IMG/VR virus record: IMGVR_UViG_3300010401_000005
Coordinates: 6,113-70,112 of that record
Direction: 5' to 3' (one strand)
DNA length: 64,000 nucleotides
Source of the DNA: a virus
Shown here: positions 1 to 64,000 of the stretch, piece after piece
Layout: each line of letters starts with the position of its first letter
How positions within the stretch are numbered: the stretch's first letter is position 1
Notes under the pieces: generated by a model
The model's database searches: none
Told to the model about the DNA's origin: nothing
What the model saw: only the letters and a program-made list of their open reading frames with translations
Position numbers and translations under genes: made by a program

Positions 1-217
1 GGCAATCTGTCGATCTTTCTCTGCCCAATCAATATCACTCATTTCCCTACCTCCTTTGTCCGCTCTATTTGCCGACCGTGAAGCGGACAATCTGCCGACA
101 TCCACCACCCGAACTTTGCCCCATTCCCCTAAATGCCCCTTACCGTGTCCGTTATCCAGCACCGGACAGGTACAGCCCTTTTTGATGGCTTCGGGGCTGC
201 CGGGGTTGGGTTTGTCG

Positions 218-883
218 TTACTCATTCTCGATACCTCCCTTCCATCTCTCCACACTCACCACCAATGCGCCACCCTCAACAGGCTCCCCGAACTCCATCT
301 CAATCCGCCTCACCTGTTTGTCATCTCGCAGCACGATCCCACTCAGAGAATCCTCTGCGAGTTTCAAAATATTACTCAGATCCACACAGACGCCGCTTTC
401 TACGCCCTTTTTCGTCCTGCGTGGATGCAACGTCACAAATAACGAAACATGGCCCAGGAATGGCACGGAGGGGCTGTACGCCTGTCGTGCAAGGTGTCCA
501 CACGCTTCTTTGTAGGCTTTCGCCTCCTTGCTGACGAAGACGCCGCTTTTGCCTGCCCTTGCGATACGGTTGACGGAGACGGGATAGGGAAATTCTATTG
601 TCACCGGCAACCCTGAGTTTGCCCCTTCCGGCGCCTGTGGCATCTTCTGGAGAGGTTTAACCGCCTCCGCCTCATAATGTCCGCGTGTATCCTGTGTGCG
701 GTCAATCGGTTTCAGTCCCGCTTCTGCGCGCGCCCAATCGGGTAGTTTTCGCGCTTCCTCTCCTGCCTTCTTAATTTGTGCAGTAACGCCCGACGCTTCC
801 AATTTCTGCCTGTTCTTGCGGGCGGTCTCCGGTTCCATACCACGCATCAGTTCGGCAACTTCTTCATCAGTAAATCCAGGCAT
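218..883 (-). CDS. rusA: RusA-family Holliday junction resolvase with N-terminal extension
   Basis: C-terminal motifs FPYPVSVN, KEAKAYK, DLSNILK..DSLSGIVLRDDKQV match RusA catalytic Asp/Lys pattern. Confidence 0.85.
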   Translation of the reverse strand: MPGFTDEEVAELMRGMEPETARKNRQKLEASGVTAQIKKAGEEARKLPDWARAEAGLKPIDRTQDTRGHYEAEAVKPLQKMPQAPEGANSGLPVTIEFPYPVSVNRIARAGKSGVFVSKEAKAYKEACGHLARQAYSPSVPFLGHVSLFVTLHPRRTKKGVESGVCVDLSNILKLAEDSLSGIVLRDDKQVRRIEMEFGEPVEGGALVVSVERWKGGIENE

Positions 884-897
884 TAGTCTTTCCTTCC

Positions 898-1581
898 CTA
901 TCGTGTCCCCTGTTGCTCATCAAAGAGGGTCAGGGGTGGGGTGTCCTGTTCGTCTGTTTGTGTCAACGGGATCGGTTCGGGTTGTGGTAACGCGGCCAAT
1001 ATCCGAATATCCTCCGCTATATCTCTGCCTGTCACAGCGTTTCCGATGAACGTCCAATTCGGGCGCGGCGGGAACAGTCCGTTTCGTGGTCGGTGAAACA
1101 TCTCAAGGTATGGGCCGTCCACAAGACGTTCCACGCGGTTGTACATCTCTTCGGGCTTCTCGCTGTGTTCGCCTATCCCTGAGACGATCACCTGCGCGAC
1201 TCCCTTGTCTAATCGCTTGGGCTTGCCGCGTGTCGCCAGCAAACAGGGTTCTGTGTTGGCGCGAGTCCAATAACCAAGATTGATGCGCGGCAGATTGCAG
1301 GCGGTCTTCTTCACCCAATCGAAGCCGAGCGTTTTGTACTCGAAGCCCCATGCCGTAATAGTTTCCAATGCTTCGGGTAACATCGGCCACGTCGCCCACA
1401 AAAATAGAACACAATCCTCTGCCGCAACGTCTGGAACGGGGAGAGAGCGAATCCAGTTGATTTCCTGCGTTTCATAGTGATGTTCGATTCGTCGGTCGTG
1501 CGTGTTGCCTGCTGACCATAAGGCTTTTGACCAACAATCAAACTTCCACGGCGGATCTGCGACGATAGTCCTGAATTTCAA
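898..1581 (-). CDS. MT-A70-family DNA N6-adenine methyltransferase
   Basis: IVADPPW, VLFLWAT, WGFEYKT, WVK, GYWTRANTEPCLLATRG, HSEKP motifs. Confidence 0.9.
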   Translation of the reverse strand: MKFRTIVADPPWKFDCWSKALWSAGNTHDRRIEHHYETQEINWIRSLPVPDVAAEDCVLFLWATWPMLPEALETITAWGFEYKTLGFDWVKKTACNLPRINLGYWTRANTEPCLLATRGKPKRLDKGVAQVIVSGIGEHSEKPEEMYNRVERLVDGPYLEMFHRPRNGLFPPRPNWTFIGNAVTGRDIAEDIRILAALPQPEPIPLTQTDEQDTPPLTLFDEQQGTR

Positions 1582-1763
1582 TGACCTGCCTCTTTTGCGA
1601 GTTGCTGCTTGAGCGTCTTCACTTCCACTTCTAAATTCTCAATACGCCCGCTGTTAATGCGAGAAACAAAACCAAGCGCAAAGAGGATATACAAAAGAAA
1701 CATCCATCCCATGACGCGCCACCCAAACGAAAACCTGCACGATTCGTATCTTGTCTCGAACAT
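1578..1763 (-). CDS. small single-TM protein with C-terminal coiled coil
   Basis: hydrophobic WMFLLYILFALGFV; stop overlaps start of the MTase gene; start moved to ATG after purine-rich RBS. Confidence 0.5.
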   Translation of the reverse strand: MFETRYESCRFSFGWRVMGWMFLLYILFALGFVSRINSGRIENLEVEVKTLKQQLAKEAGH

Positions 1764-1865
1764 TCTCTCTCCTTCCCTCCTATCCCCCAAAAACCGCAGG
1801 GGTGTACACTTTCCCCGCAAAATCGTGTTTGCGTACCAGAATCACCTGCTACGTGTCCGTATCGT

Positions 1866-2201
1866 CTATTTCGTATCTTCCTTCAACCCGTAGAAAATCG
1901 CAATCTCTTCCGCGCCCATCGGTTTGTCTTCTTCGAGTATCGTTTTGTCCAACGCTTCGCAAGGAACTATTCCCTCATCCCACAACGCCTTGCGGACGGC
2001 AGACCATGATCCTTCATCGGAAAATGCTTTGCGGGCGATTGCGGCAAGATGCTTTGCCTGCGCTCCGTCTTTCGCTTCACAGAGCCACCACGCTTCGCCG
2101 GGGCCAGCCTGTGCGCTAACAGCATGAAACTTCGGGTCGTCTCTACCTGCCGGATACCAACGACTTTGATAAACCGCTTTGATGATGACGCCTATTGCCA
2201 T
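1866..2201 (-). CDS. hypothetical phage protein
   Basis: 111-aa ORF, GGGAG RBS, same strand as operon. Confidence 0.55.
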   Translation of the reverse strand: MAIGVIIKAVYQSRWYPAGRDDPKFHAVSAQAGPGEAWWLCEAKDGAQAKHLAAIARKAFSDEGSWSAVRKALWDEGIVPCEALDKTILEEDKPMGAEEIAIFYGLKEDTK

Positions 2202-2247
2202 TTTGTCTTTCTCCCGTTCTCTCAGGCTAGAATCGTCAAGGTGAACT

Positions 2248-2574
2248 CTAACCCGTAAAAAGTGCTAAGTCGCTTCTCCGTGGCGCACACACTGAAAGAA
2301 CCGGCTTAATCTTGCGTAGTTGTCGCCCCAACACATTACAAAGCGTCCCATCCTCCAACCTCACCAACATGCTCCCATTTCTGCCGCGTACACAGCGACC
2401 GTCTTTATTACGAACGGCAGAGCAGAGAGCGCCTTTGAGTGTAGGGCAGGTTAGGCGATCTCCTCGGTACGTGTACTCCATCAGTCTACTGTCTCGACCG
2501 TCACAATCACAGTCGGCACATACCCTTCCGGCACCGAAACGCAAAACACATTCACCGGGCCGATACTTTGACAC
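2248..2574 (-). CDS. hypothetical Cys-rich phage protein
   Basis: 108-aa ORF in minus-strand operon. Confidence 0.45.
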   Translation of the reverse strand: MSKYRPGECVLRFGAGRVCADCDCDGRDSRLMEYTYRGDRLTCPTLKGALCSAVRNKDGRCVRGRNGSMLVRLEDGTLCNVLGRQLRKIKPVLSVCAPRRSDLALFTG

Positions 2575-2694
2575 GTTTCGATCTGCTTCCCGAAAAGGAT
2601 CTGCTTTTCGATTTCTGCCCGTGTCCTCGACCCCATCGCTATTTTGCTGTTGAGACTGATGGTATCTCCGGTTTCTTTCTGTTTGCTTCTCCTC

Positions 2695-2937
2695 TCAGTC
2701 TGCCGTCTCCGGGTTATCAATTTCACCCTTCCCATCACACACAAAGCATTTCGTAGACATCGCCCTCCATTTTTCAGGATACCTACGCCTCTCGTGATAC
2801 ACCCTTTCAAAGTTATCCTCTAACTGCCCAATGTTGCGTACACGGCCTCTGCCGTAGCATCTCCAACAGGGGAGGGTGCGCGGTTCTGATTGGATCTGCT
2901 TCATTTTGGTGAACTCCTCTCTCTTTGCAGTTTCCAC
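2695..2937 (-). CDS. small CxxCxGxG zinc-finger protein
   Basis: CWRCYGRG and CFVCDGKG motifs. Confidence 0.55.
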   Translation of the reverse strand: METAKREEFTKMKQIQSEPRTLPCWRCYGRGRVRNIGQLEDNFERVYHERRRYPEKWRAMSTKCFVCDGKGEIDNPETAD

Positions 2938-3260
2938 CCTTCTGCGCCCAAAGCCCGAATCCGTTCATACAACTTCAAGGATGGCTTTTGCCTATGTTCC
3001 GCGTACATGGTCTCTAGTTCGTCCCACGCTGCCACCATTGGCCCCCAATGTGGATACTTGGCACTGACTTCCTCCAGCCTATCCAGCCATTCAGGGAAAA
3101 GCGCAAAGAACCGTCTGCATCGCTCGAAGTCGTGAACATCGCTCGGTTCACTGCCGCCCATGTCACGGCCCGTCATTACACCGAAGATGCACTTTGACGA
3201 CGCGCCCACATCGCCGCCGACAAGCCAATCAATCTGCCTGTTTAAGTTATCTGTCGTCAT
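2901..3260 (-). CDS. conserved phage hypothetical protein
   Basis: WLxxGDVGASSK...PSDxxDFxRC pattern recalled from phage hypotheticals. Confidence 0.65.
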   Translation of the reverse strand: MTTDNLNRQIDWLVGGDVGASSKCIFGVMTGRDMGGSEPSDVHDFERCRRFFALFPEWLDRLEEVSAKYPHWGPMVAAWDELETMYAEHRQKPSLKLYERIRALGAEGWKLQRERSSPK

Positions 3261-3299
3261 CGTCTCTTAGTTATCTCCCTTCTCTTAGGGCGGGGGTCT

Positions 3300-3760
3300 G
3301 TGCGGCCCCTGGTGCCCCAGAAGAAACCTATTCCAGTAGACTCGTATTGATTGTAATAGTTCTATAAGGCTTTCGCCTATACCCTCTCCCTGCCGTTCCT
3401 CGCTTCTCTCCCTCTCCTCCCTCAACAGTAGCGTCGGTTCCCCTTGTCCTTGTCCAGCCCGGAGAAAAGTTCTCTGAGTAGGTGCAGACCACCCGGCGAT
3501 GTTTAGGCAAATGCCTCCTGTCCGGGTCAGGTTCAAAAGTGTTACTGTGTCGGTCGTGTTGGTCGCTTCGCTTCGGGCCTCTTGCGAGGCAGGCACTCCT
3601 TTTCAGAAGAACGCTTGCGCGTCGGTCGTCGGACTCTTACCGAGGTACTTTCGTAGACCGCTTTCGATGATTCCCGCAGGGCAATGACCCTGTAATGGAC
3701 ACCTATCCCCCATCCGGTCGTGAACCCGGATTACATGATCTTCAGGGGCGAAACTCTTTT
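3300..3760 (-). ncRNA. candidate ~450-nt structured RNA rich in GNRA-capped hairpins
   Basis: ~580-bp gap with no credible gene; minus-strand hairpins TAC-GAAA-GTA, ACGC-GCAA-GCGT, CTTCT-GAAA-AGGAG, GCCTC-GCAA-GAGGC, TATAGGC-GAAA-GCCTTATA; long-range TAGGTG/CACCTA pairing; ends approximate. Confidence 0.55.
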
Positions 3761-3845
3761 TATCTTTTTGCTGTCAATTCATTTTAGAGGAGGCATGGAA
3801 CCTGCTGCGGCATGATGGGGAAAGCCTCTCCTAAAGCATCCTCTG

Positions 3846-4109
3846 TCAGTTCATGGTCGAGCAGTTGTAAAACGCATCGCATACCGCATCGGGAACTATG
3901 ATCTCTCTGTAGAATTCTCCTGTCTCCATCCCGATAGAAGTTCCCTTCGGCATATTGTACTTTTGTATCAATTCAGAGATAACGCTTTTCTGCTTCCGAA
4001 AAGTATCCTCAGAAGGATGATCGAATGCCTTTTCGCATGCGTTCCACATTTCGACGCGTTCTTCTTCTGTGATGAATTTGCCCGTGCCTGCCGATGTAGT
4101 CCAACTCAT
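3846..4109 (-). CDS. hypothetical protein
   Basis: ATGA overlap with helicase stop; start MSWTT. Confidence 0.55.
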   Translation of the reverse strand: MSWTTSAGTGKFITEEERVEMWNACEKAFDHPSEDTFRKQKSVISELIQKYNMPKGTSIGMETGEFYREIIVPDAVCDAFYNCSTMN

Positions 4110-5920
4110 GCCTCTACCTTCTCCTTTTTGGCGTTCCACTTTTCCATATACTCTCCGATGAGTTTTAGGGCGTACCCATAGGGCATACAATCAATTTGCT
4201 GATCGGTATGCCCATTTGCCCGAAGGCATTTGTAACGTCCCGGAGATAACTTCTGAAGGGTTCCCCGCGAAGTTACCAACGCCATTGCCTCTCGGTGTTC
4301 CTTTATCTTCCAGTTTATCCACCGCTCGGCGTGGTCAAAATAGGCTTTGACACTTGCCCCGACAGAACCCTCTTTTTCAAGAAGTACGCTCCCTCCTTGC
4401 GAGATAATCACCTTGCCTGCATCTCCCTCATATATCAGATGTGCGGAATAGGAAGGAGGAGTTTTCGTGTACAGAAAATGCCCCGGATTGCCTGTACAGA
4501 CCTTCCACTTCTCTTTGGATTTTGCGCCACTATTACGCATCAGGTCGAGGTTTTCCATGACAACCGCCAACTCTTCAAAGTTCTTCGGCATTTTACCGAG
4601 GACTTCTCCCATTTCCTCCGCAGTTTCCGCCCTTTCTACCATCTTCTTCGCTTCTGTCAACGAATGGCCCTGCAAGTCCAGATCGGCAGGCAGATCCAGC
4701 ATAACCGGGACGGTGCAAACTTCATGTTTCCCACATACCCCCACCAGATCCAAAATCAAAGCGTCCGGTTTCGCGCTGGCAGCAATCTTATCCCGTCGCG
4801 ATTCCGAGGAATAGAGTTCCATCCCGTTTAGAAGTCCGTCAAGCGGTCGAGTTGCGCGGCCTGCTCTCTGCATGTATCGCGTCCAACTCTTTGTCATGTG
4901 CGCCATGAGGATACAGGAGCAATTCGGGGCGTCCACGCCCTTGCCATAGACGCCGAAATTACAGAGGACTTTAACACTCCCATCCTTGAGATTTTCAAGG
5001 GCATAATGCCGCGTCTGTGGATCGGTTTCGCAGTCTACGGAAACCGAAGGAATACCTGCCGCCGTGAAATGCTCCGCGAGGGCGGCAGCGTGGTGTACGG
5101 ACGCGCAAAAGGCTATAGTCGGTCTGTCTTCGGCATACTGCTTCCACGCCGATACAATGGCATCATTTACTTCGTCGCGGTCGGTTTCGGCAGCGAGTTC
5201 GGTTTGATTGAATTCCGATTCACCGTCCTTTGAAATACTCTTGACTTTCGAGAGATCAATCGGAACCGGCAAACCTTTGCCGCGTATCGGGACAATCCAC
5301 CCGTCTTCTATCGCTTCAATCAGATCGTAATTAAAGCAGTGGATCTCAAAGACGCTCGTTTCCTTGCTGGCAGGCTTCTTCTTGCCGTCTTTGTCCTCAA
5401 TGATATAAGGCGTTCCGTCTGGGCGCAGCGCCGCAAGACTCTTTCTATCCAATCGCTTGAGCGTTGCCGTACATCCCACCTTTACCGCGTCAGGAAATCG
5501 GGTGAAGAGTTTCTTAAACGAAGCCGCCGCCGCCGTGTGGCATTCGTCAGTTATGATTGCATCAGGCGTCCACCCATTCAATCGCCTTTCGGAATAAATT
5601 GTCTGGATGGTTGCGACTACGACGCGGTGTTGTGGAGCGCAGTAGTTTGAATTGCTCTCCACCCCTATAACCATCTCAGAGAGTTTGCAATGGTCACGAA
5701 TGCGCTTGTATGCCTGCTCTACGAGTTCGCGGCTATCCACCACGACGAGAACTCGCCAATCATAGTCCTCTAAAAAATGGCGCGTGATCTCCGAGAATAC
5801 CGTCGTTTTTCCTGCACCTGTCGGCAGGGTATAGCATATGCGCGCATACCCTGCAACGAGTGCATCGAATACTGCGTCTGTTGCGCCATGTTGATAAGGG
5901 CGGAGGATTTGAGTTCCCAT
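4106..5920 (-). CDS. superfamily 2 DEAD/DEAH-box helicase
   Basis: LRPYQ Q-motif, PTGAGKT, DECH, TAT, GVD, QRAGRATR. Confidence 0.93.
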   Translation of the reverse strand: MGTQILRPYQHGATDAVFDALVAGYARICYTLPTGAGKTTVFSEITRHFLEDYDWRVLVVVDSRELVEQAYKRIRDHCKLSEMVIGVESNSNYCAPQHRVVVATIQTIYSERRLNGWTPDAIITDECHTAAAASFKKLFTRFPDAVKVGCTATLKRLDRKSLAALRPDGTPYIIEDKDGKKKPASKETSVFEIHCFNYDLIEAIEDGWIVPIRGKGLPVPIDLSKVKSISKDGESEFNQTELAAETDRDEVNDAIVSAWKQYAEDRPTIAFCASVHHAAALAEHFTAAGIPSVSVDCETDPQTRHYALENLKDGSVKVLCNFGVYGKGVDAPNCSCILMAHMTKSWTRYMQRAGRATRPLDGLLNGMELYSSESRRDKIAASAKPDALILDLVGVCGKHEVCTVPVMLDLPADLDLQGHSLTEAKKMVERAETAEEMGEVLGKMPKNFEELAVVMENLDLMRNSGAKSKEKWKVCTGNPGHFLYTKTPPSYSAHLIYEGDAGKVIISQGGSVLLEKEGSVGASVKAYFDHAERWINWKIKEHREAMALVTSRGTLQKLSPGRYKCLRANGHTDQQIDCMPYGYALKLIGEYMEKWNAKKEKVEA

Positions 5921-5923
5921 ATG

Positions 5924-6799
5924 TTACCTCGGCTGCATGTTTCCGGGCAGAAGGGCGTAATGTAGTTTCACCGTCTCCATGCACCCGGACAACCCTGTAA
6001 AGGTGATGAAGAGGCTATTTACGGTATCATCTCGCTGGCATGTCTGTGCGAGGTGTACGGGGGTTTTCACGAAGTCCTCTTCGATAGGTGCGCCGCCGAC
6101 AATGGCGCGGGCCTCCTCTTCGGTTTCGGGAAAGTCGTTGATGGGGTCAAAGTCTTCGTGAATGCGCTCGGATTCGCTTTCCTCTGGGCTATCAAACAGG
6201 GGCTTGTGTTCCTCCTGCCTTGCACGTTCCTTTTCTGCCAGTTCCGCCGCTTTCTTTGCAGTCAGTTCTCTATCGGCGGCAGAGGGATCGGGAGAAGTCG
6301 GACGCGACGGCATCAGGTGCGCTTTGATAATCTGCCCTAACTGCCGGTATTCAATCTTTTTTGAAGCGGGGTCGGTTTCCAGTCGGTTCGCATCCGAAAG
6401 ACCGTAAAACTGTTCTAGCACAACCGCCTTCTTTGCCGGTTCCAACTTCGCAAAATCGCGGGTGATAGTCGTCGGAACGAGGGAAAGTTTGAGGCGGTCT
6501 GTCTCTTTACTCCACAATGTGAGTAAATCGGCGTTTGTGATTTGCTTGATAGCAAGTGTTTGTTCTACCTGTTGGATACGGTCAAACGCCGTGCTTTCGG
6601 AAAGCCCGAACACCTTTTCGGCATAATCCTTGTAGGCGGAATAGTTCAATGCCCTGTATCCACGTCGAATGTACATGATGTACTGAGCGATCATCAGGTA
6701 CAGATCCGAACGCACCCGCGTTGCGTCAAACTCACGGGCCATTTTGTTCAGTTCCTCCGCTTCGCTGCGGGTGAAGTCTTTGACAATCTCTTCGCTCAT
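5924..6799 (-). CDS. hypothetical protein (possible replication/DNA-binding protein)
   Basis: 291-aa ORF directly upstream of helicase with its own promoter and leader. Confidence 0.7.
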   Translation of the reverse strand: MSEEIVKDFTRSEAEELNKMAREFDATRVRSDLYLMIAQYIMYIRRGYRALNYSAYKDYAEKVFGLSESTAFDRIQQVEQTLAIKQITNADLLTLWSKETDRLKLSLVPTTITRDFAKLEPAKKAVVLEQFYGLSDANRLETDPASKKIEYRQLGQIIKAHLMPSRPTSPDPSAADRELTAKKAAELAEKERARQEEHKPLFDSPEESESERIHEDFDPINDFPETEEEARAIVGGAPIEEDFVKTPVHLAQTCQRDDTVNSLFITFTGLSGCMETVKLHYALLPGNMQPR

Positions 6800-6970
6800 C
6801 CAATCCCCCTTAGACGAAATTAACCCTTCTGCGGTTAGGTGTCTAGTCCGGTTGCAGAAGGGTTAATAGTGGGGCAAAAATTGGTATGGGTACCCCACGT
6901 TTTGAAATTTTTGTTATTGTGTTACCGAACTAGACGTATTCATTCTACCCGCAAAAACCTATCCTGTCAA
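6800..6970 (-). promoter_or_regulatory. sigma70 promoter plus attenuator-like leader
   Basis: TTGACA(6970-6965)-17bp-TAGAAT(6947-6942); 13-bp IR TTAACCCTTCTGC/GCAGAAGGGTTAA; 5' GTCTAGTTCGG complementary to loop CCGGACTAGAC. Confidence 0.75.
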
Positions 6971-7318
6971 GAGTTTCGCTATCGGATCTTTCTCCGGTGG
7001 CGGAAACTCTTGCGTATCCCCGCAGGCGTGACAGTGATAGCCCTCCGCTCTGGGCCATCGGCACACAGGACATTCAAGGATTATCGGGGCGGTCACGATT
7101 TGCAACAGAAGTTTGAACGCCTCGTACTCCTGACCTCCAGGCGGTGCGATCCGTGGCGGCGCGGTCTGCTTGTCCCAATACACGCAGTAGGACAGCATGA
7201 CCACGTTTCGCATGTTCCTATCTTCCACCCACTCCGTGAGTTTATAGGCCATGAAGCGGGCGACAGGAGGGAAGTCTACCAGGCGGGGAACTGTGCGATG
7301 GGTGCGGTTTGCGCTCAC
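6959..7318 (-). CDS. hypothetical protein with C-terminal zinc ribbon
   Basis: CPVC...CHAC; start overlaps the stop of the upstream gene. Confidence 0.6.
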   Translation of the reverse strand: MSANRTHRTVPRLVDFPPVARFMAYKLTEWVEDRNMRNVVMLSYCVYWDKQTAPPRIAPPGGQEYEAFKLLLQIVTAPIILECPVCRWPRAEGYHCHACGDTQEFPPPEKDPIAKLLTG

Positions 7319-8499
7319 TTCACCCCTCCTGCCACTACCTCAAGTTTCCCTTCGCGCATGATGTCGCCAGTCTGGATGAAGTAATTGACGAATACCAACT
7401 CCTCATCGGCAAGCGTTGCGAAACCAATCTCATTGCAGGGAAGTTCCCTCCCCACAACTTCGGAGAACTTCACCCGGTCAATCGCGCAGTTTGCACACCA
7501 TTCCGTAAAAGCCTTGTCCTGTTCGGGGGAGAGAGACGCGGGAATAATTCGCTCGGAAAGAGGCTTCTCACCCTTCGTCGTGTGGTTCTGATCGTATGCC
7601 GCGTTGAATGCTTCCACGTCGGCAGGAGGAATGGGGGCAAGGGCGGCGATTGCGCGAATCCATCTCTCATCATCGGCGTTGAAGGCTTCCGCGTAGATTT
7701 CAGGGGTGAAGTTCTTCGGCGTCCTTCCGAGGATGGAGACAAGCAGATTCCCGGTATTTCCGGTGTATCCGAGATCGAAGGCTTTGTTTTTGCAGTCGGT
7801 TTTCCACTCTGCCGCCGTCTTCACAGGTTCAGCAGTTTGCGTCTCCTGTGGGGGCGTGGTGGCTTCTGACGCAGGTTCCGACATACTGAGGTCTTCCAAA
7901 TCTTGCGTGTAGAACTCGCTGGCATTTGTGGCGAGGAGGACGGCGGCAATCATGGCCCGTTTCTGTGCCATTTTCTGAAAGGTGTTTACCAGGTCTGCCA
8001 TATCGTCATTAGGCAGAAGATAGTCAGATCCGTACCTGCCTACAACCGGCTTTCCTCTACGCTTCTCTTCCTCCGTCGCCTTGTTGCCGAAGACGCGCCG
8101 GTATCGGTATTTCTTCTCCCATGAGTTGCAAGATCCTTCCGAATCAGCAAGGAGGAAGTCACCCCGATAGAGGGAACAACTATACCGATAGTAGAAGAAG
8201 GGTTCGCCGCCGTGTCTCTCCCCCGTCCAATCCTCTTCACATTGATCGAGGTTGAATTTTGGAGTAAGGCCGAACATGGAGCAAAGTTTTTCCGCTCCCG
8301 GTTTGTAGAGCGTGGGTTTGTTGGTTCCGGGTATCGTGCCGTAGTCGTGTCCATCCTTCATACACTGAGAGGTAAAGTCCACGATAGCCTGACGCCGCTT
8401 CAACGCCTGGGTGATGTCCATAATTGGCATGAACTGGCTGGAGTCTACGATAGCCGGTAGGTTCCGATAACTCGTCTCAATAATCTCTTCTGCGCTCAT
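7315..8499 (-). CDS. phage single-strand annealing recombinase-like protein
   Basis: DYGTIPG..KPTLYKPGAEKL, EGSCNS.EKKY, NT..KMAQKRA..AAVL, FYTQDLED motifs and acidic/Pro linker. Confidence 0.7.
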   Translation of the reverse strand: MSAEEIIETSYRNLPAIVDSSQFMPIMDITQALKRRQAIVDFTSQCMKDGHDYGTIPGTNKPTLYKPGAEKLCSMFGLTPKFNLDQCEEDWTGERHGGEPFFYYRYSCSLYRGDFLLADSEGSCNSWEKKYRYRRVFGNKATEEEKRRGKPVVGRYGSDYLLPNDDMADLVNTFQKMAQKRAMIAAVLLATNASEFYTQDLEDLSMSEPASEATTPPQETQTAEPVKTAAEWKTDCKNKAFDLGYTGNTGNLLVSILGRTPKNFTPEIYAEAFNADDERWIRAIAALAPIPPADVEAFNAAYDQNHTTKGEKPLSERIIPASLSPEQDKAFTEWCANCAIDRVKFSEVVGRELPCNEIGFATLADEELVFVNYFIQTGDIMREGKLEVVAGGVK

Positions 8500-8687
8500 T
8501 GTCTACACTCCTTGCAGTCACATCTGCCGTGTGATCTGCGATACTTGTGCGTCAGGTATTCCACCATCTTGACCTGCGCCAATGTCAGCACCATGCACTT
8601 CTGCGCATTCAGTAGGAACCTCCTGTCGGCAGGAGATGTCGAACACATCAGGAGTAGTTCCACCTTATCCAGAGGTTTCGTTGTCAT
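8496..8687 (-). CDS. hypothetical protein
   Basis: 63 aa, ATGA-coupled on both sides. Confidence 0.55.
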   Translation of the reverse strand: MTTKPLDKVELLLMCSTSPADRRFLLNAQKCMVLTLAQVKMVEYLTHKYRRSHGRCDCKECRQ

Positions 8688-9361
8688 GGGGCATCCTCCG
8701 CGAAGGTGTCTTCGTCACCGTCATCGAAGTCGAAACTCCCTTGCGGGATGCAGGCAAAGGAGAGGAACTTGGTCGGCTTCTCGAAGTTCACCCTTAACTC
8801 TCTTGTAGCCGTATTCAAAACATAGCAGGCCTCCTCCGTTGTCAGTGAAGCGGTATCGGCTTGCAGTCCATGCTCCGAAAGGAAGGCTTTGAGGTTCCCG
8901 CTTCCTGTAAAGATGGTGTGCGTGCGCACACCATCTTCCTCGGTATGCGCCTTTATTATCTTATCATAGCGCATACCATTGGGGCGACTCCGAAGGTGGA
9001 AGTTGAATGACTTGCTTCCGTTGCGCTTATCAGCAGGCCACCGTCGGGCGACCCCGGCACAGACACAAAACTCGTTGTAGATCGGTTCCCAATGCGCGCC
9101 GAATGCCTGACGGAAAACTTTCGCCTTATCTCCATACTGCGAGGAGAGCGCAATCATGTAATCCCCTTTGAAGAATTTCACCTCGCAGTTAATCCGCTGG
9201 CTTATGCCTTGAAGGAGCATCAGCCCCGAAACGGCGTCACCGAGCGAAAGTTCTCCCACGACGCACGCCATAGTTTCTATCTTGACGGGGAGTTTACCGA
9301 ACATCTCCTGTATGCCGGTTCGGTAGATAGCGGACACGCCGCCGATACGTTCATCTTGCAT
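8684..9361 (-). CDS. hypothetical protein with acidic C-terminus
   Basis: 225 aa, GGAGG RBS, own promoter/leader. Confidence 0.7.
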   Translation of the reverse strand: MQDERIGGVSAIYRTGIQEMFGKLPVKIETMACVVGELSLGDAVSGLMLLQGISQRINCEVKFFKGDYMIALSSQYGDKAKVFRQAFGAHWEPIYNEFCVCAGVARRWPADKRNGSKSFNFHLRSRPNGMRYDKIIKAHTEEDGVRTHTIFTGSGNLKAFLSEHGLQADTASLTTEEACYVLNTATRELRVNFEKPTKFLSFACIPQGSFDFDDGDEDTFAEDAP

Positions 9362-9534
9362 GGGAACCTCCAGACGAAATAAAGCCGCACCCGAAAGCTA
9401 CGATCTTGTCTAAGGAGTCGAAGTAGGGGTGCGGCCATTTTCGCGCAGGGTCTCCCCTGACACGCTGTTAAATTTGTATTACTTCGTACCCCTTAGACAG
9501 CTTTAGTATACTCTATTTCGCCTGTAGAAATCAA
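9362..9534 (-). promoter_or_regulatory. promoter plus attenuator-like leader
   Basis: TTGATT-18bp-TATACT; GCCGCACCC/GGGTGCGGC hairpin followed by TTTATTT; 5' end complementary (~19 bp) to the hairpin loop. Confidence 0.7.
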
Positions 9535-9599
9535 TCCCTATTCCCTGTCGCACCCTTCCACACTACACGTCACACCCTCATAGAGTTTTCGCCTGCCCA

Positions 9600-11018
9600 T
9601 TATAACGCCTCCATCAGACTTTCAAAGATCCTTTGTGCGAGAAGACAAGGAATCCCGTTCCCTATGATCGTAGTCGCAAGAGATGCCTTGTCAGGTAAAG
9701 GGTAGGTATCGGGTACGCTCTGGAATCGCGCTAACGCTCTCGGCGTCATGGAGACGACCCTTCCCATTTCCAGCCAGGCACGGAACGGATGTTTCTCCAT
9801 GCTTGCGGTGAGGGTCGGAGTCGGCGCCGCCGACTCCGCTATCTGGAGATCGCCTGCATAGTTTGCGGGTTTGCCGTCTACCAAAAACGCCCTTTGATTT
9901 GCGTTGCGTCCGGAGGCGACTTGCGCAGCGGCGGACCCCGCCGCTGCGCGGAGTTCCATTGTGGAGGATTCGTTTGCAAGGAATGCCCGAAACACTCTTC
10001 CGCCTTCCGCCGCCTTGATCGTTGTTGCAGGCTCTTTGCTGAGGCGAACGGTGTCCCACCGTTCGCCTGCCGCGTCTCCGTCCATCAGAAAAGCGCGGTG
10101 CTTGTCCATGCCGTGATTGGCTGTCAGACAGGCGGCAGAACCTGCCGCCTGTCTTGCTGACGAACCCTCACCGTTCGGTATCATCAGGATAGCGCGGGGT
10201 ATATTTGCCTGTCGCCGTCCACATTGCGAGGCTGTCAGCGTGTGGCATGGTTCTGCTGACGTTCGGAGCGTCGCGTCTCTGACTGTGTTCTGCATTTCTA
10301 CCAAAACGCTTTCCAATAGTTCGACAGGAAGTCTCTTTAACTGCCAATCAGCAAACTTCGACGACGGCAAGGTATCAATCAGATCCTCTATCGCCGCATA
10401 CCATCCCACCCACCGAGGCGTAAGCGGCACATCGTCAAACAGTCCCGCCGTCATAGGTTTCTCACTGTGCGTCGGTCGTAGCGGCGGTACGGAACCTTTC
10501 AGGACCGCTCGCAATATCAGGCGTTCTCTTGTCTGCGGGACTCCGAAGTCGGCGGCATTCAAGACGCCTTCCGTCCACTGATAGCCACACTCCGATAACG
10601 CACGTCGTATTCGTGCCATGCTCTCGGATCTCTGGTATTTGCGGACGTTCTCCAGCGTGAAGAATCTCGGTTTTAGGACACGAAGGAAGGAGCAGACACC
10701 TTCGGCGGATTCGATGTCTTCCGGCAGTTCCACCCCTCCCGAATTGGCGAGAGAGAAACTTTTACAGACCGGCGACGCATGACCGAATAGAGGTCTCTCC
10801 TCCTTGCGCCAATTGACGCACTGGACAGGCATTGTCAGCACATGCGGACCTACAGCGGAGGCGTAGTGCGCGGAAATGGCAGGGTCGTACTCAACAGCAC
10901 GGATAGGGGTTAAGCCTGCCGCTATTGCGCCGATGTCACATAAGCCGCCGCCTGAAAATAAGGTTGTGATCGTGCCTGCTGTCAATGTGTCGTTCTCCTC
11001 AATCAAATCCTCAAACAT
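9600..11018 (-). CDS. DNA (cytosine-5) methyltransferase with repeated variable region
   Basis: motif I LFSGGG, IV SPVCKSFS, VI LENV, VIII PQTRER, IX RFQS, X IGNG. Confidence 0.92.
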   Translation of the reverse strand: MFEDLIEENDTLTAGTITTLFSGGGLCDIGAIAAGLTPIRAVEYDPAISAHYASAVGPHVLTMPVQCVNWRKEERPLFGHASPVCKSFSLANSGGVELPEDIESAEGVCSFLRVLKPRFFTLENVRKYQRSESMARIRRALSECGYQWTEGVLNAADFGVPQTRERLILRAVLKGSVPPLRPTHSEKPMTAGLFDDVPLTPRWVGWYAAIEDLIDTLPSSKFADWQLKRLPVELLESVLVEMQNTVRDATLRTSAEPCHTLTASQCGRRQANIPRAILMIPNGEGSSARQAAGSAACLTANHGMDKHRAFLMDGDAAGERWDTVRLSKEPATTIKAAEGGRVFRAFLANESSTMELRAAAGSAAAQVASGRNANQRAFLVDGKPANYAGDLQIAESAAPTPTLTASMEKHPFRAWLEMGRVVSMTPRALARFQSVPDTYPLPDKASLATTIIGNGIPCLLAQRIFESLMEAL

Positions 11019-11626
11019 GGTTGCGCCAGGGTATCCCTCACCAATCCCACCGTCTCCCGCGCAAACTTGTTCAGGGTTGTACCATCCGCGCTATCCACGC
11101 CCGCTGATTGGCACAACCGCAACCGCCTCCGTGTATTTACCCGCCCAACATGGACCCGGATACCGAGAGGGTGAAAGAACTCCGTCGCTGCGTGGATGTT
11201 GGACTCTTTCCATGCCGTCGAACCTGCCACAAACACCCAATCAGGGGAGAAGTCCAACACCTGCGCGAAGTCACATCCATCCTGCAACGCTATCGCTACG
11301 TTCAACCCTCTCCCGCGCAGTAGGGGCAGGTAGAGAGAGGCGAGTTCCACGGTTCGCGACCAATCGGCAACGGCGTCGGGTAGTAGCACCCATTCGGGCT
11401 GTCTGTCCTGTGTGGAGACTTTATCCAGCATTCCCAGATAGGCGCAGTGCATTGCTTCATCCCAGACTTTGCCCTTTGTCCAAGCCGCGAAGACTCCGTT
11501 ATCACAGGCATAGGGGCAGAAGGGCGTTCGCCAGCTCTCTGGGGTGTAAAGCATCCCTAAATCTTGTATGTGGGCATTCATCCCAACATAGGACGGAAAC
11601 CCTTTTGCCCCCATGAAATACTGCAT
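11003..11626 (-). CDS. TGT/DpdA-like TIM-barrel protein (putative base-exchange enzyme)
   Basis: ACDNGVF, PDAVAD, LQDG, VAGSTAWK, VHVGRVN, GVDSADGT resemble tRNA-guanine transglycosylase-fold motifs. Confidence 0.6.
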   Translation of the reverse strand: MQYFMGAKGFPSYVGMNAHIQDLGMLYTPESWRTPFCPYACDNGVFAAWTKGKVWDEAMHCAYLGMLDKVSTQDRQPEWVLLPDAVADWSRTVELASLYLPLLRGRGLNVAIALQDGCDFAQVLDFSPDWVFVAGSTAWKESNIHAATEFFHPLGIRVHVGRVNTRRRLRLCQSAGVDSADGTTLNKFARETVGLVRDTLAQPCLRI

Positions 11627-11847
11627 CAGAGTAACCGCGTTTTTGCGTCGTCTACAATTGCCTGCATCATGTCAAGGTAGTTTTGAGCGTCCCTGAGATC
11701 CTTACTCGCCTTGTCCTTTTCGTTGCGATGCTCTGCCCGCTTTGTCAATAGGTGTACCCATTGGCCTAATTCTGCGATGGTATAGGCTTGCCATGCGTTC
11801 GGCTTGTAGTTCGGTTCATCCTTGATAATGCTGCGCGGTGTTTTCAT
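11626..11847 (-). CDS. small helical protein (DUF3310-like pattern)
   Basis: KRAEHR...KDLRDAQNYL; GAGGAG RBS; TGATG coupling to the TGT-like gene. Confidence 0.6.
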   Translation of the reverse strand: MKTPRSIIKDEPNYKPNAWQAYTIAELGQWVHLLTKRAEHRNEKDKASKDLRDAQNYLDMMQAIVDDAKTRLL

Positions 11848-11929
11848 TTGTTCTCCTCAATCAAAACCCCCAATACCCACCGAAACCCCCTCTGACGTGT
11901 CCCTTGTGGTGGATGCTGTCCATTTACAA

Positions 11930-12377
11930 ATGCTAAAACCAACGTGAGGACTTGAACCTCCCCGACATAAACGGTTCCACTCTTGCGAGGCGTTGGTTCC
12001 CGGATTCCGTCTGGCCTAGCCATCCGTGTCGTCTCCCGGCGAAGACATTTCCCGCGAGGTTGCGAATCCTCGTCACGCTATCGGGAACAGGTTTCGATAG
12101 AACGGACTCCCCTCCGTTCGGCGTTTACTTTTTAGCCGTGCCTCTCGTACCTCAATCATGGGCAGGAGACGTTTGATCGACCTTGCGGTTCATTCCGCAC
12201 TCTTGAAAGCCTAGTGTCTCAAGGCCATACGCCGCGATGCTCTCCAGCACCGCTACCGTCAGCATTTACTGCTGAGAATTCTTCAAATCAGAGCGAGTAG
12301 ACTCAACCCGTCCCGGTTGTCTTTGCCGCCTACTCGCCGCCTGCACGGATCTGTCTCCAAGATCCTGATGTGCAAGA
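11930..12377 (-). ncRNA. candidate ~450-nt multi-domain structured RNA with tRNA-like 3' domain
   Basis: >10 consecutive hairpins, long-range CGTCTCC/GGAGACG helix, 3' GAGG-TTCAAGT-CCTC T-arm closed by AACCAACG/CGTTGGTT. Confidence 0.7.
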
Positions 12378-12776
12378 TTACAGAGACGCTACCAGTTCCC
12401 GCAGTTCCTCTTCGGACTTGCCCTCCAACGCCTCATTCTGCTTGCGGTGGATGATCTCAAGGATCTGCTGCTTCTTCTCCGAATTGGCCCGCAGGGTCTC
12501 TGCCGCTTCCTCTGCCACCTGTCGGACTTCAATGACGCGCAGAACGATGTCGAACTTGAGTTTCAGAATCTCGTTCGGCCTGGTCGCCTTCTTCACGAAT
12601 GATGTGGTTCCGGCATCCTGAATCTGCTTGTTCAGGTTCACCGCCAGCGTATCCAGGTCAACGCGGTTCGGGCGGTTTGTCGTCAGCGGGAGATCCCAGA
12701 GGTCTTCCACGGACAGCGGTCCCTGCGTCGTCTCGAACCGAATCTTCTGCTGCGATGCTTGTTCAAAAATGCTCAT
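12378..12776 (-). CDS. conserved phage coiled-coil hypothetical protein
   Basis: IFEQAS..KIRF....G.LSVEDLWDLPL pattern recalled from phage hypotheticals; AGGAG RBS. Confidence 0.85.
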   Translation of the reverse strand: MSIFEQASQQKIRFETTQGPLSVEDLWDLPLTTNRPNRVDLDTLAVNLNKQIQDAGTTSFVKKATRPNEILKLKFDIVLRVIEVRQVAEEAAETLRANSEKKQQILEIIHRKQNEALEGKSEEELRELVASL

Positions 12777-12787
12777 TGTTTTTCTCC

Positions 12788-14830
12788 TTAAAAGATGACT
12801 TTCAACACCTGGTTAAAGGAACCGGAAACCTTTACCACGATGCTATTGCGTTGTGTGGACGAAAAGCCCAAACCGGACAGTTGTTCGTCACTGTTCTCCG
12901 TCCTCATGCGACTTCCGACGATCTCCATAGTCTTGCGATGTGTCTCCAGTTCGGAGGTCAGGAACTCATTGTAAAAGCCTCGTGCCGTACCGTCATTTTT
13001 GCACCCGTCCAGCATGAAGAAGAAGTGCTTGTTCCCCACGCCTCTGCCGTCCCAGAAGTTCGGAGAAAGCATCAACGCCGACACGCGGGTAAACTGCTGC
13101 GTTTTGATTCCCCATTTCTCCCGTGTAGCCTGCGAGGATTGCAGGACAGGGACGACCTCGATTCCCTGCTCGGTGACGTTCAGTTTTGCTACCTCGACAG
13201 TGCCGGTAACGGGCTTTTCGTAGGAGAAAGAATAAACGGTTCCGAGGACATCTATCTCCACGTCAAAACCGACATCCACCGATTCGCGCTTTCGGTATTG
13301 GTTGACGACAAGGGAATAGGTTCCTTTTGCCATAGTCGCCTTAGTACCGTAGAAAATGTTCTCTACCGCGTTTCTGACAAGGACACCGCTCACGTTCATA
13401 TCCACGTCCAGACGCCCGCCCGTTCGCGGACTGTGCTTGTTGGCATAGTGAACATGGAAACCGCCCGCCTCTCGCATGTGAAGATCCAAGTCATCGGTAT
13501 TCCACCACGCCAACCGACAGCACACATCTCCGGTAACGTTCCCACCCGCCGCCTTCACCTTCTCCTTGATGCTATCCGCCACATCGCCCGCATACGACCA
13601 CGAAAACGGGTTCGGCCATTTGAACAGGTTCTTTGCGGTCAGGTCGAACGGCGCAATCAAAGAGACAAGATTGCTGACGTGCTTGTTCTCAAACAGAACT
13701 TCCAGGCTTTCCGCAGTTGGCAGGATGTCCGCAAGGAACTTCTCTATCCCGATTTCCTCCACCCTATCAAAGTTCTTTGCCGCCTGTCCTTTTGTGGGAA
13801 GGGTATCGAACACATCCCCGGCAAGACGGTTCCTGATATTCCTATCTGCGAACAGGACATTCGTTATATTGATGTCCTCCAGTCGCGCATAACGCCGGTC
13901 AAGGGATTCCAACAGCCCCAAGCTTTCGAGTGTCACCTTCGCCGCATCCTTCATGCGAGGAGTAATCAGGGCAGTCGGACGCTTGTAATTCGTACCGCTC
14001 ACCTTGTCCTCGAAACTTTTGACGGCTTTCTCCAAGTCAACGCCCTCGGACAGGTCAACAAGCAAAGTCCCGATCACGTCGTTTCGGAAGCGGCAGGCAA
14101 ACGCATTCGGCCCGACCACCTGAGACCACGCGAAGAGATCCTGCGCTTTGTCGCCGGTAACGTTATCGAAATCCCTCTTCATCTGAGCGAAGGTATCCAA
14201 GACGGCTTTCTTCTCCGCGCCCCGATAGAGGCTGTTTTGAGCGATCAAATCCTGCACCGTCTCAATCGTATCTGTGGTGATCTCTTGCAAACCTCTCAGA
14301 CAAACATCGTGCGCCGAACGATAGTCAGACCATTTCGGGCCACGCAGCGCCGCCGAACAGTAGAGGTTTTGGGGCAGGCTTAGGTTGAAATGATCCCACG
14401 TCAGAACATTCCCGCTGCTCTCCTCAAAGTTCCTGCCCTGTCCTACATGCCCCTCGAAGTGCAGGAATACGTTGCTGATGGGTAGACTTCGGACGTACTC
14501 TGCCAGTGCGTCCACAACTGGCTGATACCCCGGTACAGCCATGTCCCAGAGCGTTTGCACTTCGCCATGCAAAATCGTCACCATACCGCCCGCGTTCTTG
14601 ACAAACGACCGGCACCCGGAACAATCGTGTTCGGTGCGCTCTCGAAACATGGGGTTTGTCCCTTCCGGGAACGAGGCAAGGTAGATGCGCCAGATTTCGT
14701 CTTTGTCGATCTCTGCCTGAAAGATCGGTAGACCTTTCATTTCGTTGAATCGTCGCTGAACTGCCAGTTGGATGTCCTGAAAGTTCAGCTTTTTAACATC
14801 GGTCTCCGCTTTTGTTTGTGTTACTGTCAT
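12788..14830 (-). CDS. large conserved phage protein (HDCxxC motif; C-terminal YfaP/DUF2135-like domain)
   Basis: YLASFPEG..P.FRERTEHDCSGCRSF; W.NTDDLDLH...LDVDMN...AVENI; start MTVTQ after RBS. Confidence 0.85.
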   Translation of the reverse strand: MTVTQTKAETDVKKLNFQDIQLAVQRRFNEMKGLPIFQAEIDKDEIWRIYLASFPEGTNPMFRERTEHDCSGCRSFVKNAGGMVTILHGEVQTLWDMAVPGYQPVVDALAEYVRSLPISNVFLHFEGHVGQGRNFEESSGNVLTWDHFNLSLPQNLYCSAALRGPKWSDYRSAHDVCLRGLQEITTDTIETVQDLIAQNSLYRGAEKKAVLDTFAQMKRDFDNVTGDKAQDLFAWSQVVGPNAFACRFRNDVIGTLLVDLSEGVDLEKAVKSFEDKVSGTNYKRPTALITPRMKDAAKVTLESLGLLESLDRRYARLEDINITNVLFADRNIRNRLAGDVFDTLPTKGQAAKNFDRVEEIGIEKFLADILPTAESLEVLFENKHVSNLVSLIAPFDLTAKNLFKWPNPFSWSYAGDVADSIKEKVKAAGGNVTGDVCCRLAWWNTDDLDLHMREAGGFHVHYANKHSPRTGGRLDVDMNVSGVLVRNAVENIFYGTKATMAKGTYSLVVNQYRKRESVDVGFDVEIDVLGTVYSFSYEKPVTGTVEVAKLNVTEQGIEVVPVLQSSQATREKWGIKTQQFTRVSALMLSPNFWDGRGVGNKHFFFMLDGCKNDGTARGFYNEFLTSELETHRKTMEIVGSRMRTENSDEQLSGLGFSSTQRNSIVVKVSGSFNQVLKVIF

Positions 14831-14857
14831 TCGTCTCTCTTTTCCTTTCACACAAGA

Positions 14858-15145
14858 TTAACCGGCGTGAAGTTTTTCTTGTATCGCCAGCACTTCGATC
14901 TGTGCCTCATCCGTTCCCTGTTGAAGTTCCAGAAGTTGCCTGACCACGCCGACAGGGGTTAGTGGAGAATTGCCGCGCTCTTTCACCATTTCCGCCTCTT
15001 GCCGTGTGTAGTGGTAAATATGATCCTTGTAGGTATCGCATCCACAGCAAGGAGGGCCACCGCCGTAGAACTTGGTACCCTTCTTCGGGCATTCCCAGAT
15101 ACCGTAACTTCCTTCGTTCTCGTTGTCTGCTACAATCGGAATCAT
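14858..15145 (-). CDS. hypothetical protein
   Basis: 95 aa, AAGGAG RBS. Confidence 0.6.
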   Translation of the reverse strand: MIPIVADNENEGSYGIWECPKKGTKFYGGGPPCCGCDTYKDHIYHYTRQEAEMVKERGNSPLTPVGVVRQLLELQQGTDEAQIEVLAIQEKLHAG

Positions 15146-15160
15146 TCGTCTCTTCTCCTT

Positions 15161-15244
15161 TCATCGCGGCCAAACAAGTGCCGCACCGATCACTAATCCT
15201 GCCAACAGCCATACCAGATCCGTCAAGAGTTCCTTGCGCTTCAT
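15161..15244 (-). CDS. 27-aa membrane peptide MKRKELLTDLVWLLAGLVIGAALVWPR
   Basis: not in ORF track; AAGGAG RBS, ATGA coupling, one TM segment. Confidence 0.55.
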   Translation of the reverse strand: MKRKELLTDLVWLLAGLVIGAALVWPR

Positions 15245-16977
15245 GTATCTCCTTTTGTTGGGAATTCCCATTCAAGAGACCAGAAATAACAACCCTTTGG
15301 ATTGTGGTCGTTGCCGAATCGCACAAAAGCCGATGTCGTACTGAAATTGGTAAGGACGCCATGTTCGCAGTCTGTGTGCGTCCTGTCACCTTGCGCGTGT
15401 CCCGGTATGTAGACCACGCTACGGCCAATGTCTGCGGACGAAGGAGAAATCATTTCTTTTCTGCCTCCTTATCAAACACAACTCGAATATTCTTGTAGTT
15501 CGGATGACGCCGCTCCCACTCAGCAGCAACCTCCGCTTCGGTCTCGGTTTCTGAACACGTCATGCGGTGTTTCTCAGGAGTGCCGAAGGGGTTGTTGTAG
15601 TGGATTGTTGCTATCTTCCCCGGTTTATGCGTGTAATCCGTGGTTGCAGGAGGGGCTTCTTCGAGTGCATTCCAAAATCCCATGAATCCGACATCCTGAA
15701 AGGAAACCGATTCGCCGGGGATGTCGTAACCCATAACCTGCTCAATGCAACCACGCGCGGAACAACCCGCAAGCCATCCTTTGACGAGACATTCTGTAAC
15801 CCATCGGGTTTGCTCAAGAGTTGGTTTATCCACGATACCGGGAAGTGGATTATAAAGATTGCTCATCGGCTTGTCCACCACCACACCAGCAGAGTAACGA
15901 CAATGAATCCGATAGCGACAATCACTAACCCGGTGCCGACAAACCGCTCCTGCCGTCTCAGACCCTCGATGAAGTCTTTCGCAGACTGCGGGTTTTCGTC
16001 CTGTTCATCACTTTCCGCATTTGCAAGGTCACGCACAACCACCCCGCGAACATATTCCGGGCGCTCAGGATACCCGCAAAGGATCTCATTTCCCCGATAC
16101 ACAAGCGGCTGTTGGCATACATGGCAGGTCAGGTTCGTCTCTTTGTTGAGAAGATCCGGGTAGAGTTCTTCAAGCGTTTTTGTCTTCATGGCGGTACCCT
16201 TTCACCATTTTCTGAACGGACTTCACGGCGCGTTCTGTAAGGTCAAAAGCCGCCCGTTCCGTCATCCTGTCGCAAAGGTTGTTGTAGAGGTCGTGCGCGT
16301 TCTGTGTGGCTGATGTAGCGGTATCCATGCCCATCTGCGTAAGGATCGCCAACGCTACATCGTCGCCGGTGGGATGGAGGAATGCGTCTGTTTGTTCGGG
16401 TGTCATGGCGTGACGGGTAAACATTGTGATTGTCTCCTTGCCTCGATATTTTGGTACATGCGCTCCTGAGCCACGATGTCGTGTATTCTTTGTCGGCTCA
16501 GTTCAAAGGCTTCCGCAATGTCTTCCATGTCAACGCCGTCCTGCGAAAGCCGGAATATCTCCGCGTTGCGCTCGTTGCGCACTATCGGAGCATCTTCGGT
16601 TAGAATTGGGTACGACATATTGACATTCGGGAACATGCCGTATCCGATAGTCTGGGAAGGGTTCGCCTGCACCCACCGCTCCATGCAGCGTTTGCCACAG
16701 AAGCGCAGAAAGTGGGGAATGTCTCTATGGCAGTATTTACATTTCACTTCGTGTCCCCTTTCACCAATCCCCACGCCCGTTTCTTGATGTAAACCAATCC
16801 ACTCACCGACCACCGCCCGATTATCGCCGCGTTCACTTCACCCCATTCCTTACACCCGGCGCGCAACATGTCGGCATAAAACTCGGACATATCGTTTCGT
16901 CTGCACGCTTTGTCACGGGTGCCGACCAGGGCGTTGGAGAGGGCGATTTCGGGGATGTGGATTTGTTGGATAATCAC
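15241..16977 (-). CDS. run of six small coupled hypothetical genes (15241-15453, 15450-15884, 15863-16189, 16170-16424, 16403-16747 with HTH, 16744-16977)
   Basis: overlapping stop/start codons; 16403-16747 has a sigma70-r4-like HTH (MEDIAEAFELSRQRIHDI). Confidence 0.6.
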
Positions 16978-17042
16978 CGCTTCCTCCGTTTCAGCGGCCT
17001 AAAGGTGATCCGCCGCGCCGCTTTTGATGTCAACCTTTTCAT
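16974..17042 (-). CDS. 22-aa Arg/Lys-rich peptide
   Basis: MKRLTSKAARRITFRPLKRRKR, ATGA/GTGA-coupled to both neighbours. Confidence 0.45.
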   Translation of the reverse strand: MKRLTSKAARRITFRPLKRRKR

Positions 17043-17311
17043 TTGTCGCCTGCCTTAGAAATCTTGAAGGAATCGTTAAACTCCTCCACTTGCGCTTCTT
17101 TGTCCTTGACCGCTTGAATAGCCTGCATCATGACCTCCAGATATGCAGGCGTCGGATCTTTACGGATTTCCTGCCCTGGTACGTAGTGCTGCCATATTCG
17201 CGCTTGAAGCAATCTCGGAACCATGAACCAATGACGCCGACACATCAGCATCTTGGGCGGAACGGGCGTTTCACAACCGTCTGCATGGCATCGGTGAATA
17301 TGCTCACTCAT
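17039..17311 (-). CDS. small zinc-binding phage protein
   Basis: HRCHADGC..VPP.MLMC..HW pattern. Confidence 0.7.
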   Translation of the reverse strand: MSEHIHRCHADGCETPVPPKMLMCRRHWFMVPRLLQARIWQHYVPGQEIRKDPTPAYLEVMMQAIQAVKDKEAQVEEFNDSFKISKAGDK

Positions 17312-17713
17312 CGCAACACCCCTTCTGCCCATTGAATCCTGATCCCGAACCGCTCCGCATGGGCAGTCACGAGATCCCCGATTGCCGACTTCTGCGACTT
17401 CCCACAACCCCACACGCCAGGTTCGCCCGTAATGCAAGCGTGGAAGTCATCGTGTCGCCGTGTGACCACTACGCGGCAACCAACACCGGACTCTTGGGCG
17501 GCTTGGGTGTCCGGTCGCTCCCCATCCACCACGCCAACACCAGCGCCGTCAACATTAGTAGACTCATGCCGGTTGCCAGTTCCGGCGCGTTCTGGATCAG
17601 CGGTTGCGGGTCGGTTTGAATTTGAATGGTGCATTTCAGCATCCTCTCTTCGTCCTTTCTGTGTTCGGGGGCGTGTGGTGCATCCAGGCAGGTAACGCCC
17701 CCTCTTGTTCGGT

Positions 17714-18228
17714 TTAGTTCTGTTCGGCTTTTTCTATCGCCGCTCTCGCTCGTTCCACGGCTTTAATTGGTTCATCGGTATGCCACTGTTCGCGCCCCGG
17801 CACCCATCTGATCACGTCGCGCAATGCTGCAAGAAGATCTGGTGCCGCCTCTATCAGATGGGCGTTGTCGCGAGTTTCGCCGCCTCTGTCTGTCACATGG
17901 CAAACCGTCATGCCATCTGGCCCCCATATGGCGCCATCAGAAGCGTATAGGTGTTCGTCAATGCGCCACGGCGCCGAGGTATGTTTCGGTGTACTCATCG
18001 GTTATCGTCCTCCCGAAACGCAAGCATCTCCGTGTAATCCGTCGCCCCGTCTTCTCGTTCCATCGCGGTAAAGTCTTCCCAATACTCCTGCATCTGTTGG
18101 CGGTCGGAACTCTCTTCTTCCGGCTCGTCATCACAAGACGGAAGATCGTCGGCTTCATCGAACACATAACCGAAGAACGGGACGCCGGTGAGCAGGCGCA
18201 TTTCGAGGGGTGAAAGTTCTGTGGTCAT
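17714..18228 (-). CDS. two small hypothetical genes (17714-17998; 17995-18228)
   Basis: KHT.APW...NA.LI.AAPDLL motif common in phage hypotheticals; ATGA coupling. Confidence 0.7.
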
Positions 18229-18968
18229 CGGTAGTGTCCGCCTTGTGTTCGCTTGAAAAACAGTCTGCTTCGTTCTGTAGTGCGATAGTTGTAAATCCCT
18301 TCCAGCATTGTCACGTAGGAATTCGGGTCTGCCTGCTTCGTAATGCGGGCACTCTGGAATGCCGCCTTTTCAAGCAACCTTGTCCGCGAGAAACCAACCG
18401 TTCGTTCCATCGTGCAGAGCGCAGAGAGGAAGTAAGCGGAATCAGCAACGCCCTGCGCAAAAGGTCGCAGTCCGTCCACAAGAGAGAGAACGTCAAAAAT
18501 CAGTTGCTCGTCCTGATCTTCCATCGTCCATTCCCCACTGATGAACTTGTTATAAGCGGGGCCGGATTGCACACCGAGAATCCGAAGTACCTGCGTCGTT
18601 CCTCGGTTGACCTTATCCAGAATGCCCTCTAACCGCAGATAGGATTCCTTGCCCTGTGCTGCGAAGGATTTGACATAATCGAGTGCCGTCCATGCGCGGT
18701 TCGTCCCGCCTGCCGTCTGCACCGTCTCCATGTCCAAGTTCTGAATGGCGTAGTAGACCGGCAGTCCGAGCAACTTAGCGGCGGCGTATCGGTGCTGACC
18801 ATCCACAATCTGAAACTGTTCGTTGACCGTGATGTGGTAAGCCTCGATAAAGCCGTGCTTCTTCATGCTCTCCATGATGCGGCGAGTATGGGCGTCGGTA
18901 ATGGGTCGCTGTTCCGGGTGGAACTTGAAAAGCGAATAGTCCGTCGTGCATTTGATTTGCATGGTCAT
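18225..18968 (-). CDS. ParB/Srx N-terminal domain protein
   Basis: R.I...SMKKHG...ITVN...IVDGQHR..AAK.LGLPV. Confidence 0.85.
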   Translation of the reverse strand: MTMQIKCTTDYSLFKFHPEQRPITDAHTRRIMESMKKHGFIEAYHITVNEQFQIVDGQHRYAAAKLLGLPVYYAIQNLDMETVQTAGGTNRAWTALDYVKSFAAQGKESYLRLEGILDKVNRGTTQVLRILGVQSGPAYNKFISGEWTMEDQDEQLIFDVLSLVDGLRPFAQGVADSAYFLSALCTMERTVGFSRTRLLEKAAFQSARITKQADPNSYVTMLEGIYNYRTTERSRLFFKRTQGGHYR

Positions 18969-19454
18969 CTAAGCCGCCCTCCGTCCTTCCGTCACATCCT
19001 CACATTCAGGCACGAAACCGACAAGTCTTCTGGGCATGTAAAACTCAGCCGTTCCGGTCAAGTCTCCGAGCGCACATTCCAATTCCCAACAAGCGTTTTC
19101 GATCTTATCAATAAACGCCTGCCGATACTGCTTCTCTTGCCACCCTCCCCGGAACCGCTTGAAATCTTGTCGGAGGGTATGCAGGCGTAGGTAGTAGGAA
19201 TTGATTTGTGCCTGCACCAACAGCACCAACCCGGAAAGGTGCTTACAAAGTCCGAAGCGTTTGAAGCAAGTACACTCGCAGGTTTTCATGCCGCGTGTCT
19301 CGATGGTGTAATTGCTTTCCGGGCGGTCGAGGTTGAAGACGCGGAACAGTCCGTCACCTGTTACGAGTTCACAGCGATAACCGTCTTGGAATAGTCGATT
19401 GGCGTTGCGCTGGATGGTCTGCATTGTGGTTGCGGGAATAAGTTGATTTGACAT
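18969..19454 (-). CDS. SWIM zinc-finger protein
   Basis: CxC...CKH (TCECTCFKRFGLCKHL); GAGGAGG RBS. Confidence 0.75.
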   Translation of the reverse strand: MSNQLIPATTMQTIQRNANRLFQDGYRCELVTGDGLFRVFNLDRPESNYTIETRGMKTCECTCFKRFGLCKHLSGLVLLVQAQINSYYLRLHTLRQDFKRFRGGWQEKQYRQAFIDKIENACWELECALGDLTGTAEFYMPRRLVGFVPECEDVTEGRRAA

Positions 19455-19484
19455 TTGAATTGTCCTCCTCTCTTCTTATTCCAC

Positions 19485-19513
19485 ATTATAACACGATACG
19501 TTAAATAACACAA
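19485..19513 (-). promoter_or_regulatory. sigma70 promoter
   Basis: TTGTGT-17bp-TATAAT with extended TGn. Confidence 0.7.
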
Positions 19514-19543
19514 TAGGTTAAACGGATTATTTTGAAAATACTT

Positions 19544-20311
19544 TCAGTCCATCGCGCAACGGTCGCAACCCATGTCAAACGAAAAGGCCGGTTCTGCGCC
19601 TGCGAGTTTCCTGCGTCCCTTGCGGCTCGGCACCTTGTCCGAAAGCGCAAGGTCAATGAGTTTTGGGCCGTCCTGCATCCATCTCAGCCCATGCGTAACC
19701 TCAAACGTTGCCGCTTCTGCGAACCCCTCCGGGAAGTGGTAAGCGTATGCAATCCAGTCCGCTTCTCGAAAGTTCTTGCATGGCATACAGTTCGCGTGTT
19801 GAAAGTGCTGATAGACACGCGGTGGCTTTACGTTGTGTTGGGCAAAGTATCCGAAGCATTGCGCCTTATCTACTTGCCATTCGATCAGATCAAACTTGAC
19901 GCTGATGTGCTTGTATTCCCAATGCTCCATAACCTTGTCGGCACGGTGTTGCTCGTTGCGGTCGTAACCAATGTGAACAACCGCAGGAATTCCTTTGCTC
20001 TCAAAGTTCTCATGCAGCCATGCACGGGACGGAATGATTTTGAAGGCGAGGGAGCAAGGCGATAACTGACGGGCAGGTATCATTTTCTGCTTTGCAAACC
20101 ATTCCCACAAGTCCATTCCGTTCGACGCGTCCGCAATCTCAAAACCCCACCGATCTGCAACTTCATGCCCGAATCGGTAGGTGTCTACATCCTCTCTTTT
20201 CGTATCTGAAAAGAGAGGAATGGGCTTGCGGCATTCGTCTTGCAGGCGGCAGGTGATGTACGCCGAACAAATGCCCATGCTGAAGAAAACTATGTCCTGC
20301 GGTTCGGTCAT
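19544..20311 (-). CDS. PAPS-reductase/PP-loop-like protein
   Basis: FSMGICS (PP-loop variant), DT..ED.DTYRF, CS..FK, IGYD, HANCMPC. Confidence 0.7.
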   Translation of the reverse strand: MTEPQDIVFFSMGICSAYITCRLQDECRKPIPLFSDTKREDVDTYRFGHEVADRWGFEIADASNGMDLWEWFAKQKMIPARQLSPCSLAFKIIPSRAWLHENFESKGIPAVVHIGYDRNEQHRADKVMEHWEYKHISVKFDLIEWQVDKAQCFGYFAQHNVKPPRVYQHFQHANCMPCKNFREADWIAYAYHFPEGFAEAATFEVTHGLRWMQDGPKLIDLALSDKVPSRKGRRKLAGAEPAFSFDMGCDRCAMD

Positions 20312-20535
20312 GCTTTTATTCCTTCTTCAGCAGGATCGCACAGGAAGTCAATCCACGACACGCCGTAAAGTTGCGCCATGCGTTGCAGCATCTCAGGAGA
20401 GACGTTCCTGCCCGACTCTGCGCGGCTCAGAGACGCCTGCAAAATGTTGAGGCGTTCGGCGGCTTCCTTCTGGGACAGTCCTGCTTTTATCCGTGCCTGC
20501 ACGATGTTGTTCGGTTTAATCCATGTCTTTTTCAT
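20308..20535 (-). CDS. XRE-family HTH regulator (apparently leaderless)
   Basis: ARIKAGLSQKEAAERL.I.QASLSRAESG. Confidence 0.88.
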   Translation of the reverse strand: MKKTWIKPNNIVQARIKAGLSQKEAAERLNILQASLSRAESGRNVSPEMLQRMAQLYGVSWIDFLCDPAEEGIKA

Positions 20536-20541
20536 GGTAAG

Positions 20542-20570
20542 ATTTTAACACGTCCGGTAAAGAATGTCAA
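20542..20570 (-). promoter_or_regulatory. sigma70 promoter 6 nt upstream of XRE ATG
   Basis: TTGACA-17bp-TAAAAT-CTTACC-ATG. Confidence 0.8.
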
Positions 20571-20647
20571 GTATCCCCTTCTACTTCTGATTGGGGCCGT
20601 TGGTGGGGGAAGTTGGGGAAAAAATTACTCCGTGTCACGTCAACGGC

Positions 20648-22398
20648 CTATTTCACATAATACGTATATCGCCCTTGCCGTGACCGCTTCACCACGCCTA
20701 ACCCCGCGCACTCAGGACAGCGTATCCGTGCAAGCCGGACCTCCTTACTCGCTGTCGTCAACATAGGTAGATCGGGCGGATTGACCGGGACGAACTTGCG
20801 GACGCGCCCCGCGCCTCGGCATTTACGACAGGGCATGGTGTCAAGATCCATCATTCTTCCTTCCATCGCCCCGTCGCCCTCAAAGCGCACTCCACAAATC
20901 GAATTGGTGTCACGTCAAAAGTCATCTTGACGGCGCGGAACCAATCCCAATCGCTGCCATTGGGGAACAGGATGCGAATGAACTTGATGAAGTCGCCGGA
21001 AGCGCAGAGGGCTTTCCAGAGTTCGGGAATCGCATTACGATCTTGACAAAACTTTGGAGCCATTATAGCCCATACTATATCTTCCCTTAACACAAGCGAC
21101 TGCCCCTTAATCGGTATGCCGTCCTTGCACATCAAAACGGCAGGTTCAAAGGATGGACTGGGTATCACGCTATAGCCACAAATGGTGGCGGCTTCACGGT
21201 TCATCTCGTTGGTATTCACCCTGATTCCCCTTTCTGTTCCTGCCCCTCCTGCCGACGAAATAGGTAATCAGATCCGCCTGCAAGGGTTGCATCATCTTGC
21301 CATTTCTGCCAGGTTTTGCCGCCGTCCGTGCTGTACTCCATCCGCAGAGTTTCCGTTTCCTGCGTGGTCGTGGCGGTCATTGTGGGGCTGTTGGCGAGGA
21401 CTTCTGCTGCCCATCTCTGCACTGACGTTAACGCACCGCAAGCCGTTTCCAAGTTCAAGAATATCTCTTTCGTCTCCGGTTTCATTTCTTCGTAGGGCGT
21501 CACTGTTTGTTGGGAGTAGGCAGAGATTTCTTTGAGGCGAACTGTGGCGCATTGGCCTATCATCTGGAGGGCTTCGGTGAGTTCTTCCACCCTCGCAAGC
21601 AGCGCCTGCTTCTCATACACCAATCTGACATTGTGCGCTTCGATCTCATCAGGCGCCATTACCAGCATAGACTCCCAGCGCGCATTCATCTCCCGTTCGG
21701 ATTCGGATTCCGTCAGCATCTCCAATGCCGCCAACATATCTGTCAAGTACATTCCCCTGAGTTTGTCTGCATACTCGGCTGCCGTGCCAGCGACAACGGT
21801 TTCCTTCACGCTATCCAGATGTTCGTGGAGTTGATTGGCACGCGCTTTTCGTTCTTCGGTATTCATTCTGCTATCTCCTCATGGCATGGTCGTGGTCCCA
21901 ACGCCTTCTGAATAAGCGCGAACCATTCCTTAAGCAAATCAACTTCATCCGCTGTCATGTTCGGCGGTAGGGAAAGGTATGCCATGCGTCCATGATAAAG
22001 CGGCAGAGTGAAAGTGTTGTTTTCAGATGGTACGCCCTGCGCTTTCGTCAGCAAGATAGCACGGCGAAGTTCTTGTAGCGTGGTCTCTACTCTATTCAGG
22101 CGGCTTAAGATGGTGTCTAGTTGGTCTTTGTTGGTCATTCTGTTGTTTCCTTTTCTGCACTTCTTGGTCTCCCTCTCCTCCGTTTCGGCGTGTTTTTTAC
22201 TGAGGCTTTCTGCTTCATTGTTGCCGACACGATAATGGTCTGCCCGTAATGCGTCTTCTTTTCACTACTGAAATTGCTCGGGTCTATTCTTTGAAGATCA
22301 CACATGAGGTCATAAAGCAGGCGCACTTCAGCCTCGATTCGCGCTTTTAATCGAACGGATTGTTGTTCATCAGATGTCATCTGGTATTGATCCTCCAT
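20648..22398 (-). CDS. five coupled early genes (20648-20854 Zn-finger; 20851-21219 phage ABA-sandwich-like; 21216-21866; 21863-22138; 22135-22398)
   Basis: ATGA/GTGA overlaps; CRKCRGAG/CPECAGLG motifs; EMN.EAA...ECAL pattern. Confidence 0.65.
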
Positions 22399-22451
22399 TC
22401 TTTGTCTATCCCTCTTCGCACCCTTCTTCCCGGTGATGGGGAAATGGGGTG

Positions 22452-22757
22452 TTATTCATTGGTCTGTTTGTTCTTACGTTCCTCCCATCGCTTTTTCATT
22501 AGTTCAGACCGCGCCTTTTTTCTTTCCTCCGTCCACGGCGTAGATCGTGCAGATTTTAGATTTTCTGCGTTCGCGTCAGATTGTTTCTGTGTAACACGGT
22601 GGGAGAATTTCCGAAACTGTTCAACATCTGAACGCTTGAGCATCGGACCCCGTAAGCATGTCGCTTCAATACGTCCCTCTCTAATGGCAGCACGTACTCC
22701 CGCCGTCGTCATGCCTATGATTTCAGCGGCTTCTTTGATTGTCAGATAGTTTTCCAT
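22452..22757 (-). CDS. excisionase-like (HTH_17) DNA-binding regulator, leaderless
   Basis: YLTIKEAAEIIGMT...VRAAIREGRIEA; ATG 6 nt after TATAAT. Confidence 0.8.
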   Translation of the reverse strand: MENYLTIKEAAEIIGMTTAGVRAAIREGRIEATCLRGPMLKRSDVEQFRKFSHRVTQKQSDANAENLKSARSTPWTEERKKARSELMKKRWEERKNKQTNE

Positions 22758-22762
22758 ATCTC

Positions 22763-22830
22763 TATTATACACCTTCTTTGAAAAATAATCAAACATTTTC
22801 TTGACATCTATTAAAAGAAGGTGTATAATA
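22763..22830. promoter_or_regulatory. back-to-back sigma70 promoters sharing a 17-bp inverted repeat
   Basis: plus: TTGACA(22801)-17-TATAAT(22824); minus: TTGATT-17-TATAAT; IR TATTATACACCTTCTTT / AAAGAAGGTGTATAATA. Confidence 0.88.
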
Positions 22831-22865
22831 AGTTATCGAACAAACGAGACGAGGGATTACTCAAA

Positions 22866-24643
22866 ATGACCACATGGCAATGTAAAAATTGTGAAGGAAG
22901 CGGAAAACTTAAAGTTCGTGATGGTGAACGCGAACGCGAATTGATTAACGGCACCTTGCAGTTTAAAGAGTTCCCGTGCCGCGCCTGTGCCGGATCTGGA
23001 ATAGTAGACGACAAACAGCATGGTATCCAGATGCGCGGCGTTCATGCCTTCCAATCCGCCGCATTAAAAGCGGGCCGATCCACCGTAGTAAGATTTATCC
23101 CGAAACAGATAAGCGAATAGATCCGCCACAGAGCCGGAGTAAAGTCACACCAGGGGACGCACAATCCCCCTTTTCCCCTGATGGGATGAATAGAGAGGAG
23201 ATTAGAAGACAATGAACCGAGTAAAGATGTCACAGGATACTTCCCCGCGAGAGCGCAACGTTTACCGTATCAAGGAGACGATTGCAACGCTGGAGAGGCA
23301 GATTGCAGACCTCGTATCTTGCGAGGAGAAGGGCATCCTCTCCAGAACCGGGCGTCGGCAGTTACATCAATACCGGATGCAGGTTATCGAACTGAAAGAG
23401 ACGTTTGAGGAGTAAGCACACAGAGAGGAGGAAAGACCTGATTTCTGTATGTGTGGAATGTAGGGGAAAGGGGAAAAGAAGATGGGACCGAAGAAGTCAC
23501 GGGGGCAAGTGGAACATCTGAAACGGTGCTGGCTGGCAGATCCTTGTTTTGATCTCTACGCCGAAGAAGGCTTTGAAGAGTATCGCAAAGAACTGACAGA
23601 CTTCCAACGAAAACAGGAATTACTGTGGAAGGCGGAAGAGGAAGGACGGCGGCGGGAAAGAGCGCGAAAGATGGGAATACCTGACAACCTCGAACTCGCA
23701 GACTATATCCGACTACTGGAGCATCGCATTACACAGTTAGAACAGAAGGTAGGAATCTGAAATGCCAAAGTTCACAGAAATTGCCACCACCACCGAACGC
23801 CACCCAAACGCACCGCCCGCATGGTGGGTTCTAAATGCCCCTCGTCCTCTGTATGGCACGATACACGTCAGCGGCAATGATGCATTTACCTGGACAGGTC
23901 CATTCGTCGAAGGCATTCACTACGCCGCGATAGATCCCACCGACCCGGAAGCCTCCCGGTGGTTGGAGGAGAACCGGCGTCTAGGGGCTGTGCTGCTCAG
24001 GTATGTGACAGAGGATGAGATAGCGGAATGGGCGGGGGGGTATTGCCATCCGGTTCCTGTGGAGGAGTTCACGGAAGCGGATTTACGACAGGCGTTCTTT
24101 GCGTTGTGTGGGCGAAGGGAGGTTGAAATCGGATGACGGATGAGTACGCCGAATGGCTGAAAAGTTTGAAGGTTGATGACGCCGTTGCGGTTTCTTCTCG
24201 CTATGGCTACTCCATCAGTAAGATTGTCTCTATGACTGCTACACAGATCACCGCAGGCAGCACGCGGTATCAGAAGAAAGACGGACAACAGATCGGAGGA
24301 GACAGGTGGTATCCGTCACATCTTACTCCCATCACCGAGGAAATCCGTGCCGAAGTCAAACACGCTCGATTGCTTTCTGCCGTTCGCGGCGTGAAGTGGG
24401 AGACGTTGACCACGGAGCAGATTGAACGGGTTGTCGGTATCACAAAGGAGAAACAGGGCAATGAATGAAACCGCGCCCGAACAAGCAATAACTCTCCTCA
24501 ATGATCTCCTGACAGCCGCCTACCTCGTCGCACGCTTTGAACGAAAAGCCGACGAGAAACTGCTAAACGAGGAGATAACGAGAGTGTTTGAGAAGTTGGC
24601 GGGCAGAAAACCGAGGAAGGAAGAATTGGAGCAAATCGGATGA
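22866..24643 (+). CDS. six small rightward early genes (22866-23120 Zn-finger, 23212-23415, 23482-23760, 23762-24136, 24133-24468, 24461-24643)
   Basis: contiguous plus-strand ORFs with RBSs downstream of the divergent promoter. Confidence 0.65.
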
Positions 24644-25362
24644 AGTCAATATTACTTAACTCCCGTGAAGTACGCGGCATCCTGTCGGGCAATGTGAGGC
24701 TGTTGCTCCGACCACTCAAAAAACAGCCGTACCCGAGCAGAACGAATCCGCCCCATTTTAGCGACACGGAACCGGGGGATTTGTTCGTCTGCCCTGACAT
24801 CTTCCCCACTACCGACAAACCAGGTTTTGTGCTTACCCTCTGTGAGTCGAAGGGGACGTATCACTACATGGGGCAGAAGGCATTTACGGAGAAGTTTTGT
24901 CCGTGGGGAGGTGAAGGCGCGGAGGTTTGCGGCAAAGAAACCTTCTTCGCTACAGAGTACCCAAACAAGCCACTTTTGCCGGGTGCTATTGTGACGTTGA
25001 GCGGTTGGGCGCATGTTTCCTATCGCGCCGATTCGGATAAGTGGATGCGAGAGGCAAGCGCATGGAAGCCTGCACAAACGATGAAGCAGGAATATAGCCG
25101 CCTGCATTTACGCCTTCTCTCCGTCCGTGTAGTGAGGCTCAACGATGTCTCTGAGGAAGAGGCTATCGCGGCAGGCATAGAACGGTTTCCGATTCGTTAC
25201 CACCATGCGCCGGGTTTCGTGTGGGGAGTGGATAGAGAAACCGCTTATGCAGACAATGCGACAGGAGGTTTGCGGGCGGTATGGGGGAAGGAATACCCGA
25301 CGTTACCATTTGAAAAAACATGGATATGGATGCTCGGTATTAAGAGGATAGAGGCAAAATGA
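24640..25362 (+). CDS. ASCH/PUA-like phage protein
   Basis: V..IL.G....RP.K, CPWG..G, KETF, YRAD, WKP...M....SRL.L....VRV.RL.D.SEEEA.A.G. Confidence 0.75.
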   Translation: MKSILLNSREVRGILSGNVRLLLRPLKKQPYPSRTNPPHFSDTEPGDLFVCPDIFPTTDKPGFVLTLCESKGTYHYMGQKAFTEKFCPWGGEGAEVCGKETFFATEYPNKPLLPGAIVTLSGWAHVSYRADSDKWMREASAWKPAQTMKQEYSRLHLRLLSVRVVRLNDVSEEEAIAAGIERFPIRYHHAPGFVWGVDRETAYADNATGGLRAVWGKEYPTLPFEKTWIWMLGIKRIEAK

Positions 25363-26664
25363 AACCATGTACAAGAGTCCGTATTCTCATCGGTTCATAT
25401 GCAAACACCAACGGGACGGTTATTGATGCAGGACTAAAGAATTCTCAGAATGTGGCCGTCATGCCCGACGAAAAGCAAATATGTTACACGTTAGAAAGAT
25501 ACTGCAAAGAAATTGAAGGAGATGCTCCGCCGACAATGGAGGAGTTGCAGGTGCAGAATGCAGAACTCTACGTTGCGCTTTCGGATCTTGTCACCTTATG
25601 GGTGCAAGATGATGCTTTTGGATATGGGACAGAGGCTGAAACCGTGAAAATTCGTAATGCGCGGGAGGTGTTGGCGAAGTATGCCAGCAAGGAGGAACCA
25701 AAAAGTGGATAACACTCGTGAGATTATCGAAGGCTTGGTTCGTGTGGAAGAATACAACGAACAGTTCCGACAACCGAATCCGAACGGCGGGAATCCTGTC
25801 TGTACCCCACGCCTCGGCAAGCCTCTTCGCCTGAAAGCAGACGGTTCCGGTTATATCAAACCACCCCCTAAACCGGTGATATGTGAGCGCTGCGGGGGCG
25901 TGATAGATACGGAGAATCGCGGGCCTTGTCCTGCGATGCCGAGGTCGGAGAGGTGGGGCGAAGATTGGAAAGGGGAACCGGAAAATGGAAACAACTCAAA
26001 TCCTGCGATGCCTTGAAAACGAACGCAAGACATCCCGCTTTCTCAAGATATGGGGGCGCATTGCTTTAGGCATCCTCGGATTCAACGTCTACGCCCTTCT
26101 GCTAACCCTCTCCACGCACGGCAATGCCTTGTGGTGCCTGCCTGTCAACATCGTAAGCATCGGCATGAGTGTAGCAACGTACCGTTCTCATCTGAAGAAT
26201 GTTCGGCATTGGGAGAAGCGTCACGCGGAATTAATCGAGGAGTTGGACAGGGAATCGGGAGAGCGGTTCACAATGGCGTTGATGCAGAAGCGTGAGGTAT
26301 AATACATCTAATGTCTATCTACGCAACCCTAGCAATCCTAAAAGTCCAACGCCCTTCAAAAGTCGGGGAGGAGCCTTTCGAGTTTGAAGAGGCCTGGTTT
26401 CAAGGCGTCCCCGCCCACATTGACTATACCGGCGAAGCGTGGGCGTTTCTGCCCCCGCCTGTAGATGTGAACGGGCGGATGCGCTGCGTGTTCTGCATCC
26501 TTGCAGATACCGAGAAGGGAACTGAGCGGTGCGGACAAGAGTTTCACGACTGGCTGTTTATCCTATCCGACGAAGAGTATTTTGAGACGCCTTTCTATCA
26601 GATGATGGAGAGGCTTGAAAAAGTGATTGAGGAACGGTTTCCTTCTGGTATGATTGTGGTATAA
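25359..26664 (+). CDS. small hypothetical genes (25359-25712; 25985-26302 two-TM; 26311-26664)
   Basis: contiguous plus-strand ORFs ending before the terminator. Confidence 0.6.
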
Positions 26665-26696
26665 TGTCCTTGATACGAAGTCCCCACCACAGGAAA

Positions 26697-26727
26697 AGAT
26701 ACCCCTCGTTTATGGCGAGGGGTATCT
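26697..26727. terminator. bidirectional terminator between convergent operons
   Basis: 12-bp perfect IR AGATACCCCTCG/CGAGGGGTATCT. Confidence 0.8.
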
Positions 26728-26733
26728 CCTTGT

Positions 26734-27012
26734 CTAAACGTTCTGCGCAACGAGTTGAACCGTCACGTTGACGCCATGCTGATTGTAGGCAAAGAGCGTC
26801 TTCGGTGTGGTTCCCGCCACGACGTTTTGAACGAGCGAGAGCAGTACGGACTGAGGGAAGCCCGGAAACATCTGCATGAGTTGATTGGTCACGTCGTCAT
26901 GGAATGTTGAGTGGCCCAGATCCATCCCCCATATTCTGAATTTGATGTCACCATTGACAATGATATGGGCGACGGCGGTCATGCCCACAGGGGCAGTTGG
27001 TTCGTTTACCAT
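26734..27012 (-). CDS. hypothetical protein
   Basis: AGGAG RBS, 92 aa. Confidence 0.65.
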   Translation of the reverse strand: MVNEPTAPVGMTAVAHIIVNGDIKFRIWGMDLGHSTFHDDVTNQLMQMFPGFPQSVLLSLVQNVVAGTTPKTLFAYNQHGVNVTVQLVAQNV

Positions 27013-27022
27013 TGCGATTCTC

Positions 27023-27190
27023 CTATTTCCCGCTTCCGAAGACTGCCCACCCCAGAAGCCCGATGAGGATGAAGACGGCCAGCGAACTGCCGCCCCACAT
27101 CCTTTGTTCGGCAGGCAGGCGATAGACGCCGAAGCCTCCGAGTAGCAGGCAGATTATAAAGACGATCCAGAACAATAATCCGATTGTGAT
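27023..27190 (-). CDS. small two-TM membrane protein, probable ATC start
   Basis: GGAGG-6nt-ATC ACA ATC GGA TTA; (M)TIGLLFWIVFII...GLLGWAVFG. Confidence 0.65.
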   Translation of the reverse strand: MTIGLLFWIVFIICLLLGGFGVYRLPAEQRMWGGSSLAVFILIGLLGWAVFGSGK

Positions 27191-27257
27191 AGTACACCTC
27201 CCCTTCTTGAGAGAGAAAACCATTTTCTATATCAAAACGCCCGGTGCGTCATATCGC

Positions 27258-27629
27258 CTACAACCACAGAAGGCTAAAGTGGTTTATCGTCAGATGCAGG
27301 GTATTGTCTGCTACGATCATAAGCCACACTGACAACCACGGTGGCATTGCAGACGGGTATCCCGTCGCCTGACAATCCTCCCATTTTGGCGGGTTAGGGC
27401 CGATAGAATTCTTGACGAATACCACATACCGAGCAAGCCTGAATCGGTCAATGAAGAAGTGAGTAATCCAGATAACGAGAACGGCTTTCCATGAACCAAT
27501 GAACAGGAACGGCAGAGAGTAAACCGTTGCATGGGCCAATGCCGCCCAAGAGTTCTTGGTCTTGTTGGTTGCCATGCAATCGGTTTGTGTGATGTAATCG
27601 CCAATCATGTGCAGGATAAGTTGAATCAT
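27258..27629 (-). CDS. DUF3307-like membrane protein
   Basis: H..GDY..QT..MA..K, H...Y, HF.ID, DNTLH. Confidence 0.8.
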   Translation of the reverse strand: MIQLILHMIGDYITQTDCMATNKTKNSWAALAHATVYSLPFLFIGSWKAVLVIWITHFFIDRFRLARYVVFVKNSIGPNPPKWEDCQATGYPSAMPPWLSVWLMIVADNTLHLTINHFSLLWL

Positions 27630-27694
27630 GTCGTGCCTCCTATTTGATAGTTTAGCACGTTCTCTATTGATTGGCTATTAAATAGATCACACCG

Positions 27695-28745
27695 TCAACC
27701 CTTCTCCTTTTTGCGTTCTGGGGGTGAGACGTACCCACGCCGCAAACAGTTCCCCCACGCCTCTGTATACGCTCCCTGCGCCAATCGTGACGCCGACTGC
27801 GCCTCCTTCAAATCCTCCCTCAATCGCGCTTGCGTTTCCATGATTGCATGTACGCGGGCGCGGGCGTTCATTGCGGCGTCTTCGAGTTCATGCAGGCGAG
27901 CAAGCGCGGCAGTTCTTTCGTTCTCCTCGTTCATCCCTGCGGATGCTCCCGGTCATCATTTCTGGTTTCCGCCTCCACTGCCCTCTGTGTCATCGCCGCC
28001 AGCTTCTCCGTCACCCCGTTCGTCTGCTGTTCCACGCGCTTGACTGCCTCATTGCCTGTCTGTGTGAGGGCGTTCCCTTCCTTCAGGTCTTCATGAACAG
28101 CATCTATCTTCGCCGCCGTCTCTATTTTCGCGGCATCGGTTTTGCGTCCATTGCGGAGGGAAACGAGGAAAGCGGCGATGACGGTCAGGAGCGTTCCCAA
28201 CTGGAGCAGGATACCGGGGAGGTTTACAACAAGATCATGGAATTTTGCATCAGACATATTGCCTACTTCCAAACCATGTGAGGAGCGAAGATCCCCAATA
28301 GCGCAACGAGTATCGAGATGACGGAGAGACAGATAGTCAGAAGTTTGCCCATGCCATCGACTTTGGTCTCCAGAACAGCGACACGAACCTCCAGGGCGTT
28401 CTCCTTGTCGGAGACTTCTTTGATTTCCATTCCTCCCCTTTATCGCTTTGATTTCGGCGGTTCACTCTCATTGATCGCCTGGATGAACGCCTTCTGGATC
28501 TTTAGAGGTTGCTCCCTCTGCTCCGCTTTAATTTCTGCTATCTGCGTCTGCATGTTCTGGATGTGATCGTCGGCAAGGGCGGCGCGTACCATCGCCTGAG
28601 TGATTTTATCTGTCTGCTTGTCGATCCGATCCAACACCGTGAGAGTCATACCGGACGCAGCGATGAGGACGCCGATAATACCTATGTAGAACTGAGACAT
28701 GCTCATGGTCGCCGCCTTCGCGCCTTCGGGGGCTGGTGTTGCCAT
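27695..28745 (-). CDS. holin/membrane-like cluster (27695-27934 coiled coil; 27931-28257; 28263-28430 XhlA-like; 28440-28745)
   Basis: three single-TM plus coiled-coil proteins at the end of the late operon; 28263-28430 absent from ORF track (MEIKEVS...LLGIFAPHMVWK). Confidence 0.6.
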
Positions 28746-28764
28746 TTTAGATACTCCTACCCTA

Positions 28765-28861
28765 TTGACAAACGGCATAACTGCCGCTATAATGAGTAAG
28801 AGAATTGTAAACTAATTTTTGTAAGCCTTCCCCCTCTCTTGAAAACGGAGGGGTTCTTTTT
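28765..28861 (+). ncRNA. ~60-nt sRNA defined by consensus promoter and terminator
   Basis: TTGACA(28765)-17-TATAAT(28788); CCCCTCT/GGAGGGG hairpin + TTCTTTTT; no ORF in transcript. Confidence 0.6.
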
Positions 28862-28892
28862 GGCAGTCTGCGATTTATGGTATAATAGTGTT

Positions 28893-29030
28893 AGGGCCGC
28901 TCGGTCATTCCAACACACTCGGACTTTAATCCGTTTCCCTGTGCGATTGCAAGCGCGAGCAGGTATGTGAAAAGATATATCGAGGTATCCAAATAGGTGA
29001 TTCTGTCGCGACTGTCACCCGGCCCCGACC
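28893..29030 (+). ncRNA. ~135-nt structured, tRNA-like small RNA
   Basis: TGGTATAAT(28878-28886); GGGCCG/CGGCCC terminal stem stacked on GGTGA-TTC...-TCACC; internal hairpins. Confidence 0.5.
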
Positions 29031-29038
29031 CTCCTCCT

Positions 29039-29398
29039 TTATGGCCCACCCGGAACTCCCGGACCAATCGGCACATACGAATCGTACAAACTCTGAATCG
29101 CCGCCTGCACCGCATCCTTATGCGCTTTCTTGATAATCGCTGCGAGGTTCCCCTGCCAGGTATGCACCACGTCGCGCACATGCTTGAGTTTGTCTACGTT
29201 GATCCTCGGCAGGGTCGGGATAGGCGGCGTGGTGATCTGCTCCGCATCAAAGTAGTCGGAATAGTCCGGGTCGTTCACCACCTCGTCTAAGAGTGCGTAC
29301 AAATCGGCGCGTTCGGTCTCGGTCATGGGAATGTCATCGGCGTCGGTGTTGGCGGCGTATGCCCATTGTGCGAGTAGTAAAAGGGTGAGTTCGTCCAT
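29039..29398 (-). CDS. hypothetical acidic protein
   Basis: AAGGAG RBS, follows giant gene. Confidence 0.65.
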   Translation of the reverse strand: MDELTLLLLAQWAYAANTDADDIPMTETERADLYALLDEVVNDPDYSDYFDAEQITTPPIPTLPRINVDKLKHVRDVVHTWQGNLAAIIKKAHKDAVQAAIQSLYDSYVPIGPGVPGGP

Positions 29399-29399
29399 A

Positions 29400-32300
29400 T
29401 TATCTCCTTCGGGGTGTGATACCCGGTGTTTTAGGCAGGTTGATTTTGACTTTTCCGTTCTTATCTATCTTCACAATAGACGCGCCTCGCTGATTGGTGG
29501 AACCTTTCACAGGCAGACGATTGCGAAGACCCGGGATGCCCTCCTGTACGGTCTGTGTGAATCCTTTTTGGTCTCTTGGCACTACCTTGCCCTGACTGTC
29601 TCTATCGCCCAACTTTGCGCCCTGCTGCACGATCTGCGGAATAATCAGTCTCTTCACATACTGCCCCGCCGCCTTACCACCGCTGCCCTCATCCTTCAGG
29701 GCGTCTGCCACCTGCGCGGTACTCTCAAGACCTGGTGCCTCTTCCGCCATTCCTCTGATTGCCTGGTACGCACCGCTGCCGACCTTCCCCACACCCGTTT
29801 CGGCTTTACTCTGCTCGAAGCCCCGGCGTACAGTCGCCCAGAACTGCACGGCTTCGAGGAATGGGTTATGCGACAGGATCTTTGGCACAGTCTTCCCGCC
29901 GATCTCCAGCCCACTCGCCTCCTTCGGTTCCCCGTCCGCACCTGTGCCGTAATCTGCACCGTGAGAGTAGAATCCTGCTGTCTGGAACCACTTCGGCTGT
30001 GCGATACCCAGATACATTGCCACAAGGCCCAGACTACCATACTTGTACGCCCGCAAGATGTTATCCGCGACTTCAGGCGACATGGCTTCTCCGCTCGTCT
30101 TCGCTTCTTTCAGGGCATCAAAGTGGAGTTTTGCGCCACGAGCAACGCCTAACCCGGTCATATCCACCGCCTTACCGATGTAGTTTGCCGGAATCTTGAC
30201 AATCGGTACCATCGTCCGCATGACGGCAGACAGGGTATTCAACGCACTGTTCGTCTGTGCTGAATACTTGCCCGACTTCGCCAGCATTTCAGGCTTACCG
30301 ACGATCCCGTTCAAAACATCCGAAAGGGCGTTGTCACCCTGTAACTTGACGTTTTGTGCATCTACGGCTGCGCCCATGCCGATTTTTGCTACCTCTTCTG
30401 GGGTGGACAAATCCACCCCTGCCGCCCGTGCTTTTTGCAGGCGGATTTCGAGAGCCTTATGAAACTGCCCCGTTTGCAGGAAAGACTTCATCGCACCATG
30501 CAGCCGCCCAATATACTTTAACGGTCCTTCGTTCGCATTGTCCACATGGAGGTCTTTTCCTGATTGCACATCAAGGGAGTTAAACCCGTTTATGATGGTA
30601 TCACGGGCATTGTTCAACGCTTCCCTACTCGCCATTTTCCGTAGCCCGGTCACTTCCGCAGACGGGCTGAAAGCGCCTTCACGGGGCGCAACTTCTCCGA
30701 GTGTCTTTCCTCCACCGGCAGGTAGTTTCGAGTAAGGCACGGAGGCAATATCGGCAAGGGCTTCAACGGGGGGTGCCCACAACGACGCGCCGCCCAACTT
30801 GGCAAACACGGAGACACCGGACAATTTGAACTGACGGGACATCTGCACGAACTTTTCGAGTGCGCTCTTGGGCTTCTGCGCCTCTATCCGCGCCTCTACC
30901 TGCTTCCGCAAATAATCCCGCTCCTGCATCAACTTCTGCACGTTCGCCGGAACCGCATCGGCCTTTGCCTTCCGCTCCGCTTTCGCTTTCTCGTTCGCCG
31001 TCTCCCACTTCTTCAATTCCTCCGGGGAAGACATCGCCCGCTCTAACTCTACCGCCTGCTTTTGAAGATCCTCAATCCGGTCTACTTTTGCCTTTGCATC
31101 GGCGCGTGCCTGCGGATCGCCTGCATACTTCGCCACATCCTTGTCCGAAATATCCGTCTGACTCTGCGCGGTCCTCTCCTTCGCCACTTGTTTACGGAGG
31201 TCGGCAAGTTGCTGCTCAAGTGCTGTCCTTGTAGGCTTCACGCCCGGTACAGTTGGCTTCAAATTACCTGTCGTGAGTTGTTCGGTCAGGTCGTCAATCT
31301 TCCCTTGAATGATTGCCTCTCGCTTTGCACTCGCTTCTTTCGCTCTCTCTGCTTTTGCCGCTGCCGCCTTTGCGTCTGCCGCTCTCTGAGGATTTGCTGC
31401 GTTGTCCGCGATTATCTGCTCAGATATTGGAATCTGTGCCGTGCGTTCCTTCGCCAACTGTACGCGGAGGTCTTTCAACTCCTGCTGCTGTGGCGATAAC
31501 GTTCCTGGTTCCCGCTTTGCCAGAGGCTTCAAGTTCCCGCTCTCCAACTGTTGCCGAATGTCGTCGATCTTGGCCTGTAAATCCTGAATCCGCTTCGGTC
31601 GGGCTGCTGCTTCTTTCCCCTCGTTTACCGCATCCCGTATCGCATACAGCACGTCGGGCACCGCATTGACAACGTTTGCGGCGCGGGTAGGCGCATTAGC
31701 GGTGTAGGCGGCTCTGAGGATTGCTTTTTCTGCCGGTACCAACTGCTCGTCATGGATGAGTTTATCCAGTATCCGAGGGCTACCGTCTTCTTCTGTGATG
31801 GCGTCGAGGAATGCCGATGCCTTCTGCCACCCCATACGCTTACCCAGAACCTCCGTAAAGTTAGAGGGTTCGGGTATCGTCTTCGCGTCGGGCAACTTCT
31901 GTGCTTCCGCCTTCACCTGCGCCCAGACGTGCTGCAACGTTGCGTCGTCGGCATTAGGTACGTCTTCGCGCATCCGTGCCGCCCAATCTCCGAACTTGCG
32001 GATACCGCCTTCAAGGTAATACCCGCCCACTTCTACGAGGTCGGGAATGAGGGAAGCGAGATGCGCCGCTGTCTGTGCGCCGAAGGGGTCTGCCTGTACC
32101 CCGATCTGTTTGAGTTTGTCGGCAATTCTCTGCTTCGCTTCGGCGGCTTTATCTGCCGTAAAGACAGTATTCTTGCTTCCGAAGTTTGTAGCCAACGGTT
32201 CCGGCGTACTCTGTGCGCTCTTGTTCTGTTGCTGACGTACCGAAGCAGGTTTCTTCTGCGCTTCAAGTGCCGCAAGTGCCGCGTCAAGTTCTGCTTGTTT

Positions 32301-35300
32301 CGCTTTCAAGGCATCGGCTGAATCTTTTAATTGCTTTGCGACAGTAGCGGAAACGTCACTTCCCTTCGCTCTTGTTGCCATTGAAACAACATCGGGTGCG
32401 CTAGAGTAGTCTCGAATGACAATCATCTTGCGGGCATTAAACGCCGCCGATTGCTCCCGTCCACCCTTCACAAGTGCATCTTCGTTGAGGTTCGCGGCTT
32501 GCTGTACGGCGTCAAGATCCGCCTGCCGCTCCGCAATCTTCAACTTATCGCCGCCCGCTATGGCTTCATCCAATGCCTTACCTGCACGCTCGTAATCTGC
32601 TTTGATGCGTGTTCGGTCAAACGTCAACGCCCCGATTTCTACGGCGTCTAGCGGGCGCGGCTTGTCGGCAACCTTCTGCGCAAGTTCCACCGGGTTGATT
32701 TGCCGAACGCTTTCATCCCGACTATCGAATGCCTGCACCGATGCCTTGCCCTGAACATAAGCGTCTCCCATTTTGGTATAAAGTTGACGCTCTACCGGAG
32801 TCATGCCTCTCTGTGCGCGCTCCGCTTCCGTGATAGCGTTCTTCGCGCCTGTCGTTTGAGGGATAGGCTTTATTGGCGCTGTGGGGGCTTCTGTGGCAGC
32901 TTTTGGCGGTTCTACCGGCGACGTTGTAGGCGGGCGTGTCGGCGGTTTCACGGGAGGAGGAGACCCGGTTTTAGGCGTTGGGTTTTCAACGGGACGTTCG
33001 AGGGTTTCCGTAGACGCAATCTGCCCGGAGACTTCTCGGAAATGCTGCAACGACGCGTCATAGATCGCCTGCAAATGCGGACGCACCGCCTCCCCGAATT
33101 CCTCCACCATTGCCTTCGACCAATCGGCAAAGGCGGTTGCACCCCTTACCAGATGGTCGGCACCGATGGCAAGGATGTCCGAGAGGTCGTAGTGTTCGAG
33201 ACCTTTGAAGACGTTCGGGCCGGTGTTTAGGGTGCCGCCTTTGGCTTTGCGTTTGGCGGCGTTTTCGCGGGCTTTGTCGGCGGCGTCGGAGATACGTTCG
33301 ACGATAGACGGCTTTACTTCTTGGGTGAAGAGACCGGTGTCTTCCACGCCCCGACTAACTTGTGGTGTTCCGGGTTCGGAGAGTCCGCTAACACCTGATC
33401 CGCTATTGAGTGAAACTGCTCCGGGGTTAGCGAGGTCCGCGACGCTTCTGCCGACGTGCGGACGGAGGGCGTCTGCAAGTTGCCCTGCGGCTTGTTCTTT
33501 TGTAAGTCTGCCATTTCCAACCTCTCCCGCAAGACGGGCAATTTCTGCCTTTACCGTGTCTTGCTGATACAACAAATTGAGACGTTCCGCAAGGGCTTTG
33601 TTGCTCTCAGCCATGCCCTGCGCTTCGGTCTGTCGTGCCGCTTCGTCTATGTGTTCGCCTTCGCGCAATCGTGCGCCGACAGGCTTCAATAGATTACTAC
33701 GTTCGGCAGACAGTTTCCTGCTTACGGCTTCCTTTAAGTCTACCCTAATTCCTCTTGTAGACTTTGCCGCTTCAAACTCCCCGCCGAAAAGATCCACTTG
33801 CCCCGACTTATCCGCAGCGAGTGTTCCATTCCTCTGGTCCTCAAGATACTCTAATGCAAGTTTCTGACCCTTCGCGTGCGTGGTATCGCCCCGTGTTGCG
33901 GATTCATCTATCGCGCCGTGCTGTGCTTCGGGTGTGAGACCTTCAACGCTCCCGATACCTGCCGCAACCGCTTCCGGTACGTCGCCGGATCGGACACGGT
34001 TCAAAGAGGCTTCGTCAAGGGACATCAGTCCGCCCATGTTGCGGGCCATGTCGCCGGTCGTGGAAATCCCGCTTTTAGAGAAGTCTTCGGGCTTCATTCC
34101 TAACCCCTGCATGACTTCAATAGCATCTAAAGCGGTTCCTTTGCCGTCGCGGACGTTCTCCAACGCACCGCGAGCGCGAGCCGCCTGCATGGTCCATCCG
34201 TCTTTAGCGTCCAGCACATTGACCGGAATATCATTCGGGACACTGACAGGTTTTCCGTCCGGCCCGATCTTCACAAAGGACTTTGCACGGTTGGCAAGTT
34301 CTGCCCGGTGGTGTCCATTCACCGCGTAGTTATTGCCGTTCTCATCGCGCCATACCGTAAGGCGTCCGCCCTGATCTACGTCATAAACATCGGTTCCTTT
34401 GAGCACATCTGTCACTCCGGCTTTTGTGTCCACAATGCCCGACTTTTTGTACTGCATTCCGGGCAAGACTTTGATTTCAGCAGGCTTGAGTGTATCGGTT
34501 TTCACTGTCGGGGCGGTCGTAGGTTGCGGAACTTCGGCAGGCGTCAACTCCCGCGCCGGTGCTATCGGCGGAGTAACCCCCGCTTCCGGTGCTACCGTTT
34601 CAGGCACCTGCTGACGAGAAGCATTGATAGCCGCCACCCTCTGCCGTGCCGCTTCTGCCGCCGCCGTTATCTTTGCCACATATTCCGGCTGTGTGGGCGT
34701 AGAAACGTCAGGGGGCGTAACAGTCGGGGGAATAGGGTTTGCGATCTCTCCTGCCTGTACAGACGGCGTAGCGGCGTTCTGAGATGCAGACGGCTCCGCA
34801 ACAGGTTCAGGAATACGAGGAACGCTAAACGTCTCCTTCGTCTGCACATTCTGCACCGTCGCCGTTCTTTTATTCCCACCCGTCACCCGCAGTTTCGTTC
34901 CGTCCGTTGCATGAACCGTCTCCCCTGGTCGCGCCTCCGTCAGATCCATATTCACCACCGGCTGCGGTGAGGGGTGCCGTAATCTTTGTTGTTCGAGGAA
35001 TGCAGGGACTTCGGCAGGCGGCATGGTCTCTTTTGCGCCCGGAATATCCCCCCGTTTCGGCGTCTGAATCGTAAAGTTATCCCCGTCCAACGTCACCCGC
35101 GTCGGCACGGACTTCCCTTCAGCGTCAATCAGCGGCGTGACGGCAGAATCGTGACCTTTCGTTATGTGTGCGGCAATGAGGGTACCGAACACGGTCCCTG
35201 CGCCCGCCCGTCCCGCTTTCTCGTAATCGCCCTTCTGTATGGCGTCCACAAACTCAGGCGCATTTGTTCCCAACTGGTCGAGCGCAAATCCTGCCTCTGC

Positions 35301-36191
35301 CAACTTCTGCGCAATCCCTCCGAGTTGACCGAGTTTGCCTAATCCGCCGACAAAGGCACCCCCTGCAAGCATCAGAGGATCGTTCAACAGCCCGGTGCCG
35401 ACAGAGGAAACGCCATGCGCTGCGTCATAGGTGGGGTTGCCGGGTGCCATCGCCGCCGAAATCTGCGGGTAGGCATTCAACTGCCGCGCCGTCTCTTCGG
35501 GCGCAACAATCGCCTGCGCGGGTGGAGTCGCCATATTCGCCGCTGTCCCGCCCACCTGCGCTAAAGTATCGTTCATCTTCTCAGAAGAAATGCCGACTTT
35601 GCCGAGGAAATCTTTTTTCTGCCACGCCGGAGCGTTCTCCCAATACTGCTTTACTGCTTGTGGGCTTGCAAGATGCAGTCCTACAAGCGCCGTCGCCAAC
35701 TTATCCCCGAATGCAGACGACAGATCGGAATAGCCGGGTATCGCGCCTGGTCCCGTCCCACTTCCCACCTTCACGCCCAACAGTTTACTTTGCGTATCGT
35801 CAGGGTTGCCCGAAACCACATTCCCGCCCGCAACGTTCTGATACTGCTGCGCAAAGTTGGGGACGCCGGGAATAGGTATCGCGGTCGTCGGCGGTGCGAA
35901 GGGGTTGGTGGTCGGCACCATCGGGGCAGGATTGGCAAAGGCGTTTCCTGTGGCAGTCGAGAGCATCGTCTGCGCGGCAGTAGGTCGTGAGGCAGTTTTG
36001 GCGCGTTGAACAGGGACAGAGGCGGCACCGAGCGCGGCACCGGAAAGAATACCAAGTCCGGGGTTTGCGGCAGGCGTGGGGGTGGGCTTCCCGAATACCT
36101 TGTCGGAAATCTCGTCTATCTCATCGTCCGACAGAGGATTGTCGGCTTCAATGACCTTTGTTTGACCATTGCGTGAGAGTTGGTAACGCAT
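29400..36191 (-). CDS. giant ejected/internal virion polyvalent protein with ParB-like domain
   Basis: 2263 aa, Ala/Pro-rich linkers, internal LTVW...YAVNGHHR ParB-like motif, position after pilot proteins. Confidence 0.8.
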   Translation of the reverse strand: MRYQLSRNGQTKVIEADNPLSDDEIDEISDKVFGKPTPTPAANPGLGILSGAALGAASVPVQRAKTASRPTAAQTMLSTATGNAFANPAPMVPTTNPFAPPTTAIPIPGVPNFAQQYQNVAGGNVVSGNPDDTQSKLLGVKVGSGTGPGAIPGYSDLSSAFGDKLATALVGLHLASPQAVKQYWENAPAWQKKDFLGKVGISSEKMNDTLAQVGGTAANMATPPAQAIVAPEETARQLNAYPQISAAMAPGNPTYDAAHGVSSVGTGLLNDPLMLAGGAFVGGLGKLGQLGGIAQKLAEAGFALDQLGTNAPEFVDAIQKGDYEKAGRAGAGTVFGTLIAAHITKGHDSAVTPLIDAEGKSVPTRVTLDGDNFTIQTPKRGDIPGAKETMPPAEVPAFLEQQRLRHPSPQPVVNMDLTEARPGETVHATDGTKLRVTGGNKRTATVQNVQTKETFSVPRIPEPVAEPSASQNAATPSVQAGEIANPIPPTVTPPDVSTPTQPEYVAKITAAAEAARQRVAAINASRQQVPETVAPEAGVTPPIAPARELTPAEVPQPTTAPTVKTDTLKPAEIKVLPGMQYKKSGIVDTKAGVTDVLKGTDVYDVDQGGRLTVWRDENGNNYAVNGHHRAELANRAKSFVKIGPDGKPVSVPNDIPVNVLDAKDGWTMQAARARGALENVRDGKGTALDAIEVMQGLGMKPEDFSKSGISTTGDMARNMGGLMSLDEASLNRVRSGDVPEAVAAGIGSVEGLTPEAQHGAIDESATRGDTTHAKGQKLALEYLEDQRNGTLAADKSGQVDLFGGEFEAAKSTRGIRVDLKEAVSRKLSAERSNLLKPVGARLREGEHIDEAARQTEAQGMAESNKALAERLNLLYQQDTVKAEIARLAGEVGNGRLTKEQAAGQLADALRPHVGRSVADLANPGAVSLNSGSGVSGLSEPGTPQVSRGVEDTGLFTQEVKPSIVERISDAADKARENAAKRKAKGGTLNTGPNVFKGLEHYDLSDILAIGADHLVRGATAFADWSKAMVEEFGEAVRPHLQAIYDASLQHFREVSGQIASTETLERPVENPTPKTGSPPPVKPPTRPPTTSPVEPPKAATEAPTAPIKPIPQTTGAKNAITEAERAQRGMTPVERQLYTKMGDAYVQGKASVQAFDSRDESVRQINPVELAQKVADKPRPLDAVEIGALTFDRTRIKADYERAGKALDEAIAGGDKLKIAERQADLDAVQQAANLNEDALVKGGREQSAAFNARKMIVIRDYSSAPDVVSMATRAKGSDVSATVAKQLKDSADALKAKQAELDAALAALEAQKKPASVRQQQNKSAQSTPEPLATNFGSKNTVFTADKAAEAKQRIADKLKQIGVQADPFGAQTAAHLASLIPDLVEVGGYYLEGGIRKFGDWAARMREDVPNADDATLQHVWAQVKAEAQKLPDAKTIPEPSNFTEVLGKRMGWQKASAFLDAITEEDGSPRILDKLIHDEQLVPAEKAILRAAYTANAPTRAANVVNAVPDVLYAIRDAVNEGKEAAARPKRIQDLQAKIDDIRQQLESGNLKPLAKREPGTLSPQQQELKDLRVQLAKERTAQIPISEQIIADNAANPQRAADAKAAAAKAERAKEASAKREAIIQGKIDDLTEQLTTGNLKPTVPGVKPTRTALEQQLADLRKQVAKERTAQSQTDISDKDVAKYAGDPQARADAKAKVDRIEDLQKQAVELERAMSSPEELKKWETANEKAKAERKAKADAVPANVQKLMQERDYLRKQVEARIEAQKPKSALEKFVQMSRQFKLSGVSVFAKLGGASLWAPPVEALADIASVPYSKLPAGGGKTLGEVAPREGAFSPSAEVTGLRKMASREALNNARDTIINGFNSLDVQSGKDLHVDNANEGPLKYIGRLHGAMKSFLQTGQFHKALEIRLQKARAAGVDLSTPEEVAKIGMGAAVDAQNVKLQGDNALSDVLNGIVGKPEMLAKSGKYSAQTNSALNTLSAVMRTMVPIVKIPANYIGKAVDMTGLGVARGAKLHFDALKEAKTSGEAMSPEVADNILRAYKYGSLGLVAMYLGIAQPKWFQTAGFYSHGADYGTGADGEPKEASGLEIGGKTVPKILSHNPFLEAVQFWATVRRGFEQSKAETGVGKVGSGAYQAIRGMAEEAPGLESTAQVADALKDEGSGGKAAGQYVKRLIIPQIVQQGAKLGDRDSQGKVVPRDQKGFTQTVQEGIPGLRNRLPVKGSTNQRGASIVKIDKNGKVKINLPKTPGITPRRR

Positions 36192-37799
36192 TTATGGAAG
36201 TACCCTGTACGTCGTGCCTTTTTTGGTGGTGCCTGCCGTGCCTCGCGGTTTTGGTTTGATTGTCCCTGTCGGCTTTGCTTTCGGCGTAGAGACAGCAGGC
36301 GGTCCCGATGTCTGCTCCCAACTCCCGCCATTGAACCGAAACCACTGTCCGGTCTTACCGCCGTCACTACTCGAAAAGTACGGTTCGCCCTGTTTTGGAT
36401 TGGCAGGGAACCCGTGAGAGGAGGATGCGCCACCTGTGAGGACGGACATTCCAGAATCCGTACTTCCCTTCACCGGCGCACCTGTAGAAGTAATCTCCTG
36501 CCGATGCTGCTCTAACAAATCCCGCCACGGTCGCGCCTTTTGTTCGCTCGCGTTGATCTCATCTGCGTGACGCCTGATGTCCATATCTATGCCGGAAATA
36601 ATCCCCGGTCCCGTTCGCTGCAATACCTGCCAATCTTGATACGCCTTTACGTTGGATTGCGGCGGCTCGGGCGCGTTCATCAGATCGCTAATCGTCTGCT
36701 TCCTCTGTACTAGTGTGCTATTGGTCTGCTTGAGAGCGGAGATATTCTTGTCGTACTTGTCTACCGTCCCCTGCAAGCCACGCAAGGCAGTCACGGCTTT
36801 GAAGTCCGTCGTATGCCCTCCGCTATCCAGCCTCGCGTATCCGAGGGCTTGCTGCGCGACATGGTAAGCTTTCTCTGCTTCTACCCGCGCATTCGCCGTT
36901 GCCTCTATCGCCTTATCATGGCGAGAACGCTCCTCCGTGGTCTTGTCCCGGTCAGTGTACATGCTGATAAGGTTCTGCACCTTCGGGTCACGCAAGGCAT
37001 TTTCCGTCGCTGTTCGGGCTTGCAAGTTCTCCGTTGTCGCCTGCTGTTGTCCGATCTTTGCAGCCACCCCCGGCAATGGTGCAGACGACAATCCCCCCTG
37101 TCCTGCCTGCATACGGTCAATGATGCTGAACGGGTTGTCGGCAGGCGTCTGATAGTTGAGTTGTGGCGTCTGGAGTGGATTCGGTGCGCCTCCTACCCCT
37201 GACGGTACGGCAGGCGGAATAACCGATGGCGCCACACTTGTAGCCTGTCCGAAGGGTGATTGCCCCTGCTGTTCACCTTGCTGCCCGCCGACTTGCGAGA
37301 ACGGATGCAGATTGTTCTGCCCCATGTGCGCGGCAGTTTCAGGTGTCAACGGATTCCCCTGATGGTCAAACTGATGCGCTAAGATCATGGCCTGCGTGTA
37401 AGCGTCCAGCGATCCCGCACCGCCCGCCCGCGCCTGCTTGTACACATCCATGAACTTATCCGCAAACACTTTCCCGTACTGCTGCTTCAACTTCTCCAAT
37501 CCGAGCATTATCTGCCCGTCATGGTATTCGTCGGATTGCTTCGTCTTGGTGATGTCCAACTGATGCCGCTGCGTGGCGAGGTCATTCTCGAAATCCTGTT
37601 GCTTCTGGCCTGCACCGAACGCCCTGTCCGTGTTCGCCTGACGCTGCGTGTCCTGCGTCTGCTGATACGCCGTCTGTGCCGCCAGTGCGTCCTGTGCGGC
37701 GTCCTGCGCGTCCTGTTGGGCCTGCTGATCGACGCGGCGCATTTGGAGTGCCTGACCGCCTTGATAGCCGGAAACAAAGGTACTGAATGGATTGTCCAT
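36192..37799 (-). CDS. internal virion/ejection protein
   Basis: Gln/Ala-rich coiled coil; start MDNPF after AAGGAG; synteny. Confidence 0.7.
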   Translation of the reverse strand: MDNPFSTFVSGYQGGQALQMRRVDQQAQQDAQDAAQDALAAQTAYQQTQDTQRQANTDRAFGAGQKQQDFENDLATQRHQLDITKTKQSDEYHDGQIMLGLEKLKQQYGKVFADKFMDVYKQARAGGAGSLDAYTQAMILAHQFDHQGNPLTPETAAHMGQNNLHPFSQVGGQQGEQQGQSPFGQATSVAPSVIPPAVPSGVGGAPNPLQTPQLNYQTPADNPFSIIDRMQAGQGGLSSAPLPGVAAKIGQQQATTENLQARTATENALRDPKVQNLISMYTDRDKTTEERSRHDKAIEATANARVEAEKAYHVAQQALGYARLDSGGHTTDFKAVTALRGLQGTVDKYDKNISALKQTNSTLVQRKQTISDLMNAPEPPQSNVKAYQDWQVLQRTGPGIISGIDMDIRRHADEINASEQKARPWRDLLEQHRQEITSTGAPVKGSTDSGMSVLTGGASSSHGFPANPKQGEPYFSSSDGGKTGQWFRFNGGSWEQTSGPPAVSTPKAKPTGTIKPKPRGTAGTTKKGTTYRVLP

Positions 37800-37812
37800 A
37801 ATTCCCGACTCC

Positions 37813-38721
37813 TTAATAGCCGTAATTACCCGGCGACGTGCCAAACATCGGGTAATCCGTCAGGCTGTTCCCCGCATACGCCCCGAACGGATTAGAACTT
37901 GCCGACGATGCCCACGGCAGGGCGGCAGGCTGTTGTGTGAAGGGGTTGTCGGCAGAGAACGGGCCGAGGTTGGTATAATCCGCCGTCTGATTGTTCCCGC
38001 TCCCCGAACCCGATGTCGCCCCATGACCCCCGAAGATGTTAGGCAAGGAACCGAATCCGCCACCGGAACCGAACCCGACAAGATTCGTCAACCCACCGAG
38101 GGAATTGTTAAAGTTCGCATCGCTCTGGTTCTGCTGCTGTTGGTACTGGTTCGCCGCCGTCTGCGTCTGCCCCGCGAGGTTCGCCGTCCCACCTGCCGCC
38201 GTCTCCTGCTGCCCCGTCCCTACCTGATTGATCCCCTGAAGGTACTGCATTAGCTGCTGGAGGGCGTTCTGCCGGTCGGTCTTCGCCTGCTCCCCGAAAG
38301 CGGCTTGATGCTGACTTATCAGACCACCGAAGCCCTGCCGGATGTTGGCCTCGGCATTGGCGATATAGCGGGGGTCGTTTATGCCTTTTTGGGCGAGCGA
38401 GTTTCTGAGTTGTTCAATAGCCGTGTTTTGACGCTTGGTAAGGTCGTCTACATGGCCGTTTAGAATGGTCTGCTGATCGGGAGTTAGTGCGAAGGGATTC
38501 CCGATCTTACCGTTTACATCTTGATTGATACCGGCATTGGCCTTGAAGTTGCTAATCAGTCCCGGCACCTGGGAGGAGAACATCTGTGTGTTCGCGCCAC
38601 CTTCGTTGCTGAGGGTGTTGTATTGGTTTCCGGCGTTCGTGCGAAAGCCTGCCGCCGTGGATGCGTTGGCGTCTGCTTGATGCTGATTTGATTGATCTCC
38701 GTGAATCCCTAGTAAACTCAT
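37813..38721 (-). CDS. internal virion/DNA pilot protein
   Basis: Gln/Asn/Gly-rich, follows GNAT as in podovirus ejection modules. Confidence 0.7.
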   Translation of the reverse strand: MSLLGIHGDQSNQHQADANASTAAGFRTNAGNQYNTLSNEGGANTQMFSSQVPGLISNFKANAGINQDVNGKIGNPFALTPDQQTILNGHVDDLTKRQNTAIEQLRNSLAQKGINDPRYIANAEANIRQGFGGLISQHQAAFGEQAKTDRQNALQQLMQYLQGINQVGTGQQETAAGGTANLAGQTQTAANQYQQQQNQSDANFNNSLGGLTNLVGFGSGGGFGSLPNIFGGHGATSGSGSGNNQTADYTNLGPFSADNPFTQQPAALPWASSASSNPFGAYAGNSLTDYPMFGTSPGNYGY

Positions 38722-38726
38722 GTCGT

Positions 38727-39209
38727 TTATTTACCTCGCTTTAACAAGGCTTGTCCTACCTCGTCAACACTCCCTACCTTGATAGTCGCCACCGTCTTAA
38801 ATCCCAACGCCGCGAAAGGCTTGTGTGGACTGCCTGCCGCTTCGGTCAACATGAACTGCTCCGCGCCCCGTGTCGACAGGTGCTCATACGCAAACAGCAG
38901 AAGACGGTACACCGTTCGGGGAGATTGGCCTTTGTTCATCCAGAGGTTCCCGATCTCCACCGTTCGCGCACCGAACCAATCTTCTCTCCACTTCGCGCAG
39001 AGACTTCCCACTACCTTGCCGTCTACTTCGCATACAAACGCATTCCCGGTACTCACCGCTTCATCTACCATCCGACAGATGCGGGCAGGTTGCGCAACTT
39101 GTAGGTCGGACACCTCGACGACGTTTTGAATGTGCTGTCCGAGTGTCAGAATGTCGCGGCATTGGGCTAGTCGGAATACGATTTCCATGCTGACAGTATA
39201 CCACGCCAT
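38727..39209 (-). CDS. GNAT-fold acetyltransferase-like protein
   Basis: FRLA..D, AFVCEVDGKVVG, F.ALGF pattern. Confidence 0.7.
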   Translation of the reverse strand: MAWYTVSMEIVFRLAQCRDILTLGQHIQNVVEVSDLQVAQPARICRMVDEAVSTGNAFVCEVDGKVVGSLCAKWREDWFGARTVEIGNLWMNKGQSPRTVYRLLLFAYEHLSTRGAEQFMLTEAAGSPHKPFAALGFKTVATIKVGSVDEVGQALLKRGK

Positions 39210-39587
39210 TCAGTACCGATAGATAAGTTCGGCAACGTCACCCCCCACCGTTTTCTGCACCCAGACCGAGGTGACAATACCGGGATTGAAGATACCGATG
39301 GTTCCGCCCGGTATCCACTGGCCTGTTCCCGAAGTCGGAGCAGTAGCGGAATTCAACTTGACACGGATCGGACTTCCTGCCGCGTTACTGCCATCCGTGG
39401 AGACTACCGCCAACGCGCCTAATTGAATACCTGAATCCACCCCCGGAAAAGGCGTCTTGCCCGCCGCCGCTAATGCTGCTAAACTTGCATAGTCCACGCC
39501 ATCTGTAGCGATAACGCGATAGGATGTAGAACTTGCAGAGAACTTTGCGACGGGCGTCTCGTTGGGATATTGAGGAAAGACAATCAT
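39210..39587 (-). CDS. small beta-rich structural protein
   Basis: 125 aa in tail module, AAGGA RBS. Confidence 0.65.
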   Translation of the reverse strand: MIVFPQYPNETPVAKFSASSTSYRVIATDGVDYASLAALAAAGKTPFPGVDSGIQLGALAVVSTDGSNAAGSPIRVKLNSATAPTSGTGQWIPGGTIGIFNPGIVTSVWVQKTVGGDVAELIYRY

Positions 39588-39600
39588 GGTTTATTTCCTT

Positions 39601-41763
39601 TCAGGATATTCCGCCTGCACCACCGGAGAAGCGGACAACTTTGCGCGTAGTTGGATAAGAGAGACTTGCGGTCGGGTTCCCACCGCCCGCCACAGGTGCC
39701 GCCGACGTAGTGACACTCACTGAGGAACTATTCACCACCCCGCCGTCTGTGTCCGTCACCACCACCCGATACCAATAAGTTGTGTTGGCGGTCAAACCCG
39801 TATCGCCGTAAGAGGTGGCGGAACTGTTCGGTCCAATGTTTGAAAAACTCCCTGGCGATCCTGCAACGTCAGGCGCACGTTGGAACTGATAGTTATAGGG
39901 CGACGTTCCCCCGCTCGCTGCCGTGGTAGAGACGGTCAGGGTGGTGGCGGTGACAAGGGAGGTGCTGACGACGCCGGTTGCGAGAAAACTCCATGTTGTA
40001 TCCTGGTTAATGTGGAATGCGGTGTCGGAATCAAAGACGATCCGCTCTCTGACGTACCCCGCGTTGTACATATCCGCGCCCGCGTCAACCACATCCCACA
40101 CGTCAAAGCCCGCGATCCATACGTCCTGCCCGGCAACCTTTTGGACGAACGAAGGTTGTGCGAAGTAGAGCGTTGTGCCGATGAGCGGAGCCGGTGCTTG
40201 CCATACGGATGTTGGCGTACTTGCCGATAATCCTAAAACGGTTGTGGCTACCTGATACTGCGCGGCAACCTGCGTCTGCGCCCCGTAGAGCAGACCCTTC
40301 CCCGTCATTAAGAAGATATAGCCGTTGCGCTCAAACATCTGCGGGGCTTCCTGGTTTGTTCCCGCAAATATAGTACCCCCTGTCGCCGTAAACGAGCAGT
40401 TGCCCGTTGCCGAGTCCGCTTTGTACGCTACAACATGATCCCCGCCGACAGCAGAGTTCGTGTACACAAACCACACATCGTTATTGCTCTGCACAAAGGC
40501 GCAACAGTCCTTGACTCCGAAACCGTCAGGTTTGAAGGGTGTTGCAACGTTGGTAAAGGCGCTTGCAGGAGTCGGCGCGTAAGAGATCAGGCAGTAATCG
40601 TCGTCATTGTAGTTTACGGCGACGTGTGAGTAAATAAGGTACTGCTTGTTCGCGTCCCCGGCTGTATTGGGATTGCGTATCATCGTCGGGCGCTCTATGT
40701 GCTGTTCGCCCGCAACAAGCCCCGGCAAGGTGGAGAGAACGTAGAAGGGTGAACCGTCCGCATTCGGGCTTTCCCAATTCAAAAGGTCGGTTGAACGATA
40801 GAGACACGTTCCGTAGTAGAAGTTCCCATCGGGCGGATAGGCCCCGGTTTCAACATTGTCCGGGTTCATCTTATCGCCTAGCCGGTAGTAATACCCGCTA
40901 TGCGCCGTGTCGTCTAAGTAATGCCCACCGTGCGATTCGATCCTCGCGCTACGAATGCCGCTATCCCAATCGTACTCCCCTTGCTGCACCGTCAAGAGAG
41001 GCGCGAACTGCGCGGGAACGTTGTAGTAGAACTCCACCACTTCGCTATAGTTAGTCGGACAGGAGGCGTCATAACAGACGACCTTCACCTTCTGCTGTAC
41101 GCTCGTACTTGTCGGAGTAAACGCCCCGGTGTTACTCGCATTCGTCGGAGTCCCCGGTTCTGTTCCGTCGCTTGTCGCAAGCCAGTAACACGTTCCCGAA
41201 GTCGTGCGGCTTGTAAAGGTGATCGACTGCCCTACCGCGTACCGTCCGCTTCCGGGAGTTGCGCGAGGTCGGCAAGGTCGGTAGTTAGCCATCGCCAGGT
41301 TTACCGGCCCCTCCCATGCCAACTCCGTAAAGTCAAACGATCCGCTCTTGACGTTGATAACATCCCAATACCGATGACTCCCTGCTCCGCTTATCGCCTT
41401 CCTATTCCACGCCCCTCGGAATGTGCTACCGCTTGAGGTCGGATAGTCTGCCGTTCCAAGAGGGATAAAGGTACTTGTCAGGATGATGTAGGTTATGTTA
41501 TCGTCGCTGTAGCGCAGGTTTGCCCCGCTCGTAAGCGTTGCAAAGTTAGTCCCTGTTCGGTCAAAGCGGGGTATCCATAGCATCGCGTCAGGCGTGACGT
41601 TTACGCCCATATCCTGCCCTATATGGATCGTATTACCCGTAGCGTTGGAGGCGTAGAAGGTCGTCGTATCGTCGTCATTAGACTTCGATAGGGCGTATGT
41701 GGGGCTAAAGGCGGTGGAGCCTATCGCCGTTCCGATATATTCAACTGCACCTGTGGTGGGCAT
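39601..41763 (-). CDS. receptor-binding protein with GH43-like five-bladed propeller and FN3 domain
   Basis: IESHGG, YRSTDLLNW, IERP, EAP..FERNG...LMT; C-terminal Y.DTGLTANTTYWYRV. Confidence 0.75.
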   Translation of the reverse strand: MPTTGAVEYIGTAIGSTAFSPTYALSKSNDDDTTTFYASNATGNTIHIGQDMGVNVTPDAMLWIPRFDRTGTNFATLTSGANLRYSDDNITYIILTSTFIPLGTADYPTSSGSTFRGAWNRKAISGAGSHRYWDVINVKSGSFDFTELAWEGPVNLAMANYRPCRPRATPGSGRYAVGQSITFTSRTTSGTCYWLATSDGTEPGTPTNASNTGAFTPTSTSVQQKVKVVCYDASCPTNYSEVVEFYYNVPAQFAPLLTVQQGEYDWDSGIRSARIESHGGHYLDDTAHSGYYYRLGDKMNPDNVETGAYPPDGNFYYGTCLYRSTDLLNWESPNADGSPFYVLSTLPGLVAGEQHIERPTMIRNPNTAGDANKQYLIYSHVAVNYNDDDYCLISYAPTPASAFTNVATPFKPDGFGVKDCCAFVQSNNDVWFVYTNSAVGGDHVVAYKADSATGNCSFTATGGTIFAGTNQEAPQMFERNGYIFLMTGKGLLYGAQTQVAAQYQVATTVLGLSASTPTSVWQAPAPLIGTTLYFAQPSFVQKVAGQDVWIAGFDVWDVVDAGADMYNAGYVRERIVFDSDTAFHINQDTTWSFLATGVVSTSLVTATTLTVSTTAASGGTSPYNYQFQRAPDVAGSPGSFSNIGPNSSATSYGDTGLTANTTYWYRVVVTDTDGGVVNSSSVSVTTSAAPVAGGGNPTASLSYPTTRKVVRFSGGAGGIS

Positions 41764-41821
41764 AAAGTAACCTTTTCTTCGGGTACACTGTCAGATAAAG
41801 CGAAAGGAACCAAAACCGAAA

Positions 41822-42154
41822 ATGAATCCTCAGATACTCAAACAAATAACCGAAAAGCATCCTATTCCGTGGAAACTCGGAACTTCTTTCTCCGAATCGT
41901 GTTCGGTGAATGATGCCAACGGCAATAGTATTTGCAAAGTCACATCTCGCAATCCCGAAGGCGTCCCTGCGGAGATACTTGCAACTCTCCTGATCGAGTC
42001 TGTTCAATACGAACTTATCGAGACTACCCCAACGTCCAACTTCTTCCAGGGCGAAGACGGAAAACAGTATGTCGTTTGCGCCGATCCGGTCGCGCAGACC
42101 ATCACCATACGAGGAGTAAATAACGACTTTCTCCACACCTTTCCCAATCCCTAA
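41822..42154 (+). CDS. hypothetical protein inserted antisense in tail module
   Basis: AAAGGA RBS; fills a gap lacking a credible minus-strand gene. Confidence 0.6.
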   Translation: MNPQILKQITEKHPIPWKLGTSFSESCSVNDANGNSICKVTSRNPEGVPAEILATLLIESVQYELIETTPTSNFFQGEDGKQYVVCADPVAQTITIRGVNNDFLHTFPNP

Positions 42155-42190
42155 AGTAATGCCAACTACTGCCGAGAGTATTCCGCCTTC

Positions 42191-42589
42191 TCAGTACCGA
42201 TACTCCACTATCACCAACCCCGTAACCAATGCCGTCAAAACGGTCATCACGGCACCAGAGAGGGAGAAACTTGCAGGATCTATCCTCAGCCCCGCTATGT
42301 AGACCTTCAAACTCCCTGCGGTCGGTGTATGCGCTAAGGTGTAGTTTGTGTTCAGTCCCGACACTGCCCCTGTCGGTTTCTCGTTATCCACAAAGTTATA
42401 CGATATGCCACCTGCGCCGGTCGCACCTGCCGCTCCCGGTGCACCTGTGGCCCCAACACTTCCAGTATCGCCCTTCACGCCCTGTATCCCCTGCGCTCCA
42501 GTTGCGCCAACGCTGCCCGCATCGCCTTTATCCCCCTTCGGGCCAACAGGCAGATTATCGCTTGAGAGAACGCCGCCAAAACGTGTCAT
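42191..42589 (-). CDS. collagen-like fibre protein
   Basis: (Gly-X-Y)n GPKGDKGDAGSVGATGAQGIQG... Confidence 0.8.
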   Translation of the reverse strand: MTRFGGVLSSDNLPVGPKGDKGDAGSVGATGAQGIQGVKGDTGSVGATGAPGAAGATGAGGISYNFVDNEKPTGAVSGLNTNYTLAHTPTAGSLKVYIAGLRIDPASFSLSGAVMTVLTALVTGLVIVEYRY

Positions 42590-43134
42590 GCCACTATCCC
42601 CTTTGCTCGGAGGTCTTCGATAAGCGTTCCGAGCGTGTCCGCAATCTCATCCAGCGTCGTAGCATTCGCATCATACGCCCGGTCTGTGGTCACGTTGGTA
42701 ATGTTGTACGTCTGCGTAGCACCGAACGAAGCGTTGGTCGCAATCCTGTACCACTTACTCGCCCCGTCTGACTGAAACCAATAAGCCGCATCTGACGGAA
42801 TAGAAACCGTGTCTATCGTGTCATCAGAACTCGACGGAACCAGAGTAACGGCATTTACCCCATTGTTGACTAACCTAACTATCGAGGTCAGCATGGTCAC
42901 AGTCGGCAGAAACGTGAAAGACGCCGCTGCGCCCGATGCGGTAAAAATCACCGTGCCGTTGTTGTCCGTGGTCTGCATCACGTCGTTGGAATTGGTCAAA
43001 TCCACGACACGGATACCAGGCGCGGCAACGGCTTGCAGGCGATTCAGGGCGTTCGTGATATTCACGAGGCTCTGTTCGGTCTGATAGCCTTTACCAGGCA
43101 GGACTTCGCTAACTAATCGGGTCGGCGCAACCAC
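42586..43134 (-). CDS. minor tail/fibre protein
   Basis: C-terminal TLIEDLRAKGI trimer-like motif; beta-rich. Confidence 0.65.
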   Translation of the reverse strand: MVAPTRLVSEVLPGKGYQTEQSLVNITNALNRLQAVAAPGIRVVDLTNSNDVMQTTDNNGTVIFTASGAAASFTFLPTVTMLTSIVRLVNNGVNAVTLVPSSSDDTIDTVSIPSDAAYWFQSDGASKWYRIATNASFGATQTYNITNVTTDRAYDANATTLDEIADTLGTLIEDLRAKGIVA

Positions 43135-43358
43135 TAGACTTTAATCCCTTTTGCGTGCAATGTCGCCTGCACCGCTATGCTGTCGTCTACAAAAGAGAGA
43201 CCGTCAAACGCATCTACTTCAACGACGTACCGCCCCTGTGCCCATTGACGTGCCCATTCTTTTTGCTCCTTTGTGTTGTTCTTGGAAACAAAGGTTCGGT
43301 TCGGCTTTACGCAGCTCCGAAACATACCGATATGTGCCTGCATGGATTCAATCATCAT
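43134..43358 (-). CDS. hypothetical protein
   Basis: 74 aa, coupled on both sides. Confidence 0.5.
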   Translation of the reverse strand: MMIESMQAHIGMFRSCVKPNRTFVSKNNTKEQKEWARQWAQGRYVVEVDAFDGLSFVDDSIAVQATLHAKGIKV

Positions 43359-43579
43359 CCGCTCACTTTCGTGTAAGGGTATCGCCCCTTGATATGCTCC
43401 GCAAGGTACTTGCCTGCACTCGGGGCACTCATCAATCCGATGTACTCCGATTCAGGAACGCCCGCATATTGGCCTACATCGCCGAGAGTGCCGTTCTTGC
43501 CTTTGAAACCAACCTCCATGACGTTATTCTCCCACCCCACATCAGCGAGGTTACTTGACTGAACCGGAAATCTCACCAT
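43355..43579 (-). CDS. KTSC-domain protein
   Basis: VQSSNL..VGW....EV.F...Y.GVP...Y..LM.APSAGKY...IKG.Y. Confidence 0.88.
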   Translation of the reverse strand: MVRFPVQSSNLADVGWENNVMEVGFKGKNGTLGDVGQYAGVPESEYIGLMSAPSAGKYLAEHIKGRYPYTKVSG

Positions 43580-43618
43580 AGTCTTTCCTTTCAGGCCGTT
43601 GACGGAGAAAAAATTTCC

Positions 43619-45562
43619 TCACCCTACCAGAACGGCCTCTATCAACTGATCGCTCAACTCTACCCCCGTGCCTGCAAGGTTCACCGTAATATCGAATGCC
43701 CTGCCGGTCGCGGAGGCAGGAAACTCCTGCGAGAACAATATCCCCTGCGCGGAGTCGGATTCGATACTTGCGAGGGTGTAGGTTTGTGTGCGTCCATCTA
43801 CCGTCACCACCACCGTACCCGACATCGAGGTACCGCTTCCGAAGATCCGCCACCTTGCAAGCCTCTTCTGCGCGGCCCTCGGTTCCTGCATCCCGATCTC
43901 GTTGCGTTCCTTCGACGGCATGGTAAAGTCCAGAAACCGGGTACGGACAGACATGCCAGTTGTGGCGACGTTTTGGCTGATGAGATCCAACAAACTGATC
44001 TTCTGCGCGTCGGTGCGCCCCATAAGCGCCAATGCGGGCGAGTTCGGCGGATATGCCACCACCGCACAATTCACCGTGACGCCCACAGAAATTGTGAGCC
44101 ATTTGCGGGTATCGACGTTAAAGGCATACATGCTTGTACCGATGCACAGGACATAGTGCCGCTGAACGAAGAAGGCGGTCGCGGCATACATCGAAGCAAT
44201 CCCCGCCGTGGTGGACATCAGGGTATAAAATTTGTCATCCAAATCCCCGCTGATCTTCTGAACCTCAAACTGCTGACCAATCGCATACACGCCGTCCTGA
44301 GACAGAAACAGCACTTCGTTGTCACACCGTATCATCGCATCAGGGCTTACGTTCCCATGATCGGACACCTTGCGCGGTATGAAGTCCACGATTGAGTCAC
44401 CGAACAGTACCCACGTTGAGCGTCGTCGCCCGATACACAGAACGGAACCCAGAGACGCCAATCCGGTCACGTCGTTACCACTATCCGAAGAAATCTGTAA
44501 GGTGATTCCGTCATTCGGGTTTGTCACCTGTTGGTTCACATCCAGCAGTAACCCGGTTGTAGAGAACTGCGTTGCACTCCCAAAGTTACTGATTTGAATA
44601 CTGTTCGCATCACTATTCACATTCAGAATCACATAGTTCTTATGCGTCGTGATGATCGAGGCGGGTAGCGGCGGGTCGTTTTGACCGAAGTTGGGCGCAC
44701 TCGCCCCCGCTGCCACCTGCGCGTCCGTAAAATTGTCCGTCAACACCACGCCGCCGCCCTTGTTGGTCGTGGAACCGATTTTGTAGTACAGCGCCCCGTT
44801 GCCGGTAGTAGCATAGATATTCGCGCTCACCACGTCCGCAAAGGTGGTGTTAAACCCTATCGGCATCGTGATGTCACCCACATCCGTTAAGCCCCCACCG
44901 AAGGCGAGAACGGAGGAAGGAGGAGAGGGACTGCTTTCTCTGCCCTGATTGTCCACCGTCGTGAAAACATAGGTTCTGTTGCCGGTAGGGTTCTGTGGGC
45001 CTCCAGGCGTCCGCAAGGCGACGGTGAGGGCGTTCATGGTCTGCAATCCCATGTTGTACCAATCACCGTTAGCGAGCATCCGGTAGTTGGCGATGTTGTT
45101 CTGATCCTGCACCCCGTACAGTTCTGGCCCGAACGCTGCGAAACGACACCGGAGAGCGTTGAACACGCCTATCGTGCCGCCCTTGTTGTCAAACGTCGGC
45201 GGGTACGTCAGCGTCCCCCCATCCGCAGGAGATACGAGGGCGTAGGAGGTAAGAACTTGCGCGGAACCACTATAGAGGGCCATCGCCAGTCGTGCCGGTG
45301 CGGGCGTGGTCGGTGTCGGGCCGGAGTTTATTACCACATCCTGCTGTGGGAGCCACCCTAAACCGTAGGCGTTGGATGTGACGGAGGCGAGTGTTGGCGT
45401 AAAGGTCAGGTCTACGTTTCGCACGTTCCCCCGGATCTTGCCCAATCTATCGCACAGAAAGTTGACAAGAGATTGTGCTTCCAGCGGGCCGAGGGCGGCG
45501 GGATCTTTCGCAGAGTTCTGTCCCTGCGGTGCTGATACGAGGTCATGGGATAACCGGGCGAT
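43619..45562 (-). CDS. tail nozzle / tubular-B-like protein, probable ATC start
   Basis: beta-propeller-like composition; frame open 39 codons upstream of the TTG at 45445 to an ATC 7 nt after GAGAGGA. Confidence 0.7.
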   Translation of the reverse strand: MARLSHDLVSAPQGQNSAKDPAALGPLEAQSLVNFLCDRLGKIRGNVRNVDLTFTPTLASVTSNAYGLGWLPQQDVVINSGPTPTTPAPARLAMALYSGSAQVLTSYALVSPADGGTLTYPPTFDNKGGTIGVFNALRCRFAAFGPELYGVQDQNNIANYRMLANGDWYNMGLQTMNALTVALRTPGGPQNPTGNRTYVFTTVDNQGRESSPSPPSSVLAFGGGLTDVGDITMPIGFNTTFADVVSANIYATTGNGALYYKIGSTTNKGGGVVLTDNFTDAQVAAGASAPNFGQNDPPLPASIITTHKNYVILNVNSDANSIQISNFGSATQFSTTGLLLDVNQQVTNPNDGITLQISSDSGNDVTGLASLGSVLCIGRRRSTWVLFGDSIVDFIPRKVSDHGNVSPDAMIRCDNEVLFLSQDGVYAIGQQFEVQKISGDLDDKFYTLMSTTAGIASMYAATAFFVQRHYVLCIGTSMYAFNVDTRKWLTISVGVTVNCAVVAYPPNSPALALMGRTDAQKISLLDLISQNVATTGMSVRTRFLDFTMPSKERNEIGMQEPRAAQKRLARWRIFGSGTSMSGTVVVTVDGRTQTYTLASIESDSAQGILFSQEFPASATGRAFDITVNLAGTGVELSDQLIEAVLVG

Positions 45563-45566
45563 GTGT

Positions 45567-45812
45567 CTATCCTCTCAGAACTTGAATAGCAAACTTAATA
45601 CGCTTCGCTATTTTCCGCCACCACGAAACACGAATTAGTCCTACCGCTTCGTAAGCAAATAAGTGCTTTGTTGGCGACAGTTCAACATCACTCATGCTTC
45701 GATGAGGGGCTTTAAGGAAAACCTTGCCATCTTCTACCCGATAAAACTCTCTCCATCCCACGCAAGGAACCAGTTTCTTACCTCGTTTTTGCAATTCTTC
45801 TTGTGTCATCAC
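45567..45812 (-). CDS. hypothetical basic protein
   Basis: 81 aa, coupled. Confidence 0.5.
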   Translation of the reverse strand: MMTQEELQKRGKKLVPCVGWREFYRVEDGKVFLKAPHRSMSDVELSPTKHLFAYEAVGLIRVSWWRKIAKRIKFAIQVLRG

Positions 45813-46072
45813 TTTATTCCGTTCGGGCCACGCATCCGGCCTGCCTTAAACTGTTTCGGGGTCATCGGCTTCGGCGGTGCGCCTGCATTGCTGACCTTGC
45901 CCTGCGTAACAGGGGTTGCCATACCGGGCGTCGGCTTCATCGGCGTGCTGATTTTCACCGCAACCGCCGCTTTCGTCGGGCGCGGGGTGGAGGGCATGGG
46001 TTTTGGTTGTGCCTGCATGACGGGCGGTATGATGGGTTGCGGTGCGCGAACTGGCATGGTCGTTTTCTTCAT
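45809..46072 (-). CDS. Pro/Lys-rich low-complexity basic protein
   Basis: TAATG coupling; PKPM/KP repeats. Confidence 0.55.
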   Translation of the reverse strand: MKKTTMPVRAPQPIIPPVMQAQPKPMPSTPRPTKAAVAVKISTPMKPTPGMATPVTQGKVSNAGAPPKPMTPKQFKAGRMRGPNGIK

Positions 46073-46305
46073 TATAGTTTCTCATTTCTCGCAATGGCGG
46101 CATTGGCCCAGAAGCAGGCGGTTTCGAGTTCTGTGATTGCAACGCTTCGTTCTCGTGACGGCGGGCAGAGCGTCAGCAGGAGAGTGGCGAAGTCCTTTGC
46201 GCCGTTACGAATGGCGATATATCGCTCCTGCTGTCCGGGCAGAGGCGGATGGTAGGTAAAGTTGTTCTCGTTGCGCTTCAGGTCGTCTTCTGTTGGTTCG
46301 TACAA
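46072..46305 (-). CDS. Acb2/Tad1-like helical hairpin protein (copy 1)
   Basis: AAGGAG + TTG start; NNFTYHPP..Q.ERY..IR...CPPSRE.SVAITELETACFWANAAIARNE. Confidence 0.72.
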   Translation of the reverse strand: MYEPTEDDLKRNENNFTYHPPLPGQQERYIAIRNGAKDFATLLLTLCPPSRERSVAITELETACFWANAAIARNEKL

Positions 46306-46336
46306 AGGTTTTTGCTCCTTATGGTATAATGTCCCC

Positions 46337-46462
46337 ACCTTGCAGGGGAAATGCGTAAGACGGGATGGTCCGCTATGATCGAGCGGGGCTTCGCGAAACG
46401 GGGCATTCCAGCAGTTCGAGTCTGCATTCCTGATCCTTACGCCGGGTAGAGGAAGAGGGGAC
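46337..46462 (+). ncRNA. cloverleaf tRNA-like small RNA
   Basis: TGGTATAAT at 46322-46330; arms CCGCT/AGCGG, CTTCG/CGGGG, T-arm GCAG-TTCGAGT-CTGC; closing stems CGGGA/TCCTG and GCGTAAG/CTTACGC. Confidence 0.62.
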
Positions 46463-46488
46463 AAAGCGCACGTTTCCTTTTCCTCTCT

Positions 46489-47280
46489 CTAAACCCACCT
46501 TATCCGTCTCCTCGACGCCGCAACAAGCGACGGCTGTAACGCCTCATTCCCCCGATTCAGCCATTTGATAATATCGTCTATCCCCCGCGCCGACGATGCC
46601 CCGTAGAGTTGCAAATGCTGAACTGCCATCGGTTGATCGGGTCGCATCTGACACAACTTCACCACCGCCATATCTTCAATGACCTCAATATAGTCCATTG
46701 GCAACTGATCCAACGTTGCCTGATCGTTGGTGAAGTTGGGCAGTCCTGTTCCTACCCACAGCGTAAGTGTGCCTGACGTATCGGGTGCAGGCAGAATTGC
46801 CAGTTGGTAGGCTTCGAGGAAGAACCAACGCGGCTGTCCGGGGTTTTGCAACTCCATCGTCTGCCCCTGTCGATCCAACTGCCTGTAATCAGTCGGTTTC
46901 AGTCGTATCGGGGTGTCTCCAGTGGTCCATATCACCCGCTTGACCTCATTGATACTATTCTGCAACCCGTAGATATGTCCCTGAAGCGGTATCCACAACG
47001 GGCCATTCGCGGATTGCGCCGACACGTCAATTGTCACCGAGGTTGCGGAGTGAAACATCGTACGGCGGCTGATTTCACGGATGCTATCCCCTATCGCCTG
47101 ATTCAACACCACGTTTGACGGCCACGATTCTCCTGCGGGTTCCTCGCCTGGAACCGCCCCGTCGATGTCGTCAATAGGCGGCGTGATGCCCTTCTTGCGG
47201 CGGATGGTATCGCGCATGTTCGGACGCGTGATAAAGGTTTGCGCGCTGTCGGATTCTTGCCACACGTCAGGAACCGCCAT
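46489..47280 (-). CDS. head-tail adaptor / tubular-A-like protein (paralog 1)
   Basis: LNQAI..SIREI, P.WF...LAILPAPD..GTL, LP.DY; position before nozzle. Confidence 0.7.
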   Translation of the reverse strand: MAVPDVWQESDSAQTFITRPNMRDTIRRKKGITPPIDDIDGAVPGEEPAGESWPSNVVLNQAIGDSIREISRRTMFHSATSVTIDVSAQSANGPLWIPLQGHIYGLQNSINEVKRVIWTTGDTPIRLKPTDYRQLDRQGQTMELQNPGQPRWFFLEAYQLAILPAPDTSGTLTLWVGTGLPNFTNDQATLDQLPMDYIEVIEDMAVVKLCQMRPDQPMAVQHLQLYGASSARGIDDIIKWLNRGNEALQPSLVAASRRRIRWV

Positions 47281-48092
47281 TACTTGCCTCCCTGTGCTTG
47301 ACCCGTCGCCTGCATACGCTGCTGTTGCGTGTTTATGGGCGTCATCATCAGGATGTTTCGGGCGACTTCTACCCCGGTGTCATCGTACCCGTTCTTCCAC
47401 TGATAGACCTGAAGCATGGATTGTGCGGCCAACTGCTGAAACGCCGGGTATCGGCTCTGTGCTTCCACCGACTGCGCTTCACGAGCAGAGAGCAACATCA
47501 CGGCCCAATAGACGAGACAGAATTCGTAGTCGTCCGGGATATAGGCAGGAACGTCGGTGTCGGTAAGCAAAGCACTTTGACCCGATGCGGCAGAGAATGT
47601 GAGAATCCCCGCTTCGGTAGGGGCAGGCAAAAGGCCGATCTGTACACCGGTTGTGATAAACTGAGAAGGACGCGTCGCGGGTTTGTACTGCTGAAACTGC
47701 GTATATGCCTTCGTGGAACCGTAATATTGCTGAGGTTGGAGGCGGTTGGTGTTCCCATCCGTTCCTGTCCATAGCACGTCAAGAATCTCGGTAGCGTGAA
47801 ATACTCCACCACCGGGCGGTTCAATAGTTGACACATTCACCCATGCAACCGAACGCTTGTCAGTCGTATAAGCAGGTACAGAAATCGTGTAATCCGTGAA
47901 TGGCCCCACCCGAACGATTCTATTCAGGGCTTCGATAGCCTGATTGATAGCGGTGTTGATGGTGGGGTTGTCAGGGTCAGGTTGGGCAGTCGGAAGTGCG
48001 CCTGCCGCACCGGAGGAGGTGTCGATAGGCGGAACGATAGCGAGAAGCCTGCGCACGTCGTCTCTCATATCCGCTTGACTGTGTAATGCCAT
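47280..48092 (-). CDS. head-tail adaptor / tubular-A-like protein (paralog 2)
   Basis: INTAINQAI..LNR, P.QF...IGLLPAP..AGIL, IP.DY. Confidence 0.7.
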   Translation of the reverse strand: MALHSQADMRDDVRRLLAIVPPIDTSSGAAGALPTAQPDPDNPTINTAINQAIEALNRIVRVGPFTDYTISVPAYTTDKRSVAWVNVSTIEPPGGGVFHATEILDVLWTGTDGNTNRLQPQQYYGSTKAYTQFQQYKPATRPSQFITTGVQIGLLPAPTEAGILTFSAASGQSALLTDTDVPAYIPDDYEFCLVYWAVMLLSAREAQSVEAQSRYPAFQQLAAQSMLQVYQWKNGYDDTGVEVARNILMMTPINTQQQRMQATGQAQGGK

Positions 48093-48109
48093 TTAGAAAG
48101 GATTCCCCT

Positions 48110-48682
48110 ATGCGCTACCTGATACCGATTGTTCTCGCCGCTGTTGTCGGATGTGGCAGTGGTTCATCTCAAAAGTATACAATGTATACGAAAACTGTCG
48201 TCTTCTTAGGTGATTCCCTTGCAGGCGGGTCGTCACACGCTCCGAACGTCACCACCTACCCGAACCTTATCCCCGGCATCGTCAGCATCAACAGAGGAAT
48301 CGGCGGTGACACTTCGGCACAAATGCTTGCCCGAATCCAAGAGTGCTTTGTCCCACACCCGGAAACACTTGTCCTCGAATGCGGATTGAACGACATTCAG
48401 AACGGCGTCTCTGCGGCGTCCTACCGCGAAAATGTTGAAGCCATCATCCAGCAGTGTCACGTCCATAATATCAAAGTTATCCTCTGCACCGTACCGAATA
48501 CCAGTGTGGGCGATCCTGCCCCACTCAACGCCTCTGTGCGCTCTCTTGCCACCGAATACGGGTGTAAGGTCGCGGACATCGAATTAGCCTTACAGAAACC
48601 CGGTCTCCTTGAAGCGGATGGCGAGCATCCCAATCAACAAGGCCAAAACCTGATCGCTGCCGTCATCGGTCAGGCATTGTAG
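48110..48682 (+). CDS. SGNH/GDSL esterase lipoprotein (antisense moron)
   Basis: lipobox VVGC; FLGDS, NRGIGG, GLND, DGEHP blocks. Confidence 0.88.
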   Translation: MRYLIPIVLAAVVGCGSGSSQKYTMYTKTVVFLGDSLAGGSSHAPNVTTYPNLIPGIVSINRGIGGDTSAQMLARIQECFVPHPETLVLECGLNDIQNGVSAASYRENVEAIIQQCHVHNIKVILCTVPNTSVGDPAPLNASVRSLATEYGCKVADIELALQKPGLLEADGEHPNQQGQNLIAAVIGQAL

Positions 48683-49404
48683 TACAGTGTCAACGTCAAG
48701 TTCGTGGTCGTGAACTGCGCCGTGTTGCCGGTATAGACGGCGCTGAAAAAGTCTATGATCGTCCTGAGCGTCAGCACCCCGCCCGCCGCCGCGTTGATGA
48801 GTGCTAGAATGCTTGCGTTAGTAGAAGGACTGCTAGGTGAGAAGGACGGGTCAAAATGCCCGTCACCTGTCACCACCTGACTACTCGCCACGCCCTCTAT
48901 AGAGGCAGGCGGCGAGAGTTCCAACTGAATCGGCACTCCTAAAATCGGGTAGGTATACGACCAATCGCCTGCCCATTGGAACGTAAAGGCGGTATAGGTT
49001 TGGGCAGGCACCGAGAAGGTGATATTCGGGCCTGTGAACGATGAAGCAATATCGTCACAGGTGATGACAAAACCCTGATTAGAGGCATACAGCACCACCA
49101 TGCTCGCGTCGGGGTTGGTGCCTCCGCCCGTGCCGCCCTCCGATGCAGGTGTATCCCTCCCCCCATTTGTCAGGAAAACCGAACCTCCTTGAATGTCTAC
49201 GGAGGACAACCCGACGCCCTGACCCTCTGTTTTATCCCAGTCGAAGCCGTTACCCGTGCCGTCTACCTGTGTGCCGTAGTCGTCCGTTACGATCAGGTCA
49301 GAGTAGGTCCAGAAGCCGGTTTGTTCGTCCTGCGTTCTGAACCCCTGCTGACGTAGTAACTGAGGGTTATTTCGGTAAGGTAGAGGGAATCTGCGTAATG
49401 GCAT
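48670..49404 (-). CDS. putative virion structural protein
   Basis: 244 aa, TAATG coupling. Confidence 0.65.
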   Translation of the reverse strand: MPLRRFPLPYRNNPQLLRQQGFRTQDEQTGFWTYSDLIVTDDYGTQVDGTGNGFDWDKTEGQGVGLSSVDIQGGSVFLTNGGRDTPASEGGTGGGTNPDASMVVLYASNQGFVITCDDIASSFTGPNITFSVPAQTYTAFTFQWAGDWSYTYPILGVPIQLELSPPASIEGVASSQVVTGDGHFDPSFSPSSPSTNASILALINAAAGGVLTLRTIIDFFSAVYTGNTAQFTTTNLTLTLYYNA

Positions 49405-49592
49405 TACTCGTCCTTTTCAGGATCTTCCACGGTAATTTCCACGGTTGGTGTGAACGCTATCTTCATGGCGTTGAATTCCATCAACGCGCCTCGGATCTCG
49501 TCCACCGCCTGCTTATCCTGTTCAAACGCCCTCTGCGCCAGCAGTTGACTGAGTTCAACACTCCGCTTCTCGATGTACTCTAAAACGTCCAT
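49404..49592 (-). CDS. small hypothetical protein
   Basis: AAAGGAG RBS, 62 aa. Confidence 0.65.
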   Translation of the reverse strand: MDVLEYIEKRSVELSQLLAQRAFEQDKQAVDEIRGALMEFNAMKIAFTPTVEITVEDPEKDE

Positions 49593-49692
49593 TGCATTCT
49601 CCTTTCAATGCGCCTTCGTTTAAGTTGTTACCGGGCAGAGCGGCGAAGGAAAGACCGCCTCTTCGGGCTGCACTCCCTAGCCCGGTAACGCA
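49593..49692 (-). promoter_or_regulatory. head-operon cis-RNA motif copy C (divergent)
   Basis: GTTACCGGGC/GCCCGGTAAC stem, TAGG...CCGAAG junction, inner loop CCTTCG complementary to downstream CGAAGG. Confidence 0.5.
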
Positions 49693-49694
49693 GT

Positions 49695-51374
49695 TTAGAC
49701 CGGAACGAGGGTCACGGAGACAATCGCGCCAGTGATGGAGCCAATCGTACCGCCCCACTTCACCGCTAACCGATCCCCTGCCGCAAGGGTCTTCGTCGCC
49801 ACGGTGGTAGTCACGCTTCCGACCACGCGCGTGTTCGCCGTGGTGTCAAAGGTCATCACGGCAGTAAGCACGCTCGTACCGCCGCCTGGGGCCGTGGTGC
49901 CGGTGTCCTTGATAACGTCCACGGTCGGAACCGTCGCCGTCGAGGAGCAGGAACAGGATGCTGCCTTCACGCGATAGGCACGGTTCGCCATGAAGAAGGT
50001 ATAGGAACTTCCCGACACCGGGACGCTTGCGGGCAGGTATTGCTGCCAGATCGCATCAAACAGCCCCGCCACAGAGTTCACCAACACTTCACCAGGCACA
50101 CCAGTACTGACTGCCGCGCCGGGGATAAGGTTGATGTTCCCACCCGCCGCCGTGCCGCCCGTACCACCCGCGCCTGCTGTCAGTGTGATCGCACCACCCG
50201 CGATAGAGCCGGAACCGTTGCCGCCCGCGCCTGCCGTGATGGTGACTGCGCCTGCCGCGCCGCCCGTCGTGGAACCCGTACCGCCCGCGCCCGCCGTGAT
50301 GGCAACCCCACCGCCCGCACCACCTGTGACGGCATTGGTTCCGCCGCCTGCGCCTGCGGAGAGGGTAAGCAATCCGCCTGCGCCTCCGGTGCCGGTAGAA
50401 GTGACGACTGCGCCACCTGCGCCCGTGGAGACCGTGACCGCCCCGCCTGCGCCACCCGTGGAGGTGCCAGAGGTACCGCCTGCATTGCTGCCGAGGGTGA
50501 CTGCCCCGGACGCACCGCCTGCGGTTCCGGTTGTGCCGGTTGCACCTGCTGCCGTGGTGATGGTCATGGCACCGGATGCCGCGCCTGCGCCTGCGGTTGG
50601 TGCGCCTGTCCCGATAGTCAGGACACCCGACGCGGAGGTTGTGCCGCCGACGCCGGTAGAGATTGCCACCGCCCCCGACAACCCACTTGTACCACCGGCA
50701 CCGGAGGTAATCGTTACCGCCCCTCCTGCGCCTGTGGTCGTGCCCACGCCGCCGATCATCGAAACCGCACCACCTGTGCCAGCCGTTGAGAGCGCCGCGC
50801 CTCCGGTGAGAGATGCTGCGCCGCCGTTACCCGTCGCGCCTGTTCCAGACCCACCGCCGATGACGCTTGCTGCGCCTCCTGCGCCGGTTCCAGCCGCACC
50901 GCCTGCACCACCGGTCAGGTTCACGGCACCACCCGCGCCGGAGGTGGTGCCACCTCTGCCGCCTGTGATACCGCCCGCGCCGCCAGCCCCGGTCAGATCC
51001 GCTGCGCCGCCTGTGAGAGTGGTTGCGCCACCGTTCCCGCTGCCTTTGCCGACGCCGCCCGTGCCGGTGACTGCCCCGCCCGCGCCGTTTGTGCTGAGTG
51101 CCGCACCGCCGACAGAGGTGACGGCACCACCTGCGCCGGTTGCGCCTGCACCCGACGCACCGCCTGTGATGACGACCGCACCGCCTGCAAACGCGCCATT
51201 TCCTGCGCCGCCTGTTGCCGTTGCGTTGCCGCCTGCACTGCTCGATCCCGCCGCGCCGATGATACCCGCTGTGGTGATGGTGGTGACGTTCACGCCGTTG
51301 AGTTGTATGATACCGGTGCCGTCCCCATCGGGTCCGTTCACGGCAAGGTTTGATAGATGCGTATATTCAGGCAT
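49695..51374 (-). CDS. Gly/Ala/Thr-rich repeat fibre protein
   Basis: >20 repeats of ~GGAVxITxGAG; directly after major capsid gene. Confidence 0.8.
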   Translation of the reverse strand: MPEYTHLSNLAVNGPDGDGTGIIQLNGVNVTTITTAGIIGAAGSSSAGGNATATGGAGNGAFAGGAVVITGGASGAGATGAGGAVTSVGGAALSTNGAGGAVTGTGGVGKGSGNGGATTLTGGAADLTGAGGAGGITGGRGGTTSGAGGAVNLTGGAGGAAGTGAGGAASVIGGGSGTGATGNGGAASLTGGAALSTAGTGGAVSMIGGVGTTTGAGGAVTITSGAGGTSGLSGAVAISTGVGGTTSASGVLTIGTGAPTAGAGAASGAMTITTAAGATGTTGTAGGASGAVTLGSNAGGTSGTSTGGAGGAVTVSTGAGGAVVTSTGTGGAGGLLTLSAGAGGGTNAVTGGAGGGVAITAGAGGTGSTTGGAAGAVTITAGAGGNGSGSIAGGAITLTAGAGGTGGTAAGGNINLIPGAAVSTGVPGEVLVNSVAGLFDAIWQQYLPASVPVSGSSYTFFMANRAYRVKAASCSCSSTATVPTVDVIKDTGTTAPGGGTSVLTAVMTFDTTANTRVVGSVTTTVATKTLAAGDRLAVKWGGTIGSITGAIVSVTLVPV

Positions 51375-51411
51375 TGCTCACTTCCTTTCTGCTTTATTGT
51401 AAGCAATGACA

Positions 51412-52350
51412 TTAAGCTCCTGCGTTTCCGTAGCAGCCCCTCCAGTCCGACGAACCACAGACAAAACGTGAAGTAGATACAAACACGTATGCCTGTACTC
51501 CAATCGCGTAATCGGTGGTGATTTCGGCCTCCTGCCGGATAAGGAACTGGAGGTAATGGTTATCCGCCACGATGAACCAACTGTTATTCGTGCCGGTGGA
51601 ACCCGATGCCTGGAAGTAGGGCCACTCGATAACGTCCGCATCGTTTTTGTAGATGTTGAGGTTTCGATCCGCCGTCCCTCTCTCCCAATCGCCGCGCATG
51701 ATCTGATTCGCCACGCGATGCAGGACAGGGTTCACCACCAATACACGCGGGTTGTTCTGCAAAAACTGCGTGTTGTTCGCGGCTTTCTGCTGCCGGATGT
51801 TCACCGCGCCCGCGTCATAGGTGGCAAAGGACAGGTCGCCGCCCGATGAGGCGCGATTGCTGACGGTTACGCCGCTATTGGCCTGACTGATCGGGTGCGC
51901 GGTGGAGAAGAGAGGCTGTCCGTCTGCCATCTGCGGGGTATTGTTGCCGACAGTGGCGAAGGCGATGTTTTTGAAGAAGTTCGCCGCCACGATCTCCTTG
52001 AGCGTCTGATGGGACACAGCCAACTGACCGCCCTTTGTGGGAAGGACTTTCGCCATGACGCCGTACTGGTCGTCCTTCCAGTCCTCGTACGCCAATATAT
52101 CACCGAGGGCGTAGTTGACCGGGGTGTACCGCTTACCGAAGGACGGCTTGAACTGACCCTGCGCGACGCCTTCACCGGGTCCACGGCGCAGCGGGAGACC
52201 GTACATCTCCCAGTTTTGTTCATCCGTATACCTGCCGTCCATTTGCCCCATGTGGAAAATCTGAGGCAGCACGGTCGGCCATGCGTCGTATGCTATTCCA
52301 AACTGCTTGGAGATGCCTTTGCTGAAAAGTGGAGTCAGGTCTTGACTCAT
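51412..52350 (-). CDS. major capsid protein (HK97 fold, Mu gpT-like annotation class)
   Basis: 312 aa; T.E..AAN, ADG.PLFST.HP, P..LVV.P.L, WF, DWRG.YG..GA. Confidence 0.85.
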   Translation of the reverse strand: MSQDLTPLFSKGISKQFGIAYDAWPTVLPQIFHMGQMDGRYTDEQNWEMYGLPLRRGPGEGVAQGQFKPSFGKRYTPVNYALGDILAYEDWKDDQYGVMAKVLPTKGGQLAVSHQTLKEIVAANFFKNIAFATVGNNTPQMADGQPLFSTAHPISQANSGVTVSNRASSGGDLSFATYDAGAVNIRQQKAANNTQFLQNNPRVLVVNPVLHRVANQIMRGDWERGTADRNLNIYKNDADVIEWPYFQASGSTGTNNSWFIVADNHYLQFLIRQEAEITTDYAIGVQAYVFVSTSRFVCGSSDWRGCYGNAGA

Positions 52351-52470
52351 CTGTGGTGAGGTTCCTTGTCCTCACTCGCCCTCGTGAAACGCGCCCTGAC
52401 AACGAATATCTATCCGGGGGAAAATCTCCAGGGCGGGAGAGTTTCAGGGGCCAGCCTATCCCCCGGAACT
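52351..52470 (-). promoter_or_regulatory. head-operon cis-RNA motif copy B
   Basis: TCCGGGGGA/TCCCCCGGA stem; TAGGCTGGCCCCTGAAA; TCTCC-CGCCCT-GGAGA; downstream AGGGCG; GTGAGG/CCTCAC around RBS. Confidence 0.7.
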
Positions 52471-52483
52471 GGTAACGCGGGGT

Positions 52484-53149
52484 TTACGTCGCCGCCGCGT
52501 AAAAGATACCGGTAAGGTACTGCTGATACGCAGGCTTGACCGAGAACAGGTACTTGCACTGCGTGGAGGAGACATTGAAGAACGGATCGGTCTCGTTGAC
52601 CGCCGTCACCTCGCCCACGATGTCGGCAGTGACCGAGGACTCATTTGCCGCAAAGTCCACGGTGTTGTAAGTCTGAATCCCGATGGTGTGGCCGATCTTG
52701 GTAGAGGAGACCGTCACCGCCGCATTACCCGACGCCTGCGCACGGATATAGAACTCGCTGTCGTCGTTGAACACCTGCACGAGCAGGCGGGCGTTGCCAG
52801 TCACGGGGTCAGTGTCGATACCTGCGGCGTAGGAGGGCAGAGGGTACTGCGGCGCGGCACCTGCGGCGACAGTAGAAGGTGGGGTGACGCCTCCGACCGG
52901 CGCACCTGCCGAATCGGTCTTCACGTCGTGCTTCGCCACGCCCAACAGTCCCGCCACGGAGGTGTTGGTAAAACTTGCGGCAATCATCGTGCTTGTCAGT
53001 TTGCAGACCCTTACCGTACTGTTGGCGTTGTTGAGAACAACGATGTCACCGGCGCTGATGGTCTGCGATACGTCCACGTCATAGCTTCGCGTCAGTCCCG
53101 CCCCCATATTGGAGGAGCCTGCACGCGCAAAATCAACAGAATGAGACAC
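52484..53149 (-). CDS. capsid decoration/cement protein
   Basis: I.AGDIV...LLGVA pattern; immediately upstream of MCP. Confidence 0.7.
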   Translation of the reverse strand: MSHSVDFARAGSSNMGAGLTRSYDVDVSQTISAGDIVVLNNANSTVRVCKLTSTMIAASFTNTSVAGLLGVAKHDVKTDSAGAPVGGVTPPSTVAAGAAPQYPLPSYAAGIDTDPVTGNARLLVQVFNDDSEFYIRAQASGNAAVTVSSTKIGHTIGIQTYNTVDFAANESSVTADIVGEVTAVNETDPFFNVSSTQCKYLFSVKPAYQQYLTGIFYAAAT

Positions 53150-53262
53150 TGTTCGTTTTGTCCTGTCTCACATCCCCCAAGTGAAGAACCCCATGCTATT
53201 ATCCGGCAACGGGCCTCCGGGGTGGGAGGCTTTCAGTGATCAGCCTAAGATGCCGGATATAT
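53150..53262 (-). promoter_or_regulatory. head-operon cis-RNA motif copy A
   Basis: TATCCGGCA/TGCCGGATA stem; TAGGCTGATCACTGAAA; GCCTCC-CACCCC-GGAGGC; downstream GGGGT; TGAGACA/TGTCTCA over start codon. Confidence 0.7.
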
Positions 53263-53264
53263 GA

Positions 53265-54032
53265 TTAACCTTTTCGCGCAGCCGCCGCAGCCATCGTATT
53301 GCGCGGCCTCACGCCCGCAGGGATGGACACGATCTTCCCGCCTCCCTGTGATTGCCTGTAGGCTTCTTGTCTATCCCCCCGTGCGCCCTCCTGGGTCTCG
53401 GAGCGTGTAGGCGTCTGATGGCGTCCTCCGTTGCGGTACTTCGCCTGTTCCGCCTCGTAACGTTCCTTGCCAATCTGCTTGACGACCATCTCCACCGGCA
53501 TACCCGCAAACTGACCGCCGATCAGACCCGCCTGCACGTTGCGTTGATGCTGCTGTTGTGCGCGTGCGCCGTACTGACCGGGTTCGATCTTAAAGCGGGG
53601 GATCTCGGCAAACTCCGTCTCTTCCGGGTTCTCGGTCTGCGCGTCGAATTCCGCCGTTTCCCTCTGTCGCTGACGTTCACGCTCCTCGAACAAGGCGCGG
53701 GGCATAGCAGCAACCAACGTGTCGCCGTGGATGAAGGGATGGCCTTTTTCGTCGGTCAAGATCCTGCCACCTGGTGTCTCACGCTTGAACTCCCGCGAAC
53801 GGTCCTTATGCTCGTATTGCTGCCACTCTGCCGGGTTGCGGATATAGGTGATAACCTCATCGTCCCGGACACCCATATCCTTCAACTCTTCGGGGGTACG
53901 GCTGAATTCGTCCCACCCATCGGGCAGCAAGTCGCGTGTCTCACCCGAAAGCAGCGGGGGCGTGTTATCGACGGTCTTTTCGTGCATCTTCGTGCCGGTG
54001 CCGGGTTGTGGTCCCGGTAATCCTGGTCGCAT
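53265..54032 (-). CDS. hypothetical head-module protein
   Basis: AGGAG RBS; between scaffold and decoration genes. Confidence 0.7.
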   Translation of the reverse strand: MRPGLPGPQPGTGTKMHEKTVDNTPPLLSGETRDLLPDGWDEFSRTPEELKDMGVRDDEVITYIRNPAEWQQYEHKDRSREFKRETPGGRILTDEKGHPFIHGDTLVAAMPRALFEERERQRQRETAEFDAQTENPEETEFAEIPRFKIEPGQYGARAQQQHQRNVQAGLIGGQFAGMPVEMVVKQIGKERYEAEQAKYRNGGRHQTPTRSETQEGARGDRQEAYRQSQGGGKIVSIPAGVRPRNTMAAAAARKG

Positions 54033-54036
54033 ATCG

Positions 54037-54891
54037 TTATCTCCTATTGAGGTTCAGAATCCGCTGCGCTTCGTCCGCCGTCACGCCGAATTCTTCCATG
54101 TAAAACTTCACGCCGCTCGGTACACTTGCGCCGCGTGTTGCCGCCGCCGATCTGGTCGCGGTGGGAGAGACGGCAGGAGAGGGCGTTCGCTGTGAGGGTG
54201 GCAACAGTCGGGGAGGAGCGGCGGGGGCTTTTGGTTTCTCCGCAGGTTTCGGGTTGAAGAGTTCGGCGGCACGCGCAAACGCCGCGCCGGGGTCTTTTGT
54301 CGCCTGGATCTCCTGCCACACTACGATAGCGGCGGCTTCGAGTTGCGCCTCTTCCGTCACCCTGCGCTCTGCGGGCATGGTGGCAAGATGCGCTTCCATC
54401 GCTCTGCCATGCACCCGGTAAAAGTCGGGGGAAACGGCGGAACGCTGCTCCATCTGCCACGCCGCAATTGCCTGGGCTTGACGATCCTGCGCGGCCATGT
54501 AGCGGTACGTTTCCGCCGCCGCCGCTACCGGGTCGGTAATGGCGAGTTCATTCAACCGCGTGCGCACCTCTTCAGGCATCCCCTGAATGGTCATTGCAGG
54601 CGCGGCAGGTTTGTACGCCGGTTTCTCTTCCGGCGTCTGTGCGGTCGCTACAGGGGCAGGCGTTTCAGGTTCGGCTACGATCTGCCAAACGCCTTCATCG
54701 TTGGGTTTCCACTCGTTACCCGCATCGCCGGCATAAATCTGCGACGGGTCGTACTGCGCAGGAAAAGTTAGTTCTTCCTGCGATTCGGATTCCGCCTGCT
54801 CGTATTGAGTGCCCTCTGTTTCAGGTTCAGCCTCTTGCGGCGAGTTTTGCAACCCTTCCAGCAGTTGCAGATCCTCTTCGTCCATTATCAT
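54037..54891 (-). CDS. capsid scaffolding protein
   Basis: acidic disordered N-terminus, helical middle, C-terminal helix-turn-helix (FGVTADEA). Confidence 0.65.
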   Translation of the reverse strand: MIMDEEDLQLLEGLQNSPQEAEPETEGTQYEQAESESQEELTFPAQYDPSQIYAGDAGNEWKPNDEGVWQIVAEPETPAPVATAQTPEEKPAYKPAAPAMTIQGMPEEVRTRLNELAITDPVAAAAETYRYMAAQDRQAQAIAAWQMEQRSAVSPDFYRVHGRAMEAHLATMPAERRVTEEAQLEAAAIVVWQEIQATKDPGAAFARAAELFNPKPAEKPKAPAAPPRLLPPSQRTPSPAVSPTATRSAAATRGASVPSGVKFYMEEFGVTADEAQRILNLNRR

Positions 54892-56709
54892 TCTCCTCGT
54901 TGCGGGCTTCCCGCGTCTGTCGGTTCACTTCGAGTGCCACCATCTGCGCGGGGGTCTTTATCATGGCGTCCAGTGCCTTCGCCTGTCCCTGCATGAAACG
55001 AAACTCTTCTGCCGTCTTCGCCTCCATCAACTTCTCAAGAGCGTTCTGACGAAGGGCAAAATAATAAGGGTAGATTTCCTGTGTCCAGATGTCGGAGTAC
55101 AGAATGCGTTCCCAATTCGGCTGACGCTCCAGGTTATCGGGCGGCGTGAGTTCGATGACGGGCACGGTGGATTCGGGTTCAGGTTTTTGCCACCAGAAGC
55201 GCATTACTCTTCTCCCTCGAATCCCTCATCGGTATCATGGTTGCCGCTCAAGTGGTCGTGAATAAACTTCTGCGCCATGCCGACGCAGGTAAAACCGCCG
55301 CCGTAAAAGGCATTGCGAACCCGTTCTACGCCTTCATTACCTGCTTTGTCGTCCACATCCATCACGCAAACCAGAAGGGCGCGGTGACGGGTCTTCAGTT
55401 CGTCAATGAGTTCTTGTGACGAAGCCACGGCAAGCGGATTGATGACAAAAGTATCCTCACCCATTACGGCGTATCCTCTTTCTTGGTACTCTGATTCACC
55501 ACCTTGCCCGTACCACGACAGGAAGCGCACTTCTTCGCGCCCTTCATGCCCGTGCCCTTACACGCCGAACAGGATTTTGCTTTCTTCAAGGCGATCTCCC
55601 TACAACCACACAAACTGAATAATCGTCGTATTCGCGCACAGAAGCCCAAACGCAAAGGACTGCGACGGATCAATAGACAGCCAACAGGTCTGCGTCTTGT
55701 GCAGATACAAATGGGTTACATCACCCGATTCACCCTTTAGAACTATGGTCCCGGTGTTGTCGGAGGGTGGCTGAATCCCCACCTTGACCGCGCCCGTCTG
55801 CACCGTAATTGCCGCAAAGGTGTTGGCGACAAAGGTCTGCTGCGTGCGGGTCTGAGGCGCGGCGGCGTTGGTCTCGGTCGGTACGTCGGCATGGTCGGTC
55901 TCGTTACCGGCGAGGTTGGTTTTCGTCCACGATGCGTTAAAGGTGCTGGATGCTGCCATTTACTTCGCCTCTCCGAAAATGTTGATCGCCTTCACCACTT
56001 CACCGGGTTTGCGTCCATACCCGAATTCGTTCATTGCGCCCCGCTTTTTGGCTTGCCCCCATGCCCATGACAGGAGAACCATATCTGCGCTTTCCTGATC
56101 CTGCATGACCGGGATTCGCACCACATCGGGCAATTCTTCCGCCGCAACTATCGCCAACAGGCAATCGTATGCTTCGCCCTTCTGCCGTTTGTCAATGTCC
56201 TTGTAGAAAATCATCTCCCACGTCAGACATTTGGCTTCCCAATGGGCCTCAGCGGAAATCCCCGATTCGAGTTCGATCAATGGCATCAGTTTTTTGCCTT
56301 CTTACCCTTCAAAACCCGGTTCGCTTTCGCGTCTACGGTCGCCTTCTGTGCAGGCGTCAGGTTCCCCTTTGCCTCTTGCTGCGTTGCGCGGGCTTTTGCG
56401 TTCGCTGCGTGCGCCCTGTCGCCGGGAGGGATCGGATATTTGCGCTCCGAAGGTAAGGCGAAATCAGATTTGGGCAAGGCTTTGCGTCTTGCAGTCGAAA
56501 ACTTGCTCATCTCTCCGAACTCCCCTTTCTTTCCAGAACTCTGCCGACATTCGGTCAAGAAAATCCGTTCGATGTACGTCCAACGCTTCGGAAATATCAC
56601 GCATCGCATATTGAACAGGCGTATAACCGCGAAACAGATCGTCAGCAATATCGTCAATGCTGCACGGTTCCCAATAGGGCAACGAATCAGGCCAAATGTA
56701 AGAACTCAT
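54827..56709 (-). CDS. small genes between portal and scaffold (54827-55204, 55204-55464, 55464-55589 CxxCxGxG, 55600-55959, 55960-56286, 56286-56510 basic, 56464-56709)
   Basis: TAATG/ATGA coupling; 56286-56510 has RKALPKSDFALP..RKYPI...HA.NA.AR motif. Confidence 0.6.
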
Positions 56710-58625
56710 TGCTGTAACAACGCTCCCCCACTCCCCGCAGGAGCGGTATTCAACCCACCCTGAGACGCCAATATCTGCTGTATCACCTGCGGCGGCACAC
56801 CCGACGCCACCAACTGCGCGATATTGGCCGGAAGTTCCTGCGGTTGTGGCATCTGTGGCTCCGGGCCTATCCACTCCTCCGGTTGCCGTTCCCCCATATC
56901 CAAGAGGGCTTGACGCACGCCGTGCCAAATCAACGGCGCGAACTGGGGGCTGATCTGCATGACCTGCGCGAGTGCAGCGAAATAGCCCATCTGGGCCTGA
57001 ATCTTCGCCTGTGTCAACTTCAACCGCATCTCCGGTGTCACGGTCGTGCTTGTAGCAGTAGGGACGTAGCGGTACAGCCCCCGCATGTTCTGCGCACTCA
57101 CTTCCATCTGCTTGCCCTGATAGTTGAAACTCTCCTGCAACCCTTCGCCCTCAAACTGCGCATGCAATGCCACAATGCGGGCGGCTAACTCCTCCATGCT
57201 GCTTTGAAAGCCTTGAAGGAAGAGGTCGAACTTGGAGTCGGTGGCGGCAAGGACGTTCTGAATCTCCGCATCCTTGCGAACCTTCGCCTGCAACTCCCCA
57301 TACCCTTCCGCTGCTACAAGCCCTTTGCCTCTCCCGACAATCGCGCCTTGTAACTCCATGCCTTTTTCGGCCTTACTGCCCCATTCCAGCGTCCGCAGGG
57401 TGTTCGGGTCGTCTTCGGGCAGTATCGCGCCGGGGTAGATGCTGAACGCGTTGTACTTTTGAATCCACTCCGCAGGGGCTACGAGTACCGGTGCCATCTC
57501 CAGGTCCATGCCATCTATGGTCAACTGAAGGTTTGCGTTCGCTTCATCTTGGAGCGTCGCCAGCAGTTGCATAGCACCGATTCCGAGCAGGCGATTCGGA
57601 CGCGGGAGCATCGAAAAACTGATGTATGGCCGATCCGTGTAGGGTGATATGTCCATCAGGAACACAATCTGCTGTTGAGGGCATAACATACACATCAGGT
57701 CATCGGCCCTATACTGCTCCGGTATGGCGTCTTCATCGTCGCGCAGTTTCGGCATACGCCCGAAGTAGAGGAAGCACTCATAAAAACCGTCTTCGCGCAC
57801 ACTGGCGTTGTTCGAGGTGCCGTCGTATTCGTTGCGCACCGTCCGCAGTAAGTCGCCGCCCATAGAGTGCGTGGGGCCGAGGCGAATCAACTCTTCTACT
57901 GCCTCTTCGTCATAGCCATAATCCACCACACCGTCTAAAAGCTGATCCTCAGTGAGAAGCATCCTCTCACCGATACCGTAGGCGGTCTTGATGTCCTGAC
58001 AGTCCGCAGGATAGAGGTAAATATCCGCTAAATCGGGTGTCCGAAACTCACAGCCCTGATGCGCGACTTCCTGCTGCTCGACTACCGCTTCTTCGTACTC
58101 CCGATCCTCTTCCCTCTGATGCCCCTCTACCAGCGGCATATCCGGGAATTCACTGTCGCGGAACATGCGTTTGCGAACAGGGCGAACCGTCTGCTTCCAT
58201 CCCACAAACAACACCCCGCAAGGGTCTCTGAGGGCATTGTAGGCGACATTGTAGAGGATATTGTTCAGGCGGTACTCTGCCGCCTTGTTGGTCAGCCACG
58301 CTTCTTGTAGTGTGGCGTTCTCGTCATCACCGGGATTCTGCGCAATCACCTGCCACTTCGGGTCTTTGCGTTGCGCCTGAGTGAGTAAAGCGAGTAATTC
58401 TAAGTGCGCCTCTCGACTCATCGGGTCATTGAGGATGCAGGCACCGCGCCAACGCTTGTCGCCGTAGGGCTGGATACGCCCTTCCAGTTGATCGTCGAGT
58501 TGCAGGAGGAGAATATCCCTTTCCTGCGCGCCTGCAATGGCGTCGTTCATGCGTTGACAGAGGATGCGCTTCACCTGTTCAGTGGCGTAGGGTTTGAGTT
58601 CGAGTTGGATCAACGCTTCTGGCAT
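56706..58625 (-). CDS. portal protein (podovirus type)
   Basis: 639 aa; GVLFVGW, DIYLYP, PY.......P..L.G.G...L...QD..N, Gln/Pro-rich tail. Confidence 0.85.
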   Translation of the reverse strand: MPEALIQLELKPYATEQVKRILCQRMNDAIAGAQERDILLLQLDDQLEGRIQPYGDKRWRGACILNDPMSREAHLELLALLTQAQRKDPKWQVIAQNPGDDENATLQEAWLTNKAAEYRLNNILYNVAYNALRDPCGVLFVGWKQTVRPVRKRMFRDSEFPDMPLVEGHQREEDREYEEAVVEQQEVAHQGCEFRTPDLADIYLYPADCQDIKTAYGIGERMLLTEDQLLDGVVDYGYDEEAVEELIRLGPTHSMGGDLLRTVRNEYDGTSNNASVREDGFYECFLYFGRMPKLRDDEDAIPEQYRADDLMCMLCPQQQIVFLMDISPYTDRPYISFSMLPRPNRLLGIGAMQLLATLQDEANANLQLTIDGMDLEMAPVLVAPAEWIQKYNAFSIYPGAILPEDDPNTLRTLEWGSKAEKGMELQGAIVGRGKGLVAAEGYGELQAKVRKDAEIQNVLAATDSKFDLFLQGFQSSMEELAARIVALHAQFEGEGLQESFNYQGKQMEVSAQNMRGLYRYVPTATSTTVTPEMRLKLTQAKIQAQMGYFAALAQVMQISPQFAPLIWHGVRQALLDMGERQPEEWIGPEPQMPQPQELPANIAQLVASGVPPQVIQQILASQGGLNTAPAGSGGALLQQ

Positions 58626-58631
58626 ACGTGA

Positions 58632-58880
58632 TTACTCGTTGCGGGCAATCGCGGCATTCGCCCAAAAGACGGCAGTTTCCAGTTCGGTCAACGCCACTGA
58701 GAGTTCACGCGACGGCGGGCATTGCTCTACGAGAAGGCGCGCAAACTCGCCTGCACACTCTCGAATGTGGGTATAACGTTCTGCCTGCCCTTCTTTCGGG
58801 GCATGATAAACAAAGTTGTTGGCGAGGTTCTTTTCGTCTTTCTCGCTCGGCGTATACTTCGGCTGAATATCGGGTTCCAT
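58632..58880 (-). CDS. Acb2/Tad1-like helical hairpin protein (copy 2)
   Basis: GGAG RBS; NNFVYHAP..Q.ERY..IR...CPPSRELSVALTELETAVFWANAAIARNE. Confidence 0.72.
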   Translation of the reverse strand: MEPDIQPKYTPSEKDEKNLANNFVYHAPKEGQAERYTHIRECAGEFARLLVEQCPPSRELSVALTELETAVFWANAAIARNE

Positions 58881-58895
58881 AAGGCTCCAGGCATA

Positions 58896-58933
58896 GAAAA
58901 AGGACAGGCTAATGTCGTAATGACAGCCTGCCC
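58896..58933 (-). terminator. intrinsic terminator in leader of the head operon
   Basis: GGGCAGGCTG...TAGCCTGTCC-TTTTT directly upstream of the RBS. Confidence 0.7.
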
Positions 58934-59140
58934 CGATGAGAGACGACAGACAACACCGAAAACGTCTGCAACCTGTAGGGGTGGGATACAGGGAGACGCA
59001 AAAGGCTGTCCCTCTCATATTAACACATAATAGTACAATTTTTGACTTGCAGGCCCATATTCGGGGATAGGCCAGGAATACATGAAAATCCTTAAAATCA
59101 GGTAGTTACTTATGTGTAAGTGGTATGGTAGTGGGGAAAG

Positions 59141-62100
59141 TTATGTGATTTCGGTATAATCAGGGGCGGTTTTGTCTGAAAACCAGACGCGACAGGTGAT
59201 GTCTGAGGCAACGTTAAAAGAGGTGAAGACGCTCTTTGCGTCTTTAGGGGCGTGTCCTTTTATCTGCAACCAGAAACGGCAGGCTTCGGCTATGTCCTCC
59301 ATTGACATTTCCGTGTCAGGGGTATCGCTCGGCAGTTTATCAGAAGCAACTCTACTCAACTTCGCATTCCTCCCTCATCGTCCACGGCGGAACAGTAAAA
59401 TCCACCACAATCACCGGGCATTGAGGATAGATTTCGTTCAGCAAATCGGTGAATCGCTTCTTGGCGTCCTCTTCGCTACACGTCGGCATGTCGGGGTATC
59501 GGGCGTTTAGAACTTCGTCTTCTCGGATCGCCTGTAAGGGGTAGGCGAAGTTTGCGGGGAATTCCCATTTCATCCCCATACCTCCCGCTTCAACACAAGG
59601 AATTCTGTTTTGTATTGAATCCACCCCAACAGTTTCGGTTCCGGCGTCTTCAATACTTCGCGCAACCCTTCTATGAAGGAAGGGCAAAACTCACCATGCA
59701 GACACCGCATGACTTCAAACTTCTCATCACAGGTGCAGGTTTCCAAGTGCTTGTATGGATTCGGCGGGTAGTATCTCACTACTCCGTCTGCATTACAGGA
59801 GGCAGGCAGAGACGGCACCGAGTAGTCACATTCGGCGGCTTGTTCCTCAGTCATTCTGAACACGTTCTTCCATTGGATCGCCTTCAGTTGCTCGGTGAAA
59901 TCCTTGCTCATTCTTTGCCTGCTTCCCGAAAAAATCTCCTATCCATTTCGTTCACATCAATCCCCACCGTCAGCAATGCCGCAATGCAGATTGCTTCCGG
60001 TGCATAATTTGCCGACGCTATGGCATTACCTCCAGGGTCTATCCGCTTACATTGCCATCCACCGTTATAGCCGATAGGAGAAAGTTGCATCTGAACGCCT
60101 CTCTTATCCAAGAGAAATTCAATGAGCGTCCACGCCGCCGAAATCTCCGTGCTGTACTGCAAAAGTGGTTGACGTTCTGCACATTCTGGAAATATCGTTT
60201 TCTCTGCGTCTGTGGCGTCACGCATCCACCAATTCATGTTATCGCGGCCTATGTTCATAAAACCCAACAGGTGACGCCCCACCAATACATTCAACTCGTC
60301 AGATTTCATATCCCAACCGTTTCCTTTCCACAAACCACCGCCCGAATCCCCTCCCCATGCGCCTGCCTCACGCTCTCCGCAAACGTATGATCCGACACCT
60401 GTACCAGCGTCATCACCCGCCGCACGTCGTACTCCCGTGCAGGACGGCTCCGACCTCTCTCCTGACGACGGATGCCCCAATGCGTACCGGGCAGCAATAA
60501 CTTGGAGGTGCGCCACTTGGCGACGAGGCGTGTCCAGCACTCGACGCTGTTGGTGTTGGCGACGGGGTAGCGGTCAGCGAGTTCGGTTATTGTCAGCATC
60601 TCCACTCATACCCTCCTCTTTCTTAATCGCTTCCCATATCTCCGCAAGTGTCTGTGTCTCAGCGGGTGGATACTTCTTGTCGTGATTAGGATAATGATAC
60701 TGCCTTCTTCTTGCAAATGTATCATCGTTCCATCCATGAACGAAGCGAATTACAGAAGGATCGTAAATATATCGCGGCTTTTCATCATCAGGCATCCTTA
60801 CTCTCCTCTTCAATCGTCTCCCACTTCCACGGCGTATCACACTTATCGCAAACTACCTCGTGCATCTGCCCTGTATAGGTGTATTTCTCCCCCTCCACCT
60901 TCGGGCCTTTGATCGTCATGCGTGGTCCGCTTGCTGTCGCCATGAGGCAGTCACATTGCTTTTTGAGATATTGGCGAAGTGTGACGTTCGGTTTGCCGTT
61001 CACCGTATGCGTTACCGAATTATCCTGTCTCTTGAAGTCCACATAGGGCGAACGATACCACCCACCCGTAAACGGAGGCCAGCGCAATTCCATCAACCCC
61101 CACTTTTCCACAGGCTTCTCTGGTTTCGGTTCGGTGCCGGGCGTTTTGGGTATCCAAGAATAGTCAGGCATCTTCGGTCTCTCTAACTCCCGTCACACGA
61201 TTTGAACACACGACCCTCTCTTGACGCGGCTTCAATGCTTCCTCTGCCTGCTCCTGCGTGATTATCCCCTGATCCACCAGAAACGGGATCGCCACAATCG
61301 GCACGACCAACTGACGCGGTTTATTCTCCAACGTCCCCGATAACGCCGTATGTGCTGCCTCGAACTGTGCCGCCGTCAGCATCGCCTCCTCGCTCGGTCT
61401 GTTGGCAACGCCGAACATGCGGGCAGGATGCGCAGTATCGAACAGAGATCGTGAGTAACCATCTTTATGCAGACGGCGGGCAGCGTTCTTGATATGGCGT
61501 TTTCGGCTCATGGTGCGGCCTCACTTGGGGAAATTTTTTCCTCAGCAACGGCCCCTCGCGCACGAATCTTCGCCGCCAACATCTCGCGCATATCGGCAGA
61601 AGTCTCGCAGTATTCAATGCGGGCTGTTTCCGTCACTTGAGCACACTGCTCGCGCTCTTGCTCCACAGCCATCTTGACGATTCCGCCTGCATCCTCTATC
61701 CGAATCGGCGGCATCTCAAACATCACGCGCCGATTGACGATCTCCTGTAGGTTCGCATTTTCATTGACCAACATCCGAATGGTTTCCATCAGAAACGCGG
61801 TAGGCGTGGAGAACGGTATCTGGAGGTAATGCCGCACCATTGTGTGCAGGAGAACAGGCGCATTCGGTGCAAGAGCCATTTCCATGAAGGCGTCCAACTC
61901 TTTAGGCCATTCTCGAATACTACCCATTCCCTGCCTCCTGCATCCGTTTATCCACCCTCTGCCGCAGCGTCAACCCGTCTGTGTGGCGTCCCTCGGCGTC
62001 TTGTTCGAGATAATCCATGCGGGCATTATCGGCTTTCATCTTCCAATAGTCCACAATGGATATTTCAGATGCTACATAATCAGCCGCCGTCTTGATGGGT

Positions 62101-63811
62101 ACGTGAGAAGAAAGAGACTTTTGTATTTGAAGATCGTTCTCCAAATCGCAAACATTCTGACGCTCAGCATCCACCATGCGCCGCCACTTCAGGTTTTCCT
62201 CTTGCCGCCCCTTCTGCTCATGCAGCAACGTCGGCAGATGCTGAACCACCCACTCCAGCGCCATCTCTACGGTACAAACCTGCAACGGGACAGCGTTCAT
62301 AATGGCGAGGTGTTGAGCGCGGTATGGATCGGGCAGATTGGTGAAGAATGGGACATCCGGCGCAGCGACGGCATTGACGCCGGGTACCGGATCGCCTGCA
62401 CAAACAGGATGGCTCTCTTTGTCCATTCCTGCGCGAACATCCTGCCCTTTCATGAAGATCACCCTATCCTCGTAGTTGACAAGGCTCTGCAACTTATCTA
62501 GCCTCTCCCTATCTTTGAGCAAAGGGCGCAGATTGTCCACACTTACCTTAACATATTTGGCGTCCGATGCACCGTTCATGCGCTCAATTAGAACTTCTTG
62601 CGCACGATCTCCTAAAATCGTTCCATGCCCTTGCAGCAGGGTTATCAGTTGGTCATTGGTCAATTCATTATTCATCGTCTCCCTCCACAAACCGAATTGT
62701 AACGCCCAACGCCTCCCACAGCGGTTTGAGGTTGTTGTCGGCAATGTCCATCTGTGATTCGCGTACTTGCGTTACTTCTGCGCTGTCTACCGTGATTATC
62801 CAGATTCGCGGTTCCACGCCGTCTGTGGTAAAAATGACTTCATGTTTCTCGTTCATCGTCTCTCCTTCGGCACATCCTGAATCCATCGGCCTTTATCGCC
62901 CTTCTGCAAGACATCCTTGAGTTCACGCACGCCCTTATCAACCAGCCAATCGAATTCACTCATCAGGTGGTCACGCTCTACCATCTTATGTGCTTCATGA
63001 CGCTCCCCTTTGGTGTCAGTGACAATGAATTCAATGTCCAGATGGTCGCCCCAATGTTCACGGACTCGGATGGTGATTTCGGCTATTCTCATCAGTTCAT
63101 CCTCAATCGTGGATCAACCCTCGGCAACCCGATCTGCCCCTTCGCTAACGCCGCCTTTTGCGCCGCCTCGTGAAAATGGTTACAGATGTCGCGCGACAGT
63201 TCCGACAATGCCGCTGCATGGGCCAGAGAGAGCGGCAAATCACTGTCCACGGCATACGTCCCATCTTTGAGGAAATCAAGGCGCAGGTAAGCCACAACAG
63301 GGTTATCCGTGTCAGTCTTTGCCGCTTCGGTCTTTACCTCGACGGGTGGGGTATAGCGTTTCTTTTGTGGTGTCTCGTCACTCATCATCCTTATCCTTTA
63401 TCGCGTCAATCAGCGTGACAGGGCAAACGTAGACAGTCAGGCCCTTACGTTGCCATCTCTTCGTGATGTCGTTACGTTCCTCAGTAGAATGCGCGATGGT
63501 ATCAGTAGCCATTATCATGCCGCCGTCATCTTCAAGGTAATCGTACTTCATCACCTTATCACGATCCAACCGCTTGCCGTACATAAACCACATGTCAGTC
63601 TGTTCGTTCATCGTCTCCCTTTACTCCTCACCTTAACACACGGCACCAAAAACCGATCCGCCTTGTCCGCTACCGCCCGCACCGCCTTCTCTCCATCCGG
63701 CTCGTAGGTCGCTGTCAGGGATACGCCTAACTGGATGATGAGGAAGCCGTCTTGTGTGTCGTAGTGGTTGAGGATATTGGCGTTGTGGATTCGGTCTACT
63801 TCATTCGGCAT
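59141..63811 (-). CDS. dense run of ~14 small accessory genes incl. ABA-sandwich-like 59908-60309 and HTH-like 60306-60605
   Basis: overlapping stop/start codons; ELN..V...YST.ISAAW...APEAIC.AAL motif in 59908-60309. Confidence 0.6.
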
Positions 63812-64000
63812 TCTTGGCCTCCCGTCTCTTTCCCCATTTCAGGGCGTCTATCGCATTGTACACCTGAAAAGGCGTGACCTTGCCGGTATCGTTGGGGTCT
63901 ATCATCTCCCGCAGTCGCTCTAGCGTGTCGCCTACAGCCTTCGCGGTTTCTGTTCGGCGCTTCCCCGGTGCGCCCACACTTGCCTTACCTGTTGAGATAA

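What the first reader, a model, noticed from the sequence alone, without database searches (positions are those of the whole stretch)
3300..3760. GNRA-rich ~450-nt structured RNA with a 3' purine tract just downstream of the helicase: candidate primer RNA / R-loop origin
Seen: a ~580-bp gap in an otherwise overlapping gene run. On the minus strand it folds into a string of hairpins, five with GNRA loops (3646-3655, 3611-3622, 3596-3609, 3577-3590, 3363-3381). There are also ATCCGG/CCGGAT (3712-3731) and CAGGG/CCCTG helices and a long-range TAGGTG(3705-3700)/CACCTA(3484-3479) helix. G-U pairs and loop identity favour the minus strand. Near the 3' end the transcript is almost pure A/G (3423-3382). 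Known: ColE1 RNA II is a ~555-nt folded RNA whose G-rich segment forms an R-loop to prime replication. Inference: this sits where an initiator/primase is usually found (helicase to RusA) and none is visible, so it may be an RNA-based origin or another new large ncRNA.
Basis: partly seen in the sequence, partly recalled or inferred. Interest (0 to 1): 0.75.

Follow-up and report, generated by a model that had tools for sequence, protein, structure and literature searches.

The report
Non-coding hairpin-and-purine element after phage helicase
A 585-base gene-free stretch behind a repair-type helicase gene of a soil phage holds a strand-specific set of small hairpins and a purine run that recurs, in the same order, behind related helicase genes of three other phage contigs, so it is a real but uncatalogued element whose job (most likely an RNA leader, not shown to be a replication origin) is still open.

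Summary
The observation largely holds. Window 3261-3845 has no called gene. Its minus strand carries five GNRA-loop hairpins against none on the plus strand: four with stems of 4 bp or more, 0.51 expected, reached by 1 of 2000 shuffles. It also holds the most purine-rich 42-mer of the genome, 39 of 42.

It is not a thermodynamically stable large fold. MFE z is +0.87, and local z-scores run from -0.47 to +1.75. Rfam gives nothing.

Three contigs with helicases about 40% identical (L002, L003, L216) carry a non-coding element in the same place. They share a covarying hairpin: 7 of 16 pairs changed on both sides, matched by 0 of 500 shuffles. A covariance model of that hairpin does not match the window (7 bits, E 9).

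The hairpin's invariant frame (CU-N-A, stem, U-GG) occurs once in the 70-kb genome, at 3530-3489(-). That is the expected slot between the ACGACCGAC repeats and the purine tract.

I read it as a divergent member of a small new family, most likely a cis-acting RNA leader. The primer RNA / R-loop origin idea is neither supported nor excluded: the scan found no sigma-70-type promoter and there is no GC-skew turn, and the helicase resembles RadD/XPB.

The parts
3261..3845 (-). Whole non-coding spacer (585 nt) between the 87-aa gene and the 119-aa phrog_1229 gene
   Evidence: no gene called; the longest ORF has no homologue.
3754..3785 (-). A+T-rich stretch that contains a TTGACA hexamer but no matching -10
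   Evidence: The promoter scan found 0 sites in 2800-4300.
3712..3731 (-). Hairpin A: 6-bp stem ATCCGG/CCGGAT with an 8-nt loop. MAFFT placed it opposite a T-arm-like hairpin of L002.
   Evidence: The T-arm likeness of L002 is judged by eye and ARAGORN finds no tRNA there.
3677..3692 (-). Hairpin B: CAGGG/CCCTG
3646..3655 (-). Hairpin C: 3-bp stem, GAAA loop
3621..3629 (-). ACGACCGAC repeat, copy 1; it overlaps the foot of hairpin D
   Evidence: 4 copies in the window against 0.75 expected; 1 of 100 shuffles reach 4
3577..3623 (-). Three GNRA hairpins nearly back to back, 5-bp stems: D 3623-3610 (GCAA), E 3609-3596 (GAAA), F 3590-3577 (GCAA). D and E each hold one G-U pair.
   Evidence: L002 has two such hairpins back to back in the corresponding place.
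3565..3571 (-). GCGAAGC, a mini-hairpin motif
   Evidence: The motif class is as described in PMC13037366 (passages read).
3549..3557 (-). ACGACCGAC repeat, copy 2, 72 nt after copy 1
3489..3530 (-). Hairpin G: CU-G-A + CCCGG / CCGGG + U-GG, with a 25-nt loop that holds a small inner hairpin (3515-3506). Proposed counterpart of the covarying core hairpin of L002, L003 and L216.
   Evidence: the only match to this frame on either strand of the genome; alignment.
3462..3474 (-). Hairpin H: GAGAA/TTCTC, 3-nt loop
3382..3423 (-). Purine tract, 39 of 42 A/G, with four GGG runs and repeated GGAG/GAGG words
3363..3381 (-). Hairpin I directly after the tract: GGC-GAAA-GCC core extended by A-U pairs. 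It contains GCGAAAGC.
   Evidence: L002, L003 and L216 have a short G+C hairpin in the same position.
3344..3362 (-). A+U-rich tail (contains ACUAUUAC), with look-alikes after the hairpin in L216, L003 and L002
   Evidence: judged by eye
3846..4109 (-). 87-aa gene of unknown function, between the helicase gene and the element (its ATG overlaps the helicase stop)
4106..5920 (-). SF2 helicase, 604 aa, the only neighbour conserved among the related loci

Best explanation
The stretch is a real, strand-specific, non-coding element. It is a divergent member of a small family, not in Rfam 15, that sits just downstream of one clade of RadD/XPB-like SF2 helicase genes in phage contigs from environmental samples.

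The family has a fixed order of modules on the helicase strand:
1. small hairpins, many with GNRA loops;
2. CGACCGAC-type repeats;
3. one hairpin framed by CU-N-A ... U-GG, with an invariant U-G pair;
4. a G-run purine tract;
5. a short G+C hairpin;
6. an A+U-rich tail, followed by the next gene.

I think it most likely acts as RNA, as a long structured leader inside the operon transcript. In that reading the compact GNRA hairpins act as stable, independent folding units. The framed hairpin is a recognition site for a protein or the transcription/translation machinery. The purine tract of Shine-Dalgarno-like words loads or holds ribosomes for the gene behind it.

Shown: non-coding, strand-specific hairpins, module order shared with relatives, and covariation in the relatives. 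Inferred: that it acts as RNA, and every step of the mechanism.
For: Non-coding.

Strand-specific GNRA hairpins above chance: 5 on the minus strand against 0 on the plus strand; 4 with stems of 4 bp or more against 0.51 expected, reached by 1 of 2000 shuffles.

Relatives: L002, L003 and L216 have non-coding stretches of about 430-490 nt after the helicase gene and 0-2 small ORFs.

Covariation: their core hairpin has 16 pairs, 95.8% of cells paired, 7 pairs changed on both sides, 0 of 500 shuffles as high, and slid controls at 35-52% paired.

G-U pairs: one U-G pair is invariant in all three relatives and is also present in the window's hairpin G. Hairpins D and E each hold a G-U pair. These would be C-A mismatches on the other strand and are weaker as DNA.

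Frame test: the frame, taken from the invariant columns of the relatives alone, matches once on both strands of the 70,112-bp genome, at 3530-3489(-), inside the expected 125-nt slot. It matches once each in L002, L003 and L216, at their core hairpin.

Purine tract position: the most purine-rich 30-mer of the helicase strand lies 32-683 nt after the helicase stop in 5 of 5 loci. CGACCGAC-type words lie 130-200 nt before it in 4 of 5.

Translation link: in L004 only the purine tract is left, and it directly precedes the next start codon. GAGG, GGGAG and AGGAG are in the top 1-3% of genome windows.

Transcription in a relative: in L216 a TGnTATAAT-type promoter (by eye) and a 29-aa ORF precede the element on the same strand.
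Against: - Folding energy is no better than shuffles, over the whole gap or in any 150-nt window.
- No sequence or covariance-model match links the window to the relatives: nhmmer found none in 13 loci; blastn gave only 13-25-nt matches; model R1 gave 7.0 bits, E 9, rank 15 of 17.
- The homology therefore rests on module order and one short frame. Three of the four members are close to each other, so they are not independent.
- Only four members were found, with no expression data.
- Covariation and G-U pairs are shown mainly in the relatives, not in the window.
- GNRA-type loops are equally the stable mini-hairpins of single-stranded DNA (PMC13037366), so the hairpins alone do not tell RNA from DNA.
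- In the window the purine tract ends 122 nt before the next start codon, too far for an ordinary ribosome-binding site.
Confidence: 0.42

Rival explanations
1. Replication start region. Transcription through the G-run purine tract leaves a persistent RNA-DNA hybrid that primes DNA synthesis. Alternatively, the hairpin-rich strand, once single-stranded, is a priming or helicase-loading signal like the G4 complementary-strand origin or ssiA of RSF1010.
For: - The element is linked to the helicase gene and to nothing else: tblastn of my 104 ORFs against the loci shows the helicase as the only gene shared with L002-L004 around it.
- The G-run purine tract lies on the non-template strand and is followed by an A+U-rich stretch.
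- ACGACCGAC is repeated directly.
- GCGAAAGC, GCGAAGC and GCGCAAGC are exactly the extraordinarily stable DNA mini-hairpin words reported at the G4 primase site and near ssiA. The printed G4 mini-hairpin fragment shares the 10-mer GGCGAAAGCC with hairpin I (PMC13037366, passages).
- Such words run at 5.1 per kb here against 1.6 per kb on that strand of the genome, and are 2.5 to 8-fold enriched in the elements of L002, L003 and L216.
- T4 oriF/oriG work by R-loops from a promoter plus an A+T-rich unwinding element (PMC3016281, passages).
- No primase, polymerase or initiator was seen in the 40 of 104 ORFs scanned.
Against: - No promoter-like site in 2800-4300.
- No turn of cumulative GC skew here; it follows gene direction.
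- Only two repeat copies, and the A+T-rich pieces are 19 and 32 nt.
- Conserved G-U pairs would be G-T mismatches in DNA hairpins.
- The helicase looks like RadD/XPB repair helicases, not a replicative or initiator helicase, and no primase-like or origin-binding domain was recognised.
- 64 of 104 ORFs were not scanned, so a primase or initiator elsewhere is not excluded.
- No Rfam match to plasmid replication RNAs.
Confidence: 0.25
2. A free-standing, trans-acting non-coding RNA of about 300-450 nt, cut out of or separately transcribed from this region. This would be a new 'ornate' phage RNA acting on host or phage targets.
For: - High, strand-specific density of GNRA loops, which in large RNAs dock into receptors.
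- A conserved 12-nt loop sequence in the relatives' core hairpin.
- L216 has its own promoter upstream (by eye).
Against: - No promoter or intrinsic terminator bounds it in the window. The one terminator-like hit is on the plus strand.
- No stable global fold.
- No match to any Rfam family, including the large ornate RNAs held there.
- The loop sequence conserved in the relatives is absent from the window.
Confidence: 0.13
3. Functionless spacer or decayed gene. The hairpins and the purine run would be compositional accidents, and the likeness to the other loci would be loose convergence.
For: - Energy z-scores near zero.
- No alignable homologue.
- The 12-mer said to be shared with the other large gap of the genome is at chance level: 6 matches against 6.14 expected.
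Against: - GNRA hairpin count reached by 1 of 2000 shuffles, and the highest in the genome.
- The richest purine 42-mer of the genome sits in the place predicted from four other loci.
- The frame match is unique in 140 kb of sequence searched and falls in the predicted slot.
- No trace of a coding frame or protein homologue.
Confidence: 0.15

Closest known systems
Candidate structured RNAs of phage intergenic regions (Fremin and co-workers 2023, PMC10690425; Weinberg and co-workers 2017, PMC5737381)
   Same: A non-coding stretch inside a phage operon, with strand-specific hairpins and covariation in relatives, and of unknown function.
   Different: I saw no sign that this element is among them. 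A word search of the main text of PMC10690425 for helicase, GNRA and origin gave 0 occurrences each. PMC5737381 I saw only as a search listing. Rfam 15 has no match.
ColE1 RNA II primer / R-loop origin (recalled from general knowledge; no paper read)
   Same: Several hundred nt of hairpin-rich transcript with a G-rich part near its 3' side, next to replication-related genes.
   Different: No promoter found at the 5' side, no antisense RNA I-like partner, no Rfam hit, and no stable fold. The phage is not a plasmid, and RNase H / Pol I dependence cannot be tested here.
T4 oriF/oriG R-loop origins (PMC3016281, passages read)
   Same: A phage with an SF2 helicase of a UvsW-related fold nearby (rank 31), where transcription into an easily opened stretch could prime DNA synthesis.
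   Different: The T4 origins are about 100 bp: a MotA-type promoter plus an A+T-rich unwinding element. Here no promoter was found, the A+T-rich pieces are short, and the G-run tract has no T4 counterpart.
Single-strand initiation signals with DNA mini-hairpins: the G4 complementary-strand origin and ssiA of RSF1010 (PMC13037366, passages read)
   Same: GCGAAAGC, GCGAAGC and CCGAAGG-type words on one strand. Hairpin I shares the 10-mer GGCGAAAGCC with the printed G4 mini-hairpin fragment.
   Different: Those signals are single compact sites of about 40-140 nt, recognised by a known primase on single-stranded DNA. Here no primase is identified, the element is about 500 nt, and several stems carry G-U pairs.
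The other long gap of this genome, window 11848-12377 (earlier finding e1-6179577)
   Same: The same genome and strand, a similar length, non-coding, hairpin-rich.
   Different: MAFFT finds no convincing alignment between the two. The shared 12-mer is at chance level.

Membership tests
Any Rfam 15 family (including plasmid replication RNAs and large ornate RNAs) | Match to the family's covariance model at or above its gathering score | tested here: not met
   the only window match is int-alpA at 49613-49687; the best hits in 3100-4000 score 13-15 bits with E 3-5. L002-L004 give only CRISPR-DR9 look-alikes in L003.
Helicase-downstream element of L002/L003/L216 (family defined here) | Position: non-coding, on the helicase strand, within about 700 nt after the stop of a helicase of this clade | tested here: met
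Helicase-downstream element of L002/L003/L216 (family defined here) | Module order: CGACCGAC-type repeats, then the framed hairpin, then the richest purine tract of the locus, then a short G+C hairpin and an A+U-rich tail | tested here: met
   (offsets +477/+549 and +683 in the window; +323 and +467 in L002; +206/+390 and +548 in L003; +464 to +528 and +646 in L216). The short hairpin and the tail are judged by eye.
Helicase-downstream element of L002/L003/L216 (family defined here) | Core hairpin frame CU-N-A / stem of 5 or more Watson-Crick pairs / U-GG | tested here: met
   1 match on both strands of 70,112 bp, at 3530-3489(-). With G-U pairs allowed there are 9 matches.
Helicase-downstream element of L002/L003/L216 (family defined here) | Significant match to the covariance model of the core (conserved 12-nt loop and outer helices) | tested here: not met
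   7.0 bits, E 9, rank 15 of 17. The conserved loop is replaced by a 25-nt loop. Membership is therefore 'divergent or partial', not secure.
ColE1-type RNA II origin | Promoter about 500 nt upstream of the priming site, driving the primer transcript | tested here: not met
   0 promoter-like sites on either strand of 2800-4300. The scan covers sigma-70-type promoters only.
ColE1-type RNA II origin | Stable multi-stem fold of the primer and an antisense RNA I | tested here: not met
   (z no better than shuffles); no antisense promoter
ColE1-type RNA II origin | Persistent RNA-DNA hybrid, RNase H cut, Pol I extension | not testable with these tools
   Needs wet-lab assays
T4-type R-loop origin | Promoter immediately followed by an A+T-rich unwinding element (PMC3016281) | tested here: inconclusive
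   No promoter. A+T-rich pieces of 32 nt (3785-3754) and 19 nt (3362-3344) exist.
Primase-recognised single-strand initiation signal (G4 / ssiA type) | Mini-hairpin words GCGNNAGC/GCGNAGC or CCGAAGG on the strand to be primed | tested here: met
   3 in 585 nt (5.1 per kb) against 1.6 per kb on that strand. The words are common, so this is weak.
Primase-recognised single-strand initiation signal (G4 / ssiA type) | A cognate primase and priming at the site | not testable with these tools
   No primase was recognised among the 40 of 104 ORFs scanned by Pfam, or among those scanned by PHROGs. Host primase use cannot be judged.

The most novel reading that the evidence does not exclude
The element is the phage's replication start. 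Transcription of the operon runs into the G-run purine tract and leaves an R-loop. The displaced hairpin-studded strand, with GNRA-type DNA mini-hairpins that resist SSB, then serves as the loading or priming site. The neighbouring RadD/UvsW-like helicase sets or resolves that R-loop. This would be a helicase-coupled, initiator-less origin design shared by a clade of soil phages.
Probability: 0.15. Interest if true: 0.8.

Novelty: new member of a known kind. Interest (0 to 1): 0.5.

Why it matters
If the reading holds, this is a new family of structured non-coding elements, absent from Rfam, that travels with one clade of repair-type helicase genes in soil phages.

Its modular design gives concrete handles for experiments on how phages manage long untranslated stretches inside operons. 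The modules are tandem GNRA hairpins, short direct repeats, a framed hairpin with an invariant U-G pair, a G-run purine tract and a mini-hairpin.

If the bolder reading is right, the same handles would show how a phage without a recognisable initiator starts replication.

As it stands the family has four members and no expression data, so it is a lead, not a discovery.

Tried and rejected
Searches for homologues of the gap:
- blastn of the gap against 50,697 GenBank phages: no match.
- nhmmer against 13 IMG/VR loci: none.
- Sensitive blastn among six candidate regions: only 13-25-nt matches to the window.
- Earlier-findings look-ups by sequence and by relatives: nothing.

Searches for related loci:
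- The search for related loci with the single helicase in viral contigs: none.
- With alignment A2: 13 loci, of which 3 have helicases about 40% identical.
- The genome-contig scan with the C-terminal alignment gave one locus, L216. The same alignment in viral contigs gave the same three loci again.
This is the main gap of the report.

Pattern scans of viral contigs:
- The L002/L003 core word found only those two.
- A two-motif pattern gave 117 stretches, about the number I expected by chance. After filtering, L109 and L126 share an unrelated conserved element that happens to hold the motif. They have no such helicase and no Rfam match.
- A looser core pattern gave 4 new stretches, all in coding sequence.

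Sequencing runs: only the probable source run is listed, and no RNA holder is listed. Laying it at 80% likeness showed only the source contig, with no variants.

Ideas dropped:
- CsrA-type sponge: GGA count is ordinary, 18 against 13.7 +/- 3.8.
- Rho-loading (C-rich, G-poor) bubble: maximum C minus G is 10 in 60 nt, below the genome's 99th percentile of 15.
- tRNA-like domain: ARAGORN found nothing in L002-L004 or in the gap.
- Paralogy with the gap at 11848-12377.
- Mobile element with terminal inverted repeats: the only candidate arms are the palindromic hairpin I itself.
- Phages with phrog_1229 or DUF8224 relatives gave only distant hits and were not followed.
- Pfam at E up to 10 on the helicase C-terminal part and on the two flanking small proteins: nothing meaningful.
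- PDB sequence search of three neighbouring proteins: nothing.
Full report
Setting. The window is bases 6113-70112 of a 70,112-bp IMG/VR phage record, 54% G+C, with a 123-bp terminal repeat. The only sequencing run listed as holding it is labelled soil metagenome. The finding lies in a run of minus-strand genes:
- an SF2 helicase (4106-5920; Pfam ResIII and Helicase_C, phrog_16);
- an 87-aa gene whose ATG overlaps the helicase stop (3846-4109);
- the 585-nt gap 3261-3845;
- a 119-aa phrog_1229 gene (2901-3260);
- further on, an MT-A70 methylase and a RusA-type resolvase.

The two flanking small proteins are in the public protein collection as called genes. None of 7 ORFs overlapping the gap is. 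The longest of these (3285-3596, 103 aa) has no homologue among 5.8 billion proteins and no Pfam or PHROG hit. The period-3 signal of the gap is 2.37, against 4.5-8.2 in the long genes tested; two short genes gave 1.36 and 1.75. The stretch is non-coding.

What is there.
- With stems of 4 bp or more there are four against 0.51 expected. One of 2000 dinucleotide shuffles reaches this. No other 585-nt window of the genome has as many.
- Three of them (3623-3577) stand nearly back to back, and two of these hold a G-U pair.
- They are flanked by two exact copies of ACGACCGAC, 72 nt apart.
- The purine tract 3423-3382 has 39 of 42 purines and is the richest 42-mer of the genome.
- It is followed at once by a GGC-GAAA-GCC hairpin and an A+U-rich tail.

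What is not there is a stable large fold. The whole gap folds no better than shuffles (z +0.87 on the minus strand, +1.98 on the plus strand). No 150-nt window inside it is below z -0.5. Rfam 15 gives nothing at gathering scores or at E up to 10. The scan found no sigma-70-type promoter on either strand and no terminator-like site on the minus strand.

Relatives. From the collections I could scan I obtained four loci with helicases about 40% identical: L002, L003 and L004 from IMG/VR, and L216 from a MAG contig. Apart from the helicase, my tblastn found no shared gene around it.

In L002, L003 and L216 the helicase gene is followed, after 0-2 small ORFs, by 430-490 nt without a convincing gene. 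In L004 only a purine tract lies between the helicase stop and the next start codon.

L002, L003 and L216 share a well-conserved core. It forms a 60-nt irregular hairpin of 16 pairs, with 95.8% of cells paired and seven pairs changed on both sides. None of 500 shuffles is as high, and slid controls fall to 35-52% paired. Its 12-nt loop and one U-G pair are invariant. This is good evidence that the relatives' element functions as a folded single strand. The three sequences are few and related, so the shuffle count is not a probability.

Is the window's element the same thing? By sequence, no. nhmmer, blastn and a covariance model of the core (R1) give nothing significant: 7.0 bits, E 9, rank 15 of 17. 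By architecture, yes.
- The most purine-rich 30-mer of the helicase strand lies 32-683 nt after the helicase stop in all five loci. In the 70-kb genome that placement alone has a chance of about 1 in 100 (my arithmetic).
- CGACCGAC-type words lie 130-200 nt upstream of that tract in the window, L002, L003 and L216, always on the helicase strand.
- I took the invariant frame of the relatives' hairpin (CU, one base, A, a stem of at least five Watson-Crick pairs, a loop of 4-40, U, GG) and scanned the whole genome on both strands. There is exactly one match, 3530-3489(-), in the 125-nt slot between the second repeat and the purine tract. The frame matches once each in L002, L003 and L216, at their core hairpin, and not in L004. 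With G-U pairs allowed there are nine matches in the genome, so the chance of one in that slot is about 0.001-0.008 (my arithmetic).
- In the window the stem is CCCGG/CCGGG, a further variant of the covarying stems. The loop is 25 nt with an inner hairpin instead of the conserved 12-mer.
- A short G+C hairpin with a GNRA or GAA loop, followed by an A+U-rich stretch, comes after the purine tract in all four (by eye).
- L002 also has two GNRA hairpins back to back just before its repeats, as the window has three.

I conclude that the window carries a divergent member of this family. Because the model test failed, the membership is probable, not secure.

RNA or DNA? The hairpins, the covariation and the strand bias fit any single-stranded nucleic acid.
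- For RNA: the invariant U-G pair and the G-U pairs inside the 5-bp stems of hairpins D and E; the constant sense orientation; and, in L216, a TGnTATAAT-type promoter plus a 29-aa ORF just upstream on the same strand (by eye).
- For DNA: GCGAAAGC, GCGAAGC and GCGCAAGC are the 'extraordinarily stable mini-hairpin' words of single-stranded DNA. These are reported at the primase start site of phage G4, with CCGAAGG in ssiA of RSF1010. The authors also report the RNA versions as much less stable (PMC13037366, passages read). Such words are about 3-fold enriched here and 2.5 to 8-fold in the relatives' elements, but they are common words and the numbers are small.

The origin idea. T4 shows that a phage can start replication from an R-loop made by a promoter and an A+T-rich unwinding element (PMC3016281, passages). 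A G-run tract on the non-template strand would favour a hybrid. Against the idea:
- no promoter here;
- short A+T-rich pieces only;
- no turn in cumulative GC skew.

The helicase model is confident (pLDDT 89). Its best structural matches are RadD over nearly its whole length (E 4e-21, TM 0.47), then XPB, with T4 UvsW at rank 31. These are repair and recombination helicases, and no primase or initiator domain was recognised.

I found no primase, polymerase or initiator. However, I scanned only 40 of 104 crude ORFs with Pfam and 20 with PHROGs. A large conserved protein (12788-14851, DUF8224-like) has no known function. The idea stays open at about one in four.

Most likely working. I favour a cis-acting RNA leader inside the operon transcript.
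- The purine tract consists of Shine-Dalgarno-like words. GAGG occurs 9 times against 3.2 in an average genome window, and only about 1 window in 100 has as many.
- The tract is always the last large module before the next gene. In the reduced L004 form it directly precedes the start codon.
- In that reading the compact hairpins keep a long untranslated stretch folded, and the framed hairpin is a recognition site.
- Every step of this is inference. The 122-nt distance from the tract to the start codon in the window argues against a simple ribosome-binding role.

Verdict. The 'large folded RNA' and 'primer RNA origin' readings are not supported by the tests that could be run, but the second is not excluded. 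The element belongs to a small family that Rfam 15 does not hold. I did not find it in the one paper I could search by words (PMC10690425; supplements closed). This is not a claim that it is not in print. Interest is moderate.

Noticed in passing
L003:533-569 and L003:4537-4573: Two identical 39-nt solitary copies of a CRISPR repeat (Rfam CRISPR-DR9, 43.8 bits against a gathering score of 45) lie 4 kb apart on one strand of a phage contig. The first sits between a promoter-like site and the ribosome site of an HTH-like gene. The second cuts short an HNH-like ORF and abuts the helicase-downstream element. They may be phage repeat mimics (the RNA anti-CRISPR idea, recalled) or an assembly oddity.
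   Followed up: partly
window 4150-4299, minus strand: The strongest local folding signal of the neighbourhood (z -4.86 for 150 nt, MFE -56.7 kcal/mol) lies inside the 3' end of the helicase gene, just before the overlapping start of the 87-aa gene.
   Followed up: no
L097 (genome 1-6400), about 2600-3300, minus strand; also window 55989-56670 minus: Other windows rich in GNRA hairpins with stems of 3 bp or more: 7 in the window outside the given sequence, near the small terminase gene, and 5 around 56 kb.
   Followed up: no
L109 (about 2300-2560, minus) and L126 (about 5400-5650, plus): Two unrelated phage contigs share a conserved non-coding element of about 250 nt (68.5% identity over 254 nt) with apparently compensatory stems. 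It has no Rfam match and no helicase of this clade. It was found by accident through a shared short motif.
   Followed up: partly
window 12788-14851 (minus) with 12378-12776 (minus): A 687-aa protein of phrog_1735 / DUF8224, about 49% identical to proteins of phiCbK-like Caulobacter phages. It is also found in Acinetobacter, Serratia, Salmonella and Klebsiella phage records (476 records). It is paired with a phrog_2018 protein, and no function is known for either.
   Followed up: partly
L216:4916-5140: A 65-aa ORF lies antisense to the helicase 3' end, followed by a TGnTATAAT-type promoter and a 29-aa ORF facing the element. The layout resembles a repressor/early-promoter switch.
   Followed up: no
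L002:2035-2060: A hairpin with a perfect tRNA T-arm look (5-bp stem, 7-nt loop) and a possible acceptor-like closure lies at the 5' end of L002's element. ARAGORN calls no tRNA. It could be an attachment-site remnant.
   Followed up: partly

What the first reader, a model, noticed from the sequence alone, without database searches (positions are those of the whole stretch)
11930..12377. Large multi-domain ncRNA with a tRNA-like (T-arm plus acceptor) 3' domain, embedded in an operon
Seen on the minus strand, starting right at the stop of the 132-aa gene: TGCAC..GGATCT/AGATCC-GTGCA (12342-12374); GCGAGTAGGC/GTCTACTCGC (12293-12337); TCAGCA-GTAAA-TGCTGA (12259-12275); GCGGTGCT-GGAG-AGCATCGC (12234-12253); CTTGAGA/TTTCAAG; TGCGG/CCGCA. 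A long-range CGTCTCC(12171-12165)/GGAGACG(12036-12030) helix encloses about five more hairpins (e.g. GAACGGA/TCCGTTC, CTATCG/CGATAG, CGAGG/CCTCG). The last domain is closed by AACCAACG/CGTTGGTT (11937-11998) and contains a GCAA tetraloop and a canonical T-loop GAGG-TTCAAGT-CCTC. Almost the whole gap is helical. Known: large phage ncRNAs (GOLLD, ROOL) and tRNA-mimicking Y RNA/tmRNA exist, but I do not recognise this as any of them. Inference: a new large RNA, possibly RNase P-processed and possibly a partner of the upstream 680-aa and 132-aa proteins.
Basis: partly seen in the sequence, partly recalled or inferred. Interest (0 to 1): 0.82.

Follow-up and report, generated by a model that had tools for sequence, protein, structure and literature searches.

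The report
Conserved structured RNA in phage operon
A 530-base gene-free stretch in a soil phage genome holds a folded RNA element whose central part recurs in other environmental samples, but its supposed tRNA-like end and its link to the neighbouring proteins are not supported.

Summary
Only the 5' part is more than chance. Windows within 12080-12360 fold better than shuffles (z -1.8 to -2.3), and 12024-12377 gives z -2.81. The 3' "tRNA-like" domain does not stand out: z -0.23, no Rfam or default ARAGORN hit, and the T-loop motif is expected 0.70 times by chance.

Three other metagenome runs each hold one 151-nt contig matching only 12107-12282 at about 90% identity. These carry 1-nt indels, one G-C to A-U and one C-G to U-A double change, loss of both partners of one pair, and a 5-nt insertion inside a loop.

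No homolog appeared in Rfam, phage or plasmid records, IMG/VR, GTDB genomes or 249 fetched loci. Homologs of the 687-aa (DUF8224) and 132-aa pair almost never have such a gap: 73 of 76 have the next ORF within 211 nt.

Verdict: probably a real, lineage-restricted structured RNA of unknown function, most likely a cis-acting segment of the operon transcript. It is not tRNA-like and not a partner of the upstream proteins. A conserved 37-aa ORF is a live rival.

The parts
12340..12376 (-). Hairpin H1 (7 bp + 6 bp), starting 2 nt after the TAA stop of the 132-aa gene
   Evidence: Sequence; MFE helices 12376-12370/12346-12340 and 12365-12360/12352-12347. No comparative data.
12293..12337 (-). Hairpin H2: 10-bp stem with one G.U enclosing a 5-bp inner hairpin, followed by a weak U-containing tail
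   Evidence: Part of it was flagged as a weak terminator-like site. No comparative data.
12107..12282 (-). Conserved core: the stretch matched at about 90% identity by one 151-nt contig in each of three other runs (X2 12107-12252, X3 12121-12252, X4 12149-12282)
   Evidence: table 8. The differences are 1-nt indels and substitutions (tables 3, 4).
12259..12275 (-). Hairpin H3 (6 bp, loop GUAAA)
   Evidence: X4 carries 5 extra bases inside the loop and the stem is unchanged.
12234..12253 (-). Hairpin H4 (8 bp, loop GGAG)
   Evidence: The closing pair G12253-C12234 is A-U in X4.
12202..12223 (-). Hairpin H5 (7 bp with one G.U, 8-nt loop CACUAGGC)
   Evidence: No difference is listed in X2-X4, but hides 9 rows.
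12184..12199 (-). Hairpin H6 (5 bp, loop AAUGAA)
   Evidence: The only listed change (12191, in X3 and X4) lies in the loop.
12170..12183 (-). Unpaired junction AGGUCGAUCAAACG. No difference is listed for 12172-12183. The variable zone begins at 12171 (changed in X2; one base inserted behind it in X3)
   Evidence: Its 9-bp complementarity to 11857-11865, just 5' of the ribosome-binding site of the 73-aa gene, is at chance level (my estimate is about 1 expected).
12143..12169 (-). Variable hairpin H7 (4 + 4 + 2 bp)
   Evidence: X2 and X3 lack both 12162 and 12151, the two sides of a C-G pair. X2 turns C-G into U-A (12161/12150) and G.U into G-C (12149). The hairpin refolds in both variants.
12100..12119 (-). 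Hairpin H8 (7 bp GAACGGA/UCCGUUC)
   Evidence: X2 covers 12107-12119 with no listed difference.
11937..11998 (-).
   Evidence: It folds as drawn, but z is -0.23. No Rfam hit at E<=10. No ARAGORN call at default settings; it appears only as a metazoan-mitochondrial-type call or at lowered thresholds.
12152..12265 (-). 37-aa ORF overlapping the conserved core (rival reading)
   Evidence: Its codon score of 0.158 is above the 95th percentile (0.081) of 125 spurious ORFs. The Atlas holds the same sequence but shows no usable look-alike. PHROGs gives E 0.065 only.
11844..12023 (-). 59-aa ORF whose stop overlaps the start of the 73-aa gene (ATGA); coding status open
   Evidence: There are 2 borderline hits (E 2.9e-4 and 6.4e-4, to proteins of 2998 and 567 aa) among 1.84 billion representatives. 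Its codon score of 0.026 is ambiguous.
12378..12776 (-). Upstream 132-aa gene (phrog_2018, function unknown)
12788..14851 (-). Upstream 687-aa gene (phrog_1735; DUF8224 by Atlas look-alikes), with a TerD-like beta-sandwich domain in the model
11003..11847 (-). Downstream 73-aa gene and 207-aa TIM-barrel gene (tRNA-guanine transglycosylase among the best fold matches), followed by a C5 DNA methyltransferase (9600-11018)

Best explanation
The 5' two thirds of the gap, roughly 12100-12377 on the minus strand, encode a structured RNA element with a conserved core at 12107-12282. The element belongs to a poorly sampled lineage of soil and freshwater phages. It lies inside a long run of minus-strand genes and has no recognisable promoter or strong terminator of its own. 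I therefore read it as part of the polycistronic transcript.

The most likely role (inferred, not shown) is cis-acting: a folded segment between the DUF8224/132-aa genes and the 73-aa / TGT-like TIM-barrel / C5-methyltransferase genes. H1 and H2 directly after the stop codon would act as processing or stabilising hairpins. The conserved H4-H6 hairpins and junction would be a binding site for a protein or small molecule that sets expression of the downstream genes.

Shown: the hairpins, the modest thermodynamic excess, strand preference through G.U pairs, conservation of the core in three other samples, and changes that keep the pairs. Inferred: that it is transcribed, that it acts in cis, and what it binds.

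The 3' 250 nt, including the cloverleaf-shaped piece, are not shown to belong to it.
For: 1. Fold energy. 12024-12377 on the minus strand gives -132.8 kcal/mol, z -2.81, with 1 of 100 shuffles as good. Sliding windows with z -1.8 to -2.3 occur only at 12080-12360 on the minus strand.

2. Strand. H2, H4, H5 and H7 each contain a G.U pair that would be a C.A mismatch on the plus strand. The plus-strand fold is weaker (-115.6 kcal/mol).

3. Conservation. Runs X2, X3 and X4, from three studies (freshwater, soil, soil), each hold one 151-nt contig that aligns almost end to end with 12107-12282. They show 13, 8 and 10 differences, with 5 gap columns each. Other contigs of those runs match the flanking genes only over 35-160 nt pieces.

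4. The changes fit the structure:
- G12253-C12234 becomes A-U in X4.
- C-G becomes U-A at 12161/12150 in X2.
- Both partners 12162 and 12151 are lost in X2 and X3.
- G.U becomes G-C at 12149 in X2.
- Changes at 12191 and 12156 lie in loops.
- The 5-nt insertion in X4 lies in the H3 loop.

5. Not obviously coding. The indels in 12145-12171 net -1 nt. The 4 listed substitutions inside codons 1-31 of the 37-aa ORF comprise 3 amino-acid changes plus one third-position change in an already changed codon (my reading).

6. Conservation continues past that ORF's stop, to 12107 in X2.

7. There are no iterons, no terminal inverted repeats and no GC-skew turn that would suggest an origin or a transposon.
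Against: - The comparative evidence is thin. It rests on three short contigs that may be close kin of one another, so there are perhaps only 2-3 independent compensatory events.
- Within the hypervariable zone 12139-12171, about one double hit is expected by chance (my estimate).
- hides 9 rows, and the three core contigs have 3, 2 and 5 differences that I could not see. 'No listed difference' in 12172-12232 is therefore not proof of invariance.
- The plus strand also folds with z -2.46.
- The 37-aa ORF over the core has a gene-like codon score, and its replacements (A to T, A to V, M to I) are conservative.
- No full-length homolog was recovered, so the ends of the element are unknown.
- No expression data were available.
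- For the cis-acting role in particular: the core lies about 300 nt from the next certain start codon (11847). No terminator/antiterminator or ribosome-binding-site-masking pair above chance was found. Homologs of the 207-aa gene rarely have a long ORF-free stretch upstream (2 of 122 with 200 nt or more).
Confidence: 0.45

Rival explanations
1. A free-standing, trans-acting large non-coding RNA. About 300-450 nt would be cut out of the operon transcript and act on its own, possibly as a multimer or with a protein. The 3' cloverleaf could serve as a processing or mimicry domain.
For: - The structured and conserved core is the same evidence as for the main explanation.
- The size is in the range of known large phage-associated RNAs.
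- A four-way cloverleaf shape with a UUCAAGU loop can be drawn.
- Two short palindromes (CUAG in the H5 loop, GAUC in the junction) could in principle mediate self-pairing (sequence).
Against: - No promoter-like site lies on the minus strand in the gap, and there is no convincing terminator.
- The cloverleaf is no better than shuffles and is not recognised by Rfam or by ARAGORN at default settings.
- The T-loop motif is at chance frequency.
- There is no fold signal from 11840 to 12080.
- GOLLD, ROOL, tmRNA and Y-RNA-like models give nothing at E<=10.
Confidence: 0.2
2. The conservation reflects a small protein gene. The 37-aa ORF at 12152-12265 (and perhaps the 59-aa ORF at 11844-12023) is translated, and the hairpins are incidental or only modulate its translation.
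For: - Its codon-usage score of 0.158 exceeds the 95th percentile (0.081) of 125 spurious small ORFs and is in the range of real small genes here (-0.016 to 0.267).
- An identical 37-aa record exists in the ESM Atlas, so some gene caller predicted it.
- The three replacements seen are conservative.
- The 59-aa ORF ends in an ATGA overlap with the next gene and has a GGAG about 9 nt upstream of its start.
Against: - No Shine-Dalgarno sequence precedes the ATG at 12265, and an in-frame TAA lies directly upstream.
- Two of the three replaced codons hold the two sides of one base pair (12253/12234).
- The indels shift the frame over the last 6 codons.
- Conservation continues 45 nt past the stop.
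- PHROGs and the Atlas show no relatives for the 37-aa ORF, and 1.84 billion representatives show no credible relative for the 59-aa ORF.
- A 36-codon score is noisy.
Confidence: 0.15
3. There is no RNA function. The gap is a DNA-level site (origin, packaging or protein-binding site) or decaying sequence whose hairpins arose by chance. The three contigs would then come from close relatives in which everything is similar.
For: - The z-scores are only about -2 to -3, and the plus strand is nearly as good.
- No homolog was found in any large collection.
- The contigs have depth 2-2.7.
Against: - The flanking genes are matched in the same runs only by short, more divergent pieces, while the core contigs align end to end.
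- Changes preserve pairs, and G.U pairs favour one strand.
- There are no repeats or iterons, no inverted terminal repeats and no skew change.
Confidence: 0.15

Closest known systems
Candidate structured RNAs of viral intergenic regions (Fremin and co-workers 2023, PMC10690425; I read the abstract and the passages returned)
   Same: An intergenic, phage-borne element with predicted hairpins, some covariation and no assigned function. That study lists 8495 such candidates from IMG/VR, including tRNA-like and upstream cis-regulatory ones.
   Different: I could not check whether this element is in their list, because the supplements are closed. Their method needs homologous intergenic regions inside IMG/VR. 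My four exact-pattern scans of IMG/VR found no homolog: three found nothing and one found 6 loci with no model match. It is therefore probably not among them.
GOLLD and ROOL large ornate RNAs (Rfam families; bioRxiv 10.1101/2024.12.08.627333 and PMC5737381, seen only as search listing and abstract)
   Same: Large structured RNAs that often sit in phage or prophage DNA and have no known function.
   Different: There is no covariance-model match even at E<=10. The supported part here is about 180-280 nt, not 500-800 nt. Self-assembly is untested.
tRNA mimics: tmRNA and bacterial Y-RNA-like (YrlA) RNAs
   Different: There is no hit to any Rfam family, tRNA, tmRNA and Y-RNA-like models included if the library holds them, at E<=10. 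ARAGORN calls none at default settings. A 'permuted tmRNA' appears only at an 80% threshold. None of the 10 neighbouring proteins scanned has a Ro/TROVE hit in Pfam. That YrlA accompanies Ro60 is recalled knowledge.
Riboswitch-type or protein-binding leaders in operon transcripts
   Same: Same-strand position upstream of a gene set, a conserved hairpin-and-junction core next to a variable stem, and no coding signal.
   Different: No known aptamer family matches. No closing P1-type helix or expression platform was identified. The distance to the next certain start codon is about 300 nt.

Membership tests
tRNA / tRNA-like (Rfam RF00005, clan CL00001) | Cloverleaf with D, anticodon and T arms that scores with the covariance model or a tRNA finder | tested here: not met
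   No match at E<=10 over 11600-12700. ARAGORN finds only the tRNA at 46344-46436 in the window, and nothing at default settings with introns allowed. Calls appear only at 70-90% thresholds or in metazoan-mitochondrial mode.
tRNA / tRNA-like | Fold stability or T-loop motif beyond chance | tested here: not met
   z -0.23, with 81 of 200 shuffles as good. The motif is found once against 0.70 expected.
tmRNA | tRNA-like domain plus a tag reading frame, recognised by ARAGORN or the Rfam tmRNA models | tested here: not met
   None at default settings. There is a sub-threshold 'permuted' call at ps80 only. No Rfam hit at E<=10.
GOLLD / ROOL / other Rfam large RNAs | Match to the family covariance model | tested here: not met
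   Gathering-threshold scan of the whole window finds only int-alpA at 49613-49687. The permissive scan of the region returns only two chance-level hits, snoR442 and mir-492.
Y-RNA-like (YrlA) RNA | Adjacent Ro60/Rsr (TROVE) gene and a tRNA-like module | tested here: not met
   Pfam gives no TROVE hit in the 10 neighbouring proteins scanned. No Rfam hit. The defining features are recalled knowledge.
Group I intron | Interrupts a host gene; conserved catalytic core recognised by the model | tested here: not met
   The 132-aa gene aligns with its homologs over residues 3-132 and ends at a normal stop. No Rfam intron hit at E<=10.
Structured non-coding RNA (generic) | Base pairs kept through compensatory changes in relatives | tested here: inconclusive
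   Two double changes, one paired deletion and one G.U to G-C change were seen across three short contigs. That is too few sequences for a statistical test, and 9 rows are hidden.
Structured non-coding RNA (generic) | Not protein-coding | tested here: inconclusive
   Frame-shifting indels and mostly amino-acid-changing substitutions argue against coding. The 37-aa ORF nevertheless has a gene-like codon score.
Riboswitch / cis-regulatory leader | Aptamer followed by an expression platform (terminator or ribosome-binding-site masking) before the regulated gene | tested here: inconclusive
   The strand and upstream position fit. No terminator of quality was found. Complementarity to the ribosome-binding-site region is at chance level.
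Riboswitch / cis-regulatory leader | Binds a ligand or protein | not testable with these tools
   This needs in-line probing, SHAPE or binding assays.

The most novel reading that the evidence does not exclude
A new class of phage RNA. A conserved three-hairpin-plus-junction core (12172-12253) would sense a metabolite or a phage or host protein and gate expression of a DNA-modification module (TGT-like base-exchange enzyme plus C5 methyltransferase). Alternatively, it would self-pair through its CUAG and GAUC palindromes into a higher-order RNA particle like the recently solved ornate RNAs.
Probability: 0.15. Interest if true: 0.7.

Novelty: new member of a known kind. Interest (0 to 1): 0.38.

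Why it matters
If it is real, this is one more orphan structured RNA from an under-sampled soil and freshwater phage lineage, sitting just upstream of a putative DNA-modification module. Regulatory RNAs for phage DNA-modification genes are, as far as I recall, hardly described, so a ligand- or protein-responsive element here would be worth a bench test. As it stands, the element has no function, few relatives and no expression data. The striking part of the original claim, a tRNA-mimicking domain paired with two unknown proteins, does not hold.

Tried and rejected
Homolog hunts that found nothing:
- blastn of the 530-nt gap against phage and plasmid records, and of the core against phages at E<=10, which gave 3 chance-level hits.
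- blastn and nhmmer against 81 and then 241 fetched loci.
- Model R1 against the window and L002-L250. It matched only itself; the best other hit was L163 at E 0.3.
- R1 against 10 full viral records of relatives: 0 of 10.
- Exact-pattern scans of IMG/VR: 0, 0, 6 chance loci, 0.
- A scan of GTDB genomes: 2 chance 20-mers with no extension.
- Earlier-findings look-up by sequence: none.

Other points:
- No RNA holder was listed among the sequencing runs, so I have no expression evidence either way.
- Parts of the gap outside 12107-12282 had no cover in X2-X4. I draw no conclusion from that.
- There is no paralogy with the other large gap at 3300-3760. The shared 12-mer scores E 4.1.
- The ARAGORN intron-containing 'tRNA-His' and the 'permuted tmRNA' are sub-threshold calls with poor stems and were rejected.
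- The direct 9-mer repeat 11855-11863/12150-12158 and the 9-bp junction-to-RBS pairing are at chance level by my estimate. The repeat copy inside H7 is also changed in X2-X4.
- A translation of the plus-strand 74-aa ORF found no protein sharing words.
- Large gaps after the 132-aa homolog in L012 and L060 are AT-rich strings of long hairpins, unrelated to this element.
- Structure predictions of the two neighbouring proteins gave no RNA-binding lead.
- I considered a random-mutation simulation as a null for hairpin H7 and left it out. I give analytic estimates instead.
- The supplementary tables of PMC10690425 are closed, so I could not check whether the element is among its candidates.

Full report
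**Setting.** The window is bases 6113-70112 of a 70,112-bp IMG/VR virus record with direct terminal repeats. Around the finding all long ORFs lie on the minus strand. In order they are:
- a 687-aa ORF (12788-14851; phrog_1735)
- a 132-aa ORF (12378-12776; phrog_2018)
- a 530-nt gap (11848-12377)
- a 73-aa ORF (11626-11847)
- a 207-aa ORF (11003-11626; phrog_15826)
- a C5 DNA methyltransferase (9600-11018; PF00145)

The whole gap folds with z -2.32, with 2 of 100 shuffles as good. Sliding 120-nt windows show that the excess stability lies only between 12080 and 12360 on the minus strand (z -1.8 to -2.3). From 11840 to 12080, and in the flanking genes, z is near 0.

The stretch 12024-12377 gives -132.8 kcal/mol and z -2.81 on the minus strand, against -115.6 and z -2.46 on the plus strand. 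Four helices carry a G.U pair that would be a C.A mismatch on the other strand. The 5' two thirds are therefore moderately more structured than chance, and the minus strand is favoured.

**The 'tRNA-like' domain.** The segment 11937-11998 folds into a closing helix with three small hairpins, but its energy is ordinary: z -0.23, with 81 of 200 shuffles as good.
- The T-loop consensus GGTTCRANYCC occurs once in the window against 0.70 expected.
- Rfam gives no tRNA, tmRNA or other hit in 11600-12700 even at E<=10.
- ARAGORN finds nothing there at default settings, with or without introns.
- Only lowered thresholds or the metazoan-mitochondrial mode produce calls, and these have poor stems.

The segment also lies inside a 59-aa ORF whose stop overlaps the next start codon. 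That ORF has no credible relative among 1.84 billion representatives and an ambiguous codon score. I do not accept the tRNA-mimic reading.

**Is it a companion of the neighbouring proteins?** The 687-aa protein has relatives in 553 phage records, including Caulobacter phiCbK-like phages and phages of Salmonella, Klebsiella, Serratia and Bacillus, all below 60% identity. Atlas look-alikes carry DUF8224. The pair with the 132-aa gene is kept in phiCbK, where a terminator and the next gene follow at once.

In 80 IMG/VR loci holding a 132-aa homolog, no sequence resembles the gap. Of the 76 loci with room downstream, 73 have the next same-strand ORF within 211 nt. The three exceptions were checked: L012 and L060 have AT-rich runs of long hairpins unrelated to this element, and L054 was scanned only with Rfam.

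The 207-aa protein has 42 relatives, the best at 65% identity. None of 160 fetched loci with such a gene holds similar DNA. Only 2 of 122 have 200 nt or more free of ORFs upstream. The element is therefore not tied to either gene family.

**Conservation.** A search of public runs found the probable source sample (X1) and three other runs from three studies: X2 freshwater, X3 soil and X4 soil. Each of the three holds a small share of the gap's words. Laid on 11000-13400, each gives a single 151-nt contig that aligns almost end to end with the core:

| Run | Stretch matched | Differences | Gap columns |
|---|---|---|---|
| X2 | 12107-12252 | 13 | 5 |
| X3 | 12121-12252 | 8 | 5 |
| X4 | 12149-12282 | 10 | 5 |

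Their other contigs touch the flanking genes only in pieces of 35-160 nt with more differences. No difference is listed between 12172 and 12232 except 12191. However, the table hides 9 rows, and 3, 2 and 5 differences of these contigs are unlisted. I therefore claim only that each run shares a long identical block.

**Do the changes keep the structure?** On the minus strand:
- The closing pair of H4, G12253-C12234, is A-U in X4. X2 and X3 end at 12252 and show the U at 12234.
- In H7, X2 and X3 lack both 12162 and 12151, the two sides of a C-G pair.
- X2 changes 12161 and 12150 together (C-G to U-A) and turns G12163.U12149 into G-C.
- Both variants refold into the same hairpin in a shifted register.
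- 12191 and 12156 lie in hairpin loops.
- The 5 extra bases of X4 sit in the loop of H3.
- 12233 lies in an internal loop or a weak 3-bp helix.

By a rough estimate, a compensated double hit outside the variable zone is expected about 0.01-0.02 times per contig. Inside the dense zone 12139-12171 about one double hit is expected, so the H4 event carries most of the weight. The three contigs may be close kin, so independent events are few.

**Coding rival.** A 37-aa ORF (12152-12265) covers the core. Its codon score of 0.158 is above the 95th percentile of 125 spurious ORFs, and an identical record sits in the Atlas. Several points speak against it:
- no Shine-Dalgarno sequence, and an in-frame stop directly upstream
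- 3 amino-acid changes against one third-position change among the listed substitutions in codons 1-31
- indels that shift the frame near the end of the ORF
- conservation that continues 45 nt past its stop in X2
- no relatives in PHROGs or the Atlas

I keep it as a rival at 0.15.

**Other rivals.** I found no iterons, no terminal inverted repeats and no skew turn. No sigma-70-like promoter lies on the minus strand within the gap, and there are only weak terminator-like sites. Nothing points to an origin or a mobile element. The lack of its own signals also makes a free-standing RNA gene less likely than a segment of the operon transcript.

**What it most likely is.** I read it as a structured, lineage-restricted RNA element of at least about 180 nt and perhaps about 280-350 nt, carried in the polycistronic transcript between the DUF8224/132-aa genes and the 73-aa, TIM-barrel and methyltransferase genes.

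The 207-aa protein models as a confident TIM barrel (pLDDT 94.7). tRNA-guanine transglycosylases are among its highest TM-scores (0.60-0.63), next to generic barrels. A regulatory link to a DNA-modification module is therefore conceivable, but it is inference only.

The DUF8224 model (pLDDT 80.1) has a TerD-like domain and gives no RNA lead.

**Comparison with known kinds.** It is not a member of any Rfam family. It resembles the thousands of orphan candidate structured RNAs reported from viral intergenic regions (PMC10690425, passages read). It is smaller and far less supported than GOLLD or ROOL (listing and abstracts only).

**Verdict.** I put the probability that a functional structured RNA is present at about 0.65-0.7 and my confidence in the cis-acting reading at 0.45. 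Interest is 0.38.

Noticed in passing
window 49613-49687 (-): The only Rfam gathering-level hit in the window is int-alpA RNA (RF02996, 40.7 bits, E 5.9e-05).
   Followed up: no
window 46344-46436 (+): ARAGORN calls a 93-nt tRNA-Ile (anticodon GAT) at default settings. Another first-stage note called this locus 'not a real tRNA'.
   Followed up: no
window 11003-11626 (-): The 207-aa protein (phrog_15826, no Pfam or NCBIfam hit) models as a TIM barrel with pLDDT 94.7. tRNA-guanine transglycosylase structures give the highest query TM-scores (0.60-0.63) among many generic barrels. It overlaps the start of a C5 DNA methyltransferase gene.
   Followed up: partly
window 12788-14851 (-): The 687-aa protein (phrog_1735; Atlas look-alikes carry DUF8224) has relatives in 553 phage records (Caulobacter, Salmonella, Klebsiella, Serratia, Bacillus phages and others). 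It has invariant C77 and C80 in a 22-sequence alignment. One region of the model gives fold matches to TerD (E 4e-4). Its function is unknown.
   Followed up: partly
It shares only a 12-mer with the present gap (E 4.1) and has no Rfam hit at gathering level.
   Followed up: partly
L012:4394-4970 and L060:4406-4900: Two distant relatives also have long gaps after the 132-aa homolog. These are AT-rich and fold into very long perfect hairpins (z -7.1 and -4.9). They look like terminator/promoter clusters rather than relatives of this element. L012 also has five tRNA genes upstream (300-1385).
   Followed up: partly
window 12958-13040: A short stretch inside the 687-aa gene is matched by many different contigs in all three foreign runs. 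It appears to be the most conserved nucleotide block of that gene family.
   Followed up: no

Follow-up and report, generated by a model that had tools for sequence, protein, structure and literature searches.

int-alpA leaders preceding head genes in a phage without integrase or AlpA

Three structured RNA elements of the int-alpA family (Rfam RF02996) lie between genes on the minus strand of the window, the 64-kb stretch of phage DNA analyzed here: copy A (53142-53259), copy B (52348-52467), and copy C (49590-49689). The family is already catalogued, its function unexplained, and the elements thus form no new class. New is the occurrence of int-alpA leaders before a major capsid gene and a possible cement gene, in a phage that has neither integrase nor AlpA. 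Also new in copies A and B is a second complement of the P3 loop, placed in an extra hairpin that is predicted to compete with the hairpin around the start codon or Shine-Dalgarno (SD) sequence. On balance, we lean toward the view that all three copies are cis-acting mRNA leaders in which the P3 loop chooses between a decoy (site 1) and a second place near the gene (site 2).

Structure and family of the three elements

Each copy folds as a three-way junction, and the loop of its P3 complements the tail of the same copy further downstream (ACCCC/GGGGU in A, CGCCCU/AGGGCG in B, and CCUUCG/CGAAGG in C), and in each a UAG after P1 and a GAAA(A) before P3 are read in the multistem junction that P1 encloses. 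The core of copy A (53200..53259; minus strand, as are all features below) consists of P1 TCCGGCA/TGCCGGA (53257-53251/53208-53202), the junction TAGGCTGATCACTGAAA (53247-53231), and the P3 hairpin GCCTCC/GGAGGC (53230-53213) with the loop CACCCC (53224-53219). Site 1, the loop complement GGGGT (53188..53192), lies 8 nt past the 3′ strand of P1 (P1′). It is followed by the hairpin P4a (TTCAC/GTGAG, 53167..53185), whose loop TTGGGGGAT contains site 2, GGGGG (53178-53174). P4a has GAG in common with the hairpin P5 (TGAGACA/TGTCTCA, 53142..53170), which displays AGGA in its loop and carries in its 3′ arm the TG of the GTG start codon (53149-53147) of a 221-amino-acid gene (52484..53149).

The core of copy B (52413..52467) is built alike, with P1 TCCGGGGGA/TCCCCCGGA (52467-52459/52421-52413), the junction TAGGCTGGCCCCTGAAA (52458-52442), and P3 TCTCC/GGAGA (52440-52425) with the loop CGCCCT (52435-52430). 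AGGGCG occurs twice in its tail, as site 1 (52392..52397) and as site 2 (52382-52377) in the loop of P4a TTCAC/GTGAG (52371..52388). P5 GTGAGG/CCTCAC (52375-52356, in the part 52348..52375) has AAGGAA in its loop, and the ATG of the major capsid gene (52350-52348) lies on its 3′ side. Copy C (49613..49689) is a canonical int-alpA RNA with P1 GTTACCGGGC/GCCCGGTAAC (49689-49680/49636-49627), P2 (49677-49665), and P3 (49659-49639), the loop of which, TCTTTCCTTCG, contains CCTTCG. Its site 1, CGAAGG (49618-49613), precedes the hairpin P4 (GCATT/AATGC, 49590..49611), which has the SD AAGGAG in its loop and, on its 3′ side, the ATG (49592-49590) of a 62-amino-acid open reading frame (ORF) (49404..49592). 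P2 of copy C comprises three pairs and one nonstandard pair; the putative P2 of A and B is reduced to UAG/CUG, which is invariant in 25 sequences.

The letters quoted in the original prediction, including TTCAC...GTGAG in A and B, TGAGACA/TGTCTCA in A, and GTGAGG/CCTCAC in B, are all present on the minus strand. Its alternative hairpins at the start codon of A and the SD of B, its placement of the elements on the coding strand just before three head-module genes, and the shared topology of copy C (a three-way junction with loop CCTTCG/CGAAGG) were likewise supported. Its view that the class was unrecognized, by contrast, was not supported. Copy C matches RF02996 over the full model (positions 1 to 71) with 40.7 bits, above the curated gathering cutoff of 35.8 bits. 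The Rfam check that it proposed was thus positive for C and negative for A and B, which gave no int-alpA match even at an E value of ≤10 (4.3 kb and 891 nt searched). The 17-nt junction of A and B, UAGGCUG..C.CUGAAA, is common to int-alpA members scored by Rfam: 11 of 23 other carriers lie above the cutoff (2 of 9 members recognized by eye among 10 viral loci, and 9 of 14 genome loci).

The name int-alpA derives from neighboring integrase and alpA genes, and the motif reportedly stems from the 2017 survey of Weinberg et al. The main text of that survey (PMC5737381) does not name int-alpA, which its supplements reportedly describe, and literature searches for int-alpA or RF02996 found no paper about this RNA. 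The window copies resemble the family in their three-stem junction, the UAG and GAAA letters, and tail pairing by a P3 loop rich in C and U. A and B differ in that the Rfam model does not detect them, in a vestigial P2, in tails longer by 20 to 30 nt (start codons 50 and 62 nt past P1′, versus 15 to 40 nt), and in a second site distinct from the SD. The setting also differs: two of the leaders serve head genes, and the genome is that of a terminally repeated phage, whose 70,112 bp gave no match to PF05930 or PF00589. A hammerhead-like core was considered and rejected, as CUGAUCA differs from CUGAUGA and Rfam gave no match; a resemblance between GAUCAC and the 3′ end of 16S was also discarded, being missing in B.

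Comparative support for the fold and the loop pairing

The exact 17-nt junction word occurs twice in the 64 kb. A model built from A and B matched only these two copies in the whole 70,112-bp genome, where an Rfam search returned C as its sole match. A descriptor scan of the window for P1, TAG, GAA, P3, and loop/tail pairing found exactly A, B, and C, all on the minus strand, while 10 block-shuffled windows gave 0 to 2 hits (mean, 0.8). In minimum free energy folding, every one of the cores adopted the three-way junction. Copy A alone stood out clearly from its shuffles (z = −3.80; 0/200); B (z = −1.25; 26/200) and C (z = −1.62; 12/200) were no better than many of theirs. The true support for the predicted elements is comparative, through covariation and loop/tail pairing.

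In an alignment of 25 carriers fitted to the model, which favors pairing, 95.3% of cells pair, compared with 63.6% in shuffles (0/500) and 33 to 46% in slid controls. Both sides change in 13 of 16 pairs, and P1 and P3 covary strongly. The P3 loops also fit their own tails better than permuted ones (6.58 versus 4.93 for permuted tails; maximum, 5.84; 0/2000; n = 19, nonredundant). The original prediction of a structured RNA, with stems that covary and a pseudoknot between loop and tail, is thus supported. The members were all found via one junction word and are hence a biased sample, in which the Burkholderiales rows and the L015-type rows are interrelated. Of 153 matches to the pattern, a loose parser let 46 through, many of them clearly by chance. 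The strict set comprises 22, including one probable false member (L063), and its limits dropped L223 and L228 although model R2 scores both. MAFFT alignments of the cores (A1 and A6) misaligned the 3′ strands of P1 and did not enter the counts.

The position of the leader is fixed: in 19 of the 20 nonwindow rows of the strict set, an ORF on the same strand starts 15 to 40 nt past P1′. Loops also match the start region of their own gene (5.0 versus 4.15 when permuted; 0/5000; n = 18), also with one row per distinct loop (5.41 versus 4.41; 3/5000; n = 11), although such scores are inflated in general because loops are C-rich and SDs G-rich, and a score of at least 5 is reached in just 10 of 18 members. 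In L093, a loop word that does not correspond to the SD, UGAACAUGA, recurs over the start codon. In 16 of 18 members, the start is preceded by a small hairpin with a GG word in the loop.

Genes behind the leaders and relatives of the phage

The gene after copy B (51412..52350) encodes a major capsid protein similar to Mu gpT (PF10124, E value of 1.3e-08; phrog_4523/371; relatives). The label of decoration gene given earlier to the 221-amino-acid gene after copy A stands as a lead only, a possible cement or decoration protein; the product has no Pfam or PHROG match, and its AlphaFold model is too poor to use (mean pLDDT, 36.3). The 62-amino-acid ORF after copy C belongs to no family. Elsewhere, the genes behind the leader include a Rha-like regulator and a KilA-N/P63C protein, with 16 of 18 lacking a Pfam family, and the downstream genes, here and elsewhere, form no coherent functional set.

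A scan of viral contigs with the capsid as single protein found no relatives, and GenBank phages reach at most 29% identity. Among proteins, the closest relatives are P0002-P0008 and P0025-P0027; P0025, on a contig of 69.5 kb, is an 88%-identical cement-like protein, and P0003 and P0026 lie on 20.6 kb. No Rfam match was found in the metagenome and viral loci of capsid relatives. Model R1 gave a sole, weak match there, in L196 (E value of 0.025), and model R2 gave none in L194, L195, L196, and L201. The leader is absent before the capsid gene in the relatives L201, L196, L197, and L199.

A proposed two-site leader and its alternatives

The layout suggests that each leader controls translation of the gene that follows it. 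The RNA folds into P1, a short or vestigial P2, and P3 around the conserved junction UAG...GAAA, leaving the copy-specific P3-loop word able to pair at two places in the tail: site 1, 6 to 13 nt past P1, which would act as a decoy, and site 2, closer to the gene. In copy C and most family members, site 2 would be the SD itself, in the loop of the small hairpin right before the start codon, and in copy C the P3 loop is predicted to pair with the SD at −7.2 kcal/mol and with site 1 at −8.6 kcal/mol. Pairing of the loop with the SD would block the ribosome, and pairing with the decoy would free it.

In copies A and B, the P3 loop matches the real SD poorly (−2.2 and −3.4 kcal/mol), so simple occlusion fails there. 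Site 2 is instead placed in the loop of the weak extra hairpin P4a, and the P3 loop pairs about equally with sites 1 and 2 (−9.6 and −9.3 kcal/mol in A; −14.7 and −13.8 kcal/mol in B). P4a shares GUGAG with the stronger P5, which holds the start codon (A) or the SD (B). P5 is preferred over P4a by ~3 kcal/mol in tail folds, and as lone hairpins the two have −8.4 versus −2.9 kcal/mol (A) and −7.7 versus −4.6 kcal/mol (B). Because of the shared GUGAG, competition between P4a and P5 may pass the loop's choice of partner on to the start region, a relay that we infer from two sequences. The fold, its covariation, the two sites, and their placement and strand with respect to genes are observed; translation as the output, the identity of the ON state, and any trigger of the choice are likewise inferred. 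Three other arrangements were rejected: coupling to a leader ORF (a GTG past site 2 begins a frame of 13 codons in A, versus one of 51 codons in a different frame in B), readthrough of the stop codon (an in-frame stop follows ~20 codons on), and melting of P1 by a terminating ribosome (gaps of 5 to 27 nt, inconsistent).

Pseudoknot riboswitches and leaders that sequester the ribosome-binding site, such as preQ1-II and SAM-II, are similar in that the loop/tail pairing includes or controls the SD; they differ from the leaders described here, which have a built-in decoy site but no known ligand or coherent regulon.

A role in mRNA processing or stability seems unlikely to us. A compact knotted fold 5′ of each cistron could shield it from RNase E or a 5′ exonuclease, or mark a processing site, and give the head operon segmental stability. 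Exonuclease-resistant RNAs combine a three-way junction with a loop-to-downstream pseudoknot, a topology that the leaders appear to share. The window copies begin 5 to 16 nt past the upstream stop codon, and in L021, L022, and L111 the fold begins 6 to 7 nt past a TG-n-TATAAT box, which puts it at the very 5′ end of the transcript. Shielding would account for site 1 but not for a second site or the match of site 2 to the start region, and it leaves the SD-presenting hairpin and the competition of P4a and P5 unexplained. Moreover, a P1 of 7 to 10 bp is too short for a classical RNase III site.

Slightly less probable again is a riboswitch or factor-sensing switch. The invariant junction would then serve as a pocket or docking site to which a small molecule, the ribosome, or a protein of phage or host binds, and the bound state would direct the loop to one site or the other. 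The 17-nt junction is identical letter for letter across islands of Burkholderiales, Planctomycetaceae, Acidobacteriota, Lonepinella, and other groups and in several phages, against variable stems and loop words, and two nearly isoenergetic partners, as in A and B, are what a switch needs. However, the layout is kept although four junction letters differ in B and the junction of C is of another type, and no Rfam riboswitch model matches; the sole row was the Na+ model, a chance-level hairpin on the opposite strand (14.3 versus 40.5 bits). No ligand is indicated either, and the downstream genes have no common pathway, unlike those of classical riboswitches. The earlier proposal of ligand or protein sensing that sets capsid stoichiometry was not upheld, since the same leader precedes unrelated genes elsewhere.

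That the RNA acts in trans, perhaps cut from the leader like the C4/CI antisense RNAs of P1 and P4, is very improbable. Rfam types RF02996 as "Gene; sRNA," and C4 matches share loci with carriers in L062, L208, and L219. The C4 RNA of P1/P7 (RF01695 and RF03163), with its a1/b1 and a2/b2 sites, is likewise a folded RNA from the transcript of its target. Its loops fit two groups of sites, of which one covers the ribosome-binding site of the gene that follows. C4 is encoded within the operon it represses (PMC8198154). However, C4 is processed and acts also in trans for immunity, and no sequence or model match to it was found here. In the window, loop and sites all lie within one leader of ~130 nt; both targets of each loop are less than ~60 nt away on the same transcript, every loop word fits its own tail, and no intrinsic terminator or sigma-70 promoter was found at the copies on the minus strand. 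The same-strand ORF start in 19 of 20 rows and the match of the loop to the start region of the gene thus argue that int-alpA is a cis leader rather than the sRNA of Rfam.

It is tempting, if a long shot, to regard the letter-perfect int-alpA junction as a docking site for a conserved factor such as a small molecule, the 30S subunit, or a phage protein. If so, int-alpA would be a widespread, unrecognized translational switch of phages and mobile elements, and its three copies in this virulent soil phage, with orthogonal loop/site words and, in two, a relay hairpin, would place cement-like, major capsid, and small head-module proteins under one signal. For a family that has been catalogued, unexplained, and typed as an sRNA, the fixed place before ORFs and the loop words that covary with decoy and start region argue for a cis-acting translation leader. 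The window adds two copies missed by Rfam, a putative relay-hairpin expression platform, and use before core head genes; with such copies, and with head-gene use in a phage lacking integrase, the family is wider than its model and name imply and is not confined to integrative elements.

Structured leaders in the head gene module

The virus record, of which the window covers 64 kb, is 70,112 bp long, has direct terminal repeats, and is rated complete. Its head genes lie on the minus strand: a portal gene (56706-58625; PF23899), a 255-aa ORF (53265-54032), a 221-aa ORF (52484-53149, with a likely GTG start at 53149), a Mu-gpT-like major capsid gene (51412-52350; PF10124 and PHROG head families), directly after it a glycine-rich 559-aa ORF (49695-51374), and a 62-aa ORF (49404-49592). 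Copy A of the RNA element (53142-53259) fills the gap after the 255-aa ORF, copy B (52348-52467) that after the 221-aa ORF, and copy C (49590-49689) that after the glycine-rich ORF, each beginning 5 to 16 nt past the upstream stop codon. Neither a sigma-70-like promoter nor an intrinsic terminator was found on the minus strand at the three copies.

All stems, loops, and tail words quoted in the original prediction are present in the sequence. The junction word TAGGCTG..C.CTGAAA has two exact matches in the window, and four further matches need three mismatches. When the whole genome was searched, a covariance model of copies A and B (R1) matched only these two, while Rfam returned only copy C. 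A descriptor scan (P1, TAG, GAA, P3, and loop/tail pairing) recovered exactly A, B, and C, all on the coding strand, versus 0 to 2 matches in ten block-shuffled windows. Single-sequence folding gave a three-way junction (stems P1 and P3 and a short or vestigial P2) in all three cores, but only copy A was distinct from its own shuffles; therefore, the case for the elements rests on comparison.

Membership in the int-alpA family

Copy C matches Rfam family RF02996 (int-alpA RNA) with 40.7 bits over the whole model (cut-off 35.8), a known family where the original prediction had proposed an unrecognised class; the structured leaders that it described, with covarying stems and a loop/tail pseudoknot, are upheld. 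For copies A and B, a search of 891 nt gave no int-alpA match, even with the threshold relaxed to E<=10. Scanning viral contigs for the junction word yielded 112 stretches, mostly chance matches, with the full layout recognized by eye in 9; a tighter word, applied to one genome per species, yielded 39 stretches, with the layout present in 11 to 14. Because the Rfam model accepts two of the nine viral members (L083 and L062) and 9 of 14 genome loci tested, the A/B junction ranks among the mainstream junctions of int-alpA. By architecture, A and B are int-alpA members overlooked by the curated model. A literature search found nothing on the function of the family, which is known and functionally unstudied.

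A second covariance model (R2) aligns 25 carriers, in which 95.3% of cells pair, compared with 63.6% in shuffles and 33 to 46% in slid controls; the fitting of the alignment to the structure favors pairing. Both partners vary in 13 of the 16 pairs, which make up the whole of P1 (7 pairs) and P3 (6 pairs), as expected from the covarying stems originally claimed. The putative P2 (UAG/CUG) is invariant.

Partners of the P3 loop

All 153 pattern hits were parsed by script, and strict limits were passed by 22: two copies from the window, 19 further rows that are convincing, and L063, which is probably a false member. In 19 non-redundant rows, the P3 loop scored a mean of 6.58 against its own 30-nt tail, versus 4.93 (maximum 5.84; 0/2000) with tails permuted among members and 4.33 (0/2000) with own tails shuffled, which bears out the proposed pseudoknot. 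An ORF starts on the same strand 15 to 40 nt past the 3' strand of P1 (P1') in 19 of 20 non-window rows, a spacing that speaks for a cis leader, contrary to the family's sRNA label. The loop also scored higher against the start region of its own gene than against those of other members (5.0 versus 4.15, 0/5000, n=18; with one row per distinct loop, 5.41 versus 4.41, 3/5000, n=11), reaching 5 or more in 10 of 18 rows, and a small hairpin with a GG word in its loop lies just ahead of the start codon in 16 of 18 members. In the clearest two-site case, L093:6010-6112(-), the P3 loop UCAUGUUCA is not Shine-Dalgarno (SD)-like and has two perfect 9-nt partners: the word UGAACAUGA appears first 8 nt beyond P1' and then a second time across the start codon of a Rha-like regulator gene. 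We read the family as following one rule, in which one loop has two partners and one partner would be the ribosome-binding region.

A junction-word carrier in a Frankia record, L213:2079-2130(-), has P1 and P3 without the tail pseudoknot; its P1 3' strand itself contains GGAGG, with an ATG 1 nt later. This carrier could represent a variant that acts by direct occlusion, or the match could be due to chance.

Copy C obeys the family rule, in that its loop can pair with either of two words, CGAAGG (-8.6 kcal/mol) and the SD sequence AAGGAG (-7.2 kcal/mol). The SD is displayed in a hairpin loop closed by GCAUU/AAUGC and lies 6 nt ahead of the ATG. Copies A and B depart from the rule. Their genes start 50 and 62 nt past P1', respectively, and their loops do not pair with the real SD (-2.2 and -3.4 kcal/mol) but equally well with two tail sites (-9.6 and -9.3 kcal/mol in A; -14.7 and -13.8 kcal/mol in B). 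The second site is carried in the loop of P4a, a weak hairpin (UUCAC/GUGAG; alone, -2.9 kcal/mol in A and -4.6 in B) whose 3' arm also serves as the 5' arm of P5, which is more stable (-8.4 and -7.7 kcal/mol). In A, the UG of the GTG start falls within P5, and in B, the P5 loop displays AAGGAA. P5 looks like the SD-presenting hairpin of the family, with P4a resembling a relay added to it.

The reading that we favor, with moderate confidence, is that the int-alpA copies are cis leaders in which the partner chosen by the P3 loop would set translation initiation, directly in C and by relay in A and B, where pairing of the loop with site 2 would stabilize P4a at the expense of P5. An element of mRNA stability or processing is an unlikely alternative that leaves site 2 unexplained, although it is compatible with the position and with 5'-terminal copies elsewhere: at L021:1792-1815(-), L022, and L111, an extended -10 box (TG-n-TATAAT) ends 6 to 7 nt ahead of P1, which places the leader at the extreme 5' end of an mRNA in these phages. 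No such box lies upstream of A, B, or C. A true switch sensing a ligand or factor, as suggested by the invariant junction, is slightly less probable still, and a trans-acting sRNA, contradicted by the fixed gene-proximal layout, is very improbable.

Genes behind the leader

Neither AlpA nor a tyrosine integrase was found in the 70,112-bp genome. The 559-aa ORF, rich in glycine, alanine, and threonine, has no Pfam or PHROG family and may encode a head fibre or decoration protein. The 221-aa protein likewise has no Pfam or PHROG match, and its structure model was too poor for a fold search; a protein atlas indicated phage cement proteins (feature scores 0.86-0.87, TM 0.51), weakly suggesting such a protein as a lead. 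The database calls this gene from ATG 53107 (207 aa). Its true start is likely GTG 53149, because two relatives conserve the N-terminal MSHS..ARA stretch encoded upstream of that ATG.

Two relatives with capsids 54 to 56% identical to that of the window carry a three-way junction ahead of the capsid gene (L194:339-447(+) and L195:150-268(+)). In both, a loop is complementary to part of the tail, which is long (about 49 and 63 nt); the junction letters differ from those of A and B, and neither leader matched Rfam, R1, or R2. More distant relatives (L201, L196, L197, and L199) have plain short gaps. In L196, a relative at 42% identity, R1 gave a weak match (8889-8947(+), E 0.025) that lies 3 kb past the capsid gene on its downstream side and for which R2 gave no confirmation.

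The 18 genes behind the leader elsewhere comprise a Rha-like regulator, a KilA-N/P63C protein, and 16 ORFs without a Pfam family. None is a recognisable structural gene (0/18), so that, within this sample, a leader serving a major capsid gene stands out as unusual. C4 antisense RNA shares loci with int-alpA leaders (L062:8152-8392, L208:986-1069, and L219:4985-5073), L062 also carrying its a1/b1 target family, and tRNA or tmRNA genes lie beside several bacterial islands (L205, L208, L209, L214, L223, and L227).

To the int-alpA family, the window adds a variant expression platform and two copies below the Rfam threshold, as well as a non-integrating phage in which leaders serve core head genes.
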